Below are positions 1 through 58,071 of a stretch of 58,071 bases of DNA, piece by piece. The stretch is from contig JBHLLG010000016.1 in the NCBI GenBank assembly GCA_048885925.1, positions 1-58,071 on the forward strand, in the 5' to 3' direction. Position 1 is the first letter of the stretch. Every line of letters begins with the position of its first letter. The DNA is from Candidatus Hermodarchaeota archaeon (GTDB lineage Archaea > Asgardarchaeota > Lokiarchaeia > Sigyniarchaeales > SOKP01). The notes below the pieces were generated by a model, which made no database searches, was not told where the DNA came from, and saw nothing but the letters and a program-made list of their open reading frames with translations. A program made the translations under genes and the position numbers.

Positions 1-1317
1 AGAAGAATACTTAAGGATGAGATAGGTAGAAGAATTGATAGCGGTAATGAGATTGTTATTAAATATCTAATCAAGCAAAACTTTCTTGATTTGTTAGATA
101 ATGAAGAATTCTTAAGTTTATTATATGATAGCAATGACAAATTAAAAGACCACTTTCAAAATATTTTTGTTGATAGAAGAAATTTTGAAGATTTTGTTGT
201 TCCACTATTACTTAAAATTATAACACTTGATGAGAAAAATATATTTCAAAGTTATAGATCTTTTGGTTCAAATTTAATTTGTCAGTTATTATACCAATTT
301 CAAGAGTTATACAAAAAATATAGAGCATCTAATCTCAAGAATTGGATTCCATACAAGAAAATAGTCGAATATCTTGGACGTTTCAATACTAATTTAAAAT
401 TAAAGTGTTTTAGAGGAGTATTAATACCACCATCAGAAGTATCATTATTAAAAGAAATTGAAAGACAAATATATTATCCTTTCAATAAATCTCATGGAAG
501 GTTCAAACAGGTCAAAGAATTTGCATATAACCCTCAAAAAGCTCAAGATTGGAAATTTAATATTGAATATATATGGGGGGAAGAAGATGCTCAGTTTGTT
601 GTCCATAATAATCATGTAGAGACTGTTGCTTTCCGAGATATAAATGAATGTGGCGTTTGCTATAATAAAGATGAAGGGTGGTATCCTGATTTAGATGAGT
701 GTAATAAATGTGGACTTGAATATATACCTGAGAGTCTCAAATCGATGAATTATCTTAAAAATTTATTTATTTACGGAAGTAGAGAACATTTAGTTTTAGA
801 TTTTCCTAAGATGAGCAATGAATTAAAAGATTTATCCTTATTATTGATTAATGGAATATGGATTAGAGATTTAGAGAATCTTATTGATAAATTACCAGCA
901 CTAAAGGCTCTGGATCTCAGTAAGAACAATTTAGAATCTATTCCTAATAATATATATCATCTTAACTCCTTAGAGTATCTGATAATGGATAAAAATAAAA
1001 TAAAGATTTTTTCAGAGCTCATTGGAAACTTGAGATCACTTCGATTATTATCTCTAAGTAAAAACTTGATTGCTTATTTGCCAAAAAGTATAGGAAATTT
1101 ACAATTCCTTGAAATTTTGAATTTAAGTTATAATAACATTAATTCTTTACCTGATTCAATAGGTAATTTAAATAGTCTTAAATTACTTGATTTGAGTTAT
1201 AATCATATAGACTCATTTCCAAAATCATTAGACAAAATCAATTCTCTAAAAAAAGTAATTCTAAAAGGTAATAATTTAACTGAAATACCTAAATCTAACT
1301 TTGAAATTATTACTTAA
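1..1317 (+). CDS. Leucine-rich-repeat protein, 5'-truncated by the window edge
   Basis: Frame is open from base 1 (RRILKDEIGRRIDSGNEIVIKYL...), so TTG at 91 is probably internal. C-terminal tandem ~23-aa LRRs (LxxLxLSxNxIxxLPxSIGNL). Confidence 0.9.
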   Translation, partial: RRILKDEIGRRIDSGNEIVIKYLIKQNFLDLLDNEEFLSLLYDSNDKLKDHFQNIFVDRRNFEDFVVPLLLKIITLDEKNIFQSYRSFGSNLICQLLYQFQELYKKYRASNLKNWIPYKKIVEYLGRFNTNLKLKCFRGVLIPPSEVSLLKEIERQIYYPFNKSHGRFKQVKEFAYNPQKAQDWKFNIEYIWGEEDAQFVVHNNHVETVAFRDINECGVCYNKDEGWYPDLDECNKCGLEYIPESLKSMNYLKNLFIYGSREHLVLDFPKMSNELKDLSLLLINGIWIRDLENLIDKLPALKALDLSKNNLESIPNNIYHLNSLEYLIMDKNKIKIFSELIGNLRSLRLLSLSKNLIAYLPKSIGNLQFLEILNLSYNNINSLPDSIGNLNSLKLLDLSYNHIDSFPKSLDKINSLKKVILKGNNLTEIPKSNFEIIT

Positions 1318-1349
1318 AATAATTTAAAAAAATTAAAAAAAATTAGTTA

Positions 1350-2819
1350 TTATTTCTTTGTTTTTTTAGCTTCTATCTTTTTGATTATAATAGACTCTGC
1401 ATGGATCTTACAGTTTTTAAGGATAACTTTAAAGCCTCCCGCTCCACCGACGCCGGGAATTGTCATTCCTATAGTTCCCATTGGAACCATCGCGCCTTCT
1501 TCTTCATATTCCTCTTCTGCTTCTTCTATTCCACCAACAGCTGCTTTGTATTCGTCAGTTTTTACAATTGGATGTCCCACTTTTTCCAACCATGCTGGCA
1601 ATTGACTTAATTCGTTAACATCTTCTTCGGTAGCAATCTTATCCCTTAAATCTTCTGGAAGAAATTCTACTACACGGTCCTTAACAGATTTCGCCATCCA
1701 AACTACCAACTCAATCCCCTTTTCTATTCCTACTTGTATTGCATCATAAATCTGGAACTTTGGGCTTATAATATACTGAATACTAATTCCATTAAAACCG
1801 GGCATTTGTATTGGCTTTTTTACCTAATTGGTAAAAAAATTGCCACCCCCGGTTTGGTTTGCCATCGCACTAAAAGGTAATCCATTTATCGCTACATCAC
1901 CATAACTCCTATCAACGATACCATGTCCAATACCTGTTTCTGGAATGAGAAAATCGATCGCTTCAAAACAACCACATGAAGTGTGTGGGAATTCCATTCC
2001 TGAATATAGGTAAATGCGATTAATTTCTCCTAAAGAACGTTTCTTTATCATTTCATTAATCCCTGTATATTCTCCGGCTTCTTTATTGACAGTTTCACCC
2101 ATGGGAACTTCAAAAAGTGGCCCTTTCGGATCAACGCGTGCAGCCGCTCGAGCATCAAACCATGAAATCGAACCACATAAACTCATACGATTTGGCGTAA
2201 TACAACATGCATGTGTAGGGGCAAATGATTGGCATAAAACACAACCGTAGAACATATCAACATCATCATCGTTGATGCTTCGGGCTCTTTCGTCTCTCTT
2301 ATTATAGATCTGTAATGCAAAATCATATGGTTCCTTTATTTTATTAGGATCTGTATAAAATGTAACTTGTGCTTTTTTTATAATTGGAAGTTCAGCTTTA
2401 TACAATCTTATTAGAATTGTCCCAAGCATATTGAAAGAATTAAACCCTTTCTCGAAAGCAGTTTTGGAAATCCGCATCCAATTAGTATATCGTTGATTTA
2501 AATGCATTATTCCATTCACAAAATTACAGAATTCATGTACTCTCCTTTCGAATACAGCTTCTAAATCTTCTTCTAATTCAGGACCAGCCACTTCTACCAA
2601 AATCCCTATTGGATGTGTAGAGCCTTCTTCCATATCTTTGAGATCAGGTCCTATAAGTATTATCTTTCCATCTTCAATTTCTTTGTCCTTTTTCACACGC
2701 ACGAGCTCAAAATGCCGTTCCATTTTTGGACCGCCAAGTTCGACTTGCATTTGGTTTCCTCGAATTCTTTCACCCTCGTATACGGGTCCAACATCTACAG
2801 GCATATCTGCAAAACTCAT
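1350..2819 (-). CDS. cdhC: Acetyl-CoA decarbonylase/synthase beta subunit, predicted spliced: join(2819..1840,1809..1350), 479 aa
   Basis: Motifs VGPVYEGERIR, FYGCVLCQSFAP, PHTSCGCFE, then PGFxGISIxY..SPKF, an acidic linker and a KVILKNCKIHAE tail. The ORFs 1824..2819 and 1350..1805 are in the same frame, separated by one TAG inside a 30-nt insert. Confidence 0.93.
1810..1839 (-). other. Candidate 30-nt bulge-helix-bulge intron in cdhC mRNA
   Basis: Minus strand reads AAACCGGGGG-TGGC-AA^T-TTTTTTACC-AATTA-GGTAAAAAA-GCCA-AT^A-CAAATG-CCCGGTTT. It has a 4-bp helix TGGC/GCCA, 3-nt bulges AAT and ATA, a 9-bp inner stem and an 8-bp exon-exon stem. Excision gives GGC AAA CAA ATG. Confidence 0.82.
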
Positions 2820-2857
2820 TTCATTTATCTCCTCTTATTTTTTTTATGTTAATTTTT

Positions 2858-3397
2858 TTATAATTTTTCAATTAAACTTTCTAAAAACAATTTCCAATCT
2901 TCATTACTTAGATTTGGTAAGCTGAATCTAGCATTTGGATGAGAATATTTATCTAGATCAATTGTTTTCACCCAGTTTGTAAAGTTCTTAATCCGAGATA
3001 ATGTCTGAGAGACATAAAATACTAAGTGTCCTCCGAAAATTGCCATAGAATATTGACCTTCTCCATCTAAACCAGCCCAATCTTTATCACATAAACGATC
3101 TGTAATATTGATCAATGCCATATCGTAGAGTTTATCTCCACTAATTTTATCTTTCAAATACATATAGGTATGACCAGTACTGACAATATGACAGTCAATT
3201 TTATTAACTATATCTATATAATAATCAGCGACCTTTTTTCCGTTGAGTTCCCAATTTAGTGATTCAGCGCCAATTACAAAAACTTTTTTGGCTGGGCTTT
3301 TCAAAAAGTTTGCCATCACTGCTGGATCTGAAACAGAAGTTCCCATTTCAGGGCCTGGAATGTTAGCTTTTTGATATGGACGTGCCATTTTACTCAA
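2858..3397 (-). CDS. cdhB: Acetyl-CoA decarbonylase/synthase epsilon subunit
   Basis: PYQKANIPGP N-terminus, WxGLDGEGQY and TIDLDKYSHPNARFSLPN motifs; directly upstream of cdhC. Confidence 0.88.
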   Translation of the reverse strand: MSKMARPYQKANIPGPEMGTSVSDPAVMANFLKSPAKKVFVIGAESLNWELNGKKVADYYIDIVNKIDCHIVSTGHTYMYLKDKISGDKLYDMALINITDRLCDKDWAGLDGEGQYSMAIFGGHLVFYVSQTLSRIKNFTNWVKTIDLDKYSHPNARFSLPNLSNEDWKLFLESLIEKL

Positions 3398-3582
3398 TTT
3401 CCTCTGTTATAATTTTTAGCTAGAACTTTTAAAATAATTGATATAGTTAGAATTATTAAAGACAATTTAAAAAAATTGTTTTTATTAATCTTAAATAGAA
3501 AAAGATGGTTAAAATATAAAAATAGAAATATAAAAAAATTTGCTAATTTGATAGAGATAATACACTTTTTTTTTAAAAGGTT

Positions 3583-5016
3583 TCATTGAAATTTATCAAA
3601 ATTAGGCTTTTTATCTTGCCATGGAGCAATCTCTTCAAAAGCTTTTGAAACTTGTAATACTAGCAATTCTTGGAATCTTTTTCCAACTATCTGTAACCCG
3701 ATTGGTAGGTTACCATTTGTCCATCCACAAGGGATACTTGCAGCTGGATGTCCAGTAAAGTTAAATGGAAACGTAAATGCTTGCCAAGCCGTAGGAACCA
3801 CATCAATTCCATTTATTTGAGATGGGTAGGGAATGCCTAATTCAAAAGCGGGAACTGCCGTTGTTGGAGTGAGAAGTATATCATAATTTTTGAAAGTTTC
3901 AAATATTGATTGATAAAATTGACTTCGAGTTCTCATGGCATCAGGTAAACTTGAGGCTGGAAATTGTAATCCTGCTTCAGCCCATATTACTAAGCCTGGA
4001 TCTAATTTATCTTTCCATTCTTTCAAATAAGGTTTTAATTCATATCCAAATATGATTAACCACATTGTACTAAAAGCCATGGAAGGATCTAATTTCTTAA
4101 ATTTTGCTTCTTCCACTTCCCACCCAAATGATTCAAATTTATGGACTGAATTAACTACTGCATTTTCGACCTCCTTATCAAAAACCTTAGCAAAACCTAA
4201 GTCTAGACTGTAACCAATCTTTAATTTATCTGATTTCTCATTTATATGGTCAGAATACTTAATATGATCTTCTGGTAATGAATGCTCATCTCCCTCAAAT
4301 GGTCCTTTCATAGCATCTAGCATTAATGCTGCGTCAGAAACATATCTTACAATTGGACCAATAACAGAAAATGTTTCATCACTTTGATAAAATTTTGGAT
4401 AAATCGGAACCCTTCTAAAGCTGGGTTTAAGACCATAAACCCCACAAAAGCAAGAAGGATGCCGAATAGAGCCCCCTCCATCCGAACCTTGAGCCAAAGG
4501 CCCCATTCCACAAGCCACTGAGACTGCAGCACCTCCACTAGAACCTCCAGATGTTTTTTTAAGATCCCAGGGATTTGGAGTTACTCCAAATATCAAGTTA
4601 TCAGTAACCCCTTTATAACCAAATTCTGGTGTATTTGTTTTTCCTAAAATTACACAACCAGCATCTTTTAAACGTTTAACGACAATAGCATCATCTTCAG
4701 GAATATGATGTTCATAAATTCTTGAACCGTAAGTAGTTCTCACTCCTTTTATCGGAACTAAATCTTTTATAGAAGTAGGAATCCCGTTTAAAATAGGGAT
4801 TTCTTCATTATTTTTTACTCTTTTATCGGCTTTTTTTGCCATCTCTCTAGCTAAATCAAATGTAGTAGTGCAGTATGCATTAATTAGTGGATTGATTTTT
4901 TCTATCCTTTCAATAATTATTTCAGTTATTTGTTCTGATGATAATTCTTGAGTCTTAATTTTTTTAAGCATTTCAAGGGCAGACATATAGCAAATATCTT
5001 CTTTTTTCGTTTCCAT
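3583..5016 (-). CDS. Amidase-signature family amidase
   Basis: GIPTSIKD, GKTNTPEF, GGSSGG and GSDGGGSIR (Lys-Ser-Ser triad). Confidence 0.93.
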   Translation of the reverse strand: METKKEDICYMSALEMLKKIKTQELSSEQITEIIIERIEKINPLINAYCTTTFDLAREMAKKADKRVKNNEEIPILNGIPTSIKDLVPIKGVRTTYGSRIYEHHIPEDDAIVVKRLKDAGCVILGKTNTPEFGYKGVTDNLIFGVTPNPWDLKKTSGGSSGGAAVSVACGMGPLAQGSDGGGSIRHPSCFCGVYGLKPSFRRVPIYPKFYQSDETFSVIGPIVRYVSDAALMLDAMKGPFEGDEHSLPEDHIKYSDHINEKSDKLKIGYSLDLGFAKVFDKEVENAVVNSVHKFESFGWEVEEAKFKKLDPSMAFSTMWLIIFGYELKPYLKEWKDKLDPGLVIWAEAGLQFPASSLPDAMRTRSQFYQSIFETFKNYDILLTPTTAVPAFELGIPYPSQINGIDVVPTAWQAFTFPFNFTGHPAASIPCGWTNGNLPIGLQIVGKRFQELLVLQVSKAFEEIAPWQDKKPNFDKFQ

Positions 5017-5203
5017 TATAATTAACGTCCTATAGCTGTATTAATAATTTTAAGTCATAGATTTTTCACATAAAGCATTAATATTTAATATAAATATCTT
5101 ATTTTTTTAAATATTATAAATTAGTTTGTCAAAAAAAAAAAAGATTTAGTGCATTATTTCATAAATAAAAAAAATGAATAAATTGAGAGGAGAGGAAAAA
5201 CAA

Positions 5204-5503
5204 ATGTGTGAATTTAAGATAATAAATCAAGCAGATGGATCTCAAATAGCAGAGGATATTTTAGTTTTATCATATACGGATGAAAATGAACTTATTTTTA
5301 AGGATGTGTTGGGAATGGGGGATAAATTAAATTCTGCATTAATATTAGATGTAAATACTCTAAATCAAAAGTGTATTGTACTCCAACATCCATTAATTAA
5401 AGATTTTCTGGATTTAATATTAACTCTAAATACCCAAAACGCTTCTAAAGCTAAAATTGAAGCGTTTATAAAAAAAATTGAAGTTCTAAAAAATTATATA
5501 TAA
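5204..5503 (+). CDS. cooT: CooT-family nickel-binding protein with a C-terminal extension
   Basis: MCE N-terminus after a GAGGAGAGG site, IAEDI and DVLG motifs; near cdhBC. Start at 5204 preferred over 5174. Confidence 0.65.
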   Translation: MCEFKIINQADGSQIAEDILVLSYTDENELIFKDVLGMGDKLNSALILDVNTLNQKCIVLQHPLIKDFLDLILTLNTQNASKAKIEAFIKKIEVLKNYI

Positions 5504-5568
5504 ATTTATCTAGAATTTGTTGACTATTTTGTTAGAACTTTTTAATTAAGTTTTCTTCATAGATAATT

Positions 5569-6426
5569 ATGGACATTAAGTTCTATAATGATATTCACGA
5601 ATTTTATAATCTAGTCTTAGATTTTTTATTGAAAAAAGAAGCTGAAAACAATATACTGCTTTCAATTCTAAGCACATTAAAAATTAATCCTAAACGATAT
5701 GGAGAGGAGAACCCTGTTCTTATAACTGTAAATCAAGATGATGAGATAAAACTTATTTCTCTAAGAACTCCACCATACAATCAAATCATCTCGTATACGA
5801 GAGATCTAAATAATATTGATTTTCTAGTTGATAAACTTCTTCAAAAGGATATTGAAGTCCCTGGAATTTTGGGATTTAAAGAAGGAGTAGAAAAATTTAT
5901 TAATTTATGGTGTGAAAGTAAGAATCTTAAAAGAAAATTGGTAAGAAATGAAAGAATCTACAAATTGGGAAAAGTAGCTGAAGAAACCTTAGGAAATAAA
6001 GTTTTTATTGTAGGAAATGAGAAAAATCAAGCCGTCATTTTAGATTGGGCAAAAAAATTTGTATATGAAGCATTACCTGAAACTAATGAATCTCAGTTAA
6101 ATCGATCTTTAGAAGCTATTAAGGAAGATATTAAGAATAACAAAATCTTTCTATTAAAAGATAATGATAAAATAGTGTCCATGGCACGAAAAGCTGGTAA
6201 AACGCCTAATGGTAATTTAGTGAATCTTGTTTATACACCACCAGAATTAAGAAGAAGGGGATACGCTACTGAGTGTGTTGCCAAGCTTAGCAAGCTTCTT
6301 TTACAAGAGGGGAATAAATTTTGCTTTCTATTAGCGGACTTAATGAATCCAATTTCTAATAGTATTTACCAGAAAATAGGTTATCGTCCTGTAATTGATA
6401 TTGATGAATATAAATTTATAAAGTAG
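5569..6426 (+). CDS. GNAT acetyltransferase (C-terminal GNAT domain)
   Basis: VYTPPELRRRGYA acetyl-CoA motif; NPISNSIYQKIGY. Confidence 0.88.
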   Translation: MDIKFYNDIHEFYNLVLDFLLKKEAENNILLSILSTLKINPKRYGEENPVLITVNQDDEIKLISLRTPPYNQIISYTRDLNNIDFLVDKLLQKDIEVPGILGFKEGVEKFINLWCESKNLKRKLVRNERIYKLGKVAEETLGNKVFIVGNEKNQAVILDWAKKFVYEALPETNESQLNRSLEAIKEDIKNNKIFLLKDNDKIVSMARKAGKTPNGNLVNLVYTPPELRRRGYATECVAKLSKLLLQEGNKFCFLLADLMNPISNSIYQKIGYRPVIDIDEYKFIK

Positions 6427-6504
6427 CAATAAGGATTTTAAAAAATAAAATAAAAAAAAAATTTCGAGAAAGTCTCCTGATTTTCTCCTGAATATTTTTA
6501 GAAT

Positions 6505-6795
6505 TTACTTTTTAGCCCTTTTTGGCGGAAGAATTTCAATCTCAATGGATGAGACATTGCTATTAGTGCCATCAGTATTAGTAATCGTTTCAGTATCAAT
6601 TAGAATTTGGCCGTAACTACTTCCTTTTACAAACTTATTTATTAGGATTTCAGCTACATCCACTGCTCGGGATATTGATCGCCCTCGAGCCAATAATCTA
6701 ACTGGTTTATCATTTAAAACAACCATGGCAGCCATAACATAGCTCATAGATTTCTTTCTGCCAATAAAAACTTTTGAATCATCTTCTTTTGGCAA
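6505..6795 (-). CDS. albA: Alba DNA/RNA-binding protein
   Basis: VFIGRK..MSYV, ARGRSISRAVDVAE and VSSIEI motifs; TTG start after an AGGTGA ribosome-binding site. Confidence 0.95.
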   Translation of the reverse strand: MPKEDDSKVFIGRKKSMSYVMAAMVVLNDKPVRLLARGRSISRAVDVAEILINKFVKGSSYGQILIDTETITNTDGTNSNVSSIEIEILPPKRAKK

Positions 6796-6989
6796 AATCT
6801 ATCACCTTTTCGCTGGTTTTGTTAAATTATTCTTTTTTTTTGTTATATTCTTTTGCTTTCCTTAATTTCAGCTTATCTAAGGTCAAATATCTCTAGATAA
6901 TTAAGATTTATAAACTCAGTATAGGTTTTAATGTTTTGCAATTTCTGATTTTTTTCAACAATAAAATGGTTAACTTAAAACATAGTTTT

Positions 6990-7766
6990 TTAGCGGAATT
7001 TCTCTCTAAAATCTTTGATATATTTCTCTTTATCTTCATGTTCATACCATGCCGACCCAATTTTTTCTAATTCATATGCTTCGCAATAAGATTTATCCGC
7101 CAAATGATTACTACATAACTTTATAGCATTCAGCACTGTTTGATTTTTTGTAAATAGAAATTTAGCCCTAATTAGAGCAACTTTCATCAAATCCTCTTGA
7201 TTTTCTACGATCTGATCTATTAAACCAATTTCTAATGCTTTTTTTACATTTATTTTCTCAGCAAACATTAAAATCTTTTTAGTCCAGGGGATTCCGAGAA
7301 TTCTACTCATTAGCACAATAATGCCTGTACCTGGAAAAACGCCAAGATTTATTTCTGGCATTTGGAAAAAGCTTTCTTTGATGGCAATTCGATAATCAGA
7401 GCAAAGTGCATAGGCGACACCATCACCCATAGCTTTACCATTAATGGCACAGATGACAGGTTTTCCATAATAGAGCAATTCTTGGATAGATGCGGCTGTT
7501 TTTTCATATTCCTTTACGGTTACATGGTCACTTCCATCAATCTCATCAATATCCATTCCTGTAGTAAAAGACGTTCCATTTCCCGTTAATAAAATCCCTC
7601 TTATTTTTTCTGAGTTTTGACAGAACTCAATAGCTTTTTTTAGGTTCTTTGCCATTTCAATTGTTATCGCATTTCCTCTATGAATACGATTCAATTGTAT
7701 GATTCCAAACTTTTTTTTTATTGAAAATTCAATAAAATCTCCAAATACTGTATTTTCTGATGACAT
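6990..7766 (-). CDS. Enoyl-CoA hydratase/isomerase (crotonase) family protein
   Basis: LNR..GNA, FTTGMD, KPVICAING, DYRIA and FQMPE motifs. Confidence 0.88.
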   Translation of the reverse strand: MSSENTVFGDFIEFSIKKKFGIIQLNRIHRGNAITIEMAKNLKKAIEFCQNSEKIRGILLTGNGTSFTTGMDIDEIDGSDHVTVKEYEKTAASIQELLYYGKPVICAINGKAMGDGVAYALCSDYRIAIKESFFQMPEINLGVFPGTGIIVLMSRILGIPWTKKILMFAEKINVKKALEIGLIDQIVENQEDLMKVALIRAKFLFTKNQTVLNAIKLCSNHLADKSYCEAYELEKIGSAWYEHEDKEKYIKDFREKFR

Positions 7767-7785
7767 TTATATTCACTTTTAAGTT

Positions 7786-8565
7786 TTAATACTCCAATTT
7801 ATCTTTAAAATTCTTAATATAATTCTCTTTATCTTCATATTCATACCAGGATGAACCATATTGCTCAATTTCTAAAGCTAAATTATATGATTTATCTGCT
7901 AGGTGGTTACTACATAATTTAATAGCATTTAAAACGGTTTGATTTTTAGTAAAGAGAAATTTTGCTTTATCTAATGCAACTTTCATTAAATCTTCATTTA
8001 TATTTACAATCTGATCTATTAATCCAATATCTAGAGCTTTTTGAGAATCAATCTTTTCAGCCAACATGCACATTTTTTTAGTCCAAGGAATTCCTATTAT
8101 TTTAGAAAAAAATACTAAACACCCAGTACCCGTGAATATTCCAGAAAAGATTTCTGGCATTTGAAAAGTACTCTCTTTAGTGGCGATTCGATAATCACAG
8201 CATGTTGAAAAAACAACACCCTCACCCATAGTTCTTCCATTTATGGCACAAATAGATGGTTTTCCATAATATAGTAACTTACAGATTCTAGCTGCCGTAC
8301 TTTCCAAATATTTTACTGCTTTATGATCGCTGCCATCAATGGCTCCTAAGTCAACTCCTGTACTAAAAGAATTTCCGTTATTTGTTAAAATGACTCCCCT
8401 TACTTTTTCTTCTTTTTGGCAGTAATCTACAGCTTTTTTTAAATTTTCAAATTGTTCAATATCAAATGCATTTGATCTATGAAGTCTGTTAAGTGTTATA
8501 ATTCCAAATCGCTTTTTTACTATGAAATCAATATATTTCCCAAATTGTAAATTGCTAGAAGACAT
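7786..8565 (-). CDS. Crotonase family protein, tandem paralog of 6990-7766
   Basis: FSTGVDL, KPSICAING and FQMPE; shares AKFLFTKNQTVLNAIKLCSNHLADKSY with its neighbour. Confidence 0.88.
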   Translation of the reverse strand: MSSSNLQFGKYIDFIVKKRFGIITLNRLHRSNAFDIEQFENLKKAVDYCQKEEKVRGVILTNNGNSFSTGVDLGAIDGSDHKAVKYLESTAARICKLLYYGKPSICAINGRTMGEGVVFSTCCDYRIATKESTFQMPEIFSGIFTGTGCLVFFSKIIGIPWTKKMCMLAEKIDSQKALDIGLIDQIVNINEDLMKVALDKAKFLFTKNQTVLNAIKLCSNHLADKSYNLALEIEQYGSSWYEYEDKENYIKNFKDKLEY

Positions 8566-8678
8566 AATTTACTTTAATTTTCAATTAATAAAAAACCATA
8601 ATAAATTGATACAATATAAATGAATTATAGAAGATTAAATGTTGATAGAAAGGAAAAAATCTTTTAATTTATTAAAAA

Positions 8679-10763
8679 ATGCCCCTAAACATCACTAATT
8701 TTTTAGAAGAAAAATCAGGTGTAATTAAGAGAAAGGATTTACAGAAATCAAAAAATTTAAAGCAAGTTTTTATATCCATAAATCAACATTTATACGGAAA
8801 GCTTAAATATACCGATACCGATACAAGAGCAAGATCAAAACAAATAGTTAATCTCTTATTATGTAAATTGGTTGATGAAATCAATAAAAAAACTGAAGAA
8901 GAACTTGAATTTTGCATAAAAAATAATGAGACTAATAAACAACTTTTTGCAAGAATTCAAAGATTTTTCGATAAGAATGTTCGAGAAAAATATAAGGACA
9001 TTATTGGAGAAAATGAGCAAATTACAATTAATAAAGAACTCCTATATCTCGTTGTTAAAGAATTACAGCACATTTCACTTCTTCAATCCTCTAAAGACAT
9101 ATTAAGTGATGCTTTTGAAATTTTTGTTAGCAAAATTTTAAAAGATGAGGCGGGTCAGTTCTTCACACCTCATAATATAGTAAAATTTATGGTAAATTAT
9201 TTAGACCCTAATATTGATTCTAAAATCTTAGATCCCGCGTGTGGTCATGGTGGTTTTCTTTTAGAAGCAAAAGAGCTTTTATGGTCAAAAATCAATTCAG
9301 AAGAAAAAAAACTTGAATGTATTTCAAATCTTTTTGGTATAGATAAGGATTTATTTTTAGCAAGAATCAGTAAATTGTACTTAGAAATATTAAGTAATGG
9401 GAAATCTAATATATTTTGTGAAGATTCATTGGATCCAAAGAGTTACAGGGCTTTTGCAAAAGAATCAATTAGAAATGATACTTTTGATTATATTTTTACT
9501 AATCCACCATTTGGAGTTAAGATTCCTATAACTGCTAAAGAAATTTTAAATGAATACCAACTGGGACATGTTTGGAAAAATATAAATGATAAATGGAAAA
9601 TACAAAAAAAATTAATTAAACAACAACCTCCTCAAGTTTTGTTTATTGAGAGATGTGTTCAATTACTTAATGATAATGGGAAAATGGGGATTGTTTTACC
9701 TGAGGGAATATTCGGAAATCCTACAGATCGCTATATTTGGGAATATCTTACATCTAATGGTAAAATATTAGGAATTTTTTCCCTAGATCAGAATGCATTT
9801 CAACCTTACACATGTAATAAGACAAGTATCTTATTTTTTCAGAAACTAAATAAGATTCCAGAAGATTATACTATTGATTTTGCTATTGTAGAAAATGTTG
9901 GGCACGATAAAGATGGAAAAATTTTATATGAACTGAACAAAGATGGAAGTAGAAAATTAGATTCTACTGGAAATCCCATAATTAATGATGATCTTACGGA
10001 TTTACATTTTAAAATAAGAGAAGCTGAAGAATTTGATTATTTAAAAGAGCAAAAATTCTTTAAAATAAAATTTAGTCAGATAAAGAATAAAATTTTTATC
10101 CCGATTTATTATACCGGCGTAGAAAAAACTTTAAAGAAGCTCGCAAATGATAATAGTTTCATACTTTTAACTTTTAAAGACTTAATTGATAAGAAAATAA
10201 TTTATTCTAATAAGGGTGGTTATCTCCCTCGAGGAGATGAAATAGGCTCCAATTTATATGGTTTAGGAGAAATCCCATTTATTCGAACTAGTGATTTAAA
10301 TAATTGGGAAATAAATTTGAATTCATATAAAAAAACTAGCGAGGAGGTTTACGAACAATATAAAAATAAACAAAATATCGATGTTGGAGATATTCTTTTG
10401 GTAAAGGATGGTGGTCCTAATCTAATAGGAAAAACTGCTTATGTTACAGAATTAGATATAAAAATAATAATTCAAAGTCATATGTACCAAATTAAAACCT
10501 TAGAAAATGATGAATATATCGATTCATACCTCCTTTTGTATTTATTTAACTTAGATCTCGTTCAAAAACAAATAAAAGCAATTACATTTGTTCAAGGAAC
10601 AATTGCTACTATAGGAAATCGAATCATGGAAGTGGTTTTACCTATTCCTTCTGATACAAACAAAAGAAAAGAAATATCAGAGTACATAAAGAATATAATT
10701 GATTCAAAAGTTAAAATTAAAAGAAAGATTCACCAATTATCATTAGAAACTTTTAATAATTAG
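8679..10763 (+). CDS. Amino-DNA methyltransferase (N6-adenine type) fused to an HsdS-like target-recognition domain
   Basis: GQFFTP, LDPACGHGGFL and TNPPFG motifs; C-terminal IPFIRTSDL...GDILL...GKTA...LPIP TRD signature. Confidence 0.88.
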   Translation: MPLNITNFLEEKSGVIKRKDLQKSKNLKQVFISINQHLYGKLKYTDTDTRARSKQIVNLLLCKLVDEINKKTEEELEFCIKNNETNKQLFARIQRFFDKNVREKYKDIIGENEQITINKELLYLVVKELQHISLLQSSKDILSDAFEIFVSKILKDEAGQFFTPHNIVKFMVNYLDPNIDSKILDPACGHGGFLLEAKELLWSKINSEEKKLECISNLFGIDKDLFLARISKLYLEILSNGKSNIFCEDSLDPKSYRAFAKESIRNDTFDYIFTNPPFGVKIPITAKEILNEYQLGHVWKNINDKWKIQKKLIKQQPPQVLFIERCVQLLNDNGKMGIVLPEGIFGNPTDRYIWEYLTSNGKILGIFSLDQNAFQPYTCNKTSILFFQKLNKIPEDYTIDFAIVENVGHDKDGKILYELNKDGSRKLDSTGNPIINDDLTDLHFKIREAEEFDYLKEQKFFKIKFSQIKNKIFIPIYYTGVEKTLKKLANDNSFILLTFKDLIDKKIIYSNKGGYLPRGDEIGSNLYGLGEIPFIRTSDLNNWEINLNSYKKTSEEVYEQYKNKQNIDVGDILLVKDGGPNLIGKTAYVTELDIKIIIQSHMYQIKTLENDEYIDSYLLLYLFNLDLVQKQIKAITFVQGTIATIGNRIMEVVLPIPSDTNKRKEISEYIKNIIDSKVKIKRKIHQLSLETFNN

Positions 10764-10783
10764 TTCAATAAGATCTCATAATT

Positions 10784-11221
10784 ATGATCATTGAAAAATT
10801 CTCAATGGATTTCTATGAAGAAGTTGTTAAACTTTGGAAAAAAGCAGGGATAAATGTAGGATCTACAGACACTAAAGGAGAAATTGAAAGAATGGTTGAA
10901 CGAAATCCAGATCTTTTCTTAATTGGAAAAGTAGATGAAAAAATAATCAGTGTAGTTATGGGGGGGTTCGATGGAAGAAGAGGATATGTTCATCATCTTG
11001 CTGTTGATCCAGATTATCAAAAAAAAGGGTATGGAATGCAGTTAATGGATGAATTAATCAAAAGATTTCGTAAATTGAGAATACATAAAGTTCATTTATT
11101 CATAGAAAAATATAATAAGGAAGTTGTTAAGTTTTATCTTCACTTAGGTTGGGAAATCAGAGATGATCTAATTATGATGAGTTATATTCCAGATAAAGAA
11201 TTATACAAAATGAGAATTTAA
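10784..11221 (+). CDS. GNAT acetyltransferase (YpeA-like)
   Basis: GFDGRRGYVHHLAVDPDYQKKGYG. Confidence 0.9.
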   Translation: MIIEKFSMDFYEEVVKLWKKAGINVGSTDTKGEIERMVERNPDLFLIGKVDEKIISVVMGGFDGRRGYVHHLAVDPDYQKKGYGMQLMDELIKRFRKLRIHKVHLFIEKYNKEVVKFYLHLGWEIRDDLIMMSYIPDKELYKMRI

Positions 11222-11339
11222 TTTTAAATATTTTTTTGTTAATATTATAAATATAAATTTAACACTTTTTTTTTCAAAATTTTAATAATTTCGAAATGAA
11301 TAATATTACATATTTCTTAAAAAACAAATTTGATTTAAA

Positions 11340-13142
11340 ATGAAGATTGAAATGACACAAGAAGATCTGATTAAATTTTATGGAATTGATAAAAATTGGC
11401 CGAAAGATACACCAAGACATATTGATTATGATAAGATTCCCTTGGGAGATTTTTTAAGTAGGACAGCGCTTAAATATCCAGATTCACAAGCTATCTTTTT
11501 TGAAGGTTTTAGAATGACCTATCTTGAATTGGATACTCTTGTTGACCAATTTGCAACAGGACTTTCCAAACTTGGGATAAAAAAAGGAGATATGGTATGT
11601 ATTGACCTCCCTAATGTTCCTCAATATGTTATCGCTCACTGGGCAGTTATTAGACTTGGAGCAATTTCAAACCCTATTCTTCCAGTTAATAAATTTGTAG
11701 AAATTGTACACCAAGTAAATGATTCAAAGGCTAAGCTATTGATTATTCTAGATTTTTTATATGAGGAATATCTACTTGGAAAGGATCTTGGTAAAATGTC
11801 AACATTAAAAAGTATTATTCTAACTGGGACTGCGGAGTTTTTGCCTAAAATTAAAGCTAAACTTGGACTTGCACTAGGGAAGGTTCCAAGAATGAAAAAT
11901 TGGCCAGATAAAGAAGGTGAGATTAATTTCCATAAGTTTCAAAATATATTACAGAGTGGATTACCTATAAATGTGCCAAAGACTATTATTGATATCGAGA
12001 AAGACCCTAGCATCATTATATATACTGGTGGAACAACAGGTGTTCCTAAAGGGGTATTGACATCTCATCATAATATGATATCAAATACAATGCAAATTGT
12101 TACCTGGGCATATACTCAAGTACCTAAAATGGCAGATGTAAAAGGAAAAGGGGGAATGTTACTAGTTATACCATTAGCTCATTCTTATGGCAATATAGCT
12201 ATGACTGTAGCAGTAGATCAAGGATGGAAACTAATTTTGTTACCACGACCTCCAGATAAAATATCTAATATTTTGAAAGTAATAATGAAAGAGAAAGCTA
12301 CCTATATGCCAGGAGTTCCTACACTCTTTATCAAAGTCAATCAAGACCCTGAATCTGGTAAGTACAAAGATAAACTTACTTCACTTATAGCCTTGATAAG
12401 TGGTGCATCAGCTTTACCTTTCGAAGTTAAAAAGGAATTTGAAGAACTCACAAGTGCAGTTATAGTCGAAGGTTATGGAATGTCAGAATGTTCTCCAATA
12501 TTAACAATTAATCCTTTTATAAATCCATTACAAAAAATAAATACTGTTGGTTTTCCACTGCCAGATACATTAATTAAAATTGTTGATACAGAAGTAGGAA
12601 CAAAAATTCTCCCACAGTGTACTATGGAAAATTGTGATAATTGTGGAACAATTGAGGAACAATACATAGGAGAAATATGTGGAACCGGACCACAAGTAAT
12701 GCTTGGATACCTTGGTAGGAAAGACGATACTGCTTATGCATTAAGAAAAGATGCAAAAGGGATTGTTTGGTATTATACATCTGATATTGGATGTATAGAT
12801 AAAGGAGGATATTTACATATAAAAGATAGAAAAAGGGATATGATTAAAAGGAAAGGCCATGCTGTATTTCCAAGAGAAGTAGAAGATTTAATATATATGC
12901 ATGAAGCAGTGAATGAAGTAGGAGTTATTGGTGTACCTAACCCCGAAACTGGACAAGAAATTAAGGCATTTATATCATTAAAACCAGAATTTCAAGATAA
13001 TGTTAGTAAAGAAGATTTGATGGAATGGTGTTCAAAAAATATTAGTCCATTTAAATATCCAAGAATTATTGAAATTGTACCAGAATTACCCAAGAATATA
13101 ATTGGCAAAATTTTAAGAAGAGAATTGCGTAAAGAAGAATAG
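11340..13142 (+). CDS. Long-chain fatty-acid--CoA ligase
   Basis: YTGGTTGVPKG, EGYGMSE, DRKRDMI and GKILRR. Confidence 0.92.
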   Translation: MKIEMTQEDLIKFYGIDKNWPKDTPRHIDYDKIPLGDFLSRTALKYPDSQAIFFEGFRMTYLELDTLVDQFATGLSKLGIKKGDMVCIDLPNVPQYVIAHWAVIRLGAISNPILPVNKFVEIVHQVNDSKAKLLIILDFLYEEYLLGKDLGKMSTLKSIILTGTAEFLPKIKAKLGLALGKVPRMKNWPDKEGEINFHKFQNILQSGLPINVPKTIIDIEKDPSIIIYTGGTTGVPKGVLTSHHNMISNTMQIVTWAYTQVPKMADVKGKGGMLLVIPLAHSYGNIAMTVAVDQGWKLILLPRPPDKISNILKVIMKEKATYMPGVPTLFIKVNQDPESGKYKDKLTSLIALISGASALPFEVKKEFEELTSAVIVEGYGMSECSPILTINPFINPLQKINTVGFPLPDTLIKIVDTEVGTKILPQCTMENCDNCGTIEEQYIGEICGTGPQVMLGYLGRKDDTAYALRKDAKGIVWYYTSDIGCIDKGGYLHIKDRKRDMIKRKGHAVFPREVEDLIYMHEAVNEVGVIGVPNPETGQEIKAFISLKPEFQDNVSKEDLMEWCSKNISPFKYPRIIEIVPELPKNIIGKILRRELRKEE

Positions 13143-13202
13143 ATTTCTTTTTATATTTTATTTTTTATTTATAATTTTAATGATGAAAGAAAAAAATGAA
13201 TT

Positions 13203-14240
13203 TTATGCGATATTAGAACATAAATTTTTGAGTAACTTTTCTGCCTTTTTTGTGAAACCACATACAATTTCATCAACATCTATAATAGAATTAATTAATC
13301 CACATGATTGCCCTACTGGCACAGCACCATTATCGACATCTCCTTCAGTATAGACAATTTCATATTTATGAAGATCATCTAAAAAACCATCAATATCCAT
13401 CCTACTTTCTTCTTGAACTAATTTTTCTTCTTTTGATAAAACTTCACCATGTTCTAAACAGTATCTGTTCTTGATCAGTCTTATTGGTCCAAAACCTCCT
13501 GTAGTTATCATTGTATCACGATCAGTAGCTGGGGGGATCAGTGCCTTATAATTAGAGTGGAATTCACTTTGATTTGATGCGATAAATCTAGTACCCATAG
13601 CGATTGCATCTGCTCCCAAAGCCAATCCTGCTGCGACACCTTCTGGAGTAGCAAATCCACCGCATGCAACTGTTAATATATCTGGATATTTTTGGACAAC
13701 CTCTTGAATTAAAACTAAAGTCGTAATTCCCTCATAACTTTGATGACCACCTCCCTCAGTTCCAGTTGCAACAACACCATTACATCCAGAATCAACTACT
13801 TTATCCACTAACCACAATGCAGGTGCCACATGAAAATGATACATGTCAGGACAAGATTTTTGCCACATTTTTGCGGCTAGTCTTGGTCCACCAGCGCTAG
13901 TTAAACCATAAATCATTTGCTCTCTAATTTTAGGATTCTCATTTCTCCATTGACCAATTTTTCGCAATAAAATTTTATGATCTGTTTGCATTCTTGCCAC
14001 ACGAATATTAAATCCAAATGGCTTATCTGTATGTTCGATGACATAATCGATTTGGTCTTTAAAGTCTAATACTGAATTTTTTCCCAAAAGGGTTGCATGG
14101 CTTATAACTCCGAGTCCTCCTGCTTCAGAAACAGCTATCGCTAATTCAGTTGTATAGAATGGACCCATGGGAGCACTAATTATTGGATATTTTATCCCAA
14201 ACTCTTCAGTAATTCTAGTTTTAATCACTTTTAATCTCAC
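13203..14240 (-). CDS. Nitronate monooxygenase / FabK-like FMN-dependent oxidoreductase
   Basis: YPIISAPMG, AVSEAGGLG, GTEGGGH and MGTRF. Confidence 0.88.
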   Translation of the reverse strand: MRLKVIKTRITEEFGIKYPIISAPMGPFYTTELAIAVSEAGGLGVISHATLLGKNSVLDFKDQIDYVIEHTDKPFGFNIRVARMQTDHKILLRKIGQWRNENPKIREQMIYGLTSAGGPRLAAKMWQKSCPDMYHFHVAPALWLVDKVVDSGCNGVVATGTEGGGHQSYEGITTLVLIQEVVQKYPDILTVACGGFATPEGVAAGLALGADAIAMGTRFIASNQSEFHSNYKALIPPATDRDTMITTGGFGPIRLIKNRYCLEHGEVLSKEEKLVQEESRMDIDGFLDDLHKYEIVYTEGDVDNGAVPVGQSCGLINSIIDVDEIVCGFTKKAEKLLKNLCSNIA

Positions 14241-14386
14241 TTTCGAAATAAAAATATGATATTTTATAAACTCTTTTAGAAGTAAAAAAGCTACCTAAAT
14301 TAAATGTATTAAATAAATTAATGTTATTCCTTGATCTTTATGTAATAGCATAAAGCTTAGAATACAAAATAAATAAAATAGGTTTA

Positions 14387-15025
14387 TTAAAATGTCATTC
14401 CACACTTCTTACACACATTTTTTTTTGCATAAAGCGGGCTATGACCAACATAACCGAGAACTTTACTCTTATCTTCTTCAACTTTAAGATCTTTCCCCCT
14501 CGCTCCACATTTAGGACAAATTAGACGTTCTTCACTTGTATATTCGGCTGGTGCGACTGGTTTTAATGCTGATAATTCTGATTCAGCATGTTCTAACTTA
14601 GACTTTTGATTATCAATTATTTTTTCTTTCTCTGAAAGATTTTCATTTAGAATTGTTAATTCATTTTCTTTTTCCGATAACTTCGTTGACAACTCTTCAA
14701 CTTTTTTCTTTGATTCACTTAATTCTCCACTTAGTTTATTAATTTCATCTTCTTGCATAGAAACTGTTTTCTTTAAATCATAAACCTCAGAATCCAATTT
14801 ATCAAACTCAGCATTTTTCTTATCTTTACTTTTTTCAATTTCTTCTAGCTTAGATTTTAATTCATTATTTTCTAATTTCAAACCTTCTATTTCGCTGTCT
14901 TTTTCAGAGATTTTACTTTTAAGTTCTTCAATTTTTGCAGAAAATTCATCTAGCTTATGTTGTAATCCTTTAACAACCTTTTCATCTAGACTTTCTGTTA
15001 GGCCTTTTATATCATCTTGAGAAAT
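14387..15025 (-). CDS. Coiled-coil protein with a C-terminal Zn ribbon; probable ATT start at 15025
   Basis: E/K/L heptad-rich sequence, CPKC...CKKC at the C-terminus. Frame stays open upstream of TTG 14881 to 15043; GAGGTG lies 8 nt before the ATT. Confidence 0.75.
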   Translation of the reverse strand: MSQDDIKGLTESLDEKVVKGLQHKLDEFSAKIEELKSKISEKDSEIEGLKLENNELKSKLEEIEKSKDKKNAEFDKLDSEVYDLKKTVSMQEDEINKLSGELSESKKKVEELSTKLSEKENELTILNENLSEKEKIIDNQKSKLEHAESELSALKPVAPAEYTSEERLICPKCGARGKDLKVEEDKSKVLGYVGHSPLYAKKNVCKKCGMTF

Positions 15026-15521
15026 AAATAAGACACCTCTTTCCTATCTCATATAGCATTTTAAAATGTAATAAAGATACGTGATATGCTAAATTGAAAT
15101 TTTTAGCAACTTTTAATAAGTTTTTATAAAAAACTTATAATAGGTATTATATTTAAGCTTTTTTTTTATGTTATTTTTATCTTAATATTGAATTTATAAC
15201 TTTCATAATTAAATAATAAAGAGTCTTTATTATCTTAGATTTGTTTTACTAAAAAAAAAAAATAATGTTAATTACTAACAAATGAATAAATTAAATACTA
15301 AATTATAGTTTTGATGTAATAAAGTGTTATTAAAATTGTATTAAAATTTAAATAAATGTGATATATATCACTATATATTCATGAATTATCCTATAAATTG
15401 TATTAAGCTTGTAATATTTCTTACTATTAATAAGATCATAACTTTTAAATATATAATTATATCTAAAAATATAGAAAAATATATCTATCAAAAATAAAAT
15501 AAAATTTAATTTAATGAGAAG

Positions 15522-18140
15522 ATGTCAAAAACGAAACAAAAAGGAAAAATACAGAAACGAATATTGAGAGTAAATCTGATATTAATAATTGTTCCAATGA
15601 TTATTTTATCAGTCTTTGCTTTTTCTCAGATCAGTGCTTTAGGAGGAACCATTGGACACGATGCCCAAAACAGCATTAAGATAGAGGGATTCAAAGCGCT
15701 TCAAAATAAATCAGTTGATGCTGCTAATTATGTTAACTCTTGGTTTGATCATATATCAGTTGATTTAAATCGAGTAATAAGTTATAATGAAGATTTATTT
15801 AATAATAGAATAAATCTTACAGAGACAAGACCTTCTTATCATCAGTCTGGAATACCAATTCTTCCTAAATTACTCTATTCTAGTAAATATAATAAATATA
15901 TAAATACAACTTTTTCAGATTATACAAATAGTACTTTAATTAACATGTTTGTAAGTAAATTGATCAATAAATCTGCTTATTTAGATTATATCTTTAATCC
16001 TATATACGAATCTAATAACATCTATATTACTTTAATTGCTGGTTATGAAGATGGTATTACTAGAGTCTTTCCTTTTATTAATAATTCGAGATCTATAAGC
16101 CACAACATGAGTACTGAAGAATGGTATAATATTGCTAAAAGTTTAGTAGGTCAAACCTATTTTGGAAGTGTTAATCAATCCTTAATTGGACCTGCAATAT
16201 TAATATCACAAGCAGCTCTTTATGATAATAACAGTATTATTGGATGTTGCAGTATTGAGGTCGAATTATCTTCACTACGAGAATATTTGAGTCAAATAAA
16301 AGTTCATGAAACTGGATATACTGTGATGATAAATAAAGTTGGTACTGCCATTATTCACCCTGATGTACCAAGCACAAGTATAGGGTCTCCGATTATAGAT
16401 TTAGAAGTAAATACAACTGAGTTTTATTCGATTATAGATAATATAATTGATGGAGAGCGTAATACTGAAACTTTTGAAAAAAATGGTCAAACATGGATTA
16501 TATCATATATTCCTATTGGAAAGGGAGGTTATTCAATTGCCACAATCGTTCCGTATTTAGAAATAATTGAATCAGGGATTAATCTACAAAATTCTATTTC
16601 CGCTTTAAACATACCCATGATTGCAATTTTTATTATTGTGTTAGTAATTTTATTCTGTGTAATTATTATTGCTATTTTGATGATGTCAAAAAGAATTACA
16701 AGTCCAATTACACATTTAACTGATTCAATTGATAATATGGTTAGAGGTGACCTTACTAAAGAAATACCAATTAAAAGAAAGCGTAGAAGTAATGAAATAG
16801 GGGTTCTTGCACAATCATTTCAAGCTCTGCTAATCACGATGAGATTAGGAAATGAAAGTTATTATCAAGGTGATAATTATCTCGCCTTTAAGAATTATTC
16901 TGCAGCCTTACAACTATTTAAAACTACACAGAATCTGAAGGGGCAAGGTATATGTTGGAATAATTTAGGGAATATATTTCGTAATTGGGCTGAATTTGAC
17001 AAAGCTAAAAATGCTTATGATAAAGCTATAGAAATTGCACAACAAACAAATGATAATGCAGGATTAAGTTCAAGACTAAATAATAGGGGACTTCTTTTCT
17101 TATCAGAGGGAAACTTTGGATCAGCAGAAGAAGATTTTATAAATGCTCTCAAAATAGATGAAAAAATGATTAGTAGTGATAGAATTGCTACTAGAAAGCG
17201 AAATCTTGGTATATTGAATCTACTAAAAAATGATTTGGATAAATCAAGTAAATATCTTAATGATGCTATTAATATCGACTCAGAATTATCTTTTAAATCC
17301 AATCTTGCTGAAGATCAATTTCAGATTGGGCGCTTGGAGCTTACAAAGAAGAATGTTGAAACTGCTGTTCAAAATCTTGAAACTGCATTAAATATAGCAG
17401 AAGAGTTTGGGAATTATCCATTAATGATGAATATCTTAAAATTACTTATCAATATTTATGATGACCAGGATAATACTATCCTTCTACACAAAACAGAAGC
17501 AAAATTAGGTAAAATCAGTGATATTATTGTACGGAAGAAAGATGTTATATTCGTAATTGATCAATCAGGTAGTATGGAAGATCAAAATAAAATTAGAGCT
17601 GCTAGAAAAGGAGCAAAAGAAGTATTTGACACAGTTATTAACCCAGCAGATAGTATCGCAATAATTGGATTTCATTCTAAAGTAGAACATATCTTAACTT
17701 TAACTAAAAAAGGAGGAAATGTTGAAAAAATTCAGGATATTTTTAAAGGTATTACAAATACACCATATCAAACAGCTTTCTATGATGCTCTAGGATTAGC
17801 TATTGAGATGTTAAATAATACACCAATGGAAAATCAAAAATGGATAGTTGCTCTTACTGATGGACTTGATAATTTTAGCAAGAATTTTTCAGCAAGAACA
17901 CTTTCTCAATACATTACTACACTTGATTATCCCCTCAATATCATTCTCATAGGTGTTGGACGAGAACTTAGAGAAGTTTTTACAGAAATGAGTTTAATTG
18001 TTAATTCATCAATTCGAGGTAAATACATACCAATCTATTCTGAACAAAATCTATCAAAATTGATAGCAGATGCTTTTAAACGGGTTAAAGAAATTATGGC
18101 ATCATCAGAAATAGAAGGATTTACTCCTGAGGAGAAGTAG
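15522..18140 (+). CDS. Membrane sensor: TM-dCache-TM-HAMP-TPR-vWA
   Basis: Two hydrophobic helices flank a Cache-type region (GITRVFP, EEWY, ETGYTVMINK.G.AIIHP). HAMP (TSPITHL...NEIGVLAQSF), TPRs (CWNNLGNIF, RLNNRG) and vWA with MIDAS (VIDQSGS, TAFYDAL, LTDG). Confidence 0.85.
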   Translation: MSKTKQKGKIQKRILRVNLILIIVPMIILSVFAFSQISALGGTIGHDAQNSIKIEGFKALQNKSVDAANYVNSWFDHISVDLNRVISYNEDLFNNRINLTETRPSYHQSGIPILPKLLYSSKYNKYINTTFSDYTNSTLINMFVSKLINKSAYLDYIFNPIYESNNIYITLIAGYEDGITRVFPFINNSRSISHNMSTEEWYNIAKSLVGQTYFGSVNQSLIGPAILISQAALYDNNSIIGCCSIEVELSSLREYLSQIKVHETGYTVMINKVGTAIIHPDVPSTSIGSPIIDLEVNTTEFYSIIDNIIDGERNTETFEKNGQTWIISYIPIGKGGYSIATIVPYLEIIESGINLQNSISALNIPMIAIFIIVLVILFCVIIIAILMMSKRITSPITHLTDSIDNMVRGDLTKEIPIKRKRRSNEIGVLAQSFQALLITMRLGNESYYQGDNYLAFKNYSAALQLFKTTQNLKGQGICWNNLGNIFRNWAEFDKAKNAYDKAIEIAQQTNDNAGLSSRLNNRGLLFLSEGNFGSAEEDFINALKIDEKMISSDRIATRKRNLGILNLLKNDLDKSSKYLNDAINIDSELSFKSNLAEDQFQIGRLELTKKNVETAVQNLETALNIAEEFGNYPLMMNILKLLINIYDDQDNTILLHKTEAKLGKISDIIVRKKDVIFVIDQSGSMEDQNKIRAARKGAKEVFDTVINPADSIAIIGFHSKVEHILTLTKKGGNVEKIQDIFKGITNTPYQTAFYDALGLAIEMLNNTPMENQKWIVALTDGLDNFSKNFSARTLSQYITTLDYPLNIILIGVGRELREVFTEMSLIVNSSIRGKYIPIYSEQNLSKLIADAFKRVKEIMASSEIEGFTPEEK

Positions 18141-18153
18141 GAGGCGATGAAAT

Positions 18154-19677
18154 ATGAAAAGTGAAAGAAGTAAAAGAATTGGCATAAGGGAAGTGATTTT
18201 GTTGAATTTTGCTTTATATACAATCATTGCATTAGGAACTGTAGCAACAACATCAGGAATATTTATTGGAGTCATAAACACTACAACTTCAAATCAAGTG
18301 ATAAATACTTTAGAAACAGAAGTTAAATACGACATGGAAAATAAAACATTCAGTAATTCTCTTATTATTCAATCACAATTAGAAAACGTAGCAGAAGATT
18401 TAAACGGATTAGCTAATTCTATTTCAAATATTTTTAAAAATCCATTCGAATTTGGTTATCGTAAATCATTTTATCATGTAGAAATGCTTCCAGTAGGTAC
18501 AAGAAAATTTGATGGGTCGATAGTGAGTTCTACTGAATATTATCCAGAAAATATACCTCCTGATTCAGAATATAATCCTAAACTTGACTTAAATGCGTCA
18601 AAAAGTTATTCACACTATTTAATTTATGAAGATAGTTGGAATGCTATGGGTCAAAATGAATATAATCTGAGTGGTATTCATGGTGAAATAATTAACCGAA
18701 CAGCTCATTTAGATCCAATTATGAAAGAAATATTAGATAATAATCCTCATTATTCTTGGATCTATATGGAATTTGAGATAGGTATTCAAAGAACCTTTCC
18801 ATGGTCAGGTGTTGATACAACTATTTTTGGTACGGCAACAGAGCCTCCCTTTGATTATAAAACTGATGATTGGTATATTGATGCTAAATCTGCAAACGGT
18901 AATATTATTTGGACAGCACCTTATATAGATCCATATCTCGGATGGATAGTTACAATTTCCCGTGCAATTTATAATGGAACTATATCCCCTGCAAATTTTA
19001 TAGGAGTAGTTGGAATCGATTTTACACTTGAAACAATATCTCAAACAGTGGGAAATATTAAATTATTTGATACAGGATATGGATTTCTAATTGACCAAGA
19101 TGGCGAAGTTATATCTCACCCTAATGTAATTTTTGACCCTGGAGATGAAGAAGCCGTGCTCATTAATGATATTGAACCTATATCCCAAGAATTATTGATT
19201 CAAATGACTAGTGGAACTTCTGGTTTTTCTGAAATTATGAAAAATGGGAAAATTTACTATTTAACTTATACACCAATTAATATATCTGATTATTCGCTAG
19301 GAATTATAGCTCCATCTGAAGAAGTTTTGGCACCAGTTAAAGCGTTACAAGACACTCTGAATCGAAATCTTACTATTCAGCTTTCAATTATACTTATTAT
19401 TCTTGCAATTATAATTGTTGTTGTTTTAATGGTAGGCTTAAAAATTTCTGATTCTATAGTTAAACCTTTAAAAAAATTGACTAACCTCGCTTTGCAATTA
19501 GCTACAGAAGATATAAAAAAGGCTGCATTGGAAAAATCCGAAGTTTTTGGGGAATTAGATGATATTATCGAAAAAGGCGATGAGATAGGTGGCTTATCTC
19601 GATCTTTTAAGAATTTAGTTTTAATGGTACGAGAAGAAACTAAACCCGAAGAACAAAAAAACAACAAATTGAGATAG
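18154..19677 (+). CDS. Membrane sensor: TM-dCache-TM-HAMP with no output domain
   Basis: FDYKTDDWY, WTAPYID, GVVGID and DTGYGFLIDQDG.VISHP; HAMP (VKPLKKL...DEIGGLSRSF) ends near the C-terminus. Starts 13 nt after the upstream stop with a GGAGG site. Confidence 0.85.
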   Translation: MKSERSKRIGIREVILLNFALYTIIALGTVATTSGIFIGVINTTTSNQVINTLETEVKYDMENKTFSNSLIIQSQLENVAEDLNGLANSISNIFKNPFEFGYRKSFYHVEMLPVGTRKFDGSIVSSTEYYPENIPPDSEYNPKLDLNASKSYSHYLIYEDSWNAMGQNEYNLSGIHGEIINRTAHLDPIMKEILDNNPHYSWIYMEFEIGIQRTFPWSGVDTTIFGTATEPPFDYKTDDWYIDAKSANGNIIWTAPYIDPYLGWIVTISRAIYNGTISPANFIGVVGIDFTLETISQTVGNIKLFDTGYGFLIDQDGEVISHPNVIFDPGDEEAVLINDIEPISQELLIQMTSGTSGFSEIMKNGKIYYLTYTPINISDYSLGIIAPSEEVLAPVKALQDTLNRNLTIQLSIILIILAIIIVVVLMVGLKISDSIVKPLKKLTNLALQLATEDIKKAALEKSEVFGELDDIIEKGDEIGGLSRSFKNLVLMVREETKPEEQKNNKLR

Positions 19678-19836
19678 AATAATCAATAAGAGACACAGAA
19701 TGCTTTCAATAAAAGATAAGAATTATAAATATATTTTTTTTTTAATCAATAGAAATAAAGCAATAAAGAAATGAAATGATCTAGTTATGTATTATTAATC
19801 CAAACAAAAAAGAAAAATAATTAAAGAATTAAGTGA

Positions 19837-21705
19837 ATGTTGAAAAATAAAATTAAAATCCAAGTTAAATGGGAAATCAAATTTAAAAAACCGGTATATT
19901 CATGTTCAATTTCTAATATATTAGGGGATGATTTACCAGAAATTATTGGATGCTCTTTTGATGAGACAATGCGAATATATAATTTACAAGGGAAACAAGT
20001 TATGGTTTCTGAGTTCTCATCAAAGATTACAACTTTTTTAGTAGCACCAATTAAAAGTGATAAAGATGTTGAAATATTATCTGGAGATATAAATGGAATT
20101 GTGAGATTATTCGGAAAGCAAGGAAACCTCATTTGGAATATAAATCTTAAATCTCCAATAATATGTAGCGATATTGGAGACTTTTTGGGAAATGGAATGA
20201 ATGAAATCATATTAGGACTTCAAAATAATAAATTAATCTTTTTAAATGAAAAAGGACAAATAATAGAAGCCTTTCAAGCACCAGATGGAATTAAAGATTG
20301 TACAATAATAGAAAATTCAGAGATTTTTCTTGGTAAATTAATAGTGCTATTAAAAGATGGAAGAGTTATTAATTTTGATAAAAATGGGCGATGGCAAGAA
20401 GTTTTTCAATTAAATGATGATCCAATATGTATAAAATATAACAAGATATTCGAGAATCAAATATTAATAATTGGAAATAAAAGTGGTGTTCTTAAATTAA
20501 GTGATTTTGAGGGCAATATTTTAGGGGAAACTTCTCTAAATAACAAAATTAGAAGTGTGAATCGATACTTGCCAATTACAGATAATATTAATAACAAATT
20601 TATCACTGTAGCAGCTGGGAATTCACTTTATCTATTTGAGTTATTCAAAACAAACAAAAAAATTGAAGGTACTACTATAAAAAAGTTAATAAAACCATCG
20701 ACTGATATAACATCCGTAAAGACAGAACCAGTATTGCCTAATAAAACTATAAATTATGTTATAGAAGATCACATCGTTAAAAATATAGAGATTCCACAAA
20801 CTCAAGAGGAAAATAAGCAACCCACATTCACTCAAAGAAAAAGAATTAAAAAATATGCACAAGGAGAAGGAGTCAAAGTACAAAGAGGAGGTCAAATTGA
20901 AGGAAGCAAATACATCTTTAAAGTTAAAATAGTAAATGAACGAGAGTATAATATTACTGATGTAAATATACAAATTTTATCTTATCCAGAACAAAGTTTA
21001 ACACTAATCCAGGAAAAAACAGACTATGAGAGTCGAACTACAAATCCCGATCGTATAAAAATTCATAAAATTACGAAAGAAGGATTTTTTAGTCCACGAT
21101 TTATTTTTTTACCTAAAACGGATTGTGTTAAAGGTACTATTCGAGCAGTTATAAATTTCCTTAATGAGAGTGATGAAGTGGAAACTATTATAATGGAACC
21201 TTATGAAATAAAAGTAATTTGTGGACTACTGCAACCAAATCCAATAACTATTGAAGAATTTGACAAATTCTCTCAAGATATTATTAATTTTCAAAAAGTG
21301 GGAGAAGAAGTTGAAATTTTGATCGAAGCTAGTCAATTATATGAAAAATTATTAGTAATTTTAGAAAATAAAAATTTTTTTATAGTGGATACGGAAAAAC
21401 AAACAATAGGCGATAAACTTTTTGGCTTAGTAAAAGCATTTGCTAAAGGAATTTATAGCAAAAATAAACTAGGGCTTCAGATTACATTAACAGGTATCAA
21501 AAACTCTAAGAAATCACTTCTCAAAATTGAAACTTTTTCTCAAGATATTGACATGAGCCCTGCTTTAATTAATGAAATTGAGAACTCATTAGCTCCTAAA
21601 AAGTGTCCTGAATGCAACTATGATATTCCTCCAGAACTCTTACAACGAATTCTTCAAGGTAAGTTAACTTACTGTGAAAATTGTGGTGCTACATTATTAG
21701 ATTAG
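19837..21705 (+). CDS. Beta-propeller (FG-GAP/WD-like) plus putative Ig-like appendage/platform domain plus Zn ribbon
   Basis: Repeats GDDLPEIIGCSFDETMRIYN, DVEILSGDINGIVRLFG and GDFLGNGMNEIILG; low-complexity linker; beta-rich FKVKIVN...ITDVNIQI domain; LLQPNPITIEEF hinge; CPEC...CENC. Confidence 0.65.
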   Translation: MLKNKIKIQVKWEIKFKKPVYSCSISNILGDDLPEIIGCSFDETMRIYNLQGKQVMVSEFSSKITTFLVAPIKSDKDVEILSGDINGIVRLFGKQGNLIWNINLKSPIICSDIGDFLGNGMNEIILGLQNNKLIFLNEKGQIIEAFQAPDGIKDCTIIENSEIFLGKLIVLLKDGRVINFDKNGRWQEVFQLNDDPICIKYNKIFENQILIIGNKSGVLKLSDFEGNILGETSLNNKIRSVNRYLPITDNINNKFITVAAGNSLYLFELFKTNKKIEGTTIKKLIKPSTDITSVKTEPVLPNKTINYVIEDHIVKNIEIPQTQEENKQPTFTQRKRIKKYAQGEGVKVQRGGQIEGSKYIFKVKIVNEREYNITDVNIQILSYPEQSLTLIQEKTDYESRTTNPDRIKIHKITKEGFFSPRFIFLPKTDCVKGTIRAVINFLNESDEVETIIMEPYEIKVICGLLQPNPITIEEFDKFSQDIINFQKVGEEVEILIEASQLYEKLLVILENKNFFIVDTEKQTIGDKLFGLVKAFAKGIYSKNKLGLQITLTGIKNSKKSLLKIETFSQDIDMSPALINEIENSLAPKKCPECNYDIPPELLQRILQGKLTYCENCGATLLD

Positions 21706-21911
21706 ATTTTTTTTAAAACTTTCAAAAACACTCTACTACCTATCAAAAAAAATTCTATTAAACAATTTAATCTGATTATTTTTTAACTTACTATATAAAT
21801 TATCATGATACCAAACACCTTTCACTTTAGTTTAAAAATTAAATAAAAAAAAAATCAATCACTAATTAATTAATAAAAATAATAAATTAAAAATTCTAGA
21901 AGTGGAAAATA

Positions 21912-23168
21912 TTGGTAAAAGTCGCGATTATAGGTATTGGAATAACTCCATTTAAGGCACGATATCTCGATAAAACCTACTTCGAATTAGCGTATGGCGC
22001 CACTAAATTAGCTCTTGATGATGCCAATGAGAATGGGGCAGAAATAACGCATAAAGACCTTCAATCTACAGTTTATGGCATTTATAATGAACTTTTTGAA
22101 CGCCAGTTTATGCCAGATATCTTTACTAATAGTTATTTAGGATTAAACAATAAACCAGGTACGAGAATAGCAACTGGGGGTGCCACTGGAGGGTACACTG
22201 TTAGAATGGCATTTGCGGAAGTAGCTTCTGGATTAAGCGATCTGTGCTTATGTATAGGACTCGAAAAATGTAATGACTGTTATGACGAACAAACAGGTGT
22301 GACTACTCCAGAAGTTCTTAATGCAATTGCATATTCCGCTGACATGACATATGAGTACCCAATGGGAATGATGGCCGCTAGTTCTTATGTGTCGATGGTT
22401 AATGCTCATTTTGAGGAATTTGGAAATCCGACCGAAGAACAAATGGCATATGTGAGCGTTAAAAATCATGGAAATGCCTTGAACAACCCAAAAGCACAAT
22501 CTCCAATGAAAATATCTGTAGAAGATGTAATGAATTCAAGAATAATATGTTATCCATTCAAACTATTGGATTGTTGTTTATATTCAGAGGCTTCTGCTGC
22601 ATTAATCTTAGCAAATGAAAAAAAAGTAAGAGATTTAAAGATTGAGAAACCAATTTGGATTACTGGAGTTGCAGCAGCTAATACTGATTGCTTTATAGGA
22701 AATAGAGAAGATATGGGACGACTTTATTCAAATATTTATGCTGCAAAAGCAGCTTATAAAATGGCTGGGTTAGATTATACCAAAATAAAGAGCCAGATCG
22801 ATTTAGCAGAATTACATGATGCTTTTAGTGGTCAGGAAGTAATTAGTTATGAAGAACTTGGATTTGTACCATTTGGGAAGGGGGGTCCTTGGATTGAAAA
22901 TTCTTTTGAAAAAGCTGGAGAAGGACCTTGGATGGAAGGGGAATTACCTTGTTGTCCTTCAGGAGGGTTAATAGGTTGCGGACATGCTGTTGGTGCAACT
23001 GGAATAATGAGTACCGGAGAAGCTGCCCTTCAATTAAGGGGAGATGCTGGTAAACATCAAGTTACAATAGAAAAAGGTCGTGCAATTTCACACTCTATTG
23101 GCGGACCTGGAGCTGCATATGCTGCTGTTATTGTAATGACAAACGAGGAGGGATTAAAAAAACCATGA
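21912..23168 (+). CDS. SCP2-thiolase-fold protein lacking the nucleophilic Cys
   Basis: VKNHGNA..NPKAQ, ELHDAF and PSGGLIGCGHAVGATG; ATGGATGG at the usual xACAS position. Confidence 0.88.
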   Translation: MVKVAIIGIGITPFKARYLDKTYFELAYGATKLALDDANENGAEITHKDLQSTVYGIYNELFERQFMPDIFTNSYLGLNNKPGTRIATGGATGGYTVRMAFAEVASGLSDLCLCIGLEKCNDCYDEQTGVTTPEVLNAIAYSADMTYEYPMGMMAASSYVSMVNAHFEEFGNPTEEQMAYVSVKNHGNALNNPKAQSPMKISVEDVMNSRIICYPFKLLDCCLYSEASAALILANEKKVRDLKIEKPIWITGVAAANTDCFIGNREDMGRLYSNIYAAKAAYKMAGLDYTKIKSQIDLAELHDAFSGQEVISYEELGFVPFGKGGPWIENSFEKAGEGPWMEGELPCCPSGGLIGCGHAVGATGIMSTGEAALQLRGDAGKHQVTIEKGRAISHSIGGPGAAYAAVIVMTNEEGLKKP

Positions 23169-23659
23169 GTGAGGAATTTCAGGATCATCAAATAAGAGAT
23201 ATAATAAAAATTAATTATAAATATACAATGGGGGGACAATCTAAATTTTTTTTAGAACTGATGAGTCATAAGAAGTTATTAGGTACAAAATGTATTAAAT
23301 GTGGAAAGACATGGATGCCTCCTAGAATTAATTGCTCTGATTGCTATGAACCCACAGATTGGGTGGAACTCAAACAAACTGGAACGATAGAGGTTAGCAC
23401 GATAGTGTGGTATACCACTTCAGCTTTTATCAAGGCAATACCATATGGAGTAGGATTTATAAAACTTGATGGTGCAGAAACATCTTTACTTCAAGGAATA
23501 TTTTCTGAGAATCTGGTTCCTTCAAAAATAAAAAAAGGTAAAAAGGTTAAAGCGGTCTTTAACAAAGAAAGAGAAGGGAAAATGACTGATTTTTTCTTTG
23601 TCCCTGAGGATGAATATGAAAATTGGATATCAAAACCAGAATACGAAGGGGGGGAATAA
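23165..23659 (+). CDS. DUF35 (Zn-ribbon/OB-fold) protein
   Basis: CIKC...PPR..CSDC and IKLDGA; ATGA overlap with the thiolase-like gene. Confidence 0.9.
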   Translation: MSEEFQDHQIRDIIKINYKYTMGGQSKFFLELMSHKKLLGTKCIKCGKTWMPPRINCSDCYEPTDWVELKQTGTIEVSTIVWYTTSAFIKAIPYGVGFIKLDGAETSLLQGIFSENLVPSKIKKGKKVKAVFNKEREGKMTDFFFVPEDEYENWISKPEYEGGE

Positions 23660-23661
23660 TT

Positions 23662-24033
23662 ATGAATAAAGCAAAAGAATGTTTAAGTAAAATCGTAGAT
23701 AAATTGAATATGAATCCCAAAGCTCAAGATGTCTTTGTAACAAACATCGCAGGAAAAGATGTTGATTGGGAAATGTCATTTCAATTCAATCTCGATAATC
23801 AAGATCCATTCTTTTTAGTTATTAAAAATCGGAAAACAACACTATTTAATGGTACTAAATCTGAGGCATTCGTTGTAATGTCTGGAGATCCAATAGCTAT
23901 CATGAGAATCTGCGAAGGCAAAGGAGATTTTACTCATGCTATTTCACGAGAGCAAATTACAGTTGAAAAAGGAAGAGTTATGAATGTTATTCGTCTTACA
24001 AGAGCAATAACAATTGTATTAAAAACTAAATAA
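23662..24033 (+). CDS. SCP2 sterol/acyl-chain-binding domain protein
   Basis: About 123 aa; FQFNL..DPFFLVIK...G and GKGDFTHAISREQITVEKG, an SCP2-like pattern. Start at 23662 preferred. Confidence 0.65.
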   Translation: MNKAKECLSKIVDKLNMNPKAQDVFVTNIAGKDVDWEMSFQFNLDNQDPFFLVIKNRKTTLFNGTKSEAFVVMSGDPIAIMRICEGKGDFTHAISREQITVEKGRVMNVIRLTRAITIVLKTK

Positions 24034-24062
24034 ATTAATTTCATATTTTTAATCTGATTTTT

Positions 24063-24638
24063 ATGTGTTATTATATAACCGCAACATTACCAGAAAAAAC
24101 TGATATTGAATCAATAAGAACAATATTAGATAAATATAACATGGCTTTTTCTCCAATTAATAATAATAATGTAAGATCTCAACTTCGTCCAGGAGAGCTC
24201 TATTTTCAAGCAACTAAAGATTATTGTGATTGTGATACATCTTTAGGGATTTTAAATAAAGATACAGAATATCAAAAATTATTGAATTCCAAGAAAGTTA
24301 AGGCTTTAAGAAAAAAAAAATGGAAGGAAAGTAAGATTGATGAATGGATTAGAAAAAAGTTGCAGAATAAACCAATTCATACTAAACGTTCTATAACTGA
24401 AAAAGAAAAGGATTTAGATATTAAAAGATGGATTAATTTTATTTCAGAAATTATAACTTCAAATAAAATCTCTCGAATTGGCATCATTAAACATTGGTAT
24501 AGATATGGAATAAATAATGAAGAAATTACCTTAAAAAAGACTGTGAAATTATATACAGATAAAGTTAAAAGCGATTTTCTTTTAAATTTGGAAGAAGATG
24601 TCCTATATGAATTTTTTCCGCAATATAAATTTAAATAA
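24063..24638 (+). CDS. Hypothetical protein (N-terminal Cys and YCDCDT motif)
   Basis: Stand-alone 191-aa ORF filling the gap between genes; no family recognised. Confidence 0.7.
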   Translation: MCYYITATLPEKTDIESIRTILDKYNMAFSPINNNNVRSQLRPGELYFQATKDYCDCDTSLGILNKDTEYQKLLNSKKVKALRKKKWKESKIDEWIRKKLQNKPIHTKRSITEKEKDLDIKRWINFISEIITSNKISRIGIIKHWYRYGINNEEITLKKTVKLYTDKVKSDFLLNLEEDVLYEFFPQYKFK

Positions 24639-24658
24639 TTGAAAATTATCAGAATTAT

Positions 24659-26491
24659 TTAACTTTTGAAAGTGTTAGTTGATTGAACATTATCATCAGG
24701 TTGCCAATCCAAACTTTGATGTTCAAAATATTGTTTATACAACTGTTCATATTTCCCTCCAGTATTAATTAAAGACTCATGCGTTCCTTCTTCGATAAGT
24801 TTTCCTTTATCTAAAACAATTATTCGATCCGCATTTAATATAGTTGATAATCGATGTGCAATAATTATTGAGGTTCGATCAGTTAGAAGCACCTCAAGTG
24901 CTTCTTGAATTATTGCTTCCGTATACGCATCTACGCTTGAAGTAGCTTCGTCAAGGATGAGAATTTTTGGATCCATCAAAAGTGCTCGAGCAAAGCTGAT
25001 AAGTTGCTTTTGACCTTCAGAAAGACCTCTTCCTCGTTCACCTATCTTTGTTTGAATACCTTCTGGTAAATATTCGATAAGTTCTTCTGCATGAACAGTT
25101 TTGATTGATTTATATAAATCTTCTTCTGAAGCATCTCTTCTACCATATCGAATATTTTCTTCTATTGTACCTGAAAATAAAAATACATCTTGATGTACAA
25201 TTCCAAGATTCCTTCTATATGAATCTAATCTTATGTCTCTAATGTCGATTCCATCAATTTTAATAGAACCACCTTGAAATTCGTAATAACGAGATAAGAG
25301 TTTTACTAAACTTGATTTTCCTGCTCCAGTATGTCCAACAATCGCAAGCTTTTCACCTTTTTTTATTTGTAGATTTAAACCTTTAAATACCCATTCACCT
25401 TCCCTATAAGAAAAATCTACATCCTTTAAAACGATCTCTCCTTCTAATTTATCAATTCCAATTGTATGTTGATTTTGTTTTACCTTAGGTTCGGAATCAA
25501 GAATATCAAGGATACGTTCATATGCAGCCATGCCAGAACTGAGTTGTGGGAAAAATAGAGCAAGTACCATTATAGGTCGAAAGAATCTCTGAAGATAAAG
25601 TATAAACATTAAAATAATTCCAGGGTTAGTTATACCTTGAAGAACATAATGACCGCCAAAATAAACAATTATTATTAAAGTAATTCCAGAAACAGTTTCA
25701 AGCAAAGGTCTCCACATATGAGTTGTTGCTGTTAATCTAAATCCAGTCTTAAAATATTCTTTATTTGTCTTGTTAAATTGATTAGAAACCGTAACCTCTT
25801 GACCAAAACTTTTACAAACTTGTATTCCTTCAATCGATTCTACCATAGCAGCATTAATATTCCCAATTGACTTTCTATAAGCCCTACTGACAATTCTAGC
25901 AAGTTTTCTAAGTGAAAACATTAATATTAAAATAATTGGAACAGACGCTAAAGTAATCAGTGTAAGTGTTAGGTTTAACCACATAAGAATTCCTAATGTC
26001 AAAATACATATTAAAAAATTTCCTAAAGTGTCTGTTATTAAAATTGTTGTATTTCCAAAGTCTAACGCATCGTTTGAAACCCTTGAATTTAATCTTCCAC
26101 TTTCATATTTATCAAAAAAATTCATATCTTGTTCTTGTAATTTGTCAAATATATCCATACGGAGCTTATCAAGAAAAAATGGAGCAAACCTTCCTATCTC
26201 CCTTCTTTGCAGGAAAAACATTATCCAAATTATTAAAGATAATATTATATAAACTATTGCTGCACTGATAGCTAAAAAAATATCTCGATTTATTCTAGAA
26301 AGCTCATCAACGATAAATCCAACCATTAAAGGAGATAAAATTTCAGCTATTGTAGATATGAAGACAAACAATGAAATTAGGATAATATTTTTCTTAAAAG
26401 GGGCAACCCTTTTAATATATCTTACGAATAATTCGCGATCTGAATACTTTCTTACTGTTTCTTCACTTAAAACTCCAGAATAGATTCCCAT
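24659..26491 (-). CDS. ABC exporter half-transporter (TMD+NBD)
   Basis: GHTGAGKS, degenerate signature LSEGQ, ILILDEATS and IAHRL. Confidence 0.93.
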   Translation of the reverse strand: MGIYSGVLSEETVRKYSDRELFVRYIKRVAPFKKNIILISLFVFISTIAEILSPLMVGFIVDELSRINRDIFLAISAAIVYIILSLIIWIMFFLQRREIGRFAPFFLDKLRMDIFDKLQEQDMNFFDKYESGRLNSRVSNDALDFGNTTILITDTLGNFLICILTLGILMWLNLTLTLITLASVPIILILMFSLRKLARIVSRAYRKSIGNINAAMVESIEGIQVCKSFGQEVTVSNQFNKTNKEYFKTGFRLTATTHMWRPLLETVSGITLIIIVYFGGHYVLQGITNPGIILMFILYLQRFFRPIMVLALFFPQLSSGMAAYERILDILDSEPKVKQNQHTIGIDKLEGEIVLKDVDFSYREGEWVFKGLNLQIKKGEKLAIVGHTGAGKSSLVKLLSRYYEFQGGSIKIDGIDIRDIRLDSYRRNLGIVHQDVFLFSGTIEENIRYGRRDASEEDLYKSIKTVHAEELIEYLPEGIQTKIGERGRGLSEGQKQLISFARALLMDPKILILDEATSSVDAYTEAIIQEALEVLLTDRTSIIIAHRLSTILNADRIIVLDKGKLIEEGTHESLINTGGKYEQLYKQYFEHQSLDWQPDDNVQSTNTFKS

Positions 26492-26515
26492 TTTAGTTCA
26501 TTAAGACTTTTTTTA

Positions 26516-28285
26516 TTAATTTTTAAATTCTGGTAAGATCAAATGTTTACCAAATATTCGGCGATAATCCTCAGAATTTTGTAATAATTGATTATGATTA
26601 CCCTCTGCTACAATATCACCGTGCTTAAGAACAATTATTTTATCAGAAGTTCTTATTGTATATAATCGATGCGTAATTATTAAAGTAGTTCTGTCCCTCA
26701 AAATATTTTCCATAGCTCGACGAATTTTCTCTTCTGTTTCACTATCCACTGCAGAAACAGAATCATCAAAGATAAGAATTTGAGGATTAGTTAAAAAAGC
26801 TCGAGCAATTGCAATTCGTTGTTTTTCTCCTCCAGAAAGGCGTGTCCCCCTTTCTCCTACAATTGTATCATATCCTTTAGGAAAATTCTGTACAAATTCA
26901 TCTACTTGAGCAAGCTTCGCCACATCTATTATTTCTTCTTGTGTAGCGCTTTGCCTACCGAAAGAAATGTTTTCATTAACCGTTTTCGAAAATAAATAAA
27001 CATCTTGTTCTATATAGCCTATAAGTCTTCTTAGTACATGAAGAGGATATTCTCGAATATCTATTCCATCTAAAAAGATTGCTCCTTCTTGTGGTTCATA
27101 AAGCCGTAAAAGTAATTTTATAATTGTCGTTTTTCCACATCCAGTTGGACCAACAAAAGCAACTCTCTGATAAGGTTCAATCTTGAAGCTTAAATTTTTA
27201 AGAATGGGAGGATTATTTACATTTCCATTTGTATAAGTAAAGGTTACGTTCCTGAATTCTATTTTTCCTTTAAAACTCCTTGGCCATTCATTATATATAT
27301 TTTCTTTTTGTTCACTATCTTCTCTTGTAAGAGCAAGATATAAACGTGAACAAGCAGCAAACCCACTCATCATATCATTGGTAGCCCAAAAAATAGTGTT
27401 AGTAGGGTCTATAAGCGTTATTAAGAGTAAATTAATAGCAACTAAATTGCCAATTGTTAGAGTATTCTGAAAAGCAAATACACAACTAACCAAAAATACC
27501 ATACCTATCATAATATATAAAACCAATAAAGGATAATATTTAGATTGAACTTTAGTTTCTCCAATCCAATTGTCTCTAAAAGCATATACTGCTTGACTGA
27601 ATTTTTTTCTCTCCATTTTTTCAGCACTAAAAGATCTGACGACATGAGCTCCGCTTATACTATCTTGTAATACAACAGCTAAATTTGAATGCTTTCTCAA
27701 TCGAGCAGAAGCATATGGAGAAATTTTCTTACGATAATATAAAATATAATAAATATATAAAACTGTAAAAGGAATAGTAATTAAAGCAAGACGAAAATCA
27801 AGAAGATCAAATAATAACCATAACGTTATTCCTACTTGAAAGAAAGGGTAAATATAAAAACTACCATGGGAGACCATTGTATTGATTACTCGTAAATCAT
27901 TAGTTGCAAGAGCTTCTAAATCTCCCGTTCGAGCATTATCATAATATCTTAATGGTTTTAATTGAATTGTATCAAAAAACTCTTTTCTCATATTTTGCTC
28001 CGTTTTCAAACCAAGATAATGTCCCAACATCATGGTTACATAATCCATAGCATTACGTATAAGATAAAGAACAAGTCCCAGAAAAACCATTATTATTAAA
28101 TTAGCTTCACCTCGAGATATAAGTAGATTATCAATGATATTGCCAAGAACAATGGGAATGAGTGTTCTTGTAAGTGTAAATGTAATAATTCCTATTACTA
28201 CTAAAAATACTAAATATTTCTGCTTGTAAAGGTGGTATAAAAACCACTTCTTATAACTCTTGTACGTTTTAAAATCTAAATTCAT
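26516..28285 (-). CDS. ABC exporter half-transporter (TMD+NBD), heterodimer partner
   Basis: GPTGCGKT, LSGGE and degenerate Walker B LIFDDS. Confidence 0.93.
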   Translation of the reverse strand: MNLDFKTYKSYKKWFLYHLYKQKYLVFLVVIGIITFTLTRTLIPIVLGNIIDNLLISRGEANLIIMVFLGLVLYLIRNAMDYVTMMLGHYLGLKTEQNMRKEFFDTIQLKPLRYYDNARTGDLEALATNDLRVINTMVSHGSFYIYPFFQVGITLWLLFDLLDFRLALITIPFTVLYIYYILYYRKKISPYASARLRKHSNLAVVLQDSISGAHVVRSFSAEKMERKKFSQAVYAFRDNWIGETKVQSKYYPLLVLYIMIGMVFLVSCVFAFQNTLTIGNLVAINLLLITLIDPTNTIFWATNDMMSGFAACSRLYLALTREDSEQKENIYNEWPRSFKGKIEFRNVTFTYTNGNVNNPPILKNLSFKIEPYQRVAFVGPTGCGKTTIIKLLLRLYEPQEGAIFLDGIDIREYPLHVLRRLIGYIEQDVYLFSKTVNENISFGRQSATQEEIIDVAKLAQVDEFVQNFPKGYDTIVGERGTRLSGGEKQRIAIARAFLTNPQILIFDDSVSAVDSETEEKIRRAMENILRDRTTLIITHRLYTIRTSDKIIVLKHGDIVAEGNHNQLLQNSEDYRRIFGKHLILPEFKN

Positions 28286-28794
28286 AAATTTCTCAAAATC
28301 TTAATTTCTTATTGATATTAATCCTTACTTTCTCATAAATTAATGAAAACTCTAATTTTTTACTTGTAATTTTATCTAAAAATTCAAAAGTTATATCTTT
28401 TCGGGATTTTAATTCACCTAGAATTGTTTAAATTATAATGCCATTCCAACATCTCAACTATGTTTTTTCAGGAGATCCTAATTTCTACATAATTGCTGAT
28501 ATTGGTTAAATTCTATTGATTTTTATTGATTTCTTTAATTTTTCGTAAGTTATTTCTATGAAAGTGATAAATATAAATTTAATATCTGATCTATTTACTA
28601 ATCCTTTCTAAAGTAATATTTCTCATCTTAAAAATAGGAAATATTAATTAAAACTTAAAGATAATTCATAATCTCAACTTACGAATAGAAATCTTTATAT
28701 ATTTACATATTAAATATTTCTCCATCAGAATTTATCCAAAAATAATATCTTAAATTTAATCTAAAAGAAATTAAAAATATGAGGTTAAAAACTA

Positions 28795-29625
28795 ATGAGT
28801 AGAGAAATGCCAGTAATAAAAAGAAATATTGCAATAATAGCAATAGTTGCAGGTTTAGCAGTTGGAATACTTGGTGGATGGTTTATCCCTTCCCCTATTG
28901 TAGAGTCACGAACACCATTATTAAACAAAATCTTAGCACGAGATGATGGTAATGGTCTGCTTATTGTTGGAACTAGTGCAGATTACCCTCCATTCGAAAA
29001 TAAAACTTACCCTGGAGGTGTGATCATAGGATTTGATATCGATGTAGCACAAATGATTGCGGATGAATTAGGTGTTGGTCTTGAAATGGTTGATATCCCT
29101 TTTGATTCACTAATTGCTGCTTGTAGAGCAGGAACTATCGATATGATCGCCGCTGCCATGACATATACAGAAGATCGAGCAAAAAGTATTGCACCCTCTG
29201 TAACTTATATCACAGTAAGTCAAGTCGTAATCGCTAAAAATGGTTCAGGTTATACAATTACTGCTATTGAAAATGTTACTGATTATGTAGTAGGGGTTCA
29301 AACTGGAACTGTAATGTATGAAGAATTAGGACCTGATGGTTTAGGAATGACTCCTGCGGTAGATCTTATAGTATATGACAATGCGAACGATCTAATGGTA
29401 GCTTTAGATGCTGGAGGTATAGATATGGCCTATGTGGATGAACCTGTATATACTTCTTGGGCAAATATATATGATCTTGAACTTTTATTCAGTACTGGAT
29501 CAGAGCCCTTAGCATTATGGACAAGACATGGAGAACCAGAGTTTTTATATGAGATCAATAAAGTAATATTTGATAGCTATCAAGATGGATCGATCTATGA
29601 TTTAATGGACGATTGGTTCGGTTAA
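28795..29625 (+). CDS. Polar amino-acid ABC transporter substrate-binding protein
   Basis: N-terminal anchor helix, VGTSADYPPFE, GFDID and GVQTGT. Confidence 0.92.
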   Translation: MSREMPVIKRNIAIIAIVAGLAVGILGGWFIPSPIVESRTPLLNKILARDDGNGLLIVGTSADYPPFENKTYPGGVIIGFDIDVAQMIADELGVGLEMVDIPFDSLIAACRAGTIDMIAAAMTYTEDRAKSIAPSVTYITVSQVVIAKNGSGYTITAIENVTDYVVGVQTGTVMYEELGPDGLGMTPAVDLIVYDNANDLMVALDAGGIDMAYVDEPVYTSWANIYDLELLFSTGSEPLALWTRHGEPEFLYEINKVIFDSYQDGSIYDLMDDWFG

Positions 29626-29634
29626 TTTTACAGG

Positions 29635-30321
29635 ATGAGCAATATGCCAACCATAACTGATATAATTATATATATTCTTGAGAAGGGATTATTACAAACA
29701 TTAATTCTCACAGTTTTAGGTTTATTAATTGGTTTTGGGTTAGGGATCTTATTAGCACTTATGCGTGTTTACGGTGGTATAGAGCTCGGTTGGGTAGCAA
29801 GTGGATATGAAAAAATATTCCGAGGAATCCCTATCTTAGTTCTAATTTATATATTTGCTTATGGAATGCCAGATTTATTTTGGTTCGTAGAACCCCTTCA
29901 AAGGCCTCTTGCTAGTATAATTGTGGCTCTTGGACTGCGAAGTGGTGCTTATCAATCCCAAATTTTTCGTGGAGCTATACTGTCTGTGAACCCAGGGCAA
30001 ATAGAAGCTGCTCGTGCTTTGGGAATGAGTGGAATTAAATCCTTTCGGCATATTGTCTTACCACAAGCTTTACGTTTAGCGATACCGAGTTGGTCCAATG
30101 AATATGCAGTTGTTATTAAAGATTCCTCATTTGCTTATGCTGTAGGAATAGTGGAAATGACGAAAGCTGCCTATGATTTCTCTTATGCTTTTAAAGGATT
30201 TTGGACATTATCGATTGGAATCCTAGCGATTATTTATTTTTTATTAACTTTCCCAATTACGAAGTTATTTGGTGAACGACAAACCAAGAAACTTAAGAAG
30301 TTGGGAATGGGAGGAGGTTAG
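29635..30321 (+). CDS. Polar amino-acid ABC transporter permease
   Basis: FRGIP, GQIEAARALGM, VLPQA and IKDSS. Confidence 0.93.
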   Translation: MSNMPTITDIIIYILEKGLLQTLILTVLGLLIGFGLGILLALMRVYGGIELGWVASGYEKIFRGIPILVLIYIFAYGMPDLFWFVEPLQRPLASIIVALGLRSGAYQSQIFRGAILSVNPGQIEAARALGMSGIKSFRHIVLPQALRLAIPSWSNEYAVVIKDSSFAYAVGIVEMTKAAYDFSYAFKGFWTLSIGILAIIYFLLTFPITKLFGERQTKKLKKLGMGGG

Positions 30322-30323
30322 AT

Positions 30324-31100
30324 ATGGAAATTAAATATGAACCTGTACTACGAGTTGTTGATGTATGGAAAGCATATGAGGATTTAGAAGTTCTTAAGGG
30401 TGTCTCATTTGATTTAGCTGAGAAAGAAGTCAAAGTGATATTTGGACCAAGTGGTTCTGGTAAAAGTACACTGCTTCGTTGTATTAATATGTTAAATCCT
30501 CCAGACAAGGGAGAAATCTTTCTTCGTGGAGAAAATATTACAGCATCTGGTGTTAACCTGAATACAACCCGCACTAGAATTGGAATGGTATTTCAACATT
30601 TTAATCTATTTGCTCACCTTAAAGCAATTGATAACGTAAGTATTGGACTTCGTAGAGTGAAAGGTCTATCAAAAGAAGAGGCTCGCATAAAAGCACTCGA
30701 AGCATTAGATCGCGTTAGAATGGCAGAATGGGCAGAACATTATCCCGCACAGTTATCTGGTGGTCAACAACAACGAGTGGGAATTGCACGTGCTTTAGCT
30801 ATGGAACCCGATGTAGTATTGTTTGATGAACCTACTTCCGCATTAGATCCTGAGTTAATTGGAGAAGTACTTCAGGTGATGTTAGATATTGCTAAATCAG
30901 GTACTACAATGGTAGTAGTAACTCATGAACTGGGATTTGCAAAAGCCGTGGCATCAGAAATGATATTTCTCAGCGAAGGTGTTGTTATAGAACGTGGAAC
31001 ACCTCAACATTTCTTCGTATCACCTGAATCCGAGCGTGTGAAGAAATTCCTTAAGCAACTTGAAGTTTTATATGGAACACATGAAGAACTTTTAAAATGA
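30324..31100 (+). CDS. Polar amino-acid ABC transporter ATPase (GlnQ-like)
   Basis: GPSGSGKS, GMVFQHFNLF, LSGGQQQR and FDEPTSALDPE. Confidence 0.95.
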   Translation: MEIKYEPVLRVVDVWKAYEDLEVLKGVSFDLAEKEVKVIFGPSGSGKSTLLRCINMLNPPDKGEIFLRGENITASGVNLNTTRTRIGMVFQHFNLFAHLKAIDNVSIGLRRVKGLSKEEARIKALEALDRVRMAEWAEHYPAQLSGGQQQRVGIARALAMEPDVVLFDEPTSALDPELIGEVLQVMLDIAKSGTTMVVVTHELGFAKAVASEMIFLSEGVVIERGTPQHFFVSPESERVKKFLKQLEVLYGTHEELLK

Positions 31101-31120
31101 GCAGAGGAGGAGGAAAATAG

Positions 31121-31861
31121 ATGATTTTTCAAGGACAGACCAACCCGATAGAGGAAGTATTTACTGTTTTGGGATATTGGGATCGAATATTCTCAGGTTT
31201 TCTAGCAACAATGTGGTTGTATGGATGGGCACTTATGATAGGTTTTTTTCTAGGGCTTTTTTTAGCTCTGTTTCGTCAATATGGAGGTCGAATTCTTTCT
31301 CGATTTGCTGCAGGTTATATTGAATTTATTCGTGGTACACCCTTAATTGCACAGTTATTTTTTATTTTTTATGGCTTAAATATTCCTATAGGACAGTGGT
31401 CTATATTAACTCAATTCAGAATTATTGATAAAGATATAACTTTCATTTTCTTGAGCCATAGAGTTCTGTTTGGTATTATTGCATTAAGCCTGAATAGTGC
31501 TGCCTATCAAGCTGAATATCTCCGAGGTTCTATGATATCCGTTGGAACAGGACAGTTATTAGCAGCTCAATCATTGGGTATGTCACGTATAGCAGGTATC
31601 CGCCATATAGTGTTGCCACAAGCTCTACGTCGTGTCATTCCTGCTTGGTCTAACGAAGCAGCATACCTTCCAAAATATACTGTTGTTGTTTCTTTAGTGG
31701 GTGCGGGGGAACTTTTTTTCCAAGCAAAATCTATTGTGTCGGTTACTGCTATATCGCTAACTACCTACATCATTATTGCTATTATCTTTTTAATTACAAT
31801 TGCCATTATTTCCAAAGGATTAGATATCCTTCACAAACGAACGGGAATTCCTGGTTTATAA
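31121..31861 (+). CDS. Polar amino-acid ABC transporter permease 2
   Basis: IRGTP, GQLLAAQSLGM and VLPQALR. Confidence 0.92.
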   Translation: MIFQGQTNPIEEVFTVLGYWDRIFSGFLATMWLYGWALMIGFFLGLFLALFRQYGGRILSRFAAGYIEFIRGTPLIAQLFFIFYGLNIPIGQWSILTQFRIIDKDITFIFLSHRVLFGIIALSLNSAAYQAEYLRGSMISVGTGQLLAAQSLGMSRIAGIRHIVLPQALRRVIPAWSNEAAYLPKYTVVVSLVGAGELFFQAKSIVSVTAISLTTYIIIAIIFLITIAIISKGLDILHKRTGIPGL

Positions 31862-31989
31862 TTTACACACTTTCAAATATATTTAATTTTTTTTTTATTA
31901 CCATATTCAAATCAAATGGTCTACTTTTTTAACATACTATTTTATTTCTATGAAACATTATAAACATTTAATTAATTACTGTCATAAAC

Positions 31990-33057
31990 TTGAATAATTT
32001 GAGAATTATTGATCTACGTTCTGATACTGTCACCAAACCCTCTCCAGAAATGTGGGAAATGCTAAGATCGCTAGATAATTCTAAAATTGGAGATGATGTT
32101 GAAGGAGAAGATCCTACTGTAAATGAGTTGGAAGAGAAAGCAGCTAAAGTAACTGGGAAAGAATCGGCATTATTTGTAACTTCGGGAACACATGGTAATT
32201 TAGTTTCACTTCTCTCACAAACTACTCCTGGTGATGAGATTTTGTTAGAAGAATTAAGTCATATTTATAAAAACGAAGTGGGAAGTGCCGCTCGCATTGG
32301 AGGATTAATGATTAGAACTTATCCATCAACTAAGGGTGTTCCTTCATTTGATCTACTTCAGGGATTAATTCGTCATAAAGAGGATATACATGAACCACCA
32401 ACTACTCTTCTTTCTGTAGAAAATACTCATAATTATCACGGAGGAAAGATTATTAAGCCAGAAGTAATCAAGGATATGAAACTCTTTTCAGAAAAAAATG
32501 ATTTAAAATTACACCTAGACGGTGCAAGAATATTCAATGCAGCAGTAAGTTTAGGAATTCCAGTTTCAGAGTTCACTAAATATGTTGATAGTGTAATGTT
32601 TTGTCTATCTAAAGGATTATCATGCCCTGTGGGTTCAATAATAGCAGGATCTAAAGAATTTATAATAAAATCTAGGAGATATCGTAAAATGCTAGGTGGT
32701 GGTATGCGTCAAGCTGGAATAATTGCATCTTTTGGATTAATCGCCCTTGAGCCAAGCTGGATTAAAAGGCTTGAAGAGGATCATATAAATGCTAATTTGC
32801 TTGCTGAAGGCATTGAATCTTTTGATTTACCTCTAAAAGTAAATAAACCAGAGACGAATATTGTGATTGTTAAACTAATAGAAAGAGCATCCATTTTTAA
32901 AATAATAACTGAACTTGGAAAAGAGGGTATTTTATGTTTTAATATTAGTAAAGAAAAGCTAAGATTTGTAACTCATTATGGCATTAATGAGGATGATATT
33001 CAATATAGTATTAAAACAATTGAAAAAGTATTACATAAAATTTTAAAAAATAAATAG
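31990..33057 (+). CDS. ltaE: Low-specificity L-threonine aldolase
   Basis: IDLRSDTVT, ENTHN, HLDGAR, CLSKGL (PLP Lys) and GGGMRQ. Confidence 0.93.
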   Translation: MNNLRIIDLRSDTVTKPSPEMWEMLRSLDNSKIGDDVEGEDPTVNELEEKAAKVTGKESALFVTSGTHGNLVSLLSQTTPGDEILLEELSHIYKNEVGSAARIGGLMIRTYPSTKGVPSFDLLQGLIRHKEDIHEPPTTLLSVENTHNYHGGKIIKPEVIKDMKLFSEKNDLKLHLDGARIFNAAVSLGIPVSEFTKYVDSVMFCLSKGLSCPVGSIIAGSKEFIIKSRRYRKMLGGGMRQAGIIASFGLIALEPSWIKRLEEDHINANLLAEGIESFDLPLKVNKPETNIVIVKLIERASIFKIITELGKEGILCFNISKEKLRFVTHYGINEDDIQYSIKTIEKVLHKILKNK

Positions 33058-33080
33058 GAAAGAAAATGAAAGAAATTTAA

Positions 33081-33611
33081 TTATTCCTCATAGCGTTCCA
33101 AATCTTTCGCGTTATCTTCCACTAAATCATAATATTCAATGTCATTTAGATTTCCATTTAAATTCTCAGCCCAATGAATCTTAACTGGCATTCCAATATA
33201 TGTATCTTTGGCATCAACATCGGGATTTAATTCAATCATAAATGTGGTATCTGCTCCGTCTTGTTGAATTAAAACCATTGGTTTTTCTTTAACATCTCCT
33301 GTTTCAGGATCTTTTAGATAAGCTATAGCAAAAGTGGAAATCTCACCCGTTTCTCTTAAATCAACCCATTGATCAGGTTTTATTAAACATTTACCACATA
33401 CAGATTTAGGTGGAAAAAAGACTTTATTACAACTCGAGCACTTTAAACCAACTAATTTCTTATCTTTTAGTTTTTTCAAAAAAGGCTGAGCATGAGTAAT
33501 ATTAAATTTATATTTATAGTTGGATATATACCAACTACCAGGCATTGTTCTAGTTCTTACATATTCTTTCTTAATATAGTCCAAAGATTTTCTTTGAGTT
33601 CGTTTTGACAT
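33081..33611 (-). CDS. DUF35 Zn-ribbon/OB-fold protein (cassette A)
   Basis: CSSC...PP...CGKC, DGADT and GMPV. Confidence 0.88.
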   Translation of the reverse strand: MSKRTQRKSLDYIKKEYVRTRTMPGSWYISNYKYKFNITHAQPFLKKLKDKKLVGLKCSSCNKVFFPPKSVCGKCLIKPDQWVDLRETGEISTFAIAYLKDPETGDVKEKPMVLIQQDGADTTFMIELNPDVDAKDTYIGMPVKIHWAENLNGNLNDIEYYDLVEDNAKDLERYEE

Positions 33612-33617
33612 TTTAGA

Positions 33618-34865
33618 TCACCTCCATTTTCTCTTTGGTTCGTCTGACATCACCATCATTGTACATAAGTTAAGTATCCCTCCCCATCCATGACCTATAG
33701 CTGTATGAACTGTTTTTGGTACTTGATTACTTGCTTTCCCCATTATTTGAAGCGCTGCTTCAGCAGGTCTCTCCAAAGCTGCTGCGCCTATAGCATTTGT
33801 AGAATTAACACCCCCAGAACAACAAATTGGTAACTCACCATTTAAAGCAGTTACGCCGTTTTCATACATCTGAGGAGCTGTCATTTCTTCAAACAATCCT
33901 AATTTTTCAACCCACATAAGCTCTTGATTAGGAAATGGTGAATAAACTTCAGCATAGTCAATTTCTTTTCGAGGAAAGGAAATTCCTGCCTGACTATAAG
34001 CTAGTTCCGATGATTTCATTGCTCCTAATTGTTCTGAAGGATCTATTTGTCCTGAACCACCTCCACCAATTCCAAGAATAGCGGTTTCATGAGCGATACT
34101 AGCTACACCATTTACATAAACAGGGATATCACACATATCTTTAGCTTTTTCTTCTGTTGTAAACAAAAGTGCACAAGCACCATCACTAGCAGGACAAACC
34201 ATTCCATATCTTAATGGGTAAGAAATATAGGGAGTATCAAGCACCTCATCAATTGTTAAATCTGGCATTTTTAAATGAGCCCACCATGTTTTTGCTGCAT
34301 TGCGTCTATTTTGCACAACTACTCTCGCCAGATCCTCTTCAGTTATTTTGGATTTATGCATATAATTAGTTGCTTGAAAAGAGGCTATACCAATAGCCCC
34401 TCCTGCAGATAAAATGCGTGATAAACGTTCATAAGAAACTCCTAGTGTATTGTAAATAGTAATTTCGCCATATGCTACACTAGCAAGACCTGTGGCTGTA
34501 TCCCCCTGGCTTTGTTGTTCAAAAGCTACAGCTAATACTGTATCAATTCCTGGCAATCCTGCAGCTACAGTATAATAACTAGCTATTCCAACGGTACCTC
34601 CTGTGGTACCCCCTGTTGTTACACGCATTAATGGTTTATTTCGTACTCCCATCCAATCAGTCATCCACAATTCAGGAATATTAGCCCCTTCGAAAGCGGG
34701 CATATTACCAGTTACATAAGCATCAATATCTTTAATATCAACGCTCGGAGAATTCTTTAAACAATCTCGAATCGCTTCACTTACTAATTCTGGCATATTT
34801 ACATCTGATCTTTTTGATGCATGCTCGCTAAATCCTGCGGAAACTATTGCTACCTGTCGACCCAT
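33618..34865 (-). CDS. Ltp3-like thiolase-fold protein (cassette A)
   Basis: FEGANIPELW, KPLMRVTTGGTTGG (no Cys), EVYSPF and SGGVNSTNAIGA. Start at MGRQV (34865). Confidence 0.85.
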   Translation of the reverse strand: MGRQVAIVSAGFSEHASKRSDVNMPELVSEAIRDCLKNSPSVDIKDIDAYVTGNMPAFEGANIPELWMTDWMGVRNKPLMRVTTGGTTGGTVGIASYYTVAAGLPGIDTVLAVAFEQQSQGDTATGLASVAYGEITIYNTLGVSYERLSRILSAGGAIGIASFQATNYMHKSKITEEDLARVVVQNRRNAAKTWWAHLKMPDLTIDEVLDTPYISYPLRYGMVCPASDGACALLFTTEEKAKDMCDIPVYVNGVASIAHETAILGIGGGGSGQIDPSEQLGAMKSSELAYSQAGISFPRKEIDYAEVYSPFPNQELMWVEKLGLFEEMTAPQMYENGVTALNGELPICCSGGVNSTNAIGAAALERPAEAALQIMGKASNQVPKTVHTAIGHGWGGILNLCTMMVMSDEPKRKWR

Positions 34866-34866
34866 T

Positions 34867-36009
34867 CTATTCATTCCCCTCCAATACATATAATATATTA
34901 TTTTGAGCACACATCCCTATTTGACCAGAAGCAACAGCCTTTTTAGCTCCTTTCCTTTGATATCCCTTTGCTTCATCTTTAAGCTGTTTGGTTGCTTCAA
35001 TTATTCTTATTATTCCCGTCGCACAGAGTGGATTTCCACCAATAGCCCCACCGGAAGGATTTAAAGCTAGATCACCATCAATATTGGAATCGAGAGTTGC
35101 ACCTTTACCTTTCTCAGTAAAACCTAATGCCTCTGTAAATATTAATTCCTCATGAGCATAATTTTCAAATAATTCGGCAACATCAATTTCTTGTTTTGGA
35201 TTCCGAATTCCAGAAGATTTGAATGCCATTTTACCAGCTAATTCCATTGATTTACAAGTTGATAAATCTCTATCACCAAGGTAATATGTATCCTGACTAT
35301 ACCCAACACCAGTAATCCATACTGGATTGTCTGTAATCTTCAAAGCCTGTTTTTCAGGCGCTAATAATAAAGCGGCAATACCATCACAAGGTTGAGCAAC
35401 CATCAATTCTGTAACTGGATCAGAATAAATCTCTGAATCTAAGACATTTTTAATTGTTATATTTGCATTTTGAGATTCTGCTAATGCAAGAGGATTTTTT
35501 GAAGCATTTTTCCTATTTTTTACAGCAACCTTAGCGATATCTTCGGGTTTAATTCCATATTTTTCCATATATGCCCTCATCTGGAAGCCTCCTGCAGTAA
35601 TATCATTAACATACGCTAGAGGTCTTTCCCAAGTTGGATCTGTCTCATATAATCTGACAGAATGGTATGGAAAACAAGAAGCCATACTTCCCCCCCAAAT
35701 GACAGCTAATTTATGGTTCCCTGATAATATCCTCATTAACCCATATAAAACAGCATGAGCTCCATCCATTTCCACTTTACTTTCATCAACCATATATCCA
35801 CCACCAACTTCGGCTGTAAGACAATTTGATATCGTTCGTCCATCATAATAATCATTAGTACAGGAAATAACTGTAGTAATATCTTTTTTCTTTAAACCAG
35901 CATTATCAAGTGCTCCTCTAACTGCTTCAAAAATCATTTCATAACGACCATAATTTGCATCTGAATATAATTTTACTTGATTATATCCTACTATCCCTAC
36001 TTTTTCCAT
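34867..36009 (-). CDS. Ltp4-like thiolase-fold protein (cassette A)
   Basis: NDYYDGRTI, ESKVEMDGA and NPSGGAIGGNP. Confidence 0.85.
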   Translation of the reverse strand: MEKVGIVGYNQVKLYSDANYGRYEMIFEAVRGALDNAGLKKKDITTVISCTNDYYDGRTISNCLTAEVGGGYMVDESKVEMDGAHAVLYGLMRILSGNHKLAVIWGGSMASCFPYHSVRLYETDPTWERPLAYVNDITAGGFQMRAYMEKYGIKPEDIAKVAVKNRKNASKNPLALAESQNANITIKNVLDSEIYSDPVTELMVAQPCDGIAALLLAPEKQALKITDNPVWITGVGYSQDTYYLGDRDLSTCKSMELAGKMAFKSSGIRNPKQEIDVAELFENYAHEELIFTEALGFTEKGKGATLDSNIDGDLALNPSGGAIGGNPLCATGIIRIIEATKQLKDEAKGYQRKGAKKAVASGQIGMCAQNNILYVLEGNE

Positions 36010-36024
36010 TCTATTTTTCACCTC

Positions 36025-36489
36025 TCACCTTTTAGAGAACCCTTTTATATCTGAAGGATCACCTTTAGGTTTTTCTTCCCATATTATCTTTAATTTCATC
36101 CCTATTTTCACATCTTCTGGGTCAATGTCTAATAGACGGTAAATTATTGTTGTGTTGCTTCCATCAATTTGAACCATTCCTATTATTTGAGGTTTTTTAA
36201 CTTTTCGACTAGATCTATCGTTAACTTTATAATATGTAATAGTATAGTTTTTTAGTATTCCTGTGTCCGCCAACTCAATCCATTCATTATCAAGAGATAA
36301 AATTTCATTGCATTTTCCGCATATTTTTCTTGGTGGAACGAATACATCTCCACATTTGGGGCATTTATTTCCAACTATTTTTTTATTCTCAAGAGCATCA
36401 TAGAATTTATTCATGTATTGCCCTACCCAAAAGGCAAACTCAGCTCTAACAGGCCCCTTGTTAGTGATAATTACTTTCTCTTTACTCAT
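36025..36489 (-). CDS. DUF35 Zn-ribbon/OB-fold protein (cassette A)
   Basis: CPKC...PPR..CGKC and IGMKL. Confidence 0.9.
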   Translation of the reverse strand: MSKEKVIITNKGPVRAEFAFWVGQYMNKFYDALENKKIVGNKCPKCGDVFVPPRKICGKCNEILSLDNEWIELADTGILKNYTITYYKVNDRSSRKVKKPQIIGMVQIDGSNTTIIYRLLDIDPEDVKIGMKLKIIWEEKPKGDPSDIKGFSKR

Positions 36490-36736
36490 TTTGATATTAT
36501 TTTTTGTTAATTTTAATATGATTATTACTATGAATTAATCATAATAATAATTTTGAAAATGTTTAATTCCCTTTATTCTCGACATATTTGGTAATTTTCC
36601 TGATTAATTAATTATATAAGAAACATTTTCAGATAGCATACTTACAAATAAAGTAAGTTATTTTTTTCTAAGAATATTTAAAAAATTCAATATTACCATT
36701 CAAAGAAATTATTTTAAAAGTTAAGAGTTGAATTAA

Positions 36737-38017
36737 ATGGTTCTTCTAAAAGGAAATGTACAATGTATAAATGATGAAATACTAGAAAAACTTTCTTTAA
36801 AAAATCGTTATAAGTTCCTGAATTACAATTTAATGTCCTTTTTACCAAAGGAACAATTAGATTTTCTTAAGAAAGCTCAAAAATATTTTATTGGGTTTGA
36901 AAAGAAATATAGTATTACACATAATGAAGATTTTTATGAATGGATTCCTGAAATTGGTAAGGAAGGTTTGGTTACTCGCTTAAATAAATTCGAATTCCTT
37001 GATTTGAATTTTGAACCGTATGGATTAACAGCAGAATTTATGAGAACACTAGCTACTGATTTTTTTGACCCTCAACTTACAATGGGAATGGGAGCTAATG
37101 TTTTAGCAATTAATCCATTATTAGGACATCACGAGGATATTGAGATTCGTTTACAAGCGTTAAAAGAATTAGTTACGGGGCAAAAAAATGGTTGTATTTG
37201 TATCACAGAACCCGAAAGAGGATCTGATGCAGTTCACATGCTCACTACCTGTGATCAACAAGAGGATGGAAGTTATATTATAAATGGCGAAAAGATTTAT
37301 CAAACAAATGGACCAAAAGCAGATTGGGCAATAATCTATGCTGTTAGTGTAAAAAATAGTGGAAATACAATGGGTCAATTTTTAGTCGATACATCTTGGA
37401 AAGGCTGGAACGTAGAGAGGATTAATATTCCTTGGACTCCAAGAATTCATATTGGTAAAGAAACTTTCACAAATTTGAAAATCCCTCCGGATTATGTCTT
37501 GGGTAAGCCAGGTCAAGGTAGAGAACATTTGTTTGAAGGTCTTAATTTAGAGAGATTAGGAATTGTTCTTCTTAACACTGCAGAAGCTTGGAATGCAATT
37601 TCTCATGCAGTTATTTATGCTAATATGAGAAAGCAATTTGATCAGGAAATTTTAAAGTATCAAGGAGTTGGATTTCCATTATCAGATTTATGGGCTGAAA
37701 CAATGAATCTTACTTTATCAGCTTTAAATGTATGTCAAATAGTGGATAAAAAAGTGGAACAATTTGGTACTCTCCCAAAAGAATTTAGTTTAGCATTAAT
37801 GGCTACAGCATCTCAACTAAAATCTATAAGTGCTAAATTGAGTGAAAGAACAGCTTACGAATGTGCTAACCTGATGGGCGGTGCAGGTGTATGTGATAAT
37901 ACATTGATGCAAGATTTATTAGGCATAACTAGAATTCAAGAAATTGGAGGAGGTACAAGGCAAATTCAACAATATATAATGAGTTTAACTCTGCGACAAT
38001 TATTTAAATTGCTTTAA
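36737..38017 (+). CDS. Acyl-CoA dehydrogenase
   Basis: ITEPERGSD, NGEKIYQTNG, RKQF, GGAG and IGGGTRQIQ. Confidence 0.9.
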   Translation: MVLLKGNVQCINDEILEKLSLKNRYKFLNYNLMSFLPKEQLDFLKKAQKYFIGFEKKYSITHNEDFYEWIPEIGKEGLVTRLNKFEFLDLNFEPYGLTAEFMRTLATDFFDPQLTMGMGANVLAINPLLGHHEDIEIRLQALKELVTGQKNGCICITEPERGSDAVHMLTTCDQQEDGSYIINGEKIYQTNGPKADWAIIYAVSVKNSGNTMGQFLVDTSWKGWNVERINIPWTPRIHIGKETFTNLKIPPDYVLGKPGQGREHLFEGLNLERLGIVLLNTAEAWNAISHAVIYANMRKQFDQEILKYQGVGFPLSDLWAETMNLTLSALNVCQIVDKKVEQFGTLPKEFSLALMATASQLKSISAKLSERTAYECANLMGGAGVCDNTLMQDLLGITRIQEIGGGTRQIQQYIMSLTLRQLFKLL

Positions 38018-38255
38018 TAAAAATTCTATTATTTATTTTATTTATATTTTTTAATTTCCTCTATTAGTTTCGATTAAATTTACTTAAAGCGAAATAAGCG
38101 TTCAATAATAAACATCATAATCATTTAATTTTATCTTTAAAAGAAATATATTACCAAAATTTTGAGGATAAAAAATGTCAATTTTTATAAACGTTTACGA
38201 AGATAGTAAATAATCAATTAAAAAAATACATAATAATCTTAAAAGTGTTAAAAAG

Positions 38256-39977
38256 ATGAGTCAACAAATGAGTAATGAAAAAATATGGTTAAAATCTTAT
38301 GATAAACATGTTCCAGCAACTTTAACGTATCCAACAGAGGATATCGGAACAATGTTAACCAATAGCATGACTAAATATTCGAATAATATCGGTTTTCATT
38401 TCATGGACCGCACTTTTCTTTTCAAAGAGATATTAGAATATTCTCAGAAACTCGCTACCTTTTTGCAGAAAAAGGGTTTAAACAAGGGAGACGTATTAGC
38501 AATTTGTCTTCCAAATTCTCCTCAATATTTGTTTTCTGTTTATGCAACATATATAGCAGGTGGCGTTGTAACAGGACTATCGCCATTGTTGAGCCCAGAA
38601 GAAATGGTGTATCAAATGAAGGATTCAGGAGCTAAATTTTTAATTACAATGGACATACTTCATGAAAAAGTTTTTTCCAAGATTTATGATCGCTTGAATG
38701 ACTTGAAAGTAATAGTTCCAACAAATATTTCAGAATTTATGGGTTTTTCAGGATTTAAAGTATTCATGGGAAAATTAATAAAAAAGATCCCTAAGGGTAA
38801 AATTATCCCTTATCCAGAAAAAACAGTGGTTCCATTTCTAGATGCATTAAATACTGAGATTGATTTAAAAAAAATTAATATTGATCCTAAAAAAGATTTA
38901 GCTTTGATACAATATACAGGTGGTACAACAGGACTTCCTAAAGGAGTAGAAATCCTTCACTCAAATTTAATGGCAAATATCCATCAATTTGATATTTGGC
39001 TTAATAGAGAGAAAGGTAAGGAAATACTTCTTTCAGCTTTTCCTTTCTTTCATGTTGCAGGGTTTCTTATTGGACTTTTTTTAGTTTATTTAGGAGGGGC
39101 ACAAATATTAATTGCAAATCCAAGAGATACTGGCCATATTATAAAAGAAATCATTGATAAGAAACCTACTAGTTTTGGAAATGTACCAACTCTGTTTTTA
39201 ATGATTCAGAATAATCCAATGTCTAAAAAAATCCCAAAAGAAATATTAGACAATATTTCGCTATATGTAAGTGGTGCTGCACCCTTTCCTCCAGAAGCAA
39301 TAAAAGAATTTGAAAAACAATTTCATTCGGAAAATAAATTTGTTGAGGTTTATGGTATGACCGAAACTGCGGTAGTGGTAACTGCAAATCCAATGTATGG
39401 TAAAAAAAAAATCGGAACTGTAGGGTTACCATGGCCAGATACAGATATTAAACTAATAGACACAGAATCTGGAGCAATAATAAAAGATATCGGACAACCA
39501 GGTGAAATCTTGATAAAAGGACCGACAGTTACCAAGCAATATCATAATAAACCTGAAGCAACAGCTGCAACATATGATAAAGATGGTTATGTTCATACTG
39601 GCGATGTTGGTGTTTTCGATGAAGATGGCTATTTGAAGATCGTGGATCGTACAAAAGATATGCTAATAGTAAGCGGTTTTAAAGTATATAGTGTTCATGT
39701 CGAGGAAGTAATGACAAAACATCCAGATATTCAATTAATTGCAATAATAGGAGTTAGTAATCCTGATAGACCAGGAGCAGAAATTGTAAAAGCCGTTATT
39801 CAGCTTAAAGAAGGAGTGGAAGAAACTGATGAAGTTAAAGATAGTATTAAAAAATATGCTGAAAAAAACCTCTCTAAATATGAGGTTCCTAAGATCTGGG
39901 AATTCCAAAAAGAACTTCCATTGACTATGGTTGGTAAAGTATTGAAAAAAGCACTCCGTGAAGAGCTAAAAAAATAA
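38256..39977 (+). CDS. Long-chain fatty-acid--CoA ligase
   Basis: YTGGTTGLPKG, YGMTE, TGDVG, DRTKDM and GKVLKK. Confidence 0.93.
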   Translation: MSQQMSNEKIWLKSYDKHVPATLTYPTEDIGTMLTNSMTKYSNNIGFHFMDRTFLFKEILEYSQKLATFLQKKGLNKGDVLAICLPNSPQYLFSVYATYIAGGVVTGLSPLLSPEEMVYQMKDSGAKFLITMDILHEKVFSKIYDRLNDLKVIVPTNISEFMGFSGFKVFMGKLIKKIPKGKIIPYPEKTVVPFLDALNTEIDLKKINIDPKKDLALIQYTGGTTGLPKGVEILHSNLMANIHQFDIWLNREKGKEILLSAFPFFHVAGFLIGLFLVYLGGAQILIANPRDTGHIIKEIIDKKPTSFGNVPTLFLMIQNNPMSKKIPKEILDNISLYVSGAAPFPPEAIKEFEKQFHSENKFVEVYGMTETAVVVTANPMYGKKKIGTVGLPWPDTDIKLIDTESGAIIKDIGQPGEILIKGPTVTKQYHNKPEATAATYDKDGYVHTGDVGVFDEDGYLKIVDRTKDMLIVSGFKVYSVHVEEVMTKHPDIQLIAIIGVSNPDRPGAEIVKAVIQLKEGVEETDEVKDSIKKYAEKNLSKYEVPKIWEFQKELPLTMVGKVLKKALREELKK

Positions 39978-40095
39978 TTAATTAATTAAGTTAGCTTTTT
40001 CTTCTATCTTTTTTTTTTAATTTAAATTAAACTTAAGTATAAATATTCAACTGTTAAAAATTATTCAATATTAAAAATATATTTTAAATCTTATT

Positions 40096-40911
40096 ATGAA
40101 AGTAGAAGATTTTGAAGATATTATTTATGAAAAGGAAAATAACGGTATATGTACTGCCATGATTTCAAGACCGGAAGGAAGGAATGCTGTAACTTATATT
40201 ACTTTTTTAGAAATATATACTCTTTTAGAAGATATGGAAAAAGATAGAAATGCTAAAGTTCTAATAATAACTGGAGATCCAAGGGGAGATGCATTTACAT
40301 CTGGTGGTTATTTTAAACCAGAAATGATGGAAAAAATGAGAAAATATCCAGAGATTGACCTTATGGATATTGCGCAGAAAAGAGTATGTATGAAATTTTG
40401 GGACTTCAATAAGCCAGTTATAGCTGCTATTAATGGGATGGCTATTGGAGGAGGTATTACAATGCCTTTAGCTGGAGCGGATTTAATATATATGGCAGAG
40501 GATGCTTGGTTAGGCTTCTATTTCTCAAAAAGAGCCATTATTCCCGAGTTTTCTTGCTCATTTCTATTACCCTTACTAGTTGGGTTTCAAAAAGCAAAGG
40601 AAATTTGTTATTTTGGTGATGAAATTACAGCACAGAAAGCCTATGAACTTGGACTTGTAAATAAAGTTTTACCATCAAAAGAATTAATGTCTTATGCAAG
40701 AAAGCAAGCATTAAGATTAATTCCACCAAAAGGTCCAAGTCTATCCTTAAAACTGATGAAAAAAACAATGCACGCTTATTTTCGGGAGATCTTAGAAAAA
40801 ACTTTAGATTTAGAGAATAGAGCATTAAGAAAAGTTTTTACATCAAAAGATTTTAATGAATCTATGAAAGCTCTTAAAGAAAAGCGAGACCCAGTTTTCA
40901 TTGGTCGATGA
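40096..40911 (+). CDS. Crotonase-family protein (isomerase-like)
   Basis: AFTSGG, KPVIAAINGMAIGGG, IIPE and EKRDPVF.GR. Confidence 0.88.
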   Translation: MKVEDFEDIIYEKENNGICTAMISRPEGRNAVTYITFLEIYTLLEDMEKDRNAKVLIITGDPRGDAFTSGGYFKPEMMEKMRKYPEIDLMDIAQKRVCMKFWDFNKPVIAAINGMAIGGGITMPLAGADLIYMAEDAWLGFYFSKRAIIPEFSCSFLLPLLVGFQKAKEICYFGDEITAQKAYELGLVNKVLPSKELMSYARKQALRLIPPKGPSLSLKLMKKTMHAYFREILEKTLDLENRALRKVFTSKDFNESMKALKEKRDPVFIGR

Positions 40912-41048
40912 TTGGACTTTCTTAAGAAAATCTCAAGTGTCTCTTTACCTTTTATTAAAACATAAATATTTCTTTTTTTTTATGTTAAAAATTAAACATA
41001 TAGATTAAAATCTATAATTTTAAATGTTATCTGATAGAAATATTTTTT

Positions 41049-42602
41049 ATGAAAAATAGCATATATGATGAAAGTAAAGTAATTGATACCTATCCGATTA
41101 TAGTTATTGGAGCTGGTCTCGGAGGTCTTGGTGCGGCATGTCAACTTGCACTCGTAGGGAAGAAAGTTTTATTACTTGAAAAACATAATGTCCCAGGTGG
41201 TTTTGCAACATCTTTTGTAAGAGGTAGATTTGAATTTGAGGGTGCTTTACATGAATTAAGTGATATTGGTACTATTGACAATAAAGGTAGTTTATATAGA
41301 TTTTTGGAGAGAATTGGAGTAATTCCTGATAAAATCCAATTCAAACAAATTCCAGAATTTTATAGATCTGTATTTTTAGATGGATATGATGTTACCTTAC
41401 CAATTGGTTTAGAAGAATATATTGAGAAGTTAATTGAACTATTTCCCTCTGAGAAAAAGGGAATAGTAGAATTTATAGATATGTGTCAAAAAGTTCTAGC
41501 TGGTATTGAATTTATAGCAAGAAGAAGAGGAAAATTTTCTCCTTTAGAAGTCCTTAAAGAACATCCTTGGCTCGTAAGGGTTTCTGGTCTCACATTACAA
41601 GAAGTTTTTGATAAGTTCTTTACTGATAAACGCCTTATGGCAATTATTGCACAATTATGGGGATATTTAGGATTGCCTCCTAATAGACTAAATGCGTATG
41701 CCTTTATTGCTATGTTAATTACCTATTTAAAATGGGGTGCTGCTTTTCCGATTGGAAGATCTCATGCATTTACATCTGCGATTGTAAAGGCTCTAGAAGA
41801 ATTAGGAGGTGAAATAAGGTATAATGCTTTAGTTAACCGTATATTAGTTCAAGATGGCAGAGTGTGTGGTGTAGAACTTCTTAATGGTGATGTTTATCAA
41901 TGTAAGGCGGTAATTTCAAATGTTAATCCAATATGTACAACAATGAAAATGCTACCCAATGATATCGTTCCGGATGATTATAAAAAGCAGATTTATGCTC
42001 CTGAGATCGGTCCCTCGGCATTCTCAGTTTATATAGGGTTAAATGCGTCATATAAAGATTTAGGATTGAATGCACATGAGACATTTATAAATGAAACAGA
42101 CAATTTAAATAAAGTCTATGATATATTTACTAGATTAGAGCCTCCAAAATATATGGTAGCTGCTTGTTATAATCATATTTATAATGATATATCCCCTCCC
42201 GGAACATCTCAATTAGTTCTTACAACGTTGCAAATGGGTAAGTTATGGCAATCAGTTTCCCCAGATCAATATTTTAAAGTAAAGGATTACATTGCAGATA
42301 AAATGGTTCAACTGATAGAGAAAACTATTTGTTCAAATATTCGCGATTATATAGAAATTGCTGAAGCAGCAACACCCCTTACTTATTATCGATATTCAAA
42401 AAATATTGAGGGTGCTATCTATGGTTATACCCAAGATCTAATGAATGGACCAACTCTTAGATTAAAAAGTCGTGGATCTATTCCTGGATTATATCAGAGT
42501 GGTGCTTGGACAAATATCGGAGGAGGATTCTCTACAAGTATTCTTGGTGGGAGAATTGCTGCAGGAATGTATTTAAAAGATGAAAAGGAAGGAAGGTGGT
42601 AA
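41049..42602 (+). CDS. Phytoene desaturase / retinol saturase-family FAD oxidoreductase
   Basis: GAGLGGL, EKHNVPGG..TSF.RGRFEF, ATPLT..RY...GAIYG and IPGLY. Confidence 0.85.
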   Translation: MKNSIYDESKVIDTYPIIVIGAGLGGLGAACQLALVGKKVLLLEKHNVPGGFATSFVRGRFEFEGALHELSDIGTIDNKGSLYRFLERIGVIPDKIQFKQIPEFYRSVFLDGYDVTLPIGLEEYIEKLIELFPSEKKGIVEFIDMCQKVLAGIEFIARRRGKFSPLEVLKEHPWLVRVSGLTLQEVFDKFFTDKRLMAIIAQLWGYLGLPPNRLNAYAFIAMLITYLKWGAAFPIGRSHAFTSAIVKALEELGGEIRYNALVNRILVQDGRVCGVELLNGDVYQCKAVISNVNPICTTMKMLPNDIVPDDYKKQIYAPEIGPSAFSVYIGLNASYKDLGLNAHETFINETDNLNKVYDIFTRLEPPKYMVAACYNHIYNDISPPGTSQLVLTTLQMGKLWQSVSPDQYFKVKDYIADKMVQLIEKTICSNIRDYIEIAEAATPLTYYRYSKNIEGAIYGYTQDLMNGPTLRLKSRGSIPGLYQSGAWTNIGGGFSTSILGGRIAAGMYLKDEKEGRW

Positions 42603-42605
42603 GAG

Positions 42606-43805
42606 ATGGAAAAAGAGATAATGAATGATGTAAAAAAATATCAAAAACTTGAGAAGTTAAAAAAATGGCGAGATGAAGTTATGCCAATTCCTTGGTATTT
42701 TGATGGATTAGAAAGTCTTTGTGATCGTATTCATCCAGAAAAGCAATTATTGCAAGTCACAGACATACAAGAGCTTTCTAAGGATACTAAATTATTCCGT
42801 TTCGTTTCAGCAAGGCATAATAAACCCTTAGCACCATTTAGAGCAGGTCAATATATTGGACTTAATGTCGAAATTAATGGAGTCAGAACATCTAGACCCT
42901 TTTCACTTGTCTCATCGCCAAATCAACATGCTTATTATGAATTGGGAGTAAAAAGAAAAGAGGGAGGTTTTGTAAGTATTTATTTACTTGATAAAATAAA
43001 AGTTGGAGATATATTAGAAGCGACAGAACCATTAGGGGAATTATATTATAATCGTGTTTTCCATGGGAAGGATTTAGTTTTTATTGCTGGTGGTTCTGGA
43101 ATTACGCCATTCATTTCACTATTAAGAGATATCTCACAAAGGAACTTAGATTTGAATGTTTGGTTGTTATTCGGATGTGTATCTGAGGATGATATATTAT
43201 TTAAAGATGAACTTGAAGATTTTGTAAATAGACGATCTAACATCAGAGTTCGATTTATCCTCTCAGAACCAGGTCCAAATTGGGATGGTGTGTGTGGATT
43301 TATTACAAAAGATAAAATTTTAGATGATATAAAATCGATTGATAACAAATTCTTTTTTGTAGTAGGAAATCGGGCGATGTATTCATTCATAAAAGATCAA
43401 ATGAAAGCATTAGGAGTCCCCAGACATCGTATCATATATGAATCTTATGGTGTTCCTGACGATGTAACAGATATAAAAGGATGGCCAAAAGATATTACAA
43501 CTTCAAAAAGTATAAAGATTACAGTAGAACTTATGAAGCAAGGGATTAAGGTAAAAGAAGTAATTGAAGCAGCATGTGTTGAACCAATTTTAAATAGTCT
43601 TGAAAGAGAAAAAGATCTAGGAATAAATATTAAAAATGGATGCCGATCAGGAGCATGTGCTTTATGTAGAACTAAACTGATATCTGGTAAAATTTTCATT
43701 CTCCCTGAAGTAACAATAAGAGAAATTGATTTAGATTATGGCTATATTCATCCTTGTGTTTCCTACCCTTTAACTGATATACATATTGATTTAACTCTAA
43801 TCTGA
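42606..43805 (+). CDS. FNR-family FAD/NAD(P)H reductase with a C-terminal [2Fe-2S] domain
   Basis: FRAGQY, RPFSLVS, GFVS, AGGSGITP and CRSGACALC...C. Confidence 0.9.
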   Translation: MEKEIMNDVKKYQKLEKLKKWRDEVMPIPWYFDGLESLCDRIHPEKQLLQVTDIQELSKDTKLFRFVSARHNKPLAPFRAGQYIGLNVEINGVRTSRPFSLVSSPNQHAYYELGVKRKEGGFVSIYLLDKIKVGDILEATEPLGELYYNRVFHGKDLVFIAGGSGITPFISLLRDISQRNLDLNVWLLFGCVSEDDILFKDELEDFVNRRSNIRVRFILSEPGPNWDGVCGFITKDKILDDIKSIDNKFFFVVGNRAMYSFIKDQMKALGVPRHRIIYESYGVPDDVTDIKGWPKDITTSKSIKITVELMKQGIKVKEVIEAACVEPILNSLEREKDLGINIKNGCRSGACALCRTKLISGKIFILPEVTIREIDLDYGYIHPCVSYPLTDIHIDLTLI

Positions 43806-44003
43806 CTTAAAATAGTTGAAATCTTAAATGCAATTTTAGCAATTAATATTCAAAATTCCAAAAGATTGAATTTCGAACAAGTAAAAAATGAATATTATAG
43901 TTAGAGACAATCTGATAATGAAACTGTAAAATTTTTTCTTTCAACTCTAAAAAGACTAGGTTTAATAGATCTTAGATAAAATAATAAAAATAAGAAAATT
44001 AAT

Positions 44004-44843
44004 TTATTTCCATCGCCATTTTGGCTTTGCTTTTTGAAGACGAGCAAGCGCTCCAGATGTAGCATCTTTCGTTTGAAGTAATTGGGAACTTACTAATGTT
44101 TCTAGCTCTAAACCTAAAGCTGTGTCTTTACCATAACAATCATCTATTAACTTTTTACCAAGTCCTACTGCTAGGGGTGCAGAATCAATTAGTTCATCTG
44201 TGTACATTTTAATAATTGAGTTTAAATCATCATGATTTTTTACAACCCGATTGACAACACCTAGTCTATAAGCCTCATTCCCATCAAATTTACGTCCAGT
44301 TAAAATGATATCCTTGGTATTTGGAATTCCTACTAATCGTGTTAATCTACAAGTGCCCCCTACGTCAGGCGTCATACCTATCTTAGATTCTAACATATGG
44401 AATTCAGCCGATTCTGTACAAAATCTAAAATCACACGCTAAAGCTAGCTCAAAAGCCATTCCATAACAATACCCATTTATCTTGGCAATCACAGGTTTTT
44501 CCATCTTTTCAATTTTAGTAAAAATAGGATGGATCCAAGTATTTGCAAAATATCTAAAATTTCGCGGGATCCTTAAATCAGGAATAAATCCTTCGGGATC
44601 TTTTTCTTGACCAGTTAAAAAGTTTAAATCTATCCCTGAACTAAAAAATTCATCTCCTCCAGTTATTATTACAACCCTAGCTTCAGTTCGTTCAACTTTA
44701 TCAATTGCTTTTTGAAGTCCGACCATTAAATCATAATTCATGGCATTCTTTTTTTCTAAACGATTCAATTTTATAGTTGTAATAGTTTTATCTTCATTTT
44801 CCTCTATTAATACAGCGTTTTCATTCATTTTTATTCTCTTCAA
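44004..44843 (-). CDS. Enoyl-CoA hydratase
   Basis: FSSGIDL, KPVIAKING, GMAFELALACD and LESKIG..PD (both acidic catalytic positions present). Confidence 0.9.
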   Translation of the reverse strand: MKRIKMNENAVLIEENEDKTITTIKLNRLEKKNAMNYDLMVGLQKAIDKVERTEARVVIITGGDEFFSSGIDLNFLTGQEKDPEGFIPDLRIPRNFRYFANTWIHPIFTKIEKMEKPVIAKINGYCYGMAFELALACDFRFCTESAEFHMLESKIGMTPDVGGTCRLTRLVGIPNTKDIILTGRKFDGNEAYRLGVVNRVVKNHDDLNSIIKMYTDELIDSAPLAVGLGKKLIDDCYGKDTALGLELETLVSSQLLQTKDATSGALARLQKAKPKWRWK

Positions 44844-45055
44844 AAATTTAATTTTTGAGTATTATAATTTTATTTGGATAAAAAAACTATTTATTTCACT
44901 CTTTACTTAAAAAAGCGCCAGAAATTTTCGTTAATTCATTCAAAATGCTACAATCTTTACTTAAACGTATACTCTCTTTTTTTTTTATTCTGGTTAAATT
45001 TTAATAAATTACCATGTTATTCTTACTTAAAATTATATTATGCTGAGGATTAAAT

Positions 45056-47068
45056 TTGAAATTCTTTAAACTGTTTACACCCTTTAAAATTAGAAATATG
45101 ACTGTCTCCAACCGTATAATTATGCCTGCTTTGAATCTTAACCTTGCTAACAATGGTTTTATAACAGAAAAATTGATAAATTTTTATTGCGAGAGGGCAA
45201 AGGGGGGAGCCGGTATGTTAATAGTAGGAGGATGTTATGTAGACATCTATGGAAAAGGATTACCTGCCATGATTTCGATAGAAAGCGATGAATACCTCCC
45301 AAAGTTAACAGAATTTACTGAAGCAATACATAAAGCTAGAGATGATGTAAAGGTCGTTTGTCAGCTATACCATGGCGGAGCATATACATTACCTCAGATA
45401 ATTGGAAAAACCCCTATCGCTCCTTCTGCTGTATACAGCAACTTTAGTAAAACAACTCCAAGAGAAATGACTCTTGAAGATATAAAAAGGGAACAGCAAG
45501 CTTTTGCTGAGGCAAGTATACGGGCAAAAAAAGCAGGATTTGATGCCGTGGAAATTTGTGCTAATGCGGGTTATTTATTTACTCAATTTCTATCCCCTAA
45601 GACCAATATCCGAACTGATCAATATGGAGGTAGTCTTGAAAATCGCTTAAGATTTCCTATTGAAACAATTCAATTAATGAGATCTGGTGTAGACGATTTT
45701 CCAATTGGATATCGAATTTCTGGGGATGATTTTGTACCAGATAGTAATACGTATAGAGAAAAAGCTACAATCGCTGAAAATCTGGGTAAATATTTAGATT
45801 ATTTCAATGTCACGGGAGGTTGGCATGAAACTAAAACCCCTCAAACAACTATGGATGTTCCAGAAGGATGTTACACATATTTAGCAGAAAATGTTAAAAA
45901 GAAAGTATCTATACCCGTTTTTGCTTCCAATCGAATTAATAATCCCGAATTAGCGGAACAAGTATTAATGGCTAGAAAAGCAGACGCTATCTGTATGGGT
46001 AGATCATTAATAGCTGATCCATATTTGCCAATGAAAGCAAAAAGAGGTGAATTGAAAGATATTATGAATTGTATTGGCTGTAATCAAGGTTGTTTTGATG
46101 CAATATTTAAAATGATGCCAATTTCTTGTTTAAGGAATGCTAGAGCTGCAAATGAAGCCAGAACCGAATTAAAACCTCTTAAGGAAAAAAAGAAAATAAT
46201 GATTATTGGCTCTGGACCTGGAGGATTAGAAGCTGCTAGAGTTGCAGCTATGAGAGGTCATGAAGTTCATATTTTTGAAAAAAATGACAAAATAGGAGGA
46301 TTATTGAACATTATTTGGATACCCCCAGGAAGAAATGAATTCAAAAGAATGATTGATAATTATTTATACTGGATTCAAAAATATGGAATAAACTTGCATC
46401 TTGAGAAAGACGTTTCAATTGATATGGTTAAAGAATTTAACCCCGATGTTGTACTTTTAGCAACGGGTTCAAAACCAATATCACCGCCGATCCCTGGTAT
46501 AGATAGAGAAAATGTTTATTGGGCTAATAATGTTTTTAGTGGAGATGCTCCAGTAGGACGTAATAATGTAATCATTGGTGGAGGTGCAACAGGAATCGAA
46601 CTTGCCATTTATTTAGCTAAATTTGGAGCTTTAAGCCTTGAAGCCTTTGATTTTCTTACATTATACAATGCTTTAGAACCTGAAACTGCTTTAAAAATGC
46701 TGCACGGAGGGAGAAACCAGGTAAATGTATTAGAACAATTACCAAAATTAGGTTCAGCTTTAGGAAAAACAACTAAATGGGTACTTCTTGATAAATGTGA
46801 TGCTTTAGGTGTTAAATTTCATACAAGTGTTAGGGTTAAAGAAATTGGAGATAATTATGTGAGTTTTATCGATGCTGCTGATAAAGAGCAGATTATTAAT
46901 GAGGTTGATATGGTATATTACGCTACTGGAGTAGAACCAAATGATTCACTTTTCAAAGAAATAAAACAGCTTGAAAACATCAAAGTAGAAAAAATAGGAG
47001 ATGCAAGAAAACCAGAAACAGTTTTAGAAGCTGTTCATAGAGCTTATAAAATAGCAAATAGTATATAA
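45056..47068 (+). CDS. fadH: 2,4-dienoyl-CoA reductase (OYE/FadH family)
   Basis: [42 protein letters not shown] (4Fe-4S), GSGPGG and GKTTKW. Confidence 0.85.
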
Positions 47069-47136
47069 TATATAATTTTTTTATTTTTCCTTTTTTAAAG
47101 GAAATCTAAAATTAACAAAAAAAATTTTAATAAAAA

Positions 47137-47586
47137 TTAAATCTGTTTGAAATATTCAATATCCAATATCCGTTTTCTCGGTTTTTCTTTAAAGACAGCT
47201 TCGACTCGCATCCCGATTTTTAACTTTTTTGGATCACTTTCCTTTATAATATGCACAAAATCCGTATCAGCACCATCAAGTGTAATTATCCCATAAGCAA
47301 AAGGAGGCTCTAAAGGTAAAACGGGTGTTGAATGGGTGATAACTGTAAAACCTTTAATTATTCCTTGATTTCCCACCTCTATCCATTCTTCCATCTTTTC
47401 AAAGCATTCAAAACAGATCAGTTTGGGAGGTACAAATATCTTACCACATTTAGGGCATTTCACACCCATAATTTTATGATTTTTTCCTATTTCAGTAATG
47501 AATCTTTCAACATATGCCCCAGCAGTATGCTTATATGGAACTTTAATCCTTCCCCTAAACATTTTCTTCTCTTTATCCTCACTCAA
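47137..47586 (-). CDS. DUF35 protein (cassette B)
   Basis: CPKC...PP...CFEC, LDGADT and GMRVEAVF. Confidence 0.9.
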   Translation of the reverse strand: MSEDKEKKMFRGRIKVPYKHTAGAYVERFITEIGKNHKIMGVKCPKCGKIFVPPKLICFECFEKMEEWIEVGNQGIIKGFTVITHSTPVLPLEPPFAYGIITLDGADTDFVHIIKESDPKKLKIGMRVEAVFKEKPRKRILDIEYFKQI

Positions 47587-47588
47587 TT

Positions 47589-48074
47589 TTATCCCTCCGA
47601 TTCTTCTCTTATAATTCTAAAATAGAGAATATCTTCACTATTTCCTTCTCGTTTTTCTTTAAAAACTGCCTCTACACGCTGCCCTATTTTAAACTTAGTG
47701 TGATCCGTCTCGTCCACAAAATGCATCATATAGGTATCAGCACCATCTAATTTGAATATTCCATAACCATAAGGGAAGGGACGCATTCCTCCTGTTGTTG
47801 GATCAATAAAAGGATAATTCACAACTGTAAAACCCTCCAAGGTACCTCTTGAAGATATTTCAACCATATCATTTACCGTCATTTCTACTAAACAATCAGC
47901 ACAAACTGCTCTCGGTGGCATATGTACTTTGTTGCATTTAGGACATCTACTTCCCATTATCCTCTTATTGTCCTTAAGTTCCTCAAAATACTTAACTGCT
48001 AACTTTCCTATAGAATATTTATAGGGCAAGTCTGTTTTCCATTTAATCTCAAATTCTTTTTGTTTTTTTCCCAT
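47589..48074 (-). CDS. DUF35 protein (cassette B)
   Basis: CPKC...PPR..CADC and LDGADT; start at MGKKQ after GAGGTG. Confidence 0.9.
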   Translation of the reverse strand: MGKKQKEFEIKWKTDLPYKYSIGKLAVKYFEELKDNKRIMGSRCPKCNKVHMPPRAVCADCLVEMTVNDMVEISSRGTLEGFTVVNYPFIDPTTGGMRPFPYGYGIFKLDGADTYMMHFVDETDHTKFKIGQRVEAVFKEKREGNSEDILYFRIIREESEG

Positions 48075-48079
48075 TTTTT

Positions 48080-49252
48080 TCACCTCAATGGATTTGGATC
48101 TTTTCCTAGGATAGCAAGTTCTGTCCATAAACTCCCTCCAAACCCCATACCTAATGCTGTTTCTACATCTGGTACTTGTCGCTTACCACCTTGACCCATA
48201 ACTTGTATTGCCGCCTCAGCAAACCGAACTAGTGCTGTGGCACCAATTGGATTGGTACTTAATACGCCTCCAGAAGGATTCACGGGTAATTCACCACTCA
48301 TTTGGGTAATTCCCTCATCCAACAATTTTCCTCCCCCGCCCAAATCTGTAAAACCTAATGCTTCGGTCCAACTAAGTTCTGACCATGAAGTTGGCTCATA
48401 TATTTCTGCTACGTCAAGATCCCTCACAGGATCTCTAATTCCTACTTTTTTATAAATCTTTTTTGAAGCTATTGTTGCTGTGGGAAGATTGTACATGATA
48501 TCATCCGTACCAAAAGTATAATAATGGGCTGTTGAGACTCCCTTAAACCAAGCTGGATTATCTGTTATTTTTTTAGCTTCCTCTTCATTAGCATAAATAA
48601 CTGCACAAGCTCCCTCGCTTTGAGGGCAACAATCATGTAATCTTAAAGGATAGGAAATCATTTGAGAATTCATAACGTCCTCTATAGTAATGTTAGGCAT
48701 TTGCACGTGGGCAAATGGATTATTAGCAGCGTTACTTCTATTTTTAACAGTTACTTTAGCGGCTTGTACTGATGTAATACCATATCTATGTGCGTAAATA
48801 TTAGCCATTAAGGCGAGTGGTCCTAAAGCGCCTGCTAAGGAGGGACGTTCCCATACTGGATCAAAAGCAGTTATTATTCCTGTGGTAGCACCTCCCTCAT
48901 TAAGTTTTTCCCATCCCACAACTAAAACATTTCTATATAACCCAGAAGCAATATTATAATATCCACAAATACCTAAAGACGAACCTGTGGTCCCCCCAGT
49001 GGCAATTTTTACTACAGGCTTTAAGTATCCTGGTGCTGCTTCAATCCCACACCACATTTCAGAGAAATTAATGCCCTCAAAATGATCCATATTACCTATG
49101 AGAATTGCATCAATATCTTTAGGTTCCATTTGCGCATCATCAAGTGCCATCTTAACAGCCTCATAGATCATTTCAGGAATATTCACATCTCTTCTCTTAC
49201 TTCTATATTTCGTTTGCCCTATTCCTACAATTGCTACATTATGTTTTGGCAT
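48080..49252 (-). CDS. Ltp3-like thiolase-fold protein (cassette B)
   Basis: GQTKYRSKRRDV, DHFEG, ATGGTTG (no Cys), EIYEP and NPSGGVLSTNPIGA. Confidence 0.88.
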   Translation of the reverse strand: MPKHNVAIVGIGQTKYRSKRRDVNIPEMIYEAVKMALDDAQMEPKDIDAILIGNMDHFEGINFSEMWCGIEAAPGYLKPVVKIATGGTTGSSLGICGYYNIASGLYRNVLVVGWEKLNEGGATTGIITAFDPVWERPSLAGALGPLALMANIYAHRYGITSVQAAKVTVKNRSNAANNPFAHVQMPNITIEDVMNSQMISYPLRLHDCCPQSEGACAVIYANEEEAKKITDNPAWFKGVSTAHYYTFGTDDIMYNLPTATIASKKIYKKVGIRDPVRDLDVAEIYEPTSWSELSWTEALGFTDLGGGGKLLDEGITQMSGELPVNPSGGVLSTNPIGATALVRFAEAAIQVMGQGGKRQVPDVETALGMGFGGSLWTELAILGKDPNPLR

Positions 49253-49255
49253 CTT

Positions 49256-50398
49256 TTATTCACCTCCGAATATTAATACACAATTCCCTTGTGAACATGT
49301 TCCATTCATTCCGTAAGCTAAACCATTCTTTGCTCCAGATATTTGTCGCTTTCCTGCTTTACCCATTAACTGTAAGGCAATCTCTGCCACACGAATTAAA
49401 CCATTAGCCATTGCAACATTGCTAGATAATATTCCTCCTGATGGATTTACAGGTATTGATCCGTCTATTAGTGTTTCTCCACTTTCAATAAATTTACCAC
49501 CCTCTCCTTTTCCACAAAATCCTAAAGCTTCATAAATCATAAGTTCATGCGTAGAAAAAGCTTCAGAAACCTCAGCTACATCTATATTCTTAACTGGATC
49601 CTTAATTCCAGCCATTTTCAATGCTTCTTTGGCAGCATATTCCAAGGCTATTAAATCAGTCATGGTTCGGTGTCCAAGATAGTAGGCATCGGTACAACTA
49701 GCATATCCCTTTAACCAAACAGGGGTATCAGTAAATCTATTAGCCTTATCCTCATTAGTGAGGAGCATTGCTACTGCGCCATCGCTATAAGCAGGAAAAT
49801 CTAATTCTTTTAAGGGATATGCCAACATAGGTGAATTCAAAACATCATTTATAGATACTTCCTTTTGTATATGAGCATAGGGATTATTAATTGCATTCTT
49901 TCGATTTTTTACCACTACTTTTGCTGCTTGGGTTTCATTAATGCCATATTTACTCATATACATATTTGCCATTAAACCAGCTGAAGATATTTGATCTAAA
50001 CCTAAGTGTCGTTGATAATACGGATCAAATATAGAATTATTTATAAGATATTGATCACCCTCAGAGCATTTAGAATGTGAAACTACTAAAACAGTATCAT
50101 ATTCTCCAGAGAGAATCCTCATAGCGCCATAAACATAAGCAAATGCTCCATCCCCCGAAACTCTAGATTCTGACTTTCTAACTGACCCAACAGCATCTTG
50201 AATCGCCATATTTGCTATTGTTCTTCCATCATTGAAATCATTAGAACCAGTAATCACACATCCGACATCATCATTTGTAATTCCTAACTCATTATGGAGT
50301 TTTGTAACAACTTCAAATACAAGTTCTGAAATTGTTAAATCAATTTTTTCTTCTTCATATTTTGTTTGAGCACATCCAACTATTGCTACTTTATCCAT
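49256..50398 (-). CDS. Ltp4-like thiolase-fold protein (cassette B)
   Basis: GSNDFNDGR, ESRVSGDGA and NPSGGILSSN. Confidence 0.88.
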   Translation of the reverse strand: MDKVAIVGCAQTKYEEEKIDLTISELVFEVVTKLHNELGITNDDVGCVITGSNDFNDGRTIANMAIQDAVGSVRKSESRVSGDGAFAYVYGAMRILSGEYDTVLVVSHSKCSEGDQYLINNSIFDPYYQRHLGLDQISSAGLMANMYMSKYGINETQAAKVVVKNRKNAINNPYAHIQKEVSINDVLNSPMLAYPLKELDFPAYSDGAVAMLLTNEDKANRFTDTPVWLKGYASCTDAYYLGHRTMTDLIALEYAAKEALKMAGIKDPVKNIDVAEVSEAFSTHELMIYEALGFCGKGEGGKFIESGETLIDGSIPVNPSGGILSSNVAMANGLIRVAEIALQLMGKAGKRQISGAKNGLAYGMNGTCSQGNCVLIFGGE

Positions 50399-50567
50399 TT
50401 TAGTCCTCTCTTTTTTTTATATTAGAAATAATAATAATATTGATTGAATTATCTATAAAAACTTTTGAGTTGTAAAATAGTTTATTAAAGAAAAAATAGG
50501 GTTAAAGGTATCTCAACCAAATAGTCTTAAAAACGAGCAATCAGGATTAGGAAAAATGAAAAGAAAA

Positions 50568-52118
50568 TTATTTATTAAATATTTTACCAGTTTTAGCTGC
50601 TTCTTCTTCACGGAGTGGTTGTTTCATTATCTTTCCAGTAGGTGTTTTAGGTAGATCATCTCTAAATTCCACATATTTTGGAACTTTAAAATCCGCTAGA
50701 TGCTTTTTGCAATAATTAATAAGTTCTTCTTCAGTAATGGATTCTCCCTCTTTCAATACTATAAATGCTTTGGGAAGCTCTCCGTAAATCTTATCTTTTA
50801 CTCCAATAACAGTACCTAACGAAACTGCTGGATGAGAATAAAGTACTTCCTCAATTTCACGGGGATATATATTTTCTCCACCTCGGATTATCATATCTTT
50901 TTTGCGGTCTGTTATGTAGAAAAATCCATCTTCATCCATATAACCAATATCGCCAGTATATAACCAACCTTTTTTAAGAGTTTCGGCGTTTGCTTCTGGA
51001 TTTTTGAAGTATTCTTTCATTATATTATCTCCTTTTATAACTATTTCACCTTTAGTATTCGGAGGTACATCATTGCCATTATCATCAACAATTTTCATAT
51101 CATTCCCTGGTAAAGGTATGCCGATACTACCAATTTTTCGACGGTCTTCTGTTTCAGTAGGTAATGGATTGACTGAAGAAGCGCATGTACCTTCTGTGAG
51201 GCCATAACCTTCTATAACCTTACAATTAAAAGTACTTTCAAATTCCTTAAATACTTCCACAGGTAAAGGAGCAGCTCCACATATAACAAATTCCAATGAA
51301 GAAAGATCCAGATTTTCATGTGGCATCCTAAGTAAGATCGAGAGTACTGTTGGAACACAACTGAAAGTAGATGCCCTATATTTCGCCACAGTTTCCCAGT
51401 GTGTTTGAGCTGAAAATCCTGGTGTTAAAATGCAGCTCGCTCCTATTATAAGGGGCGCCATGACAGTAACTATCTGTGCATTACAATGAAATAGTGGCAA
51501 AATTAACATAAACCGAAAGTGTTCTTTTGCCTTTAAGAAATCTCGTATCATTTCAGCATTTCTCCTGATATTATAATGAGTTTGCAATACACCTTTAGGA
51601 AAACCTGTTGTCCCCGATGTGTATAAAATAGCAGCGGGGTCTTCTTTTTCATTAATAATAACCTCAGGAGGGTCTTCCGGCGATGCCTTTTCCATTAGAT
51701 CGCTAAAACTTAATGCTCCATCTGTAGGTTCCCCTATTACGATCACATGTTTTAAATTAGGGAGATCTCCTTTAATTTGATTAACCAACTCCATGAAATT
51801 CGGGATAGTAACAATAGCTTTAGCTTCTGAATGCCCTACCACAAATTTTACTTCTCTTGGTTTAAATAACGCATTAACAGGACCTGTAACTGCTCCTAGT
51901 TTGGGGATACCTAGGTATAAATACACATATTCAGGCATATTTGGTAAATAAACGCTCACTTTATCTCCTTTTCTGATGCCTAAATCATATAAAAAATTCG
52001 CTACTTTATTCGTTAATTCATTCAGTTGAGAATAGGATATTGTTATATCTTTCCAATATAAAAACACCTTTTCCTTATACCTTTCTGCCTGACTTTCAAC
52101 TAATTCTCTAAGATTCAT
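50568..52118 (-). CDS. Long-chain fatty-acid--CoA ligase
   Basis: YTSGTTGFPKG, EGYGLTE, GWLYTGD and DRKKDMIIRGGENIYPREIE. Confidence 0.94.
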   Translation of the reverse strand: MNLRELVESQAERYKEKVFLYWKDITISYSQLNELTNKVANFLYDLGIRKGDKVSVYLPNMPEYVYLYLGIPKLGAVTGPVNALFKPREVKFVVGHSEAKAIVTIPNFMELVNQIKGDLPNLKHVIVIGEPTDGALSFSDLMEKASPEDPPEVIINEKEDPAAILYTSGTTGFPKGVLQTHYNIRRNAEMIRDFLKAKEHFRFMLILPLFHCNAQIVTVMAPLIIGASCILTPGFSAQTHWETVAKYRASTFSCVPTVLSILLRMPHENLDLSSLEFVICGAAPLPVEVFKEFESTFNCKVIEGYGLTEGTCASSVNPLPTETEDRRKIGSIGIPLPGNDMKIVDDNGNDVPPNTKGEIVIKGDNIMKEYFKNPEANAETLKKGWLYTGDIGYMDEDGFFYITDRKKDMIIRGGENIYPREIEEVLYSHPAVSLGTVIGVKDKIYGELPKAFIVLKEGESITEEELINYCKKHLADFKVPKYVEFRDDLPKTPTGKIMKQPLREEEAAKTGKIFNK

Positions 52119-52132
52119 ATTTATATCATCAT

Positions 52133-52165
52133 TTGTTTAAAACATGTATATATTAGTTTAAACAA
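52133..52165. promoter_or_regulatory. Inverted repeat TTGTTTAAA-N15-TTTAAACAA upstream of an acyl-CoA ligase gene
   Basis: Perfect 9-bp arms starting 15 nt upstream of the ATG at 52118; the AT-rich background weakens significance. Confidence 0.3.
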
Positions 52166-52264
52166 GCAAGAATATATTTTCTATTATATAAATTTTACAT
52201 TATTTTTTAAATTGCTATACAGTAATGTTATTGATTTAGAAGAGTTTAAAAAAAAATAATTTAT

Positions 52265-53140
52265 TCATCTTTTATATTGAAGCATGAAATTAATTAATTC
52301 TGAATTCCTTTTCAGAACCATAAATTGATCCTTTTTTATTTTTTCTTCTGCTAATTTAACAAGTTTTTTATGATCTATATCCCTTTCAGTAAATTCATCT
52401 TGTAGAATAGGTAAAAAATCACAAATTGTATGCAATTCAACAATGATCCCATTATATTTTTTCTTTGCTAAATCAGAGGCAAGAAATACATAAGCTGGAG
52501 AAATGTATTCTGGTGGAACTGTAATTGGCATTTGTTGAGCCCACTTTCTTAAATCTTCTGCAAATTTGGTTTCAACTCCAGCTGGAGTAACCACATTAAT
52601 GTTTATATTATATGGTTTTACTTCTAGGCTCAAACATCTTCCCATTGCGGCAACTGCAGCTTTTGAAGCTGAATAAGCAACTTTTTTTGGGGGGAAATAT
52701 ATATTACCTTGTACTGAAGCGGTCATAACTATGCTTCCACTTTTTTGTTCAATCATTCTAGGTAAAATTTCCTTAAGCATAGCATAATATCCCATTATGT
52801 TAAGATTAAACATTTTTTGAGCCATTTCAATCGGATAGTCAACCACAGAAGCTACTTGTGTCATTCCAGCATTGTTGATTAATATATCAATTGATTTGAA
52901 ATTTTCAAAAAAAATCTTTGCACAATTACTAACTCCTTCTAAAGTTGATAAATCTGCAGGAATCGTAAGTCCTTTAACTTCGAATTTTTCAATATGTTTG
53001 ACAGTTTGATCTAATTCTGTTTTAGTTCGAGCTGTAACGGCAACATTAGCACCATTTCGTGCAAGATCTAATGCAACTTCCCTTCCTATACCTCTCCCTC
53101 CACCAGTTACTAATGCATTTTTTTCTTCTAATAGTTTCAT
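52265..53140 (-). CDS. Short-chain dehydrogenase/reductase
   Basis: TGGGRGIG, NNAG and YSASK. Confidence 0.93.
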   Translation of the reverse strand: MKLLEEKNALVTGGGRGIGREVALDLARNGANVAVTARTKTELDQTVKHIEKFEVKGLTIPADLSTLEGVSNCAKIFFENFKSIDILINNAGMTQVASVVDYPIEMAQKMFNLNIMGYYAMLKEILPRMIEQKSGSIVMTASVQGNIYFPPKKVAYSASKAAVAAMGRCLSLEVKPYNININVVTPAGVETKFAEDLRKWAQQMPITVPPEYISPAYVFLASDLAKKKYNGIIVELHTICDFLPILQDEFTERDIDHKKLVKLAEEKIKKDQFMVLKRNSELINFMLQYKR

Positions 53141-53319
53141 TATTTAACACCTATATTATTATTGATAAAAAATATGAATTTCTCTTTACATAAAAATAAT
53201 TAGACAATCTTAATCTATTATATGAATTTTGATATCTTTTTCCATAATTGAAAAAAATTAAAAGAAAATTTATTTTAATGCTAATCTACATTAATAATTC
53301 ATAATACATAGCTCAATAG

Positions 53320-54231
53320 GTGATAATATTGTCAAAAAAAGATTTATCGAATAAATTAGTAATTAGTGCTGCATTGGCAGGAAATTTCACCACTAAGGAA
53401 AGTAATCCAAATGTACCATATACAGCCGAAGAATTTGGAGATGAAGTTAAAAAGTGTTATGATGCTGGTGCTGCAATTGTTCATATTCATGCAAGAGATC
53501 CAGAAGAAGGAAATCCCGTTCATGATTTAAATCTATTTAGAAATATTCTAGAAAATATAAAATCAAAAGTACCAAATATAATTATTAATCTTAGTACAGC
53601 AGCAGTAAGTGCAAAATCCACTCCAGAAGACAGAATCACACCTGTAAAAAAGTTTAAACCTCCGATAGCTTCATTGAATACAAACAGCATGAATTTTAGT
53701 ATAGGAGATTATAAAGCTGGGAAAGTGTTAAGAGGTGATAAGAATATCTTCAGAAATGATTTTTACACAATTGAAATGTTTGCGAAAGAAATGAAGAAAG
53801 TAGGGACAAAACCAGAAATGGAAATTTATGACTTCGGTGGTCTATATAATATGCTCTTTTTGAATAAACAAGAAACTTTATTCGAGCGTCCTTTGCATTT
53901 TCAAATTGTTTTTGGTGTTTTAGGAGGTATTCCTTTTAGCCCAAATAATTTAGGGCAGTTATTGGGACTGATGCCTGAAGGCTCTACTTGGAGTGTATGT
54001 GGAGTTGCCAAAAATCAATTCCAAGCTGGACTTAGCGCCGCCGTATGGGGAGGTCACATAAGAGTAGGCTTAGAGGATAACACAAGAATTGTTTCTGGTG
54101 AATTAGCTAAGGGATCATGGGAACAAGTTAAATGGGCAGTTAAAGTTGCTAAAATCGCAGGACGAGAAGTTGCAACTCCAGAAGAAGCTAAAAAAATATT
54201 TAATCTCTCTAGAGATGATATCGAGCTATAA
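53320..54231 (+). CDS. Beta-keto acid cleavage enzyme (BKACE/Kce family)
   Basis: NPNVPYT, AGAAIVHIHAR, KPEME, GGHIRVGLEDN and GREVATPEEA. Confidence 0.9.
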   Translation: MIILSKKDLSNKLVISAALAGNFTTKESNPNVPYTAEEFGDEVKKCYDAGAAIVHIHARDPEEGNPVHDLNLFRNILENIKSKVPNIIINLSTAAVSAKSTPEDRITPVKKFKPPIASLNTNSMNFSIGDYKAGKVLRGDKNIFRNDFYTIEMFAKEMKKVGTKPEMEIYDFGGLYNMLFLNKQETLFERPLHFQIVFGVLGGIPFSPNNLGQLLGLMPEGSTWSVCGVAKNQFQAGLSAAVWGGHIRVGLEDNTRIVSGELAKGSWEQVKWAVKVAKIAGREVATPEEAKKIFNLSRDDIEL

Positions 54232-54372
54232 TTTAAGTTAAAATTATTATCTCAAAAGTTAACTTTTCATTTCTTATTTTAGGAGGAATTAAAATAGTCA
54301 TTTATTTAGCTAGATATCAAAATATTAATCTATGCGAAAAATTTAAAAAATAAAAGAAAAATTAGTTAAAAA

Positions 54373-54852
54373 TTAAACTTCTTCCCAATAAAGAATATCC
54401 TTTATTGTTCCTTCTCGTTTATCTTTTGGACGTAAGATTGCTTTAACTTTTAAACCCATTAAATCTCTATCAAAATTGTTAGTATTGATAATACCTAACA
54501 TGCAGCTATTTGTACCACCAACCTCAATAAAGGCAACTACTTTTGGTGTTGCTAATTTTTTACCGTGAGCATTAAGTTTAGCTACAGTAAATAATTTTAC
54601 TGTACCATTAGGTGGTACTTCTTTCCAACTATTATTTGGTATCTCTTCAAAGCAATCTTCACAATACATACGAGGAGGACAATACACTTTGCTACACTTT
54701 GTACATTTACATGCTAAAAATGTATCGTTCTTCAAAAGATGTTTGAAAAATTTATCACCAGCAATTCCGCTCGGATAAAAGTAATCTGCTTGCATATCTC
54801 CACGCCAATGCATTGGAGAGGTTGGATCGGTTTGCTTTTCTAAAAATCCCAT
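54373..54852 (-). CDS. DUF35 protein (cassette C)
   Basis: CTKC...PPRMYCEDC and REGTIKDILY. Confidence 0.9.
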   Translation of the reverse strand: MGFLEKQTDPTSPMHWRGDMQADYFYPSGIAGDKFFKHLLKNDTFLACKCTKCSKVYCPPRMYCEDCFEEIPNNSWKEVPPNGTVKLFTVAKLNAHGKKLATPKVVAFIEVGGTNSCMLGIINTNNFDRDLMGLKVKAILRPKDKREGTIKDILYWEEV

Positions 54853-55391
54853 TAATCTCCACCTCCTTTTAAAGGTTTGAAATACTTTATATCAGTAATT
54901 GAGCCTTCTCTTTCATTCTCAGGTTTCCATACTGCTTTAACCTTCATTCCAATCTTGATTTCTTCTTTGGTCATTTCTCCAAAATAATGCATAAATCCAT
55001 GATGCGGAGGTGTATTATCAAGATCAACTACGCCGACAAGTATTGGTTCTTCGATTCTATTAGCATCAGGATCTAGATACGAAATTGAGAATGTTTCAAT
55101 AATTCCTGTATCTGGTAACTCAATCCATTCCTCAGTGGGACCATAACAATACTCGCAAAACATGCGAGGAGGTACAAGAATTCGCTTACATCGTTTACAA
55201 TGAATTCCATAAATTTTGCCTTCTTTTAAGCCTTGCAAGAACTTGCTCATTGCAGGACCTAAAGACCAACTATATTGAACCTCTGGTTCCCACCACGTAT
55301 AAGTAATTTTCCTATCTTGAATATCGCTCTCTCGAACGTATGTACCCGGAGCATATGGTGGCCATTCTTTATATTCTTTCTTTTTTACCAT
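54852..55391 (-). CDS. DUF35 protein (cassette C)
   Basis: CKRC...PPRMFCEYC and GMKVKAVWK...REGSITDI; start at MVKKK (55391). Confidence 0.9.
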   Translation of the reverse strand: MVKKKEYKEWPPYAPGTYVRESDIQDRKITYTWWEPEVQYSWSLGPAMSKFLQGLKEGKIYGIHCKRCKRILVPPRMFCEYCYGPTEEWIELPDTGIIETFSISYLDPDANRIEEPILVGVVDLDNTPPHHGFMHYFGEMTKEEIKIGMKVKAVWKPENEREGSITDIKYFKPLKGGGD

Positions 55392-55396
55392 TTTCT

Positions 55397-56560
55397 TTAT
55401 CCCCTCCTTAAAATCATTACTGTCCCCATTTGCATGATATCTCCCCACGCTTGTCCAATTCCTATTCTTGGATCTCCTGGAATCTGTCTCTTCCCTGCCA
55501 TACCTTTTAATTGCCAATATAATTCGCAAACTTTTTGTCCCATTGTAGCAGCAATTGGATTTCCAACCCCTAATAAGCCTCCAGAAGGACAAACAGGAAG
55601 ATCTCCATCTCTCTGGGTTACTCCTTCTCGAGTAAGAATTGGTGCTTCTCCTTTCTTACATAATAAAAGACCTTCTAAATGATGTAACTCTTTATATGAA
55701 AATGGATCATAAGGCTCAGCAAAATCAATTTCTTTTCGAGGATTCTCGATTTTAGCCATTTTATATGCCATTTTAGCTGCTTGAGCAACATATCGAGGGA
55801 AATATAAATCTCGATTTGTCCACATAGTACTATCAATACTCCACCCAGTACCAGCTACATAAATCGGATCATCGGTAAATCTATGTACAATGTCTTCATT
55901 ACAAAATATTAATGCTGAAGCACCATCACTAGGTGGGCTAATATCTAATCTATTTACAGGCCAGGCCATTATTTCAGAATTTAAAACATCTTCAACTGTA
56001 ATATTAGGATCTGCTAATTGTGCACATGGATGTCCAACTGCATTTTTCTTATTCTTTACAGAAACTAAGGCAATATCTTCCTTTTTGATACCATGTACAG
56101 TCATATATCGATTCATTTCCATGGCAAAGAGCCATACTAAGTTAGGAGTTAAAGGTCTATCTAAAATAGGATCCCAAATATGTCTAAAAGCTGTTTGTGG
56201 ATGTGGGTAAATATTTCCCATCTTTTCCTCACAAACAACTAGGCATATATCAGCAACACCGGAAGCTACATGCCACCAACCAGCAATAGGAGCAAAAACA
56301 CCTGTTCCTCCTCCATTAAATACTCTCACATATGGTTTTCCAACTCCAGCGGCTCCATCTAAAAGGTTTTCACCTTTCATATGAATTCCATCAAATGCAT
56401 CAGGTGCACTACCCATTACTACCATATCAATATCATCTTTCTCAATACCAGAATCTTCCATAGCCATTTTAGTAGCTAAATAGGAAAGTTCTTTTCCAGT
56501 TTCTAGCAGATGTCTACGAAAAAGTGTCATTCCTCCTCCTATAACAGCAACTTTTTTCAT
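55397..56560 (-). CDS. Ltp3-like thiolase-fold protein (cassette C)
   Basis: GSAPDAFDG, RVFNGGGTG (no Cys), EPYDPF and PSGGLLGVGNPIAA. Confidence 0.87.
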   Translation of the reverse strand: MKKVAVIGGGMTLFRRHLLETGKELSYLATKMAMEDSGIEKDDIDMVVMGSAPDAFDGIHMKGENLLDGAAGVGKPYVRVFNGGGTGVFAPIAGWWHVASGVADICLVVCEEKMGNIYPHPQTAFRHIWDPILDRPLTPNLVWLFAMEMNRYMTVHGIKKEDIALVSVKNKKNAVGHPCAQLADPNITVEDVLNSEIMAWPVNRLDISPPSDGASALIFCNEDIVHRFTDDPIYVAGTGWSIDSTMWTNRDLYFPRYVAQAAKMAYKMAKIENPRKEIDFAEPYDPFSYKELHHLEGLLLCKKGEAPILTREGVTQRDGDLPVCPSGGLLGVGNPIAATMGQKVCELYWQLKGMAGKRQIPGDPRIGIGQAWGDIMQMGTVMILRRG

Positions 56561-56576
56561 TTTTTTTCCCACCTCT

Positions 56577-57824
56577 TTATCCTCTCTTAAATATAGCTAC
56601 AGCTCCGGTCCCTGTAGGAATACCTCTCCAAGATTGAGCAATTCCTACCTCTGCATTCGAAACCTGACGTTTACCAGCATGACCACGAAGCTGTGTAACA
56701 ATTTCTAAAGCTCTTTGCATACCTGTTGCTTCAAGACAATTACCAACCCCTAATGAACCACCAGAAGTGTTTGTTGGATATGAACCCTTAATATCTAATA
56801 CACCTTCGTCGACAAGATGTCCTGCTTCACCTGGTCTAGCAAATCCTAGTGCTTCTAAATGTTGAAGTTCCTTGTATGAAAATCTATCATCAACTTCTAG
56901 CACATCAATTTCTTTCTTAGGTTCAGTAATACCCGCCATTTTATATGCCATTTTTGAGGCAATTTTCGCGTAATCAGCATTCATACCTCTTGTACTAAGC
57001 CATGGAGTTTCCGAGGCATAACCAAATCCAGCTAAGTATATTGGATCAATCCCTAAATTTTTAGCAGTTTTATCATCAGCGAGAACAAAGCATATTGCTC
57101 CATCAACCAAAGGACTGATATCTAATCTTTTTATTGGTTTAAAGAGATATTCAGATTTCATGACATCTTCTATGGTTATTTTAGCTTCATAATCAGCATA
57201 AGGATTAAAGAAAGCATTTTTCTTATTTTTTACAACTACAGAAGCACATTGCTCTTCTGTTGTACCTGTTTTTCTAAGATAATGTTGCATTTCTAAGCCT
57301 GCTAAAAAATATGGATGAATTCTTTCTTTTTCATCTGATCTACCAATTAAATGTTTAGGATTTTCTGGTGGATATTCTGGGCTACCTGCATAATTAGGTC
57401 TCTCTACGGGTCCACTGATAGGTTTTTCGAATCTTGGATCCAACGCATGAAGAACTATATCTCCATAAGTCAACAAATCAGAAGCTTTACTATGTACTTC
57501 AACGGCAACAACGTCAATAAAACCAGTCATAATTTGCATATACGCATTTCCTAATCCCTGGATTCCATCACCGCAAACTGTACATGTAGGTCGTAATAAG
57601 GCTCCAACTTGATCTGGAACAAATTCATCAAAAATTCCAAATCCTTCCCAATAGTCTTCAGCACATGTAATAAAGCTACCTACATCTTTTCTGACATCTA
57701 TTCCTGCATCCATATATGCTTTATCACAAGCCTCATACATTATATCTTTCCATTGTATATCCGGAGTCATTGAATTGAAATTTGTATGACCTATGCCTAT
57801 TACACAAACTCGTCTATCTACCAT
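56577..57824 (-). CDS. Ltp4-like thiolase-fold protein with a Pro-rich insertion (cassette C)
   Basis: EDYWEG, TVCGDG, EVDDRF and NTSGGSLGVGN. Confidence 0.87.
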   Translation of the reverse strand: MVDRRVCVIGIGHTNFNSMTPDIQWKDIMYEACDKAYMDAGIDVRKDVGSFITCAEDYWEGFGIFDEFVPDQVGALLRPTCTVCGDGIQGLGNAYMQIMTGFIDVVAVEVHSKASDLLTYGDIVLHALDPRFEKPISGPVERPNYAGSPEYPPENPKHLIGRSDEKERIHPYFLAGLEMQHYLRKTGTTEEQCASVVVKNKKNAFFNPYADYEAKITIEDVMKSEYLFKPIKRLDISPLVDGAICFVLADDKTAKNLGIDPIYLAGFGYASETPWLSTRGMNADYAKIASKMAYKMAGITEPKKEIDVLEVDDRFSYKELQHLEALGFARPGEAGHLVDEGVLDIKGSYPTNTSGGSLGVGNCLEATGMQRALEIVTQLRGHAGKRQVSNAEVGIAQSWRGIPTGTGAVAIFKRG

Positions 57825-58071
57825 TTTATCATCAATTTTAACTTGTAATTTAAATTTTCAATCTATATTTATTTTTGAATTAAAGTTTTGTTTAGATTTG
57901 ATAATTTATTGTTATGTTTTATCTTGATTAAAAGCTTACTAATTAGACTTAAATAGACTTGTCAGTATGAATGGGAAAAAAATCCACCTTAATTGAAAAG
58001 AAAATTTAAAATCTTAAGAAAATTGTCTTATTTATTATGGATACAAGACTCCCAGAATTTCCAAAACTCGA

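What the first reader, a model, noticed from the sequence alone, without database searches (positions are those of the whole stretch)
1795..1855. Candidate bulge-helix-bulge mRNA intron interrupting cdhC (acetyl-CoA synthase)
Seen: the two cdhC ORFs are in frame, separated by a 30-nt insert containing TAG. On the minus strand the junction folds as follows: an exon-exon stem AAACCGGG(1855-1848)/CCCGGTTT(1802-1795); a G1846-C1808 pair; a 4-bp central helix TGGC(1845-1842)/GCCA(1815-1812); two 3-nt bulges on opposite strands, AAT(1841-1839) and ATA(1811-1809); and a perfect 9-bp inner stem TTTTTTACC/GGTAAAAAA with an AATTA loop. Known: archaeal tRNA-splicing endonuclease (EndA) cuts BHB motifs after the second nucleotide of each bulge and RtcB ligates; the established mRNA example is cbf5 of some Crenarchaeota. 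Applying that rule removes exactly 1839-1810 and gives GGC AA|A CAA ATG = GGG-K-QMPGF, matching the GGKQxxGF motif I recall in archaeal CdhC, in a 479-aa protein. Inference: a tRNA-type intron in a Wood-Ljungdahl core gene of a probable Asgard archaeon, which pipelines would call a pseudogene. The exon-side helix next to the second bulge is only 1 bp before an internal loop, so the BHB is slightly relaxed.
Basis: partly seen in the sequence, partly recalled or inferred. Interest (0 to 1): 0.95.

Follow-up and report, generated by a model that had tools for sequence, protein, structure and literature searches.

The report
Mini-introns in Asgard archaeal protein genes
A 30-base hairpin that interrupts a core carbon-fixation gene of an Asgard archaeon has the shape and exact borders of a tRNA-type intron, and four more genes in the same genome carry similar inserts, so these apparently broken genes are most likely intact and spliced at the RNA level.

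Summary
cdhC (minus strand, 2819..1350) is split by a 30-nt insert (1839..1810) with an in-frame TAG. [quoted passage not shown]

Support for the intron reading is comparative; no RNA evidence could be obtained.
- Intronless alleles in relatives lack exactly these 30 nt.
- Family profiles run on across the junction without a gap.
- Both gene halves are under strong purifying selection (dN/dS 0.03-0.06).
- A second species (L038) has the homologous insert with three compensatory pair changes. Both alleles keep all 8 outer-stem pairs; only 2 of 79 other alleles do.
- The genome encodes EndA and RtcB.

The case is not isolated.
- cdhC of related genomes carries 29-30-nt inserts at four sites.
- A whole-genome scan with a mirror-geometry control found four more inserts of 31-34 nt: cdhA, cooS, an AOR-linked ferredoxin and a JAMM protease. 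All four also shift the frame, so only excision can restore it.
- Papers I could search report one coding-region BHB intron so far, cbf5 of Crenarchaeota.

Verdict: new members of a known kind, in a new lineage and on an unexpected scale. The one RNA run did not cover the junction.

The parts
1840..2819 (-). cdhC 5' exon (codons 1-326 plus the first two bases of codon 327)
   Evidence: ORF. Pfam PF03598 and PF19436 profile positions 1-155. TIGR00316 profile 2-321.
1810..1839 (-). 30-nt BHB mini-intron carrying the in-frame TAG at 1826-1824
   Evidence: The gap in intronless alleles coincides with exactly these bases. BHB geometry is found only in this register. A homologous insert in L038 shows compensatory changes.
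1350..1809 (-). cdhC 3' exon (last base of codon 327 to the stop codon)
   Evidence: ORF2. PF19436 profile 157-242. TIGR00316 profile 324-460 starting at ORF2 residue 2. dN/dS 0.045-0.059 against five same-genus alleles.
1848..1855 (-). Outer exon-exon stem, 5' arm (pairs with 1802-1795)
   Evidence: Fold. All 8 pairs are kept in both insert-bearing alleles, against 2 of 79 other alleles.
1795..1802 (-). Outer exon-exon stem, 3' arm
1842..1845 (-). Central 4-bp helix, exon arm (pairs with 1815-1812)
   Evidence: Between the window and L038, one pair changed on both sides and one is broken in L038.
1812..1815 (-). Central 4-bp helix, intron arm
1839..1841 (-). 5' bulge; predicted cut between 1840 and 1839
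   Evidence: Unpaired 3-nt bulge in the MFE. The cut position agrees with the intronless alleles.
1809..1811 (-). 3' bulge; predicted cut between 1810 and 1809
   Evidence: It lies in a 7-nt unpaired stretch in the MFE. It is a 3-nt bulge only if G1846-C1808 forms. The cut position agrees with the intronless alleles.
1816..1838 (-). Inner intron hairpin: 9-bp stem (1838-1830 / 1824-1816) and 5-nt loop (1829-1825)
   Evidence: Compared with L038: 7 pairs unchanged, 2 changed on both sides, none broken.
2858..3397 (-). cdhB (CODH/ACS epsilon subunit) directly upstream; context only
   Evidence: Pfam PF02552, E 6.8e-23.

Best explanation
The 30 nt at 1839..1810 are an archaeal BHB intron inside the cdhC mRNA.

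Inferred mechanism: the transcript folds so that the last exon bases pair with the intron's 3' end (central helix), flanked by two short unpaired stretches. The tRNA-splicing endonuclease EndA cuts after the second base of each. RtcB joins the exons and probably circularises the 30-nt intron. The spliced mRNA encodes a full 479-aa acetyl-CoA synthase beta subunit.

Shown here: the fold, the exact borders, the conservation and covariation, and the presence of both enzymes.

Inferred: cleavage and ligation themselves.

The intron is one of a set of unrelated 29-34-nt mini-introns in protein genes of this Lokiarchaeia-type group. They are present in some species and absent in their near relatives.
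For: 1. Borders.
- In 20 same-genus cdhC alleles, 17 have no insert at this site or the neighbouring one, and their sequence is the window's with exactly 1839..1810 removed.
- In 81 alleles, 76 have no insert anywhere in the gene.
- Profile continuity holds for PF19436 (155 | 157) and for TIGR00316 (321, then 324 at ORF2 residue 2).

2. Geometry.
- The fold has z -2.99, and 0 of 200 shuffles fold as well.
- The BHB register is unique among nine shifts.

3. Selection on the protein.
- dN/dS against five same-genus alleles is 0.024-0.042 for the N-half and 0.045-0.059 for the C-half. The C-half value against L038, which shares the insert, is 0.058. pS is about 0.6-0.7.
- The window allele departs at only 1 site that is at least 95% conserved, which is the median over all alleles.
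- All 81 alleles are open once the insert blocks are removed.

4. Selection on the RNA.
- Window versus L038: 3 pairs changed on both sides, 9 unchanged, 1 broken.
- The outer stem is 8 of 8 in both insert-bearing alleles, against 2 of 79 others.

5. Machinery.
- EndA scores 101.7 bits and RtcB 569.6 bits, both over the family cut-offs.
- The EndA is closest to PDB chains 3p1z_B, 3ajv_B, 2cv8_A and 2zyz_B. I recall these as crenarchaeal subunits of the heteromeric, broad-specificity type.
- Passages of PMC5829648 say Asgard archaea carry that type with the L1 loop.

6. The case is not isolated.
- cdhC of other genomes has 29-30-nt inserts at gene positions about 581, 703/705, 959/961 and 980.
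- Of 16 inserts examined, 12 fit the strict BHB rule at the border that the alignment implies.
- Genome scan with a mirror-geometry control: 3 true versus 0 mirror at MFE <= -18 kcal/mol, and 2 versus 0 at 14 or more flanking pairs.
- Together these give cdhC plus cdhA (34 nt), cooS (32), a ferredoxin (32) and a JAMM protease (31).
- In four of the five genes, profiles meet exactly at the predicted junction: cdhC, cdhA, cooS and the ferredoxin. In JAMM the metal-binding motif is restored.
- The four new inserts are not multiples of three, so only excision restores the frame.

7. Independent DNA. L038 is a separate assembly. A contig of run X10, from another study, spans 1746-1920 with 12 substitutions and no gap.
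Against: - No RNA evidence. The one RNA run (X20) covers 2421-2612 only.
- The 3' bulge is not canonical in the MFE, which shows a 7-nt loop.
- The central helix has only 3 of 4 pairs in L038, L019 and L120.
- Three of the 16 inserts (L088, L183 site 705, L134) fit only relaxed forms that I read by eye. A fourth (L183 site 581) fits only in a register 2 nt from the aligner's gap.
- BHB-like geometry alone is common by chance in this 29% GC genome. Loose scans show no excess over the mirror control: 1725 versus 1703 and 802 versus 878. Only the stringent tail is enriched.
- The window allele has somewhat more private amino-acid changes than its four clade mates (19 against 0-11), a slightly higher pN/pS (0.083-0.103 against 0.053-0.080), and a long terminal branch of 0.12.
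- Only one EndA-family gene was found even at E <= 10, so a beta subunit is not shown.
- Coupled transcription and translation would let ribosomes read unspliced RNA and make a truncated product.
Confidence: 0.87

Rival explanations
1. cdhC is a recently inactivated pseudogene. A hairpin-forming 30-nt insertion brought in a stop codon, and there has not yet been time for decay.
For: There is an in-frame TAG. The window allele has the longest terminal branch in its clade and the most private amino-acid changes, 19 against 0-11. One related cdhA copy with an insert (L134, genome G020) does look degenerate: it has an internal TGA and an altered Cys-cluster exon.
Against: - The same insert is kept in L038 across a synonymous divergence of pS about 0.7, with dN/dS 0.04-0.058, compensatory stem changes and an intact outer stem.
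- Only 1 change falls at conserved sites.
- cdhA, cooS and cdhC of the same genome would all have to be dead while each remains otherwise intact.
- The borders coincide with the EndA cut rule in 12 of 16 inserts.
Confidence: 0.05
2. Gene fission: the two ORFs are translated separately (331 aa and 151 aa) and assemble as two subunits. The hairpin is an intercistronic element.
For: ORF2 starts with ATG four bases after the insert. The downstream pieces of cooS and JAMM also begin at or near possible start codons.
Against: - Fission would cut through conserved motifs: the Gly-rich stretch in CdhC, the CxxCxxC|xxxC cluster in the ferredoxin, and the HxH...S..D site in JAMM.
- It does not explain the BHB register, the covariation between exon and intron bases, or the narrow 29-34-nt size range.
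Confidence: 0.03
3. The insert is translated. Either TAG is read through (for example as pyrrolysine), giving a 10-residue insertion, or the ribosome hops over the hairpin.
For: The insert is 30 nt, a multiple of three, and holds a single TAG. It contains a stable hairpin.
Against: - No PylS was found above the cut-off: best 23.8 bits against 178.
- None of the 31 ARAGORN tRNA calls has a CUA anticodon, although that census is incomplete.
- The four other inserts are 31-34 nt and shift the frame.
- Read-through would put 10 foreign residues into a motif that is invariant in the alleles printed.
- By reading, landing on the repeated triplet just before the 3' border would resume out of frame in cdhC. 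cooS has no copy of its take-off codon before the resumption point.
Confidence: 0.02
4. Assembly or sequencing artefact in a metagenome-assembled genome.
For: The genome is a draft of 181 contigs. The best DNA run (X1) shows no contig over 1693-1839.
Against: A homologous insert is present in a separately assembled genome (L038), and in a contig of a run from a different study with 12 substitutions and no gap (X10 record 10). Similar inserts occur in several independent assemblies.
Confidence: 0.01

Closest known systems
cbf5 pre-mRNA intron of Crenarchaeota (Desulfurococcales, Sulfolobales); Watanabe 2002, Yoshinari 2006, Yokobori 2009 (PMC2738675, passages read)
   Same: Both are BHB-like motifs inside a protein-coding sequence. 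Both are linked to a host with the heteromeric, broad-specificity EndA type. Both show a patchy presence or absence among related species, interpreted as gain and loss.
   Different: - Phylum: Asgard rather than Crenarchaeota.
- Genes: metabolic enzymes and a protease, not an RNA-modification enzyme.
- Number: at least five genes per genome here, not one.
- Sites: several sites per gene across species.
- Evidence: cbf5 splicing was shown experimentally, whereas here it is inferred from sequence only.
[quoted passage not shown]
   Same: The motif, the predicted enzymes and the size range are the same: ARAGORN calls introns of 9-31 nt in many tRNA genes of this genome. The pattern of repeated, apparently independent gains at sites able to fold as BHB is also the same.
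   Different: The host RNA is an mRNA, so splicing has to restore a reading frame and compete with translation. That preprint treats tRNA genes only. Its term search found 'mRNA' 0 times and 'protein-coding' once, for synteny. Its intron-rich classes (Jordiarchaeia, Atabeyarchaeia) are not this lineage.
BHB intron in the 5' UTR of Haloferax volcanii HVO_1309 mRNA (PMC7714728, passages read)
   Same: An mRNA substrate of EndA outside tRNA and rRNA.
   Different: It lies in the untranslated leader and does not interrupt the coding frame. It is processed by a euryarchaeal homodimeric enzyme (enzyme type recalled, not checked).
HAC1/XBP1 unconventional mRNA splicing in eukaryotes (own knowledge; the RtcB-HAC1 paper appears in the reference list of PMC5829648)
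   Same: Non-spliceosomal removal of a short intron from an mRNA. Cutting is by a protein endonuclease at paired stem-loops, and joining is by an RtcB-type or tRNA ligase.
   Different: The endonuclease is Ire1, not EndA or Sen. The splicing is regulated by stress and changes the protein's C-terminus. No regulation is shown here.

Membership tests
Archaeal BHB (EndA/RtcB-dependent) intron | A 4-bp central helix formed by exon positions -6..-3 and intron positions -6..-3, with a 3-nt bulge 3' of it on the 5' strand | tested here: met
   4 of 4 pairs, and the bulge at 1841-1839 is unpaired in the MFE. Only shift 0 fits.
Archaeal BHB (EndA/RtcB-dependent) intron | A second 3-nt bulge on the opposite strand, closed by an outer helix | tested here: inconclusive
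   The 3' bulge 1811-1809 is closed only by the single pair G1846-C1808, which the MFE does not form. The MFE has a 7-nt loop followed by an 8-bp exon-exon stem. This is a relaxed, bulge-helix-loop-like form.
Archaeal BHB (EndA/RtcB-dependent) intron | Cutting after the second base of each bulge yields the functional mature sequence | tested here: met
   Intronless alleles equal the window minus 1839..1810. Profiles are continuous. The spliced frame is 479 aa.
Archaeal BHB (EndA/RtcB-dependent) intron | The host encodes the splicing endonuclease and the RtcB ligase | tested here: met
   PF01974 101.7 bits at C22:7945-8169. PF01139 569.6 bits at C12:26362-27669. A beta subunit was not found.
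Archaeal BHB (EndA/RtcB-dependent) intron | The structure is maintained in evolution (covariation) | tested here: met
   - Window versus L038: 3 double changes, 1 broken pair.
- Outer stem 8 of 8 in both carriers, against 2 of 79 other alleles.
- cdhA G000 versus L120: 1 double change, 1 one-sided change that keeps pairing, 1 broken pair.
- JAMM G000 versus L189: 2 double changes, 1 broken pair.
- Few sequences per site, so this is not a statistical test.
Archaeal BHB (EndA/RtcB-dependent) intron | A spliced RNA and an excised (circular) intron are observed | not testable with these tools
   The single RNA run that holds part of the gene covers 2421-2612 only.
cbf5-type pre-mRNA intron | Located in the cbf5 / pseudouridine synthase gene of Crenarchaeota | tested here: not met
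   The host gene is cdhC and the lineage is Promethearchaeota. It works like the cbf5 intron but is not a member of that orthologous intron.
Pseudogene | Relaxed selection on the parts downstream of the lesion | tested here: not met
   C-half dN/dS is 0.045-0.059. There is 1 change at sites that are at least 95% conserved, equal to the median over all alleles.
Pyrrolysine or stop-codon read-through | Pyl machinery present, and the insert tolerated as protein | tested here: not met
   PylS best 23.8 bits against a cut-off of 178. The four sister inserts shift the frame.
Group I or group II self-splicing intron | A catalytic RNA core of hundreds of nucleotides | tested here: not met
   The insert is 30 nt. 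There is no Rfam match at E <= 1 in 1300-2900, or at gathering score in the whole window.
Repeated mobile element (MITE-like) | Multiple similar copies in the genome | tested here: not met
   Each of the five inserts has only itself as a full-length match in the genome. The longest shared word between any two inserts is 8 nt.

The most novel reading that the evidence does not exclude
Lokiarchaeia-type Asgard archaea are undergoing ongoing gain and loss of tRNA-type mini-introns in protein-coding genes. The introns are each unique in sequence, are polymorphic between close species, and recur at hot spots such as Cys-cluster-coding stretches. There may be many more than the five found with my stringent scan. 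If so, the closest prokaryotic relatives of eukaryotes carry a natural population of mRNA introns removed by the ancestor of the eukaryotic tRNA-splicing endonuclease. Their concentration in CODH/ACS genes (3 of 5) may mean that splicing gates expression of the Wood-Ljungdahl pathway.
Probability: 0.35. Interest if true: 0.92.

Novelty: new member of a known kind. Interest (0 to 1): 0.8.

Why it matters
- State of knowledge. A 2020 study of EndA substrates states that the only BHB intron reported inside a coding sequence is cbf5 of Crenarchaeota (PMC7714728, passages read). A 2025 EndA structure paper cites only the same three cbf5 papers for pre-mRNA splicing in the one passage my term search returned (PMC12397907). 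Five searches of the held library found no report of such introns in Asgard protein genes or in cdhC.
- Annotation. Pipelines will call cdhC, cdhA, cooS and others pseudogenes or split genes, and so will wrongly infer that these organisms lack a working Wood-Ljungdahl pathway.
- Biology. The finding gives a set of presence/absence polymorphisms at many sites. This is the material needed to ask how archaeal introns arrive, which the 2026 tRNA-intron preprint leaves open.
- Evolution. It shows non-spliceosomal mRNA splicing in the lineage nearest to eukaryotes. It does not bear directly on the origin of spliceosomal introns.

Tried and rejected
RNA evidence
- One RNA run (X20) held 7% of the sampled words. 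When laid, it covers only 2421-2612 at 90-95% identity, so it says nothing about splicing.
- The best DNA holder, X1, showed no contig over 1693-1839. I draw no conclusion from that hole.

Scans
- The metagenome pattern scan for site-980 inserts found 0 stretches. The pattern was strict and the collection may hold few relatives.
- Loose BHB scans showed no excess over the mirror control. I rejected them as a way to count introns.
- Many candidates from the loose lists look like gene boundaries with terminator-like hairpins. I did not follow them.

Pair counts
- The automatic register picker chose other registers for L134, L197, L199, L230 and L231, so I do not use the pair counts that involve them.
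- The exon-intron covariation I describe for L197 versus L199 is read by eye from the alignment printed.

Ideas dropped
- The ferredoxin is not a CODH partner (CooF). Its upstream neighbour is an aldehyde:ferredoxin oxidoreductase.
- A repeated mobile element is rejected.
- A covariance-model search for more introns was considered and not run. The inserts share structure but no sequence, so scores would be too low for a genome of this size.

Limits
- Supplementary files of papers were not consulted. Those of the 2026 preprint and of PMC5829648 might list Asgard EndA subunits or non-tRNA introns that I could not see.
- The tree is the quick tree; the careful search did not finish. One row (L106, truncated) was left out.
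Full report
THE OBSERVATION

On the minus strand, cdhC is in two same-frame pieces: 2819..1824 (331 aa, ending in TAG 1826-1824) and 1805..1350 (151 aa). Pfam and NCBIfam identify both as parts of one acetyl-CoA synthase beta subunit. Nothing is missing between them.
- PF19436 positions 1-155 end at ORF1 residue 327, and positions 157-242 start at ORF2 residue 1.
- TIGR00316 runs 2-321 in ORF1 and then 324-460 from ORF2 residue 2.

The RNA fold of 1860..1790 has an MFE of -24.4 kcal/mol against -14.56 +/- 3.29 for shuffles (z -2.99, none of 200 as good). The single pair G1846-C1808 is not in the MFE, so the 3' side is a 7-nt loop rather than a clean 3-nt bulge. The motif is a relaxed BHB. Its handedness is the functional one: each bulge lies 3' of its arm of the central helix, as in a tRNA intron at position 37/38. 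That derivation is my own.

BORDERS

In 20 same-genus cdhC genes aligned as DNA, 17 have no insert at this or the neighbouring site. The aligner's gap is exactly 1839..1810. No neighbouring register gives the conserved Lys-Gln codons. In a wider set of 81 alleles from named Promethearchaeota MAGs, 76 have no insert. The BHB rule (4 central pairs, inner helix starting right after the bulge) is met only at shift 0 of nine registers tested. Splicing gives a 479-aa protein whose junction region is identical to that of intronless alleles.

IS THE GENE ALIVE?

dN/dS against five same-genus alleles is 0.024-0.042 for the N-half and 0.045-0.059 for the C-half, with synonymous sites near saturation. 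The telling comparison is with L038, an independent assembly that has an insert at the same site, 24 of 30 bases identical by my count from the strings printed. Between the two, the C-half has dN/dS 0.058 at pS 0.70. The gene has therefore stayed under purifying selection over the whole divergence between two lineages that carry the insert.

The window allele does have more private amino-acid changes than its four closest relatives (19 against 0-11) and a slightly higher pN/pS. Its terminal branch is long, at 0.12. Even so, it differs at only one site that is at least 95% conserved among the other alleles, which is the median for all alleles.

IS THE RNA STRUCTURE SELECTED?

Window versus L038:
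- Inner stem: 7 pairs unchanged and 2 changed on both sides.
- Central helix: 2 unchanged, 1 changed on both sides (one of the two bases being an exon base), and 1 broken in L038.

The 8-bp exon-exon stem rests partly on synonymous positions. Both carriers have 8 of 8 pairs, against 2 of 79 other alleles, most of which have 5-7. Similar exon-intron compensation appears in the JAMM gene, where a G-C pair becomes A-T between G000 and L189. A C-G to T-A change between L197 and L199 I read by eye.

MACHINERY

The genome (95% complete, 181 contigs, 29% GC) encodes one EndA-family protein and one RtcB.
- The EndA is closest to PDB chains that I recall as crenarchaeal catalytic subunits of the heteromeric enzyme.
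- Passages of PMC5829648 state that Asgard archaea have that type with the L1 loop that confers broad specificity, and that relaxed motifs need such enzymes.
- I did not find a beta subunit.
- ARAGORN finds only 31 tRNA genes, 19 of them with introns, many of 9-31 nt. The splicing system is clearly in heavy use.

THE CASE IS NOT ISOLATED

Within cdhC, other genomes carry inserts of 29 or 30 nt with unrelated sequences at three further sites.
- About 961 in L019/L063 and L021, and about 959 in L088, which belongs to another genus.
- 703 in L022/L086, and 705 in L183 of a third genus.
- 581 in L183.
- Across the class, 128 of 160 genomes searched have cdhC, and 7 of those have internal stops.

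A whole-genome scan asked for BHB geometry plus fusion of two long open frames that are broken without excision.
- With loose settings it finds as many hits in a mirror-image geometry that EndA should not cut: 1725 versus 1703 and 802 versus 878. The motif alone means little in this AT-rich genome.
- In the stringent tail the true geometry wins: 2 versus 0 with 14 or more flanking pairs, and 3 versus 0 with the BHB core present in an MFE of -18 kcal/mol or lower.

The union of those stringent hits is five genes.
- cdhC: 30 nt.
- cdhA: C6 5548-5581, 34 nt. TIGR00314 profile runs 4-61 and then 63-761.
- cooS: C4 38336-38367, 32 nt. TIGR01702 profile runs 1-546 and then 547-621.
- A four-cluster ferredoxin next to an aldehyde:ferredoxin oxidoreductase: C31 18988-18957, 32 nt. 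The CxxCxxCxxxC motif is restored, and the HybA-model profile reads 152 and then 155.
- A JAMM/MPN protease: C15 18569-18539, 31 nt. The HxHPx6Sx2D motif is restored.
The last four inserts shift the frame, which excludes read-through.

Relatives confirm the borders.
- cooS: 15 of 15 aligned relatives lack exactly the 32 nt.
- cdhA: 23 of 27 alleles with coverage have no insert. Two others share G000's insert, and one (L131) has two different inserts of 29 and 31 nt nearby, both in BHB geometry.
- JAMM: 4 of 22 alleles have an insert at the same site.
- Ferredoxin: 3 of 17 have an insert at the same site, in two unrelated sequence types. One genome has a second insert at another CxxC site.
- Of 16 inserts tabulated, 12 meet the strict rule at the border implied by the alignment. 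One meets it 2 nt away, and the product there agrees with the conserved residue. Three fit only relaxed forms.

ORIGIN AND DISTRIBUTION

The five inserts of this genome have no second copy in it and share no more than 8-nt words, so they are not a repeat family. In the cdhC tree, the window sits in a supported clade (95) with four intronless alleles, while L038 lies elsewhere (quick tree). The site-980 intron therefore needs at least two events: gain and loss, two gains, or recombination. This matches the picture of repeated gains at splice-competent sites drawn for Asgard tRNA genes in the 2026 preprint (abstract). That preprint does not treat mRNAs and concerns other classes.

RIVALS

Pseudogene, gene fission, read-through or hopping, and artefact are set out in their own sections. 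Each fails on at least two independent observations.

WHAT IS MISSING

Direct evidence of splicing is missing. I put the intron reading at 0.87.

COMPARISON AND NOVELTY

The mechanism is that of the cbf5 intron, and membership in the general class of BHB introns is met on all features I could test, except the closure of the 3' bulge. It is not the cbf5 intron itself. From the papers I could search and the passages I read in PMC7714728, PMC12397907, PMC5829648 and PMC2738675, coding-region BHB introns have been reported only for cbf5. Subscription journals and supplements were not visible to me. I file this as new members of a known kind, in a new lineage, in core metabolic genes and in unexpected numbers.

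Noticed in passing
L134 (genome G020, cdhA copy): This cdhA copy carries a 33-nt version of G000's insert. It also has an internal TGA and an altered Cys-cluster exon. It may be a decaying paralogue, which would show that not every interrupted copy is functional.
   Followed up: partly
Whole genome G000 (ARAGORN): Only 31 tRNA genes are called in a genome that is 95% complete, 19 of them with introns. This points to many tRNA genes with non-canonical or multiple introns that the program misses. One tRNA-Pro call has a 1335-nt 'intron', which may be an artefact.
   Followed up: no
cdhA around C6 5540-5610, ferredoxin C31 about 19215 and 18988, cdhC gene position 581: Insert sites cluster in stretches that encode Cys-cluster motifs. 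There are three sites within about 60 nt of the cdhA N-terminal cluster, two at CxxC motifs of the ferredoxin, and one in the Cys-containing stretch of cdhC. I cannot tell whether this is a site preference or a detection bias.
   Followed up: partly
Loci L039, L041, L052, L057, L058, L065, L067, L082 (titles; tree): Records titled Thorarchaeota, Hodarchaeota, Odinarchaeota and even 'Nanopelagicaceae bacterium' carry cdhC genes nested among the Promethearchaeota alleles at 83-91% identity. The labels or the binning of those records look unreliable.
   Followed up: no
All cdhC inserts: Every insert found in cdhC is 29 or 30 nt, although the sequences are unrelated. Inserts in the other genes are 29-34 nt. 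The narrow size range is unexplained.
   Followed up: no
window 1-1317 (+): The window starts inside an ORF whose translation looks to me like a leucine-rich-repeat protein with a Cys-rich stretch. It converges on the 3' end of cdhC. It was not checked against any family.
   Followed up: no
window 2858-5016 and contig C6: cdhB and cdhC are adjacent, but the gene upstream of cdhB is an amidase. cdhA lies on another contig (C6), so the usual cdhABC order is not kept here.
   Followed up: no
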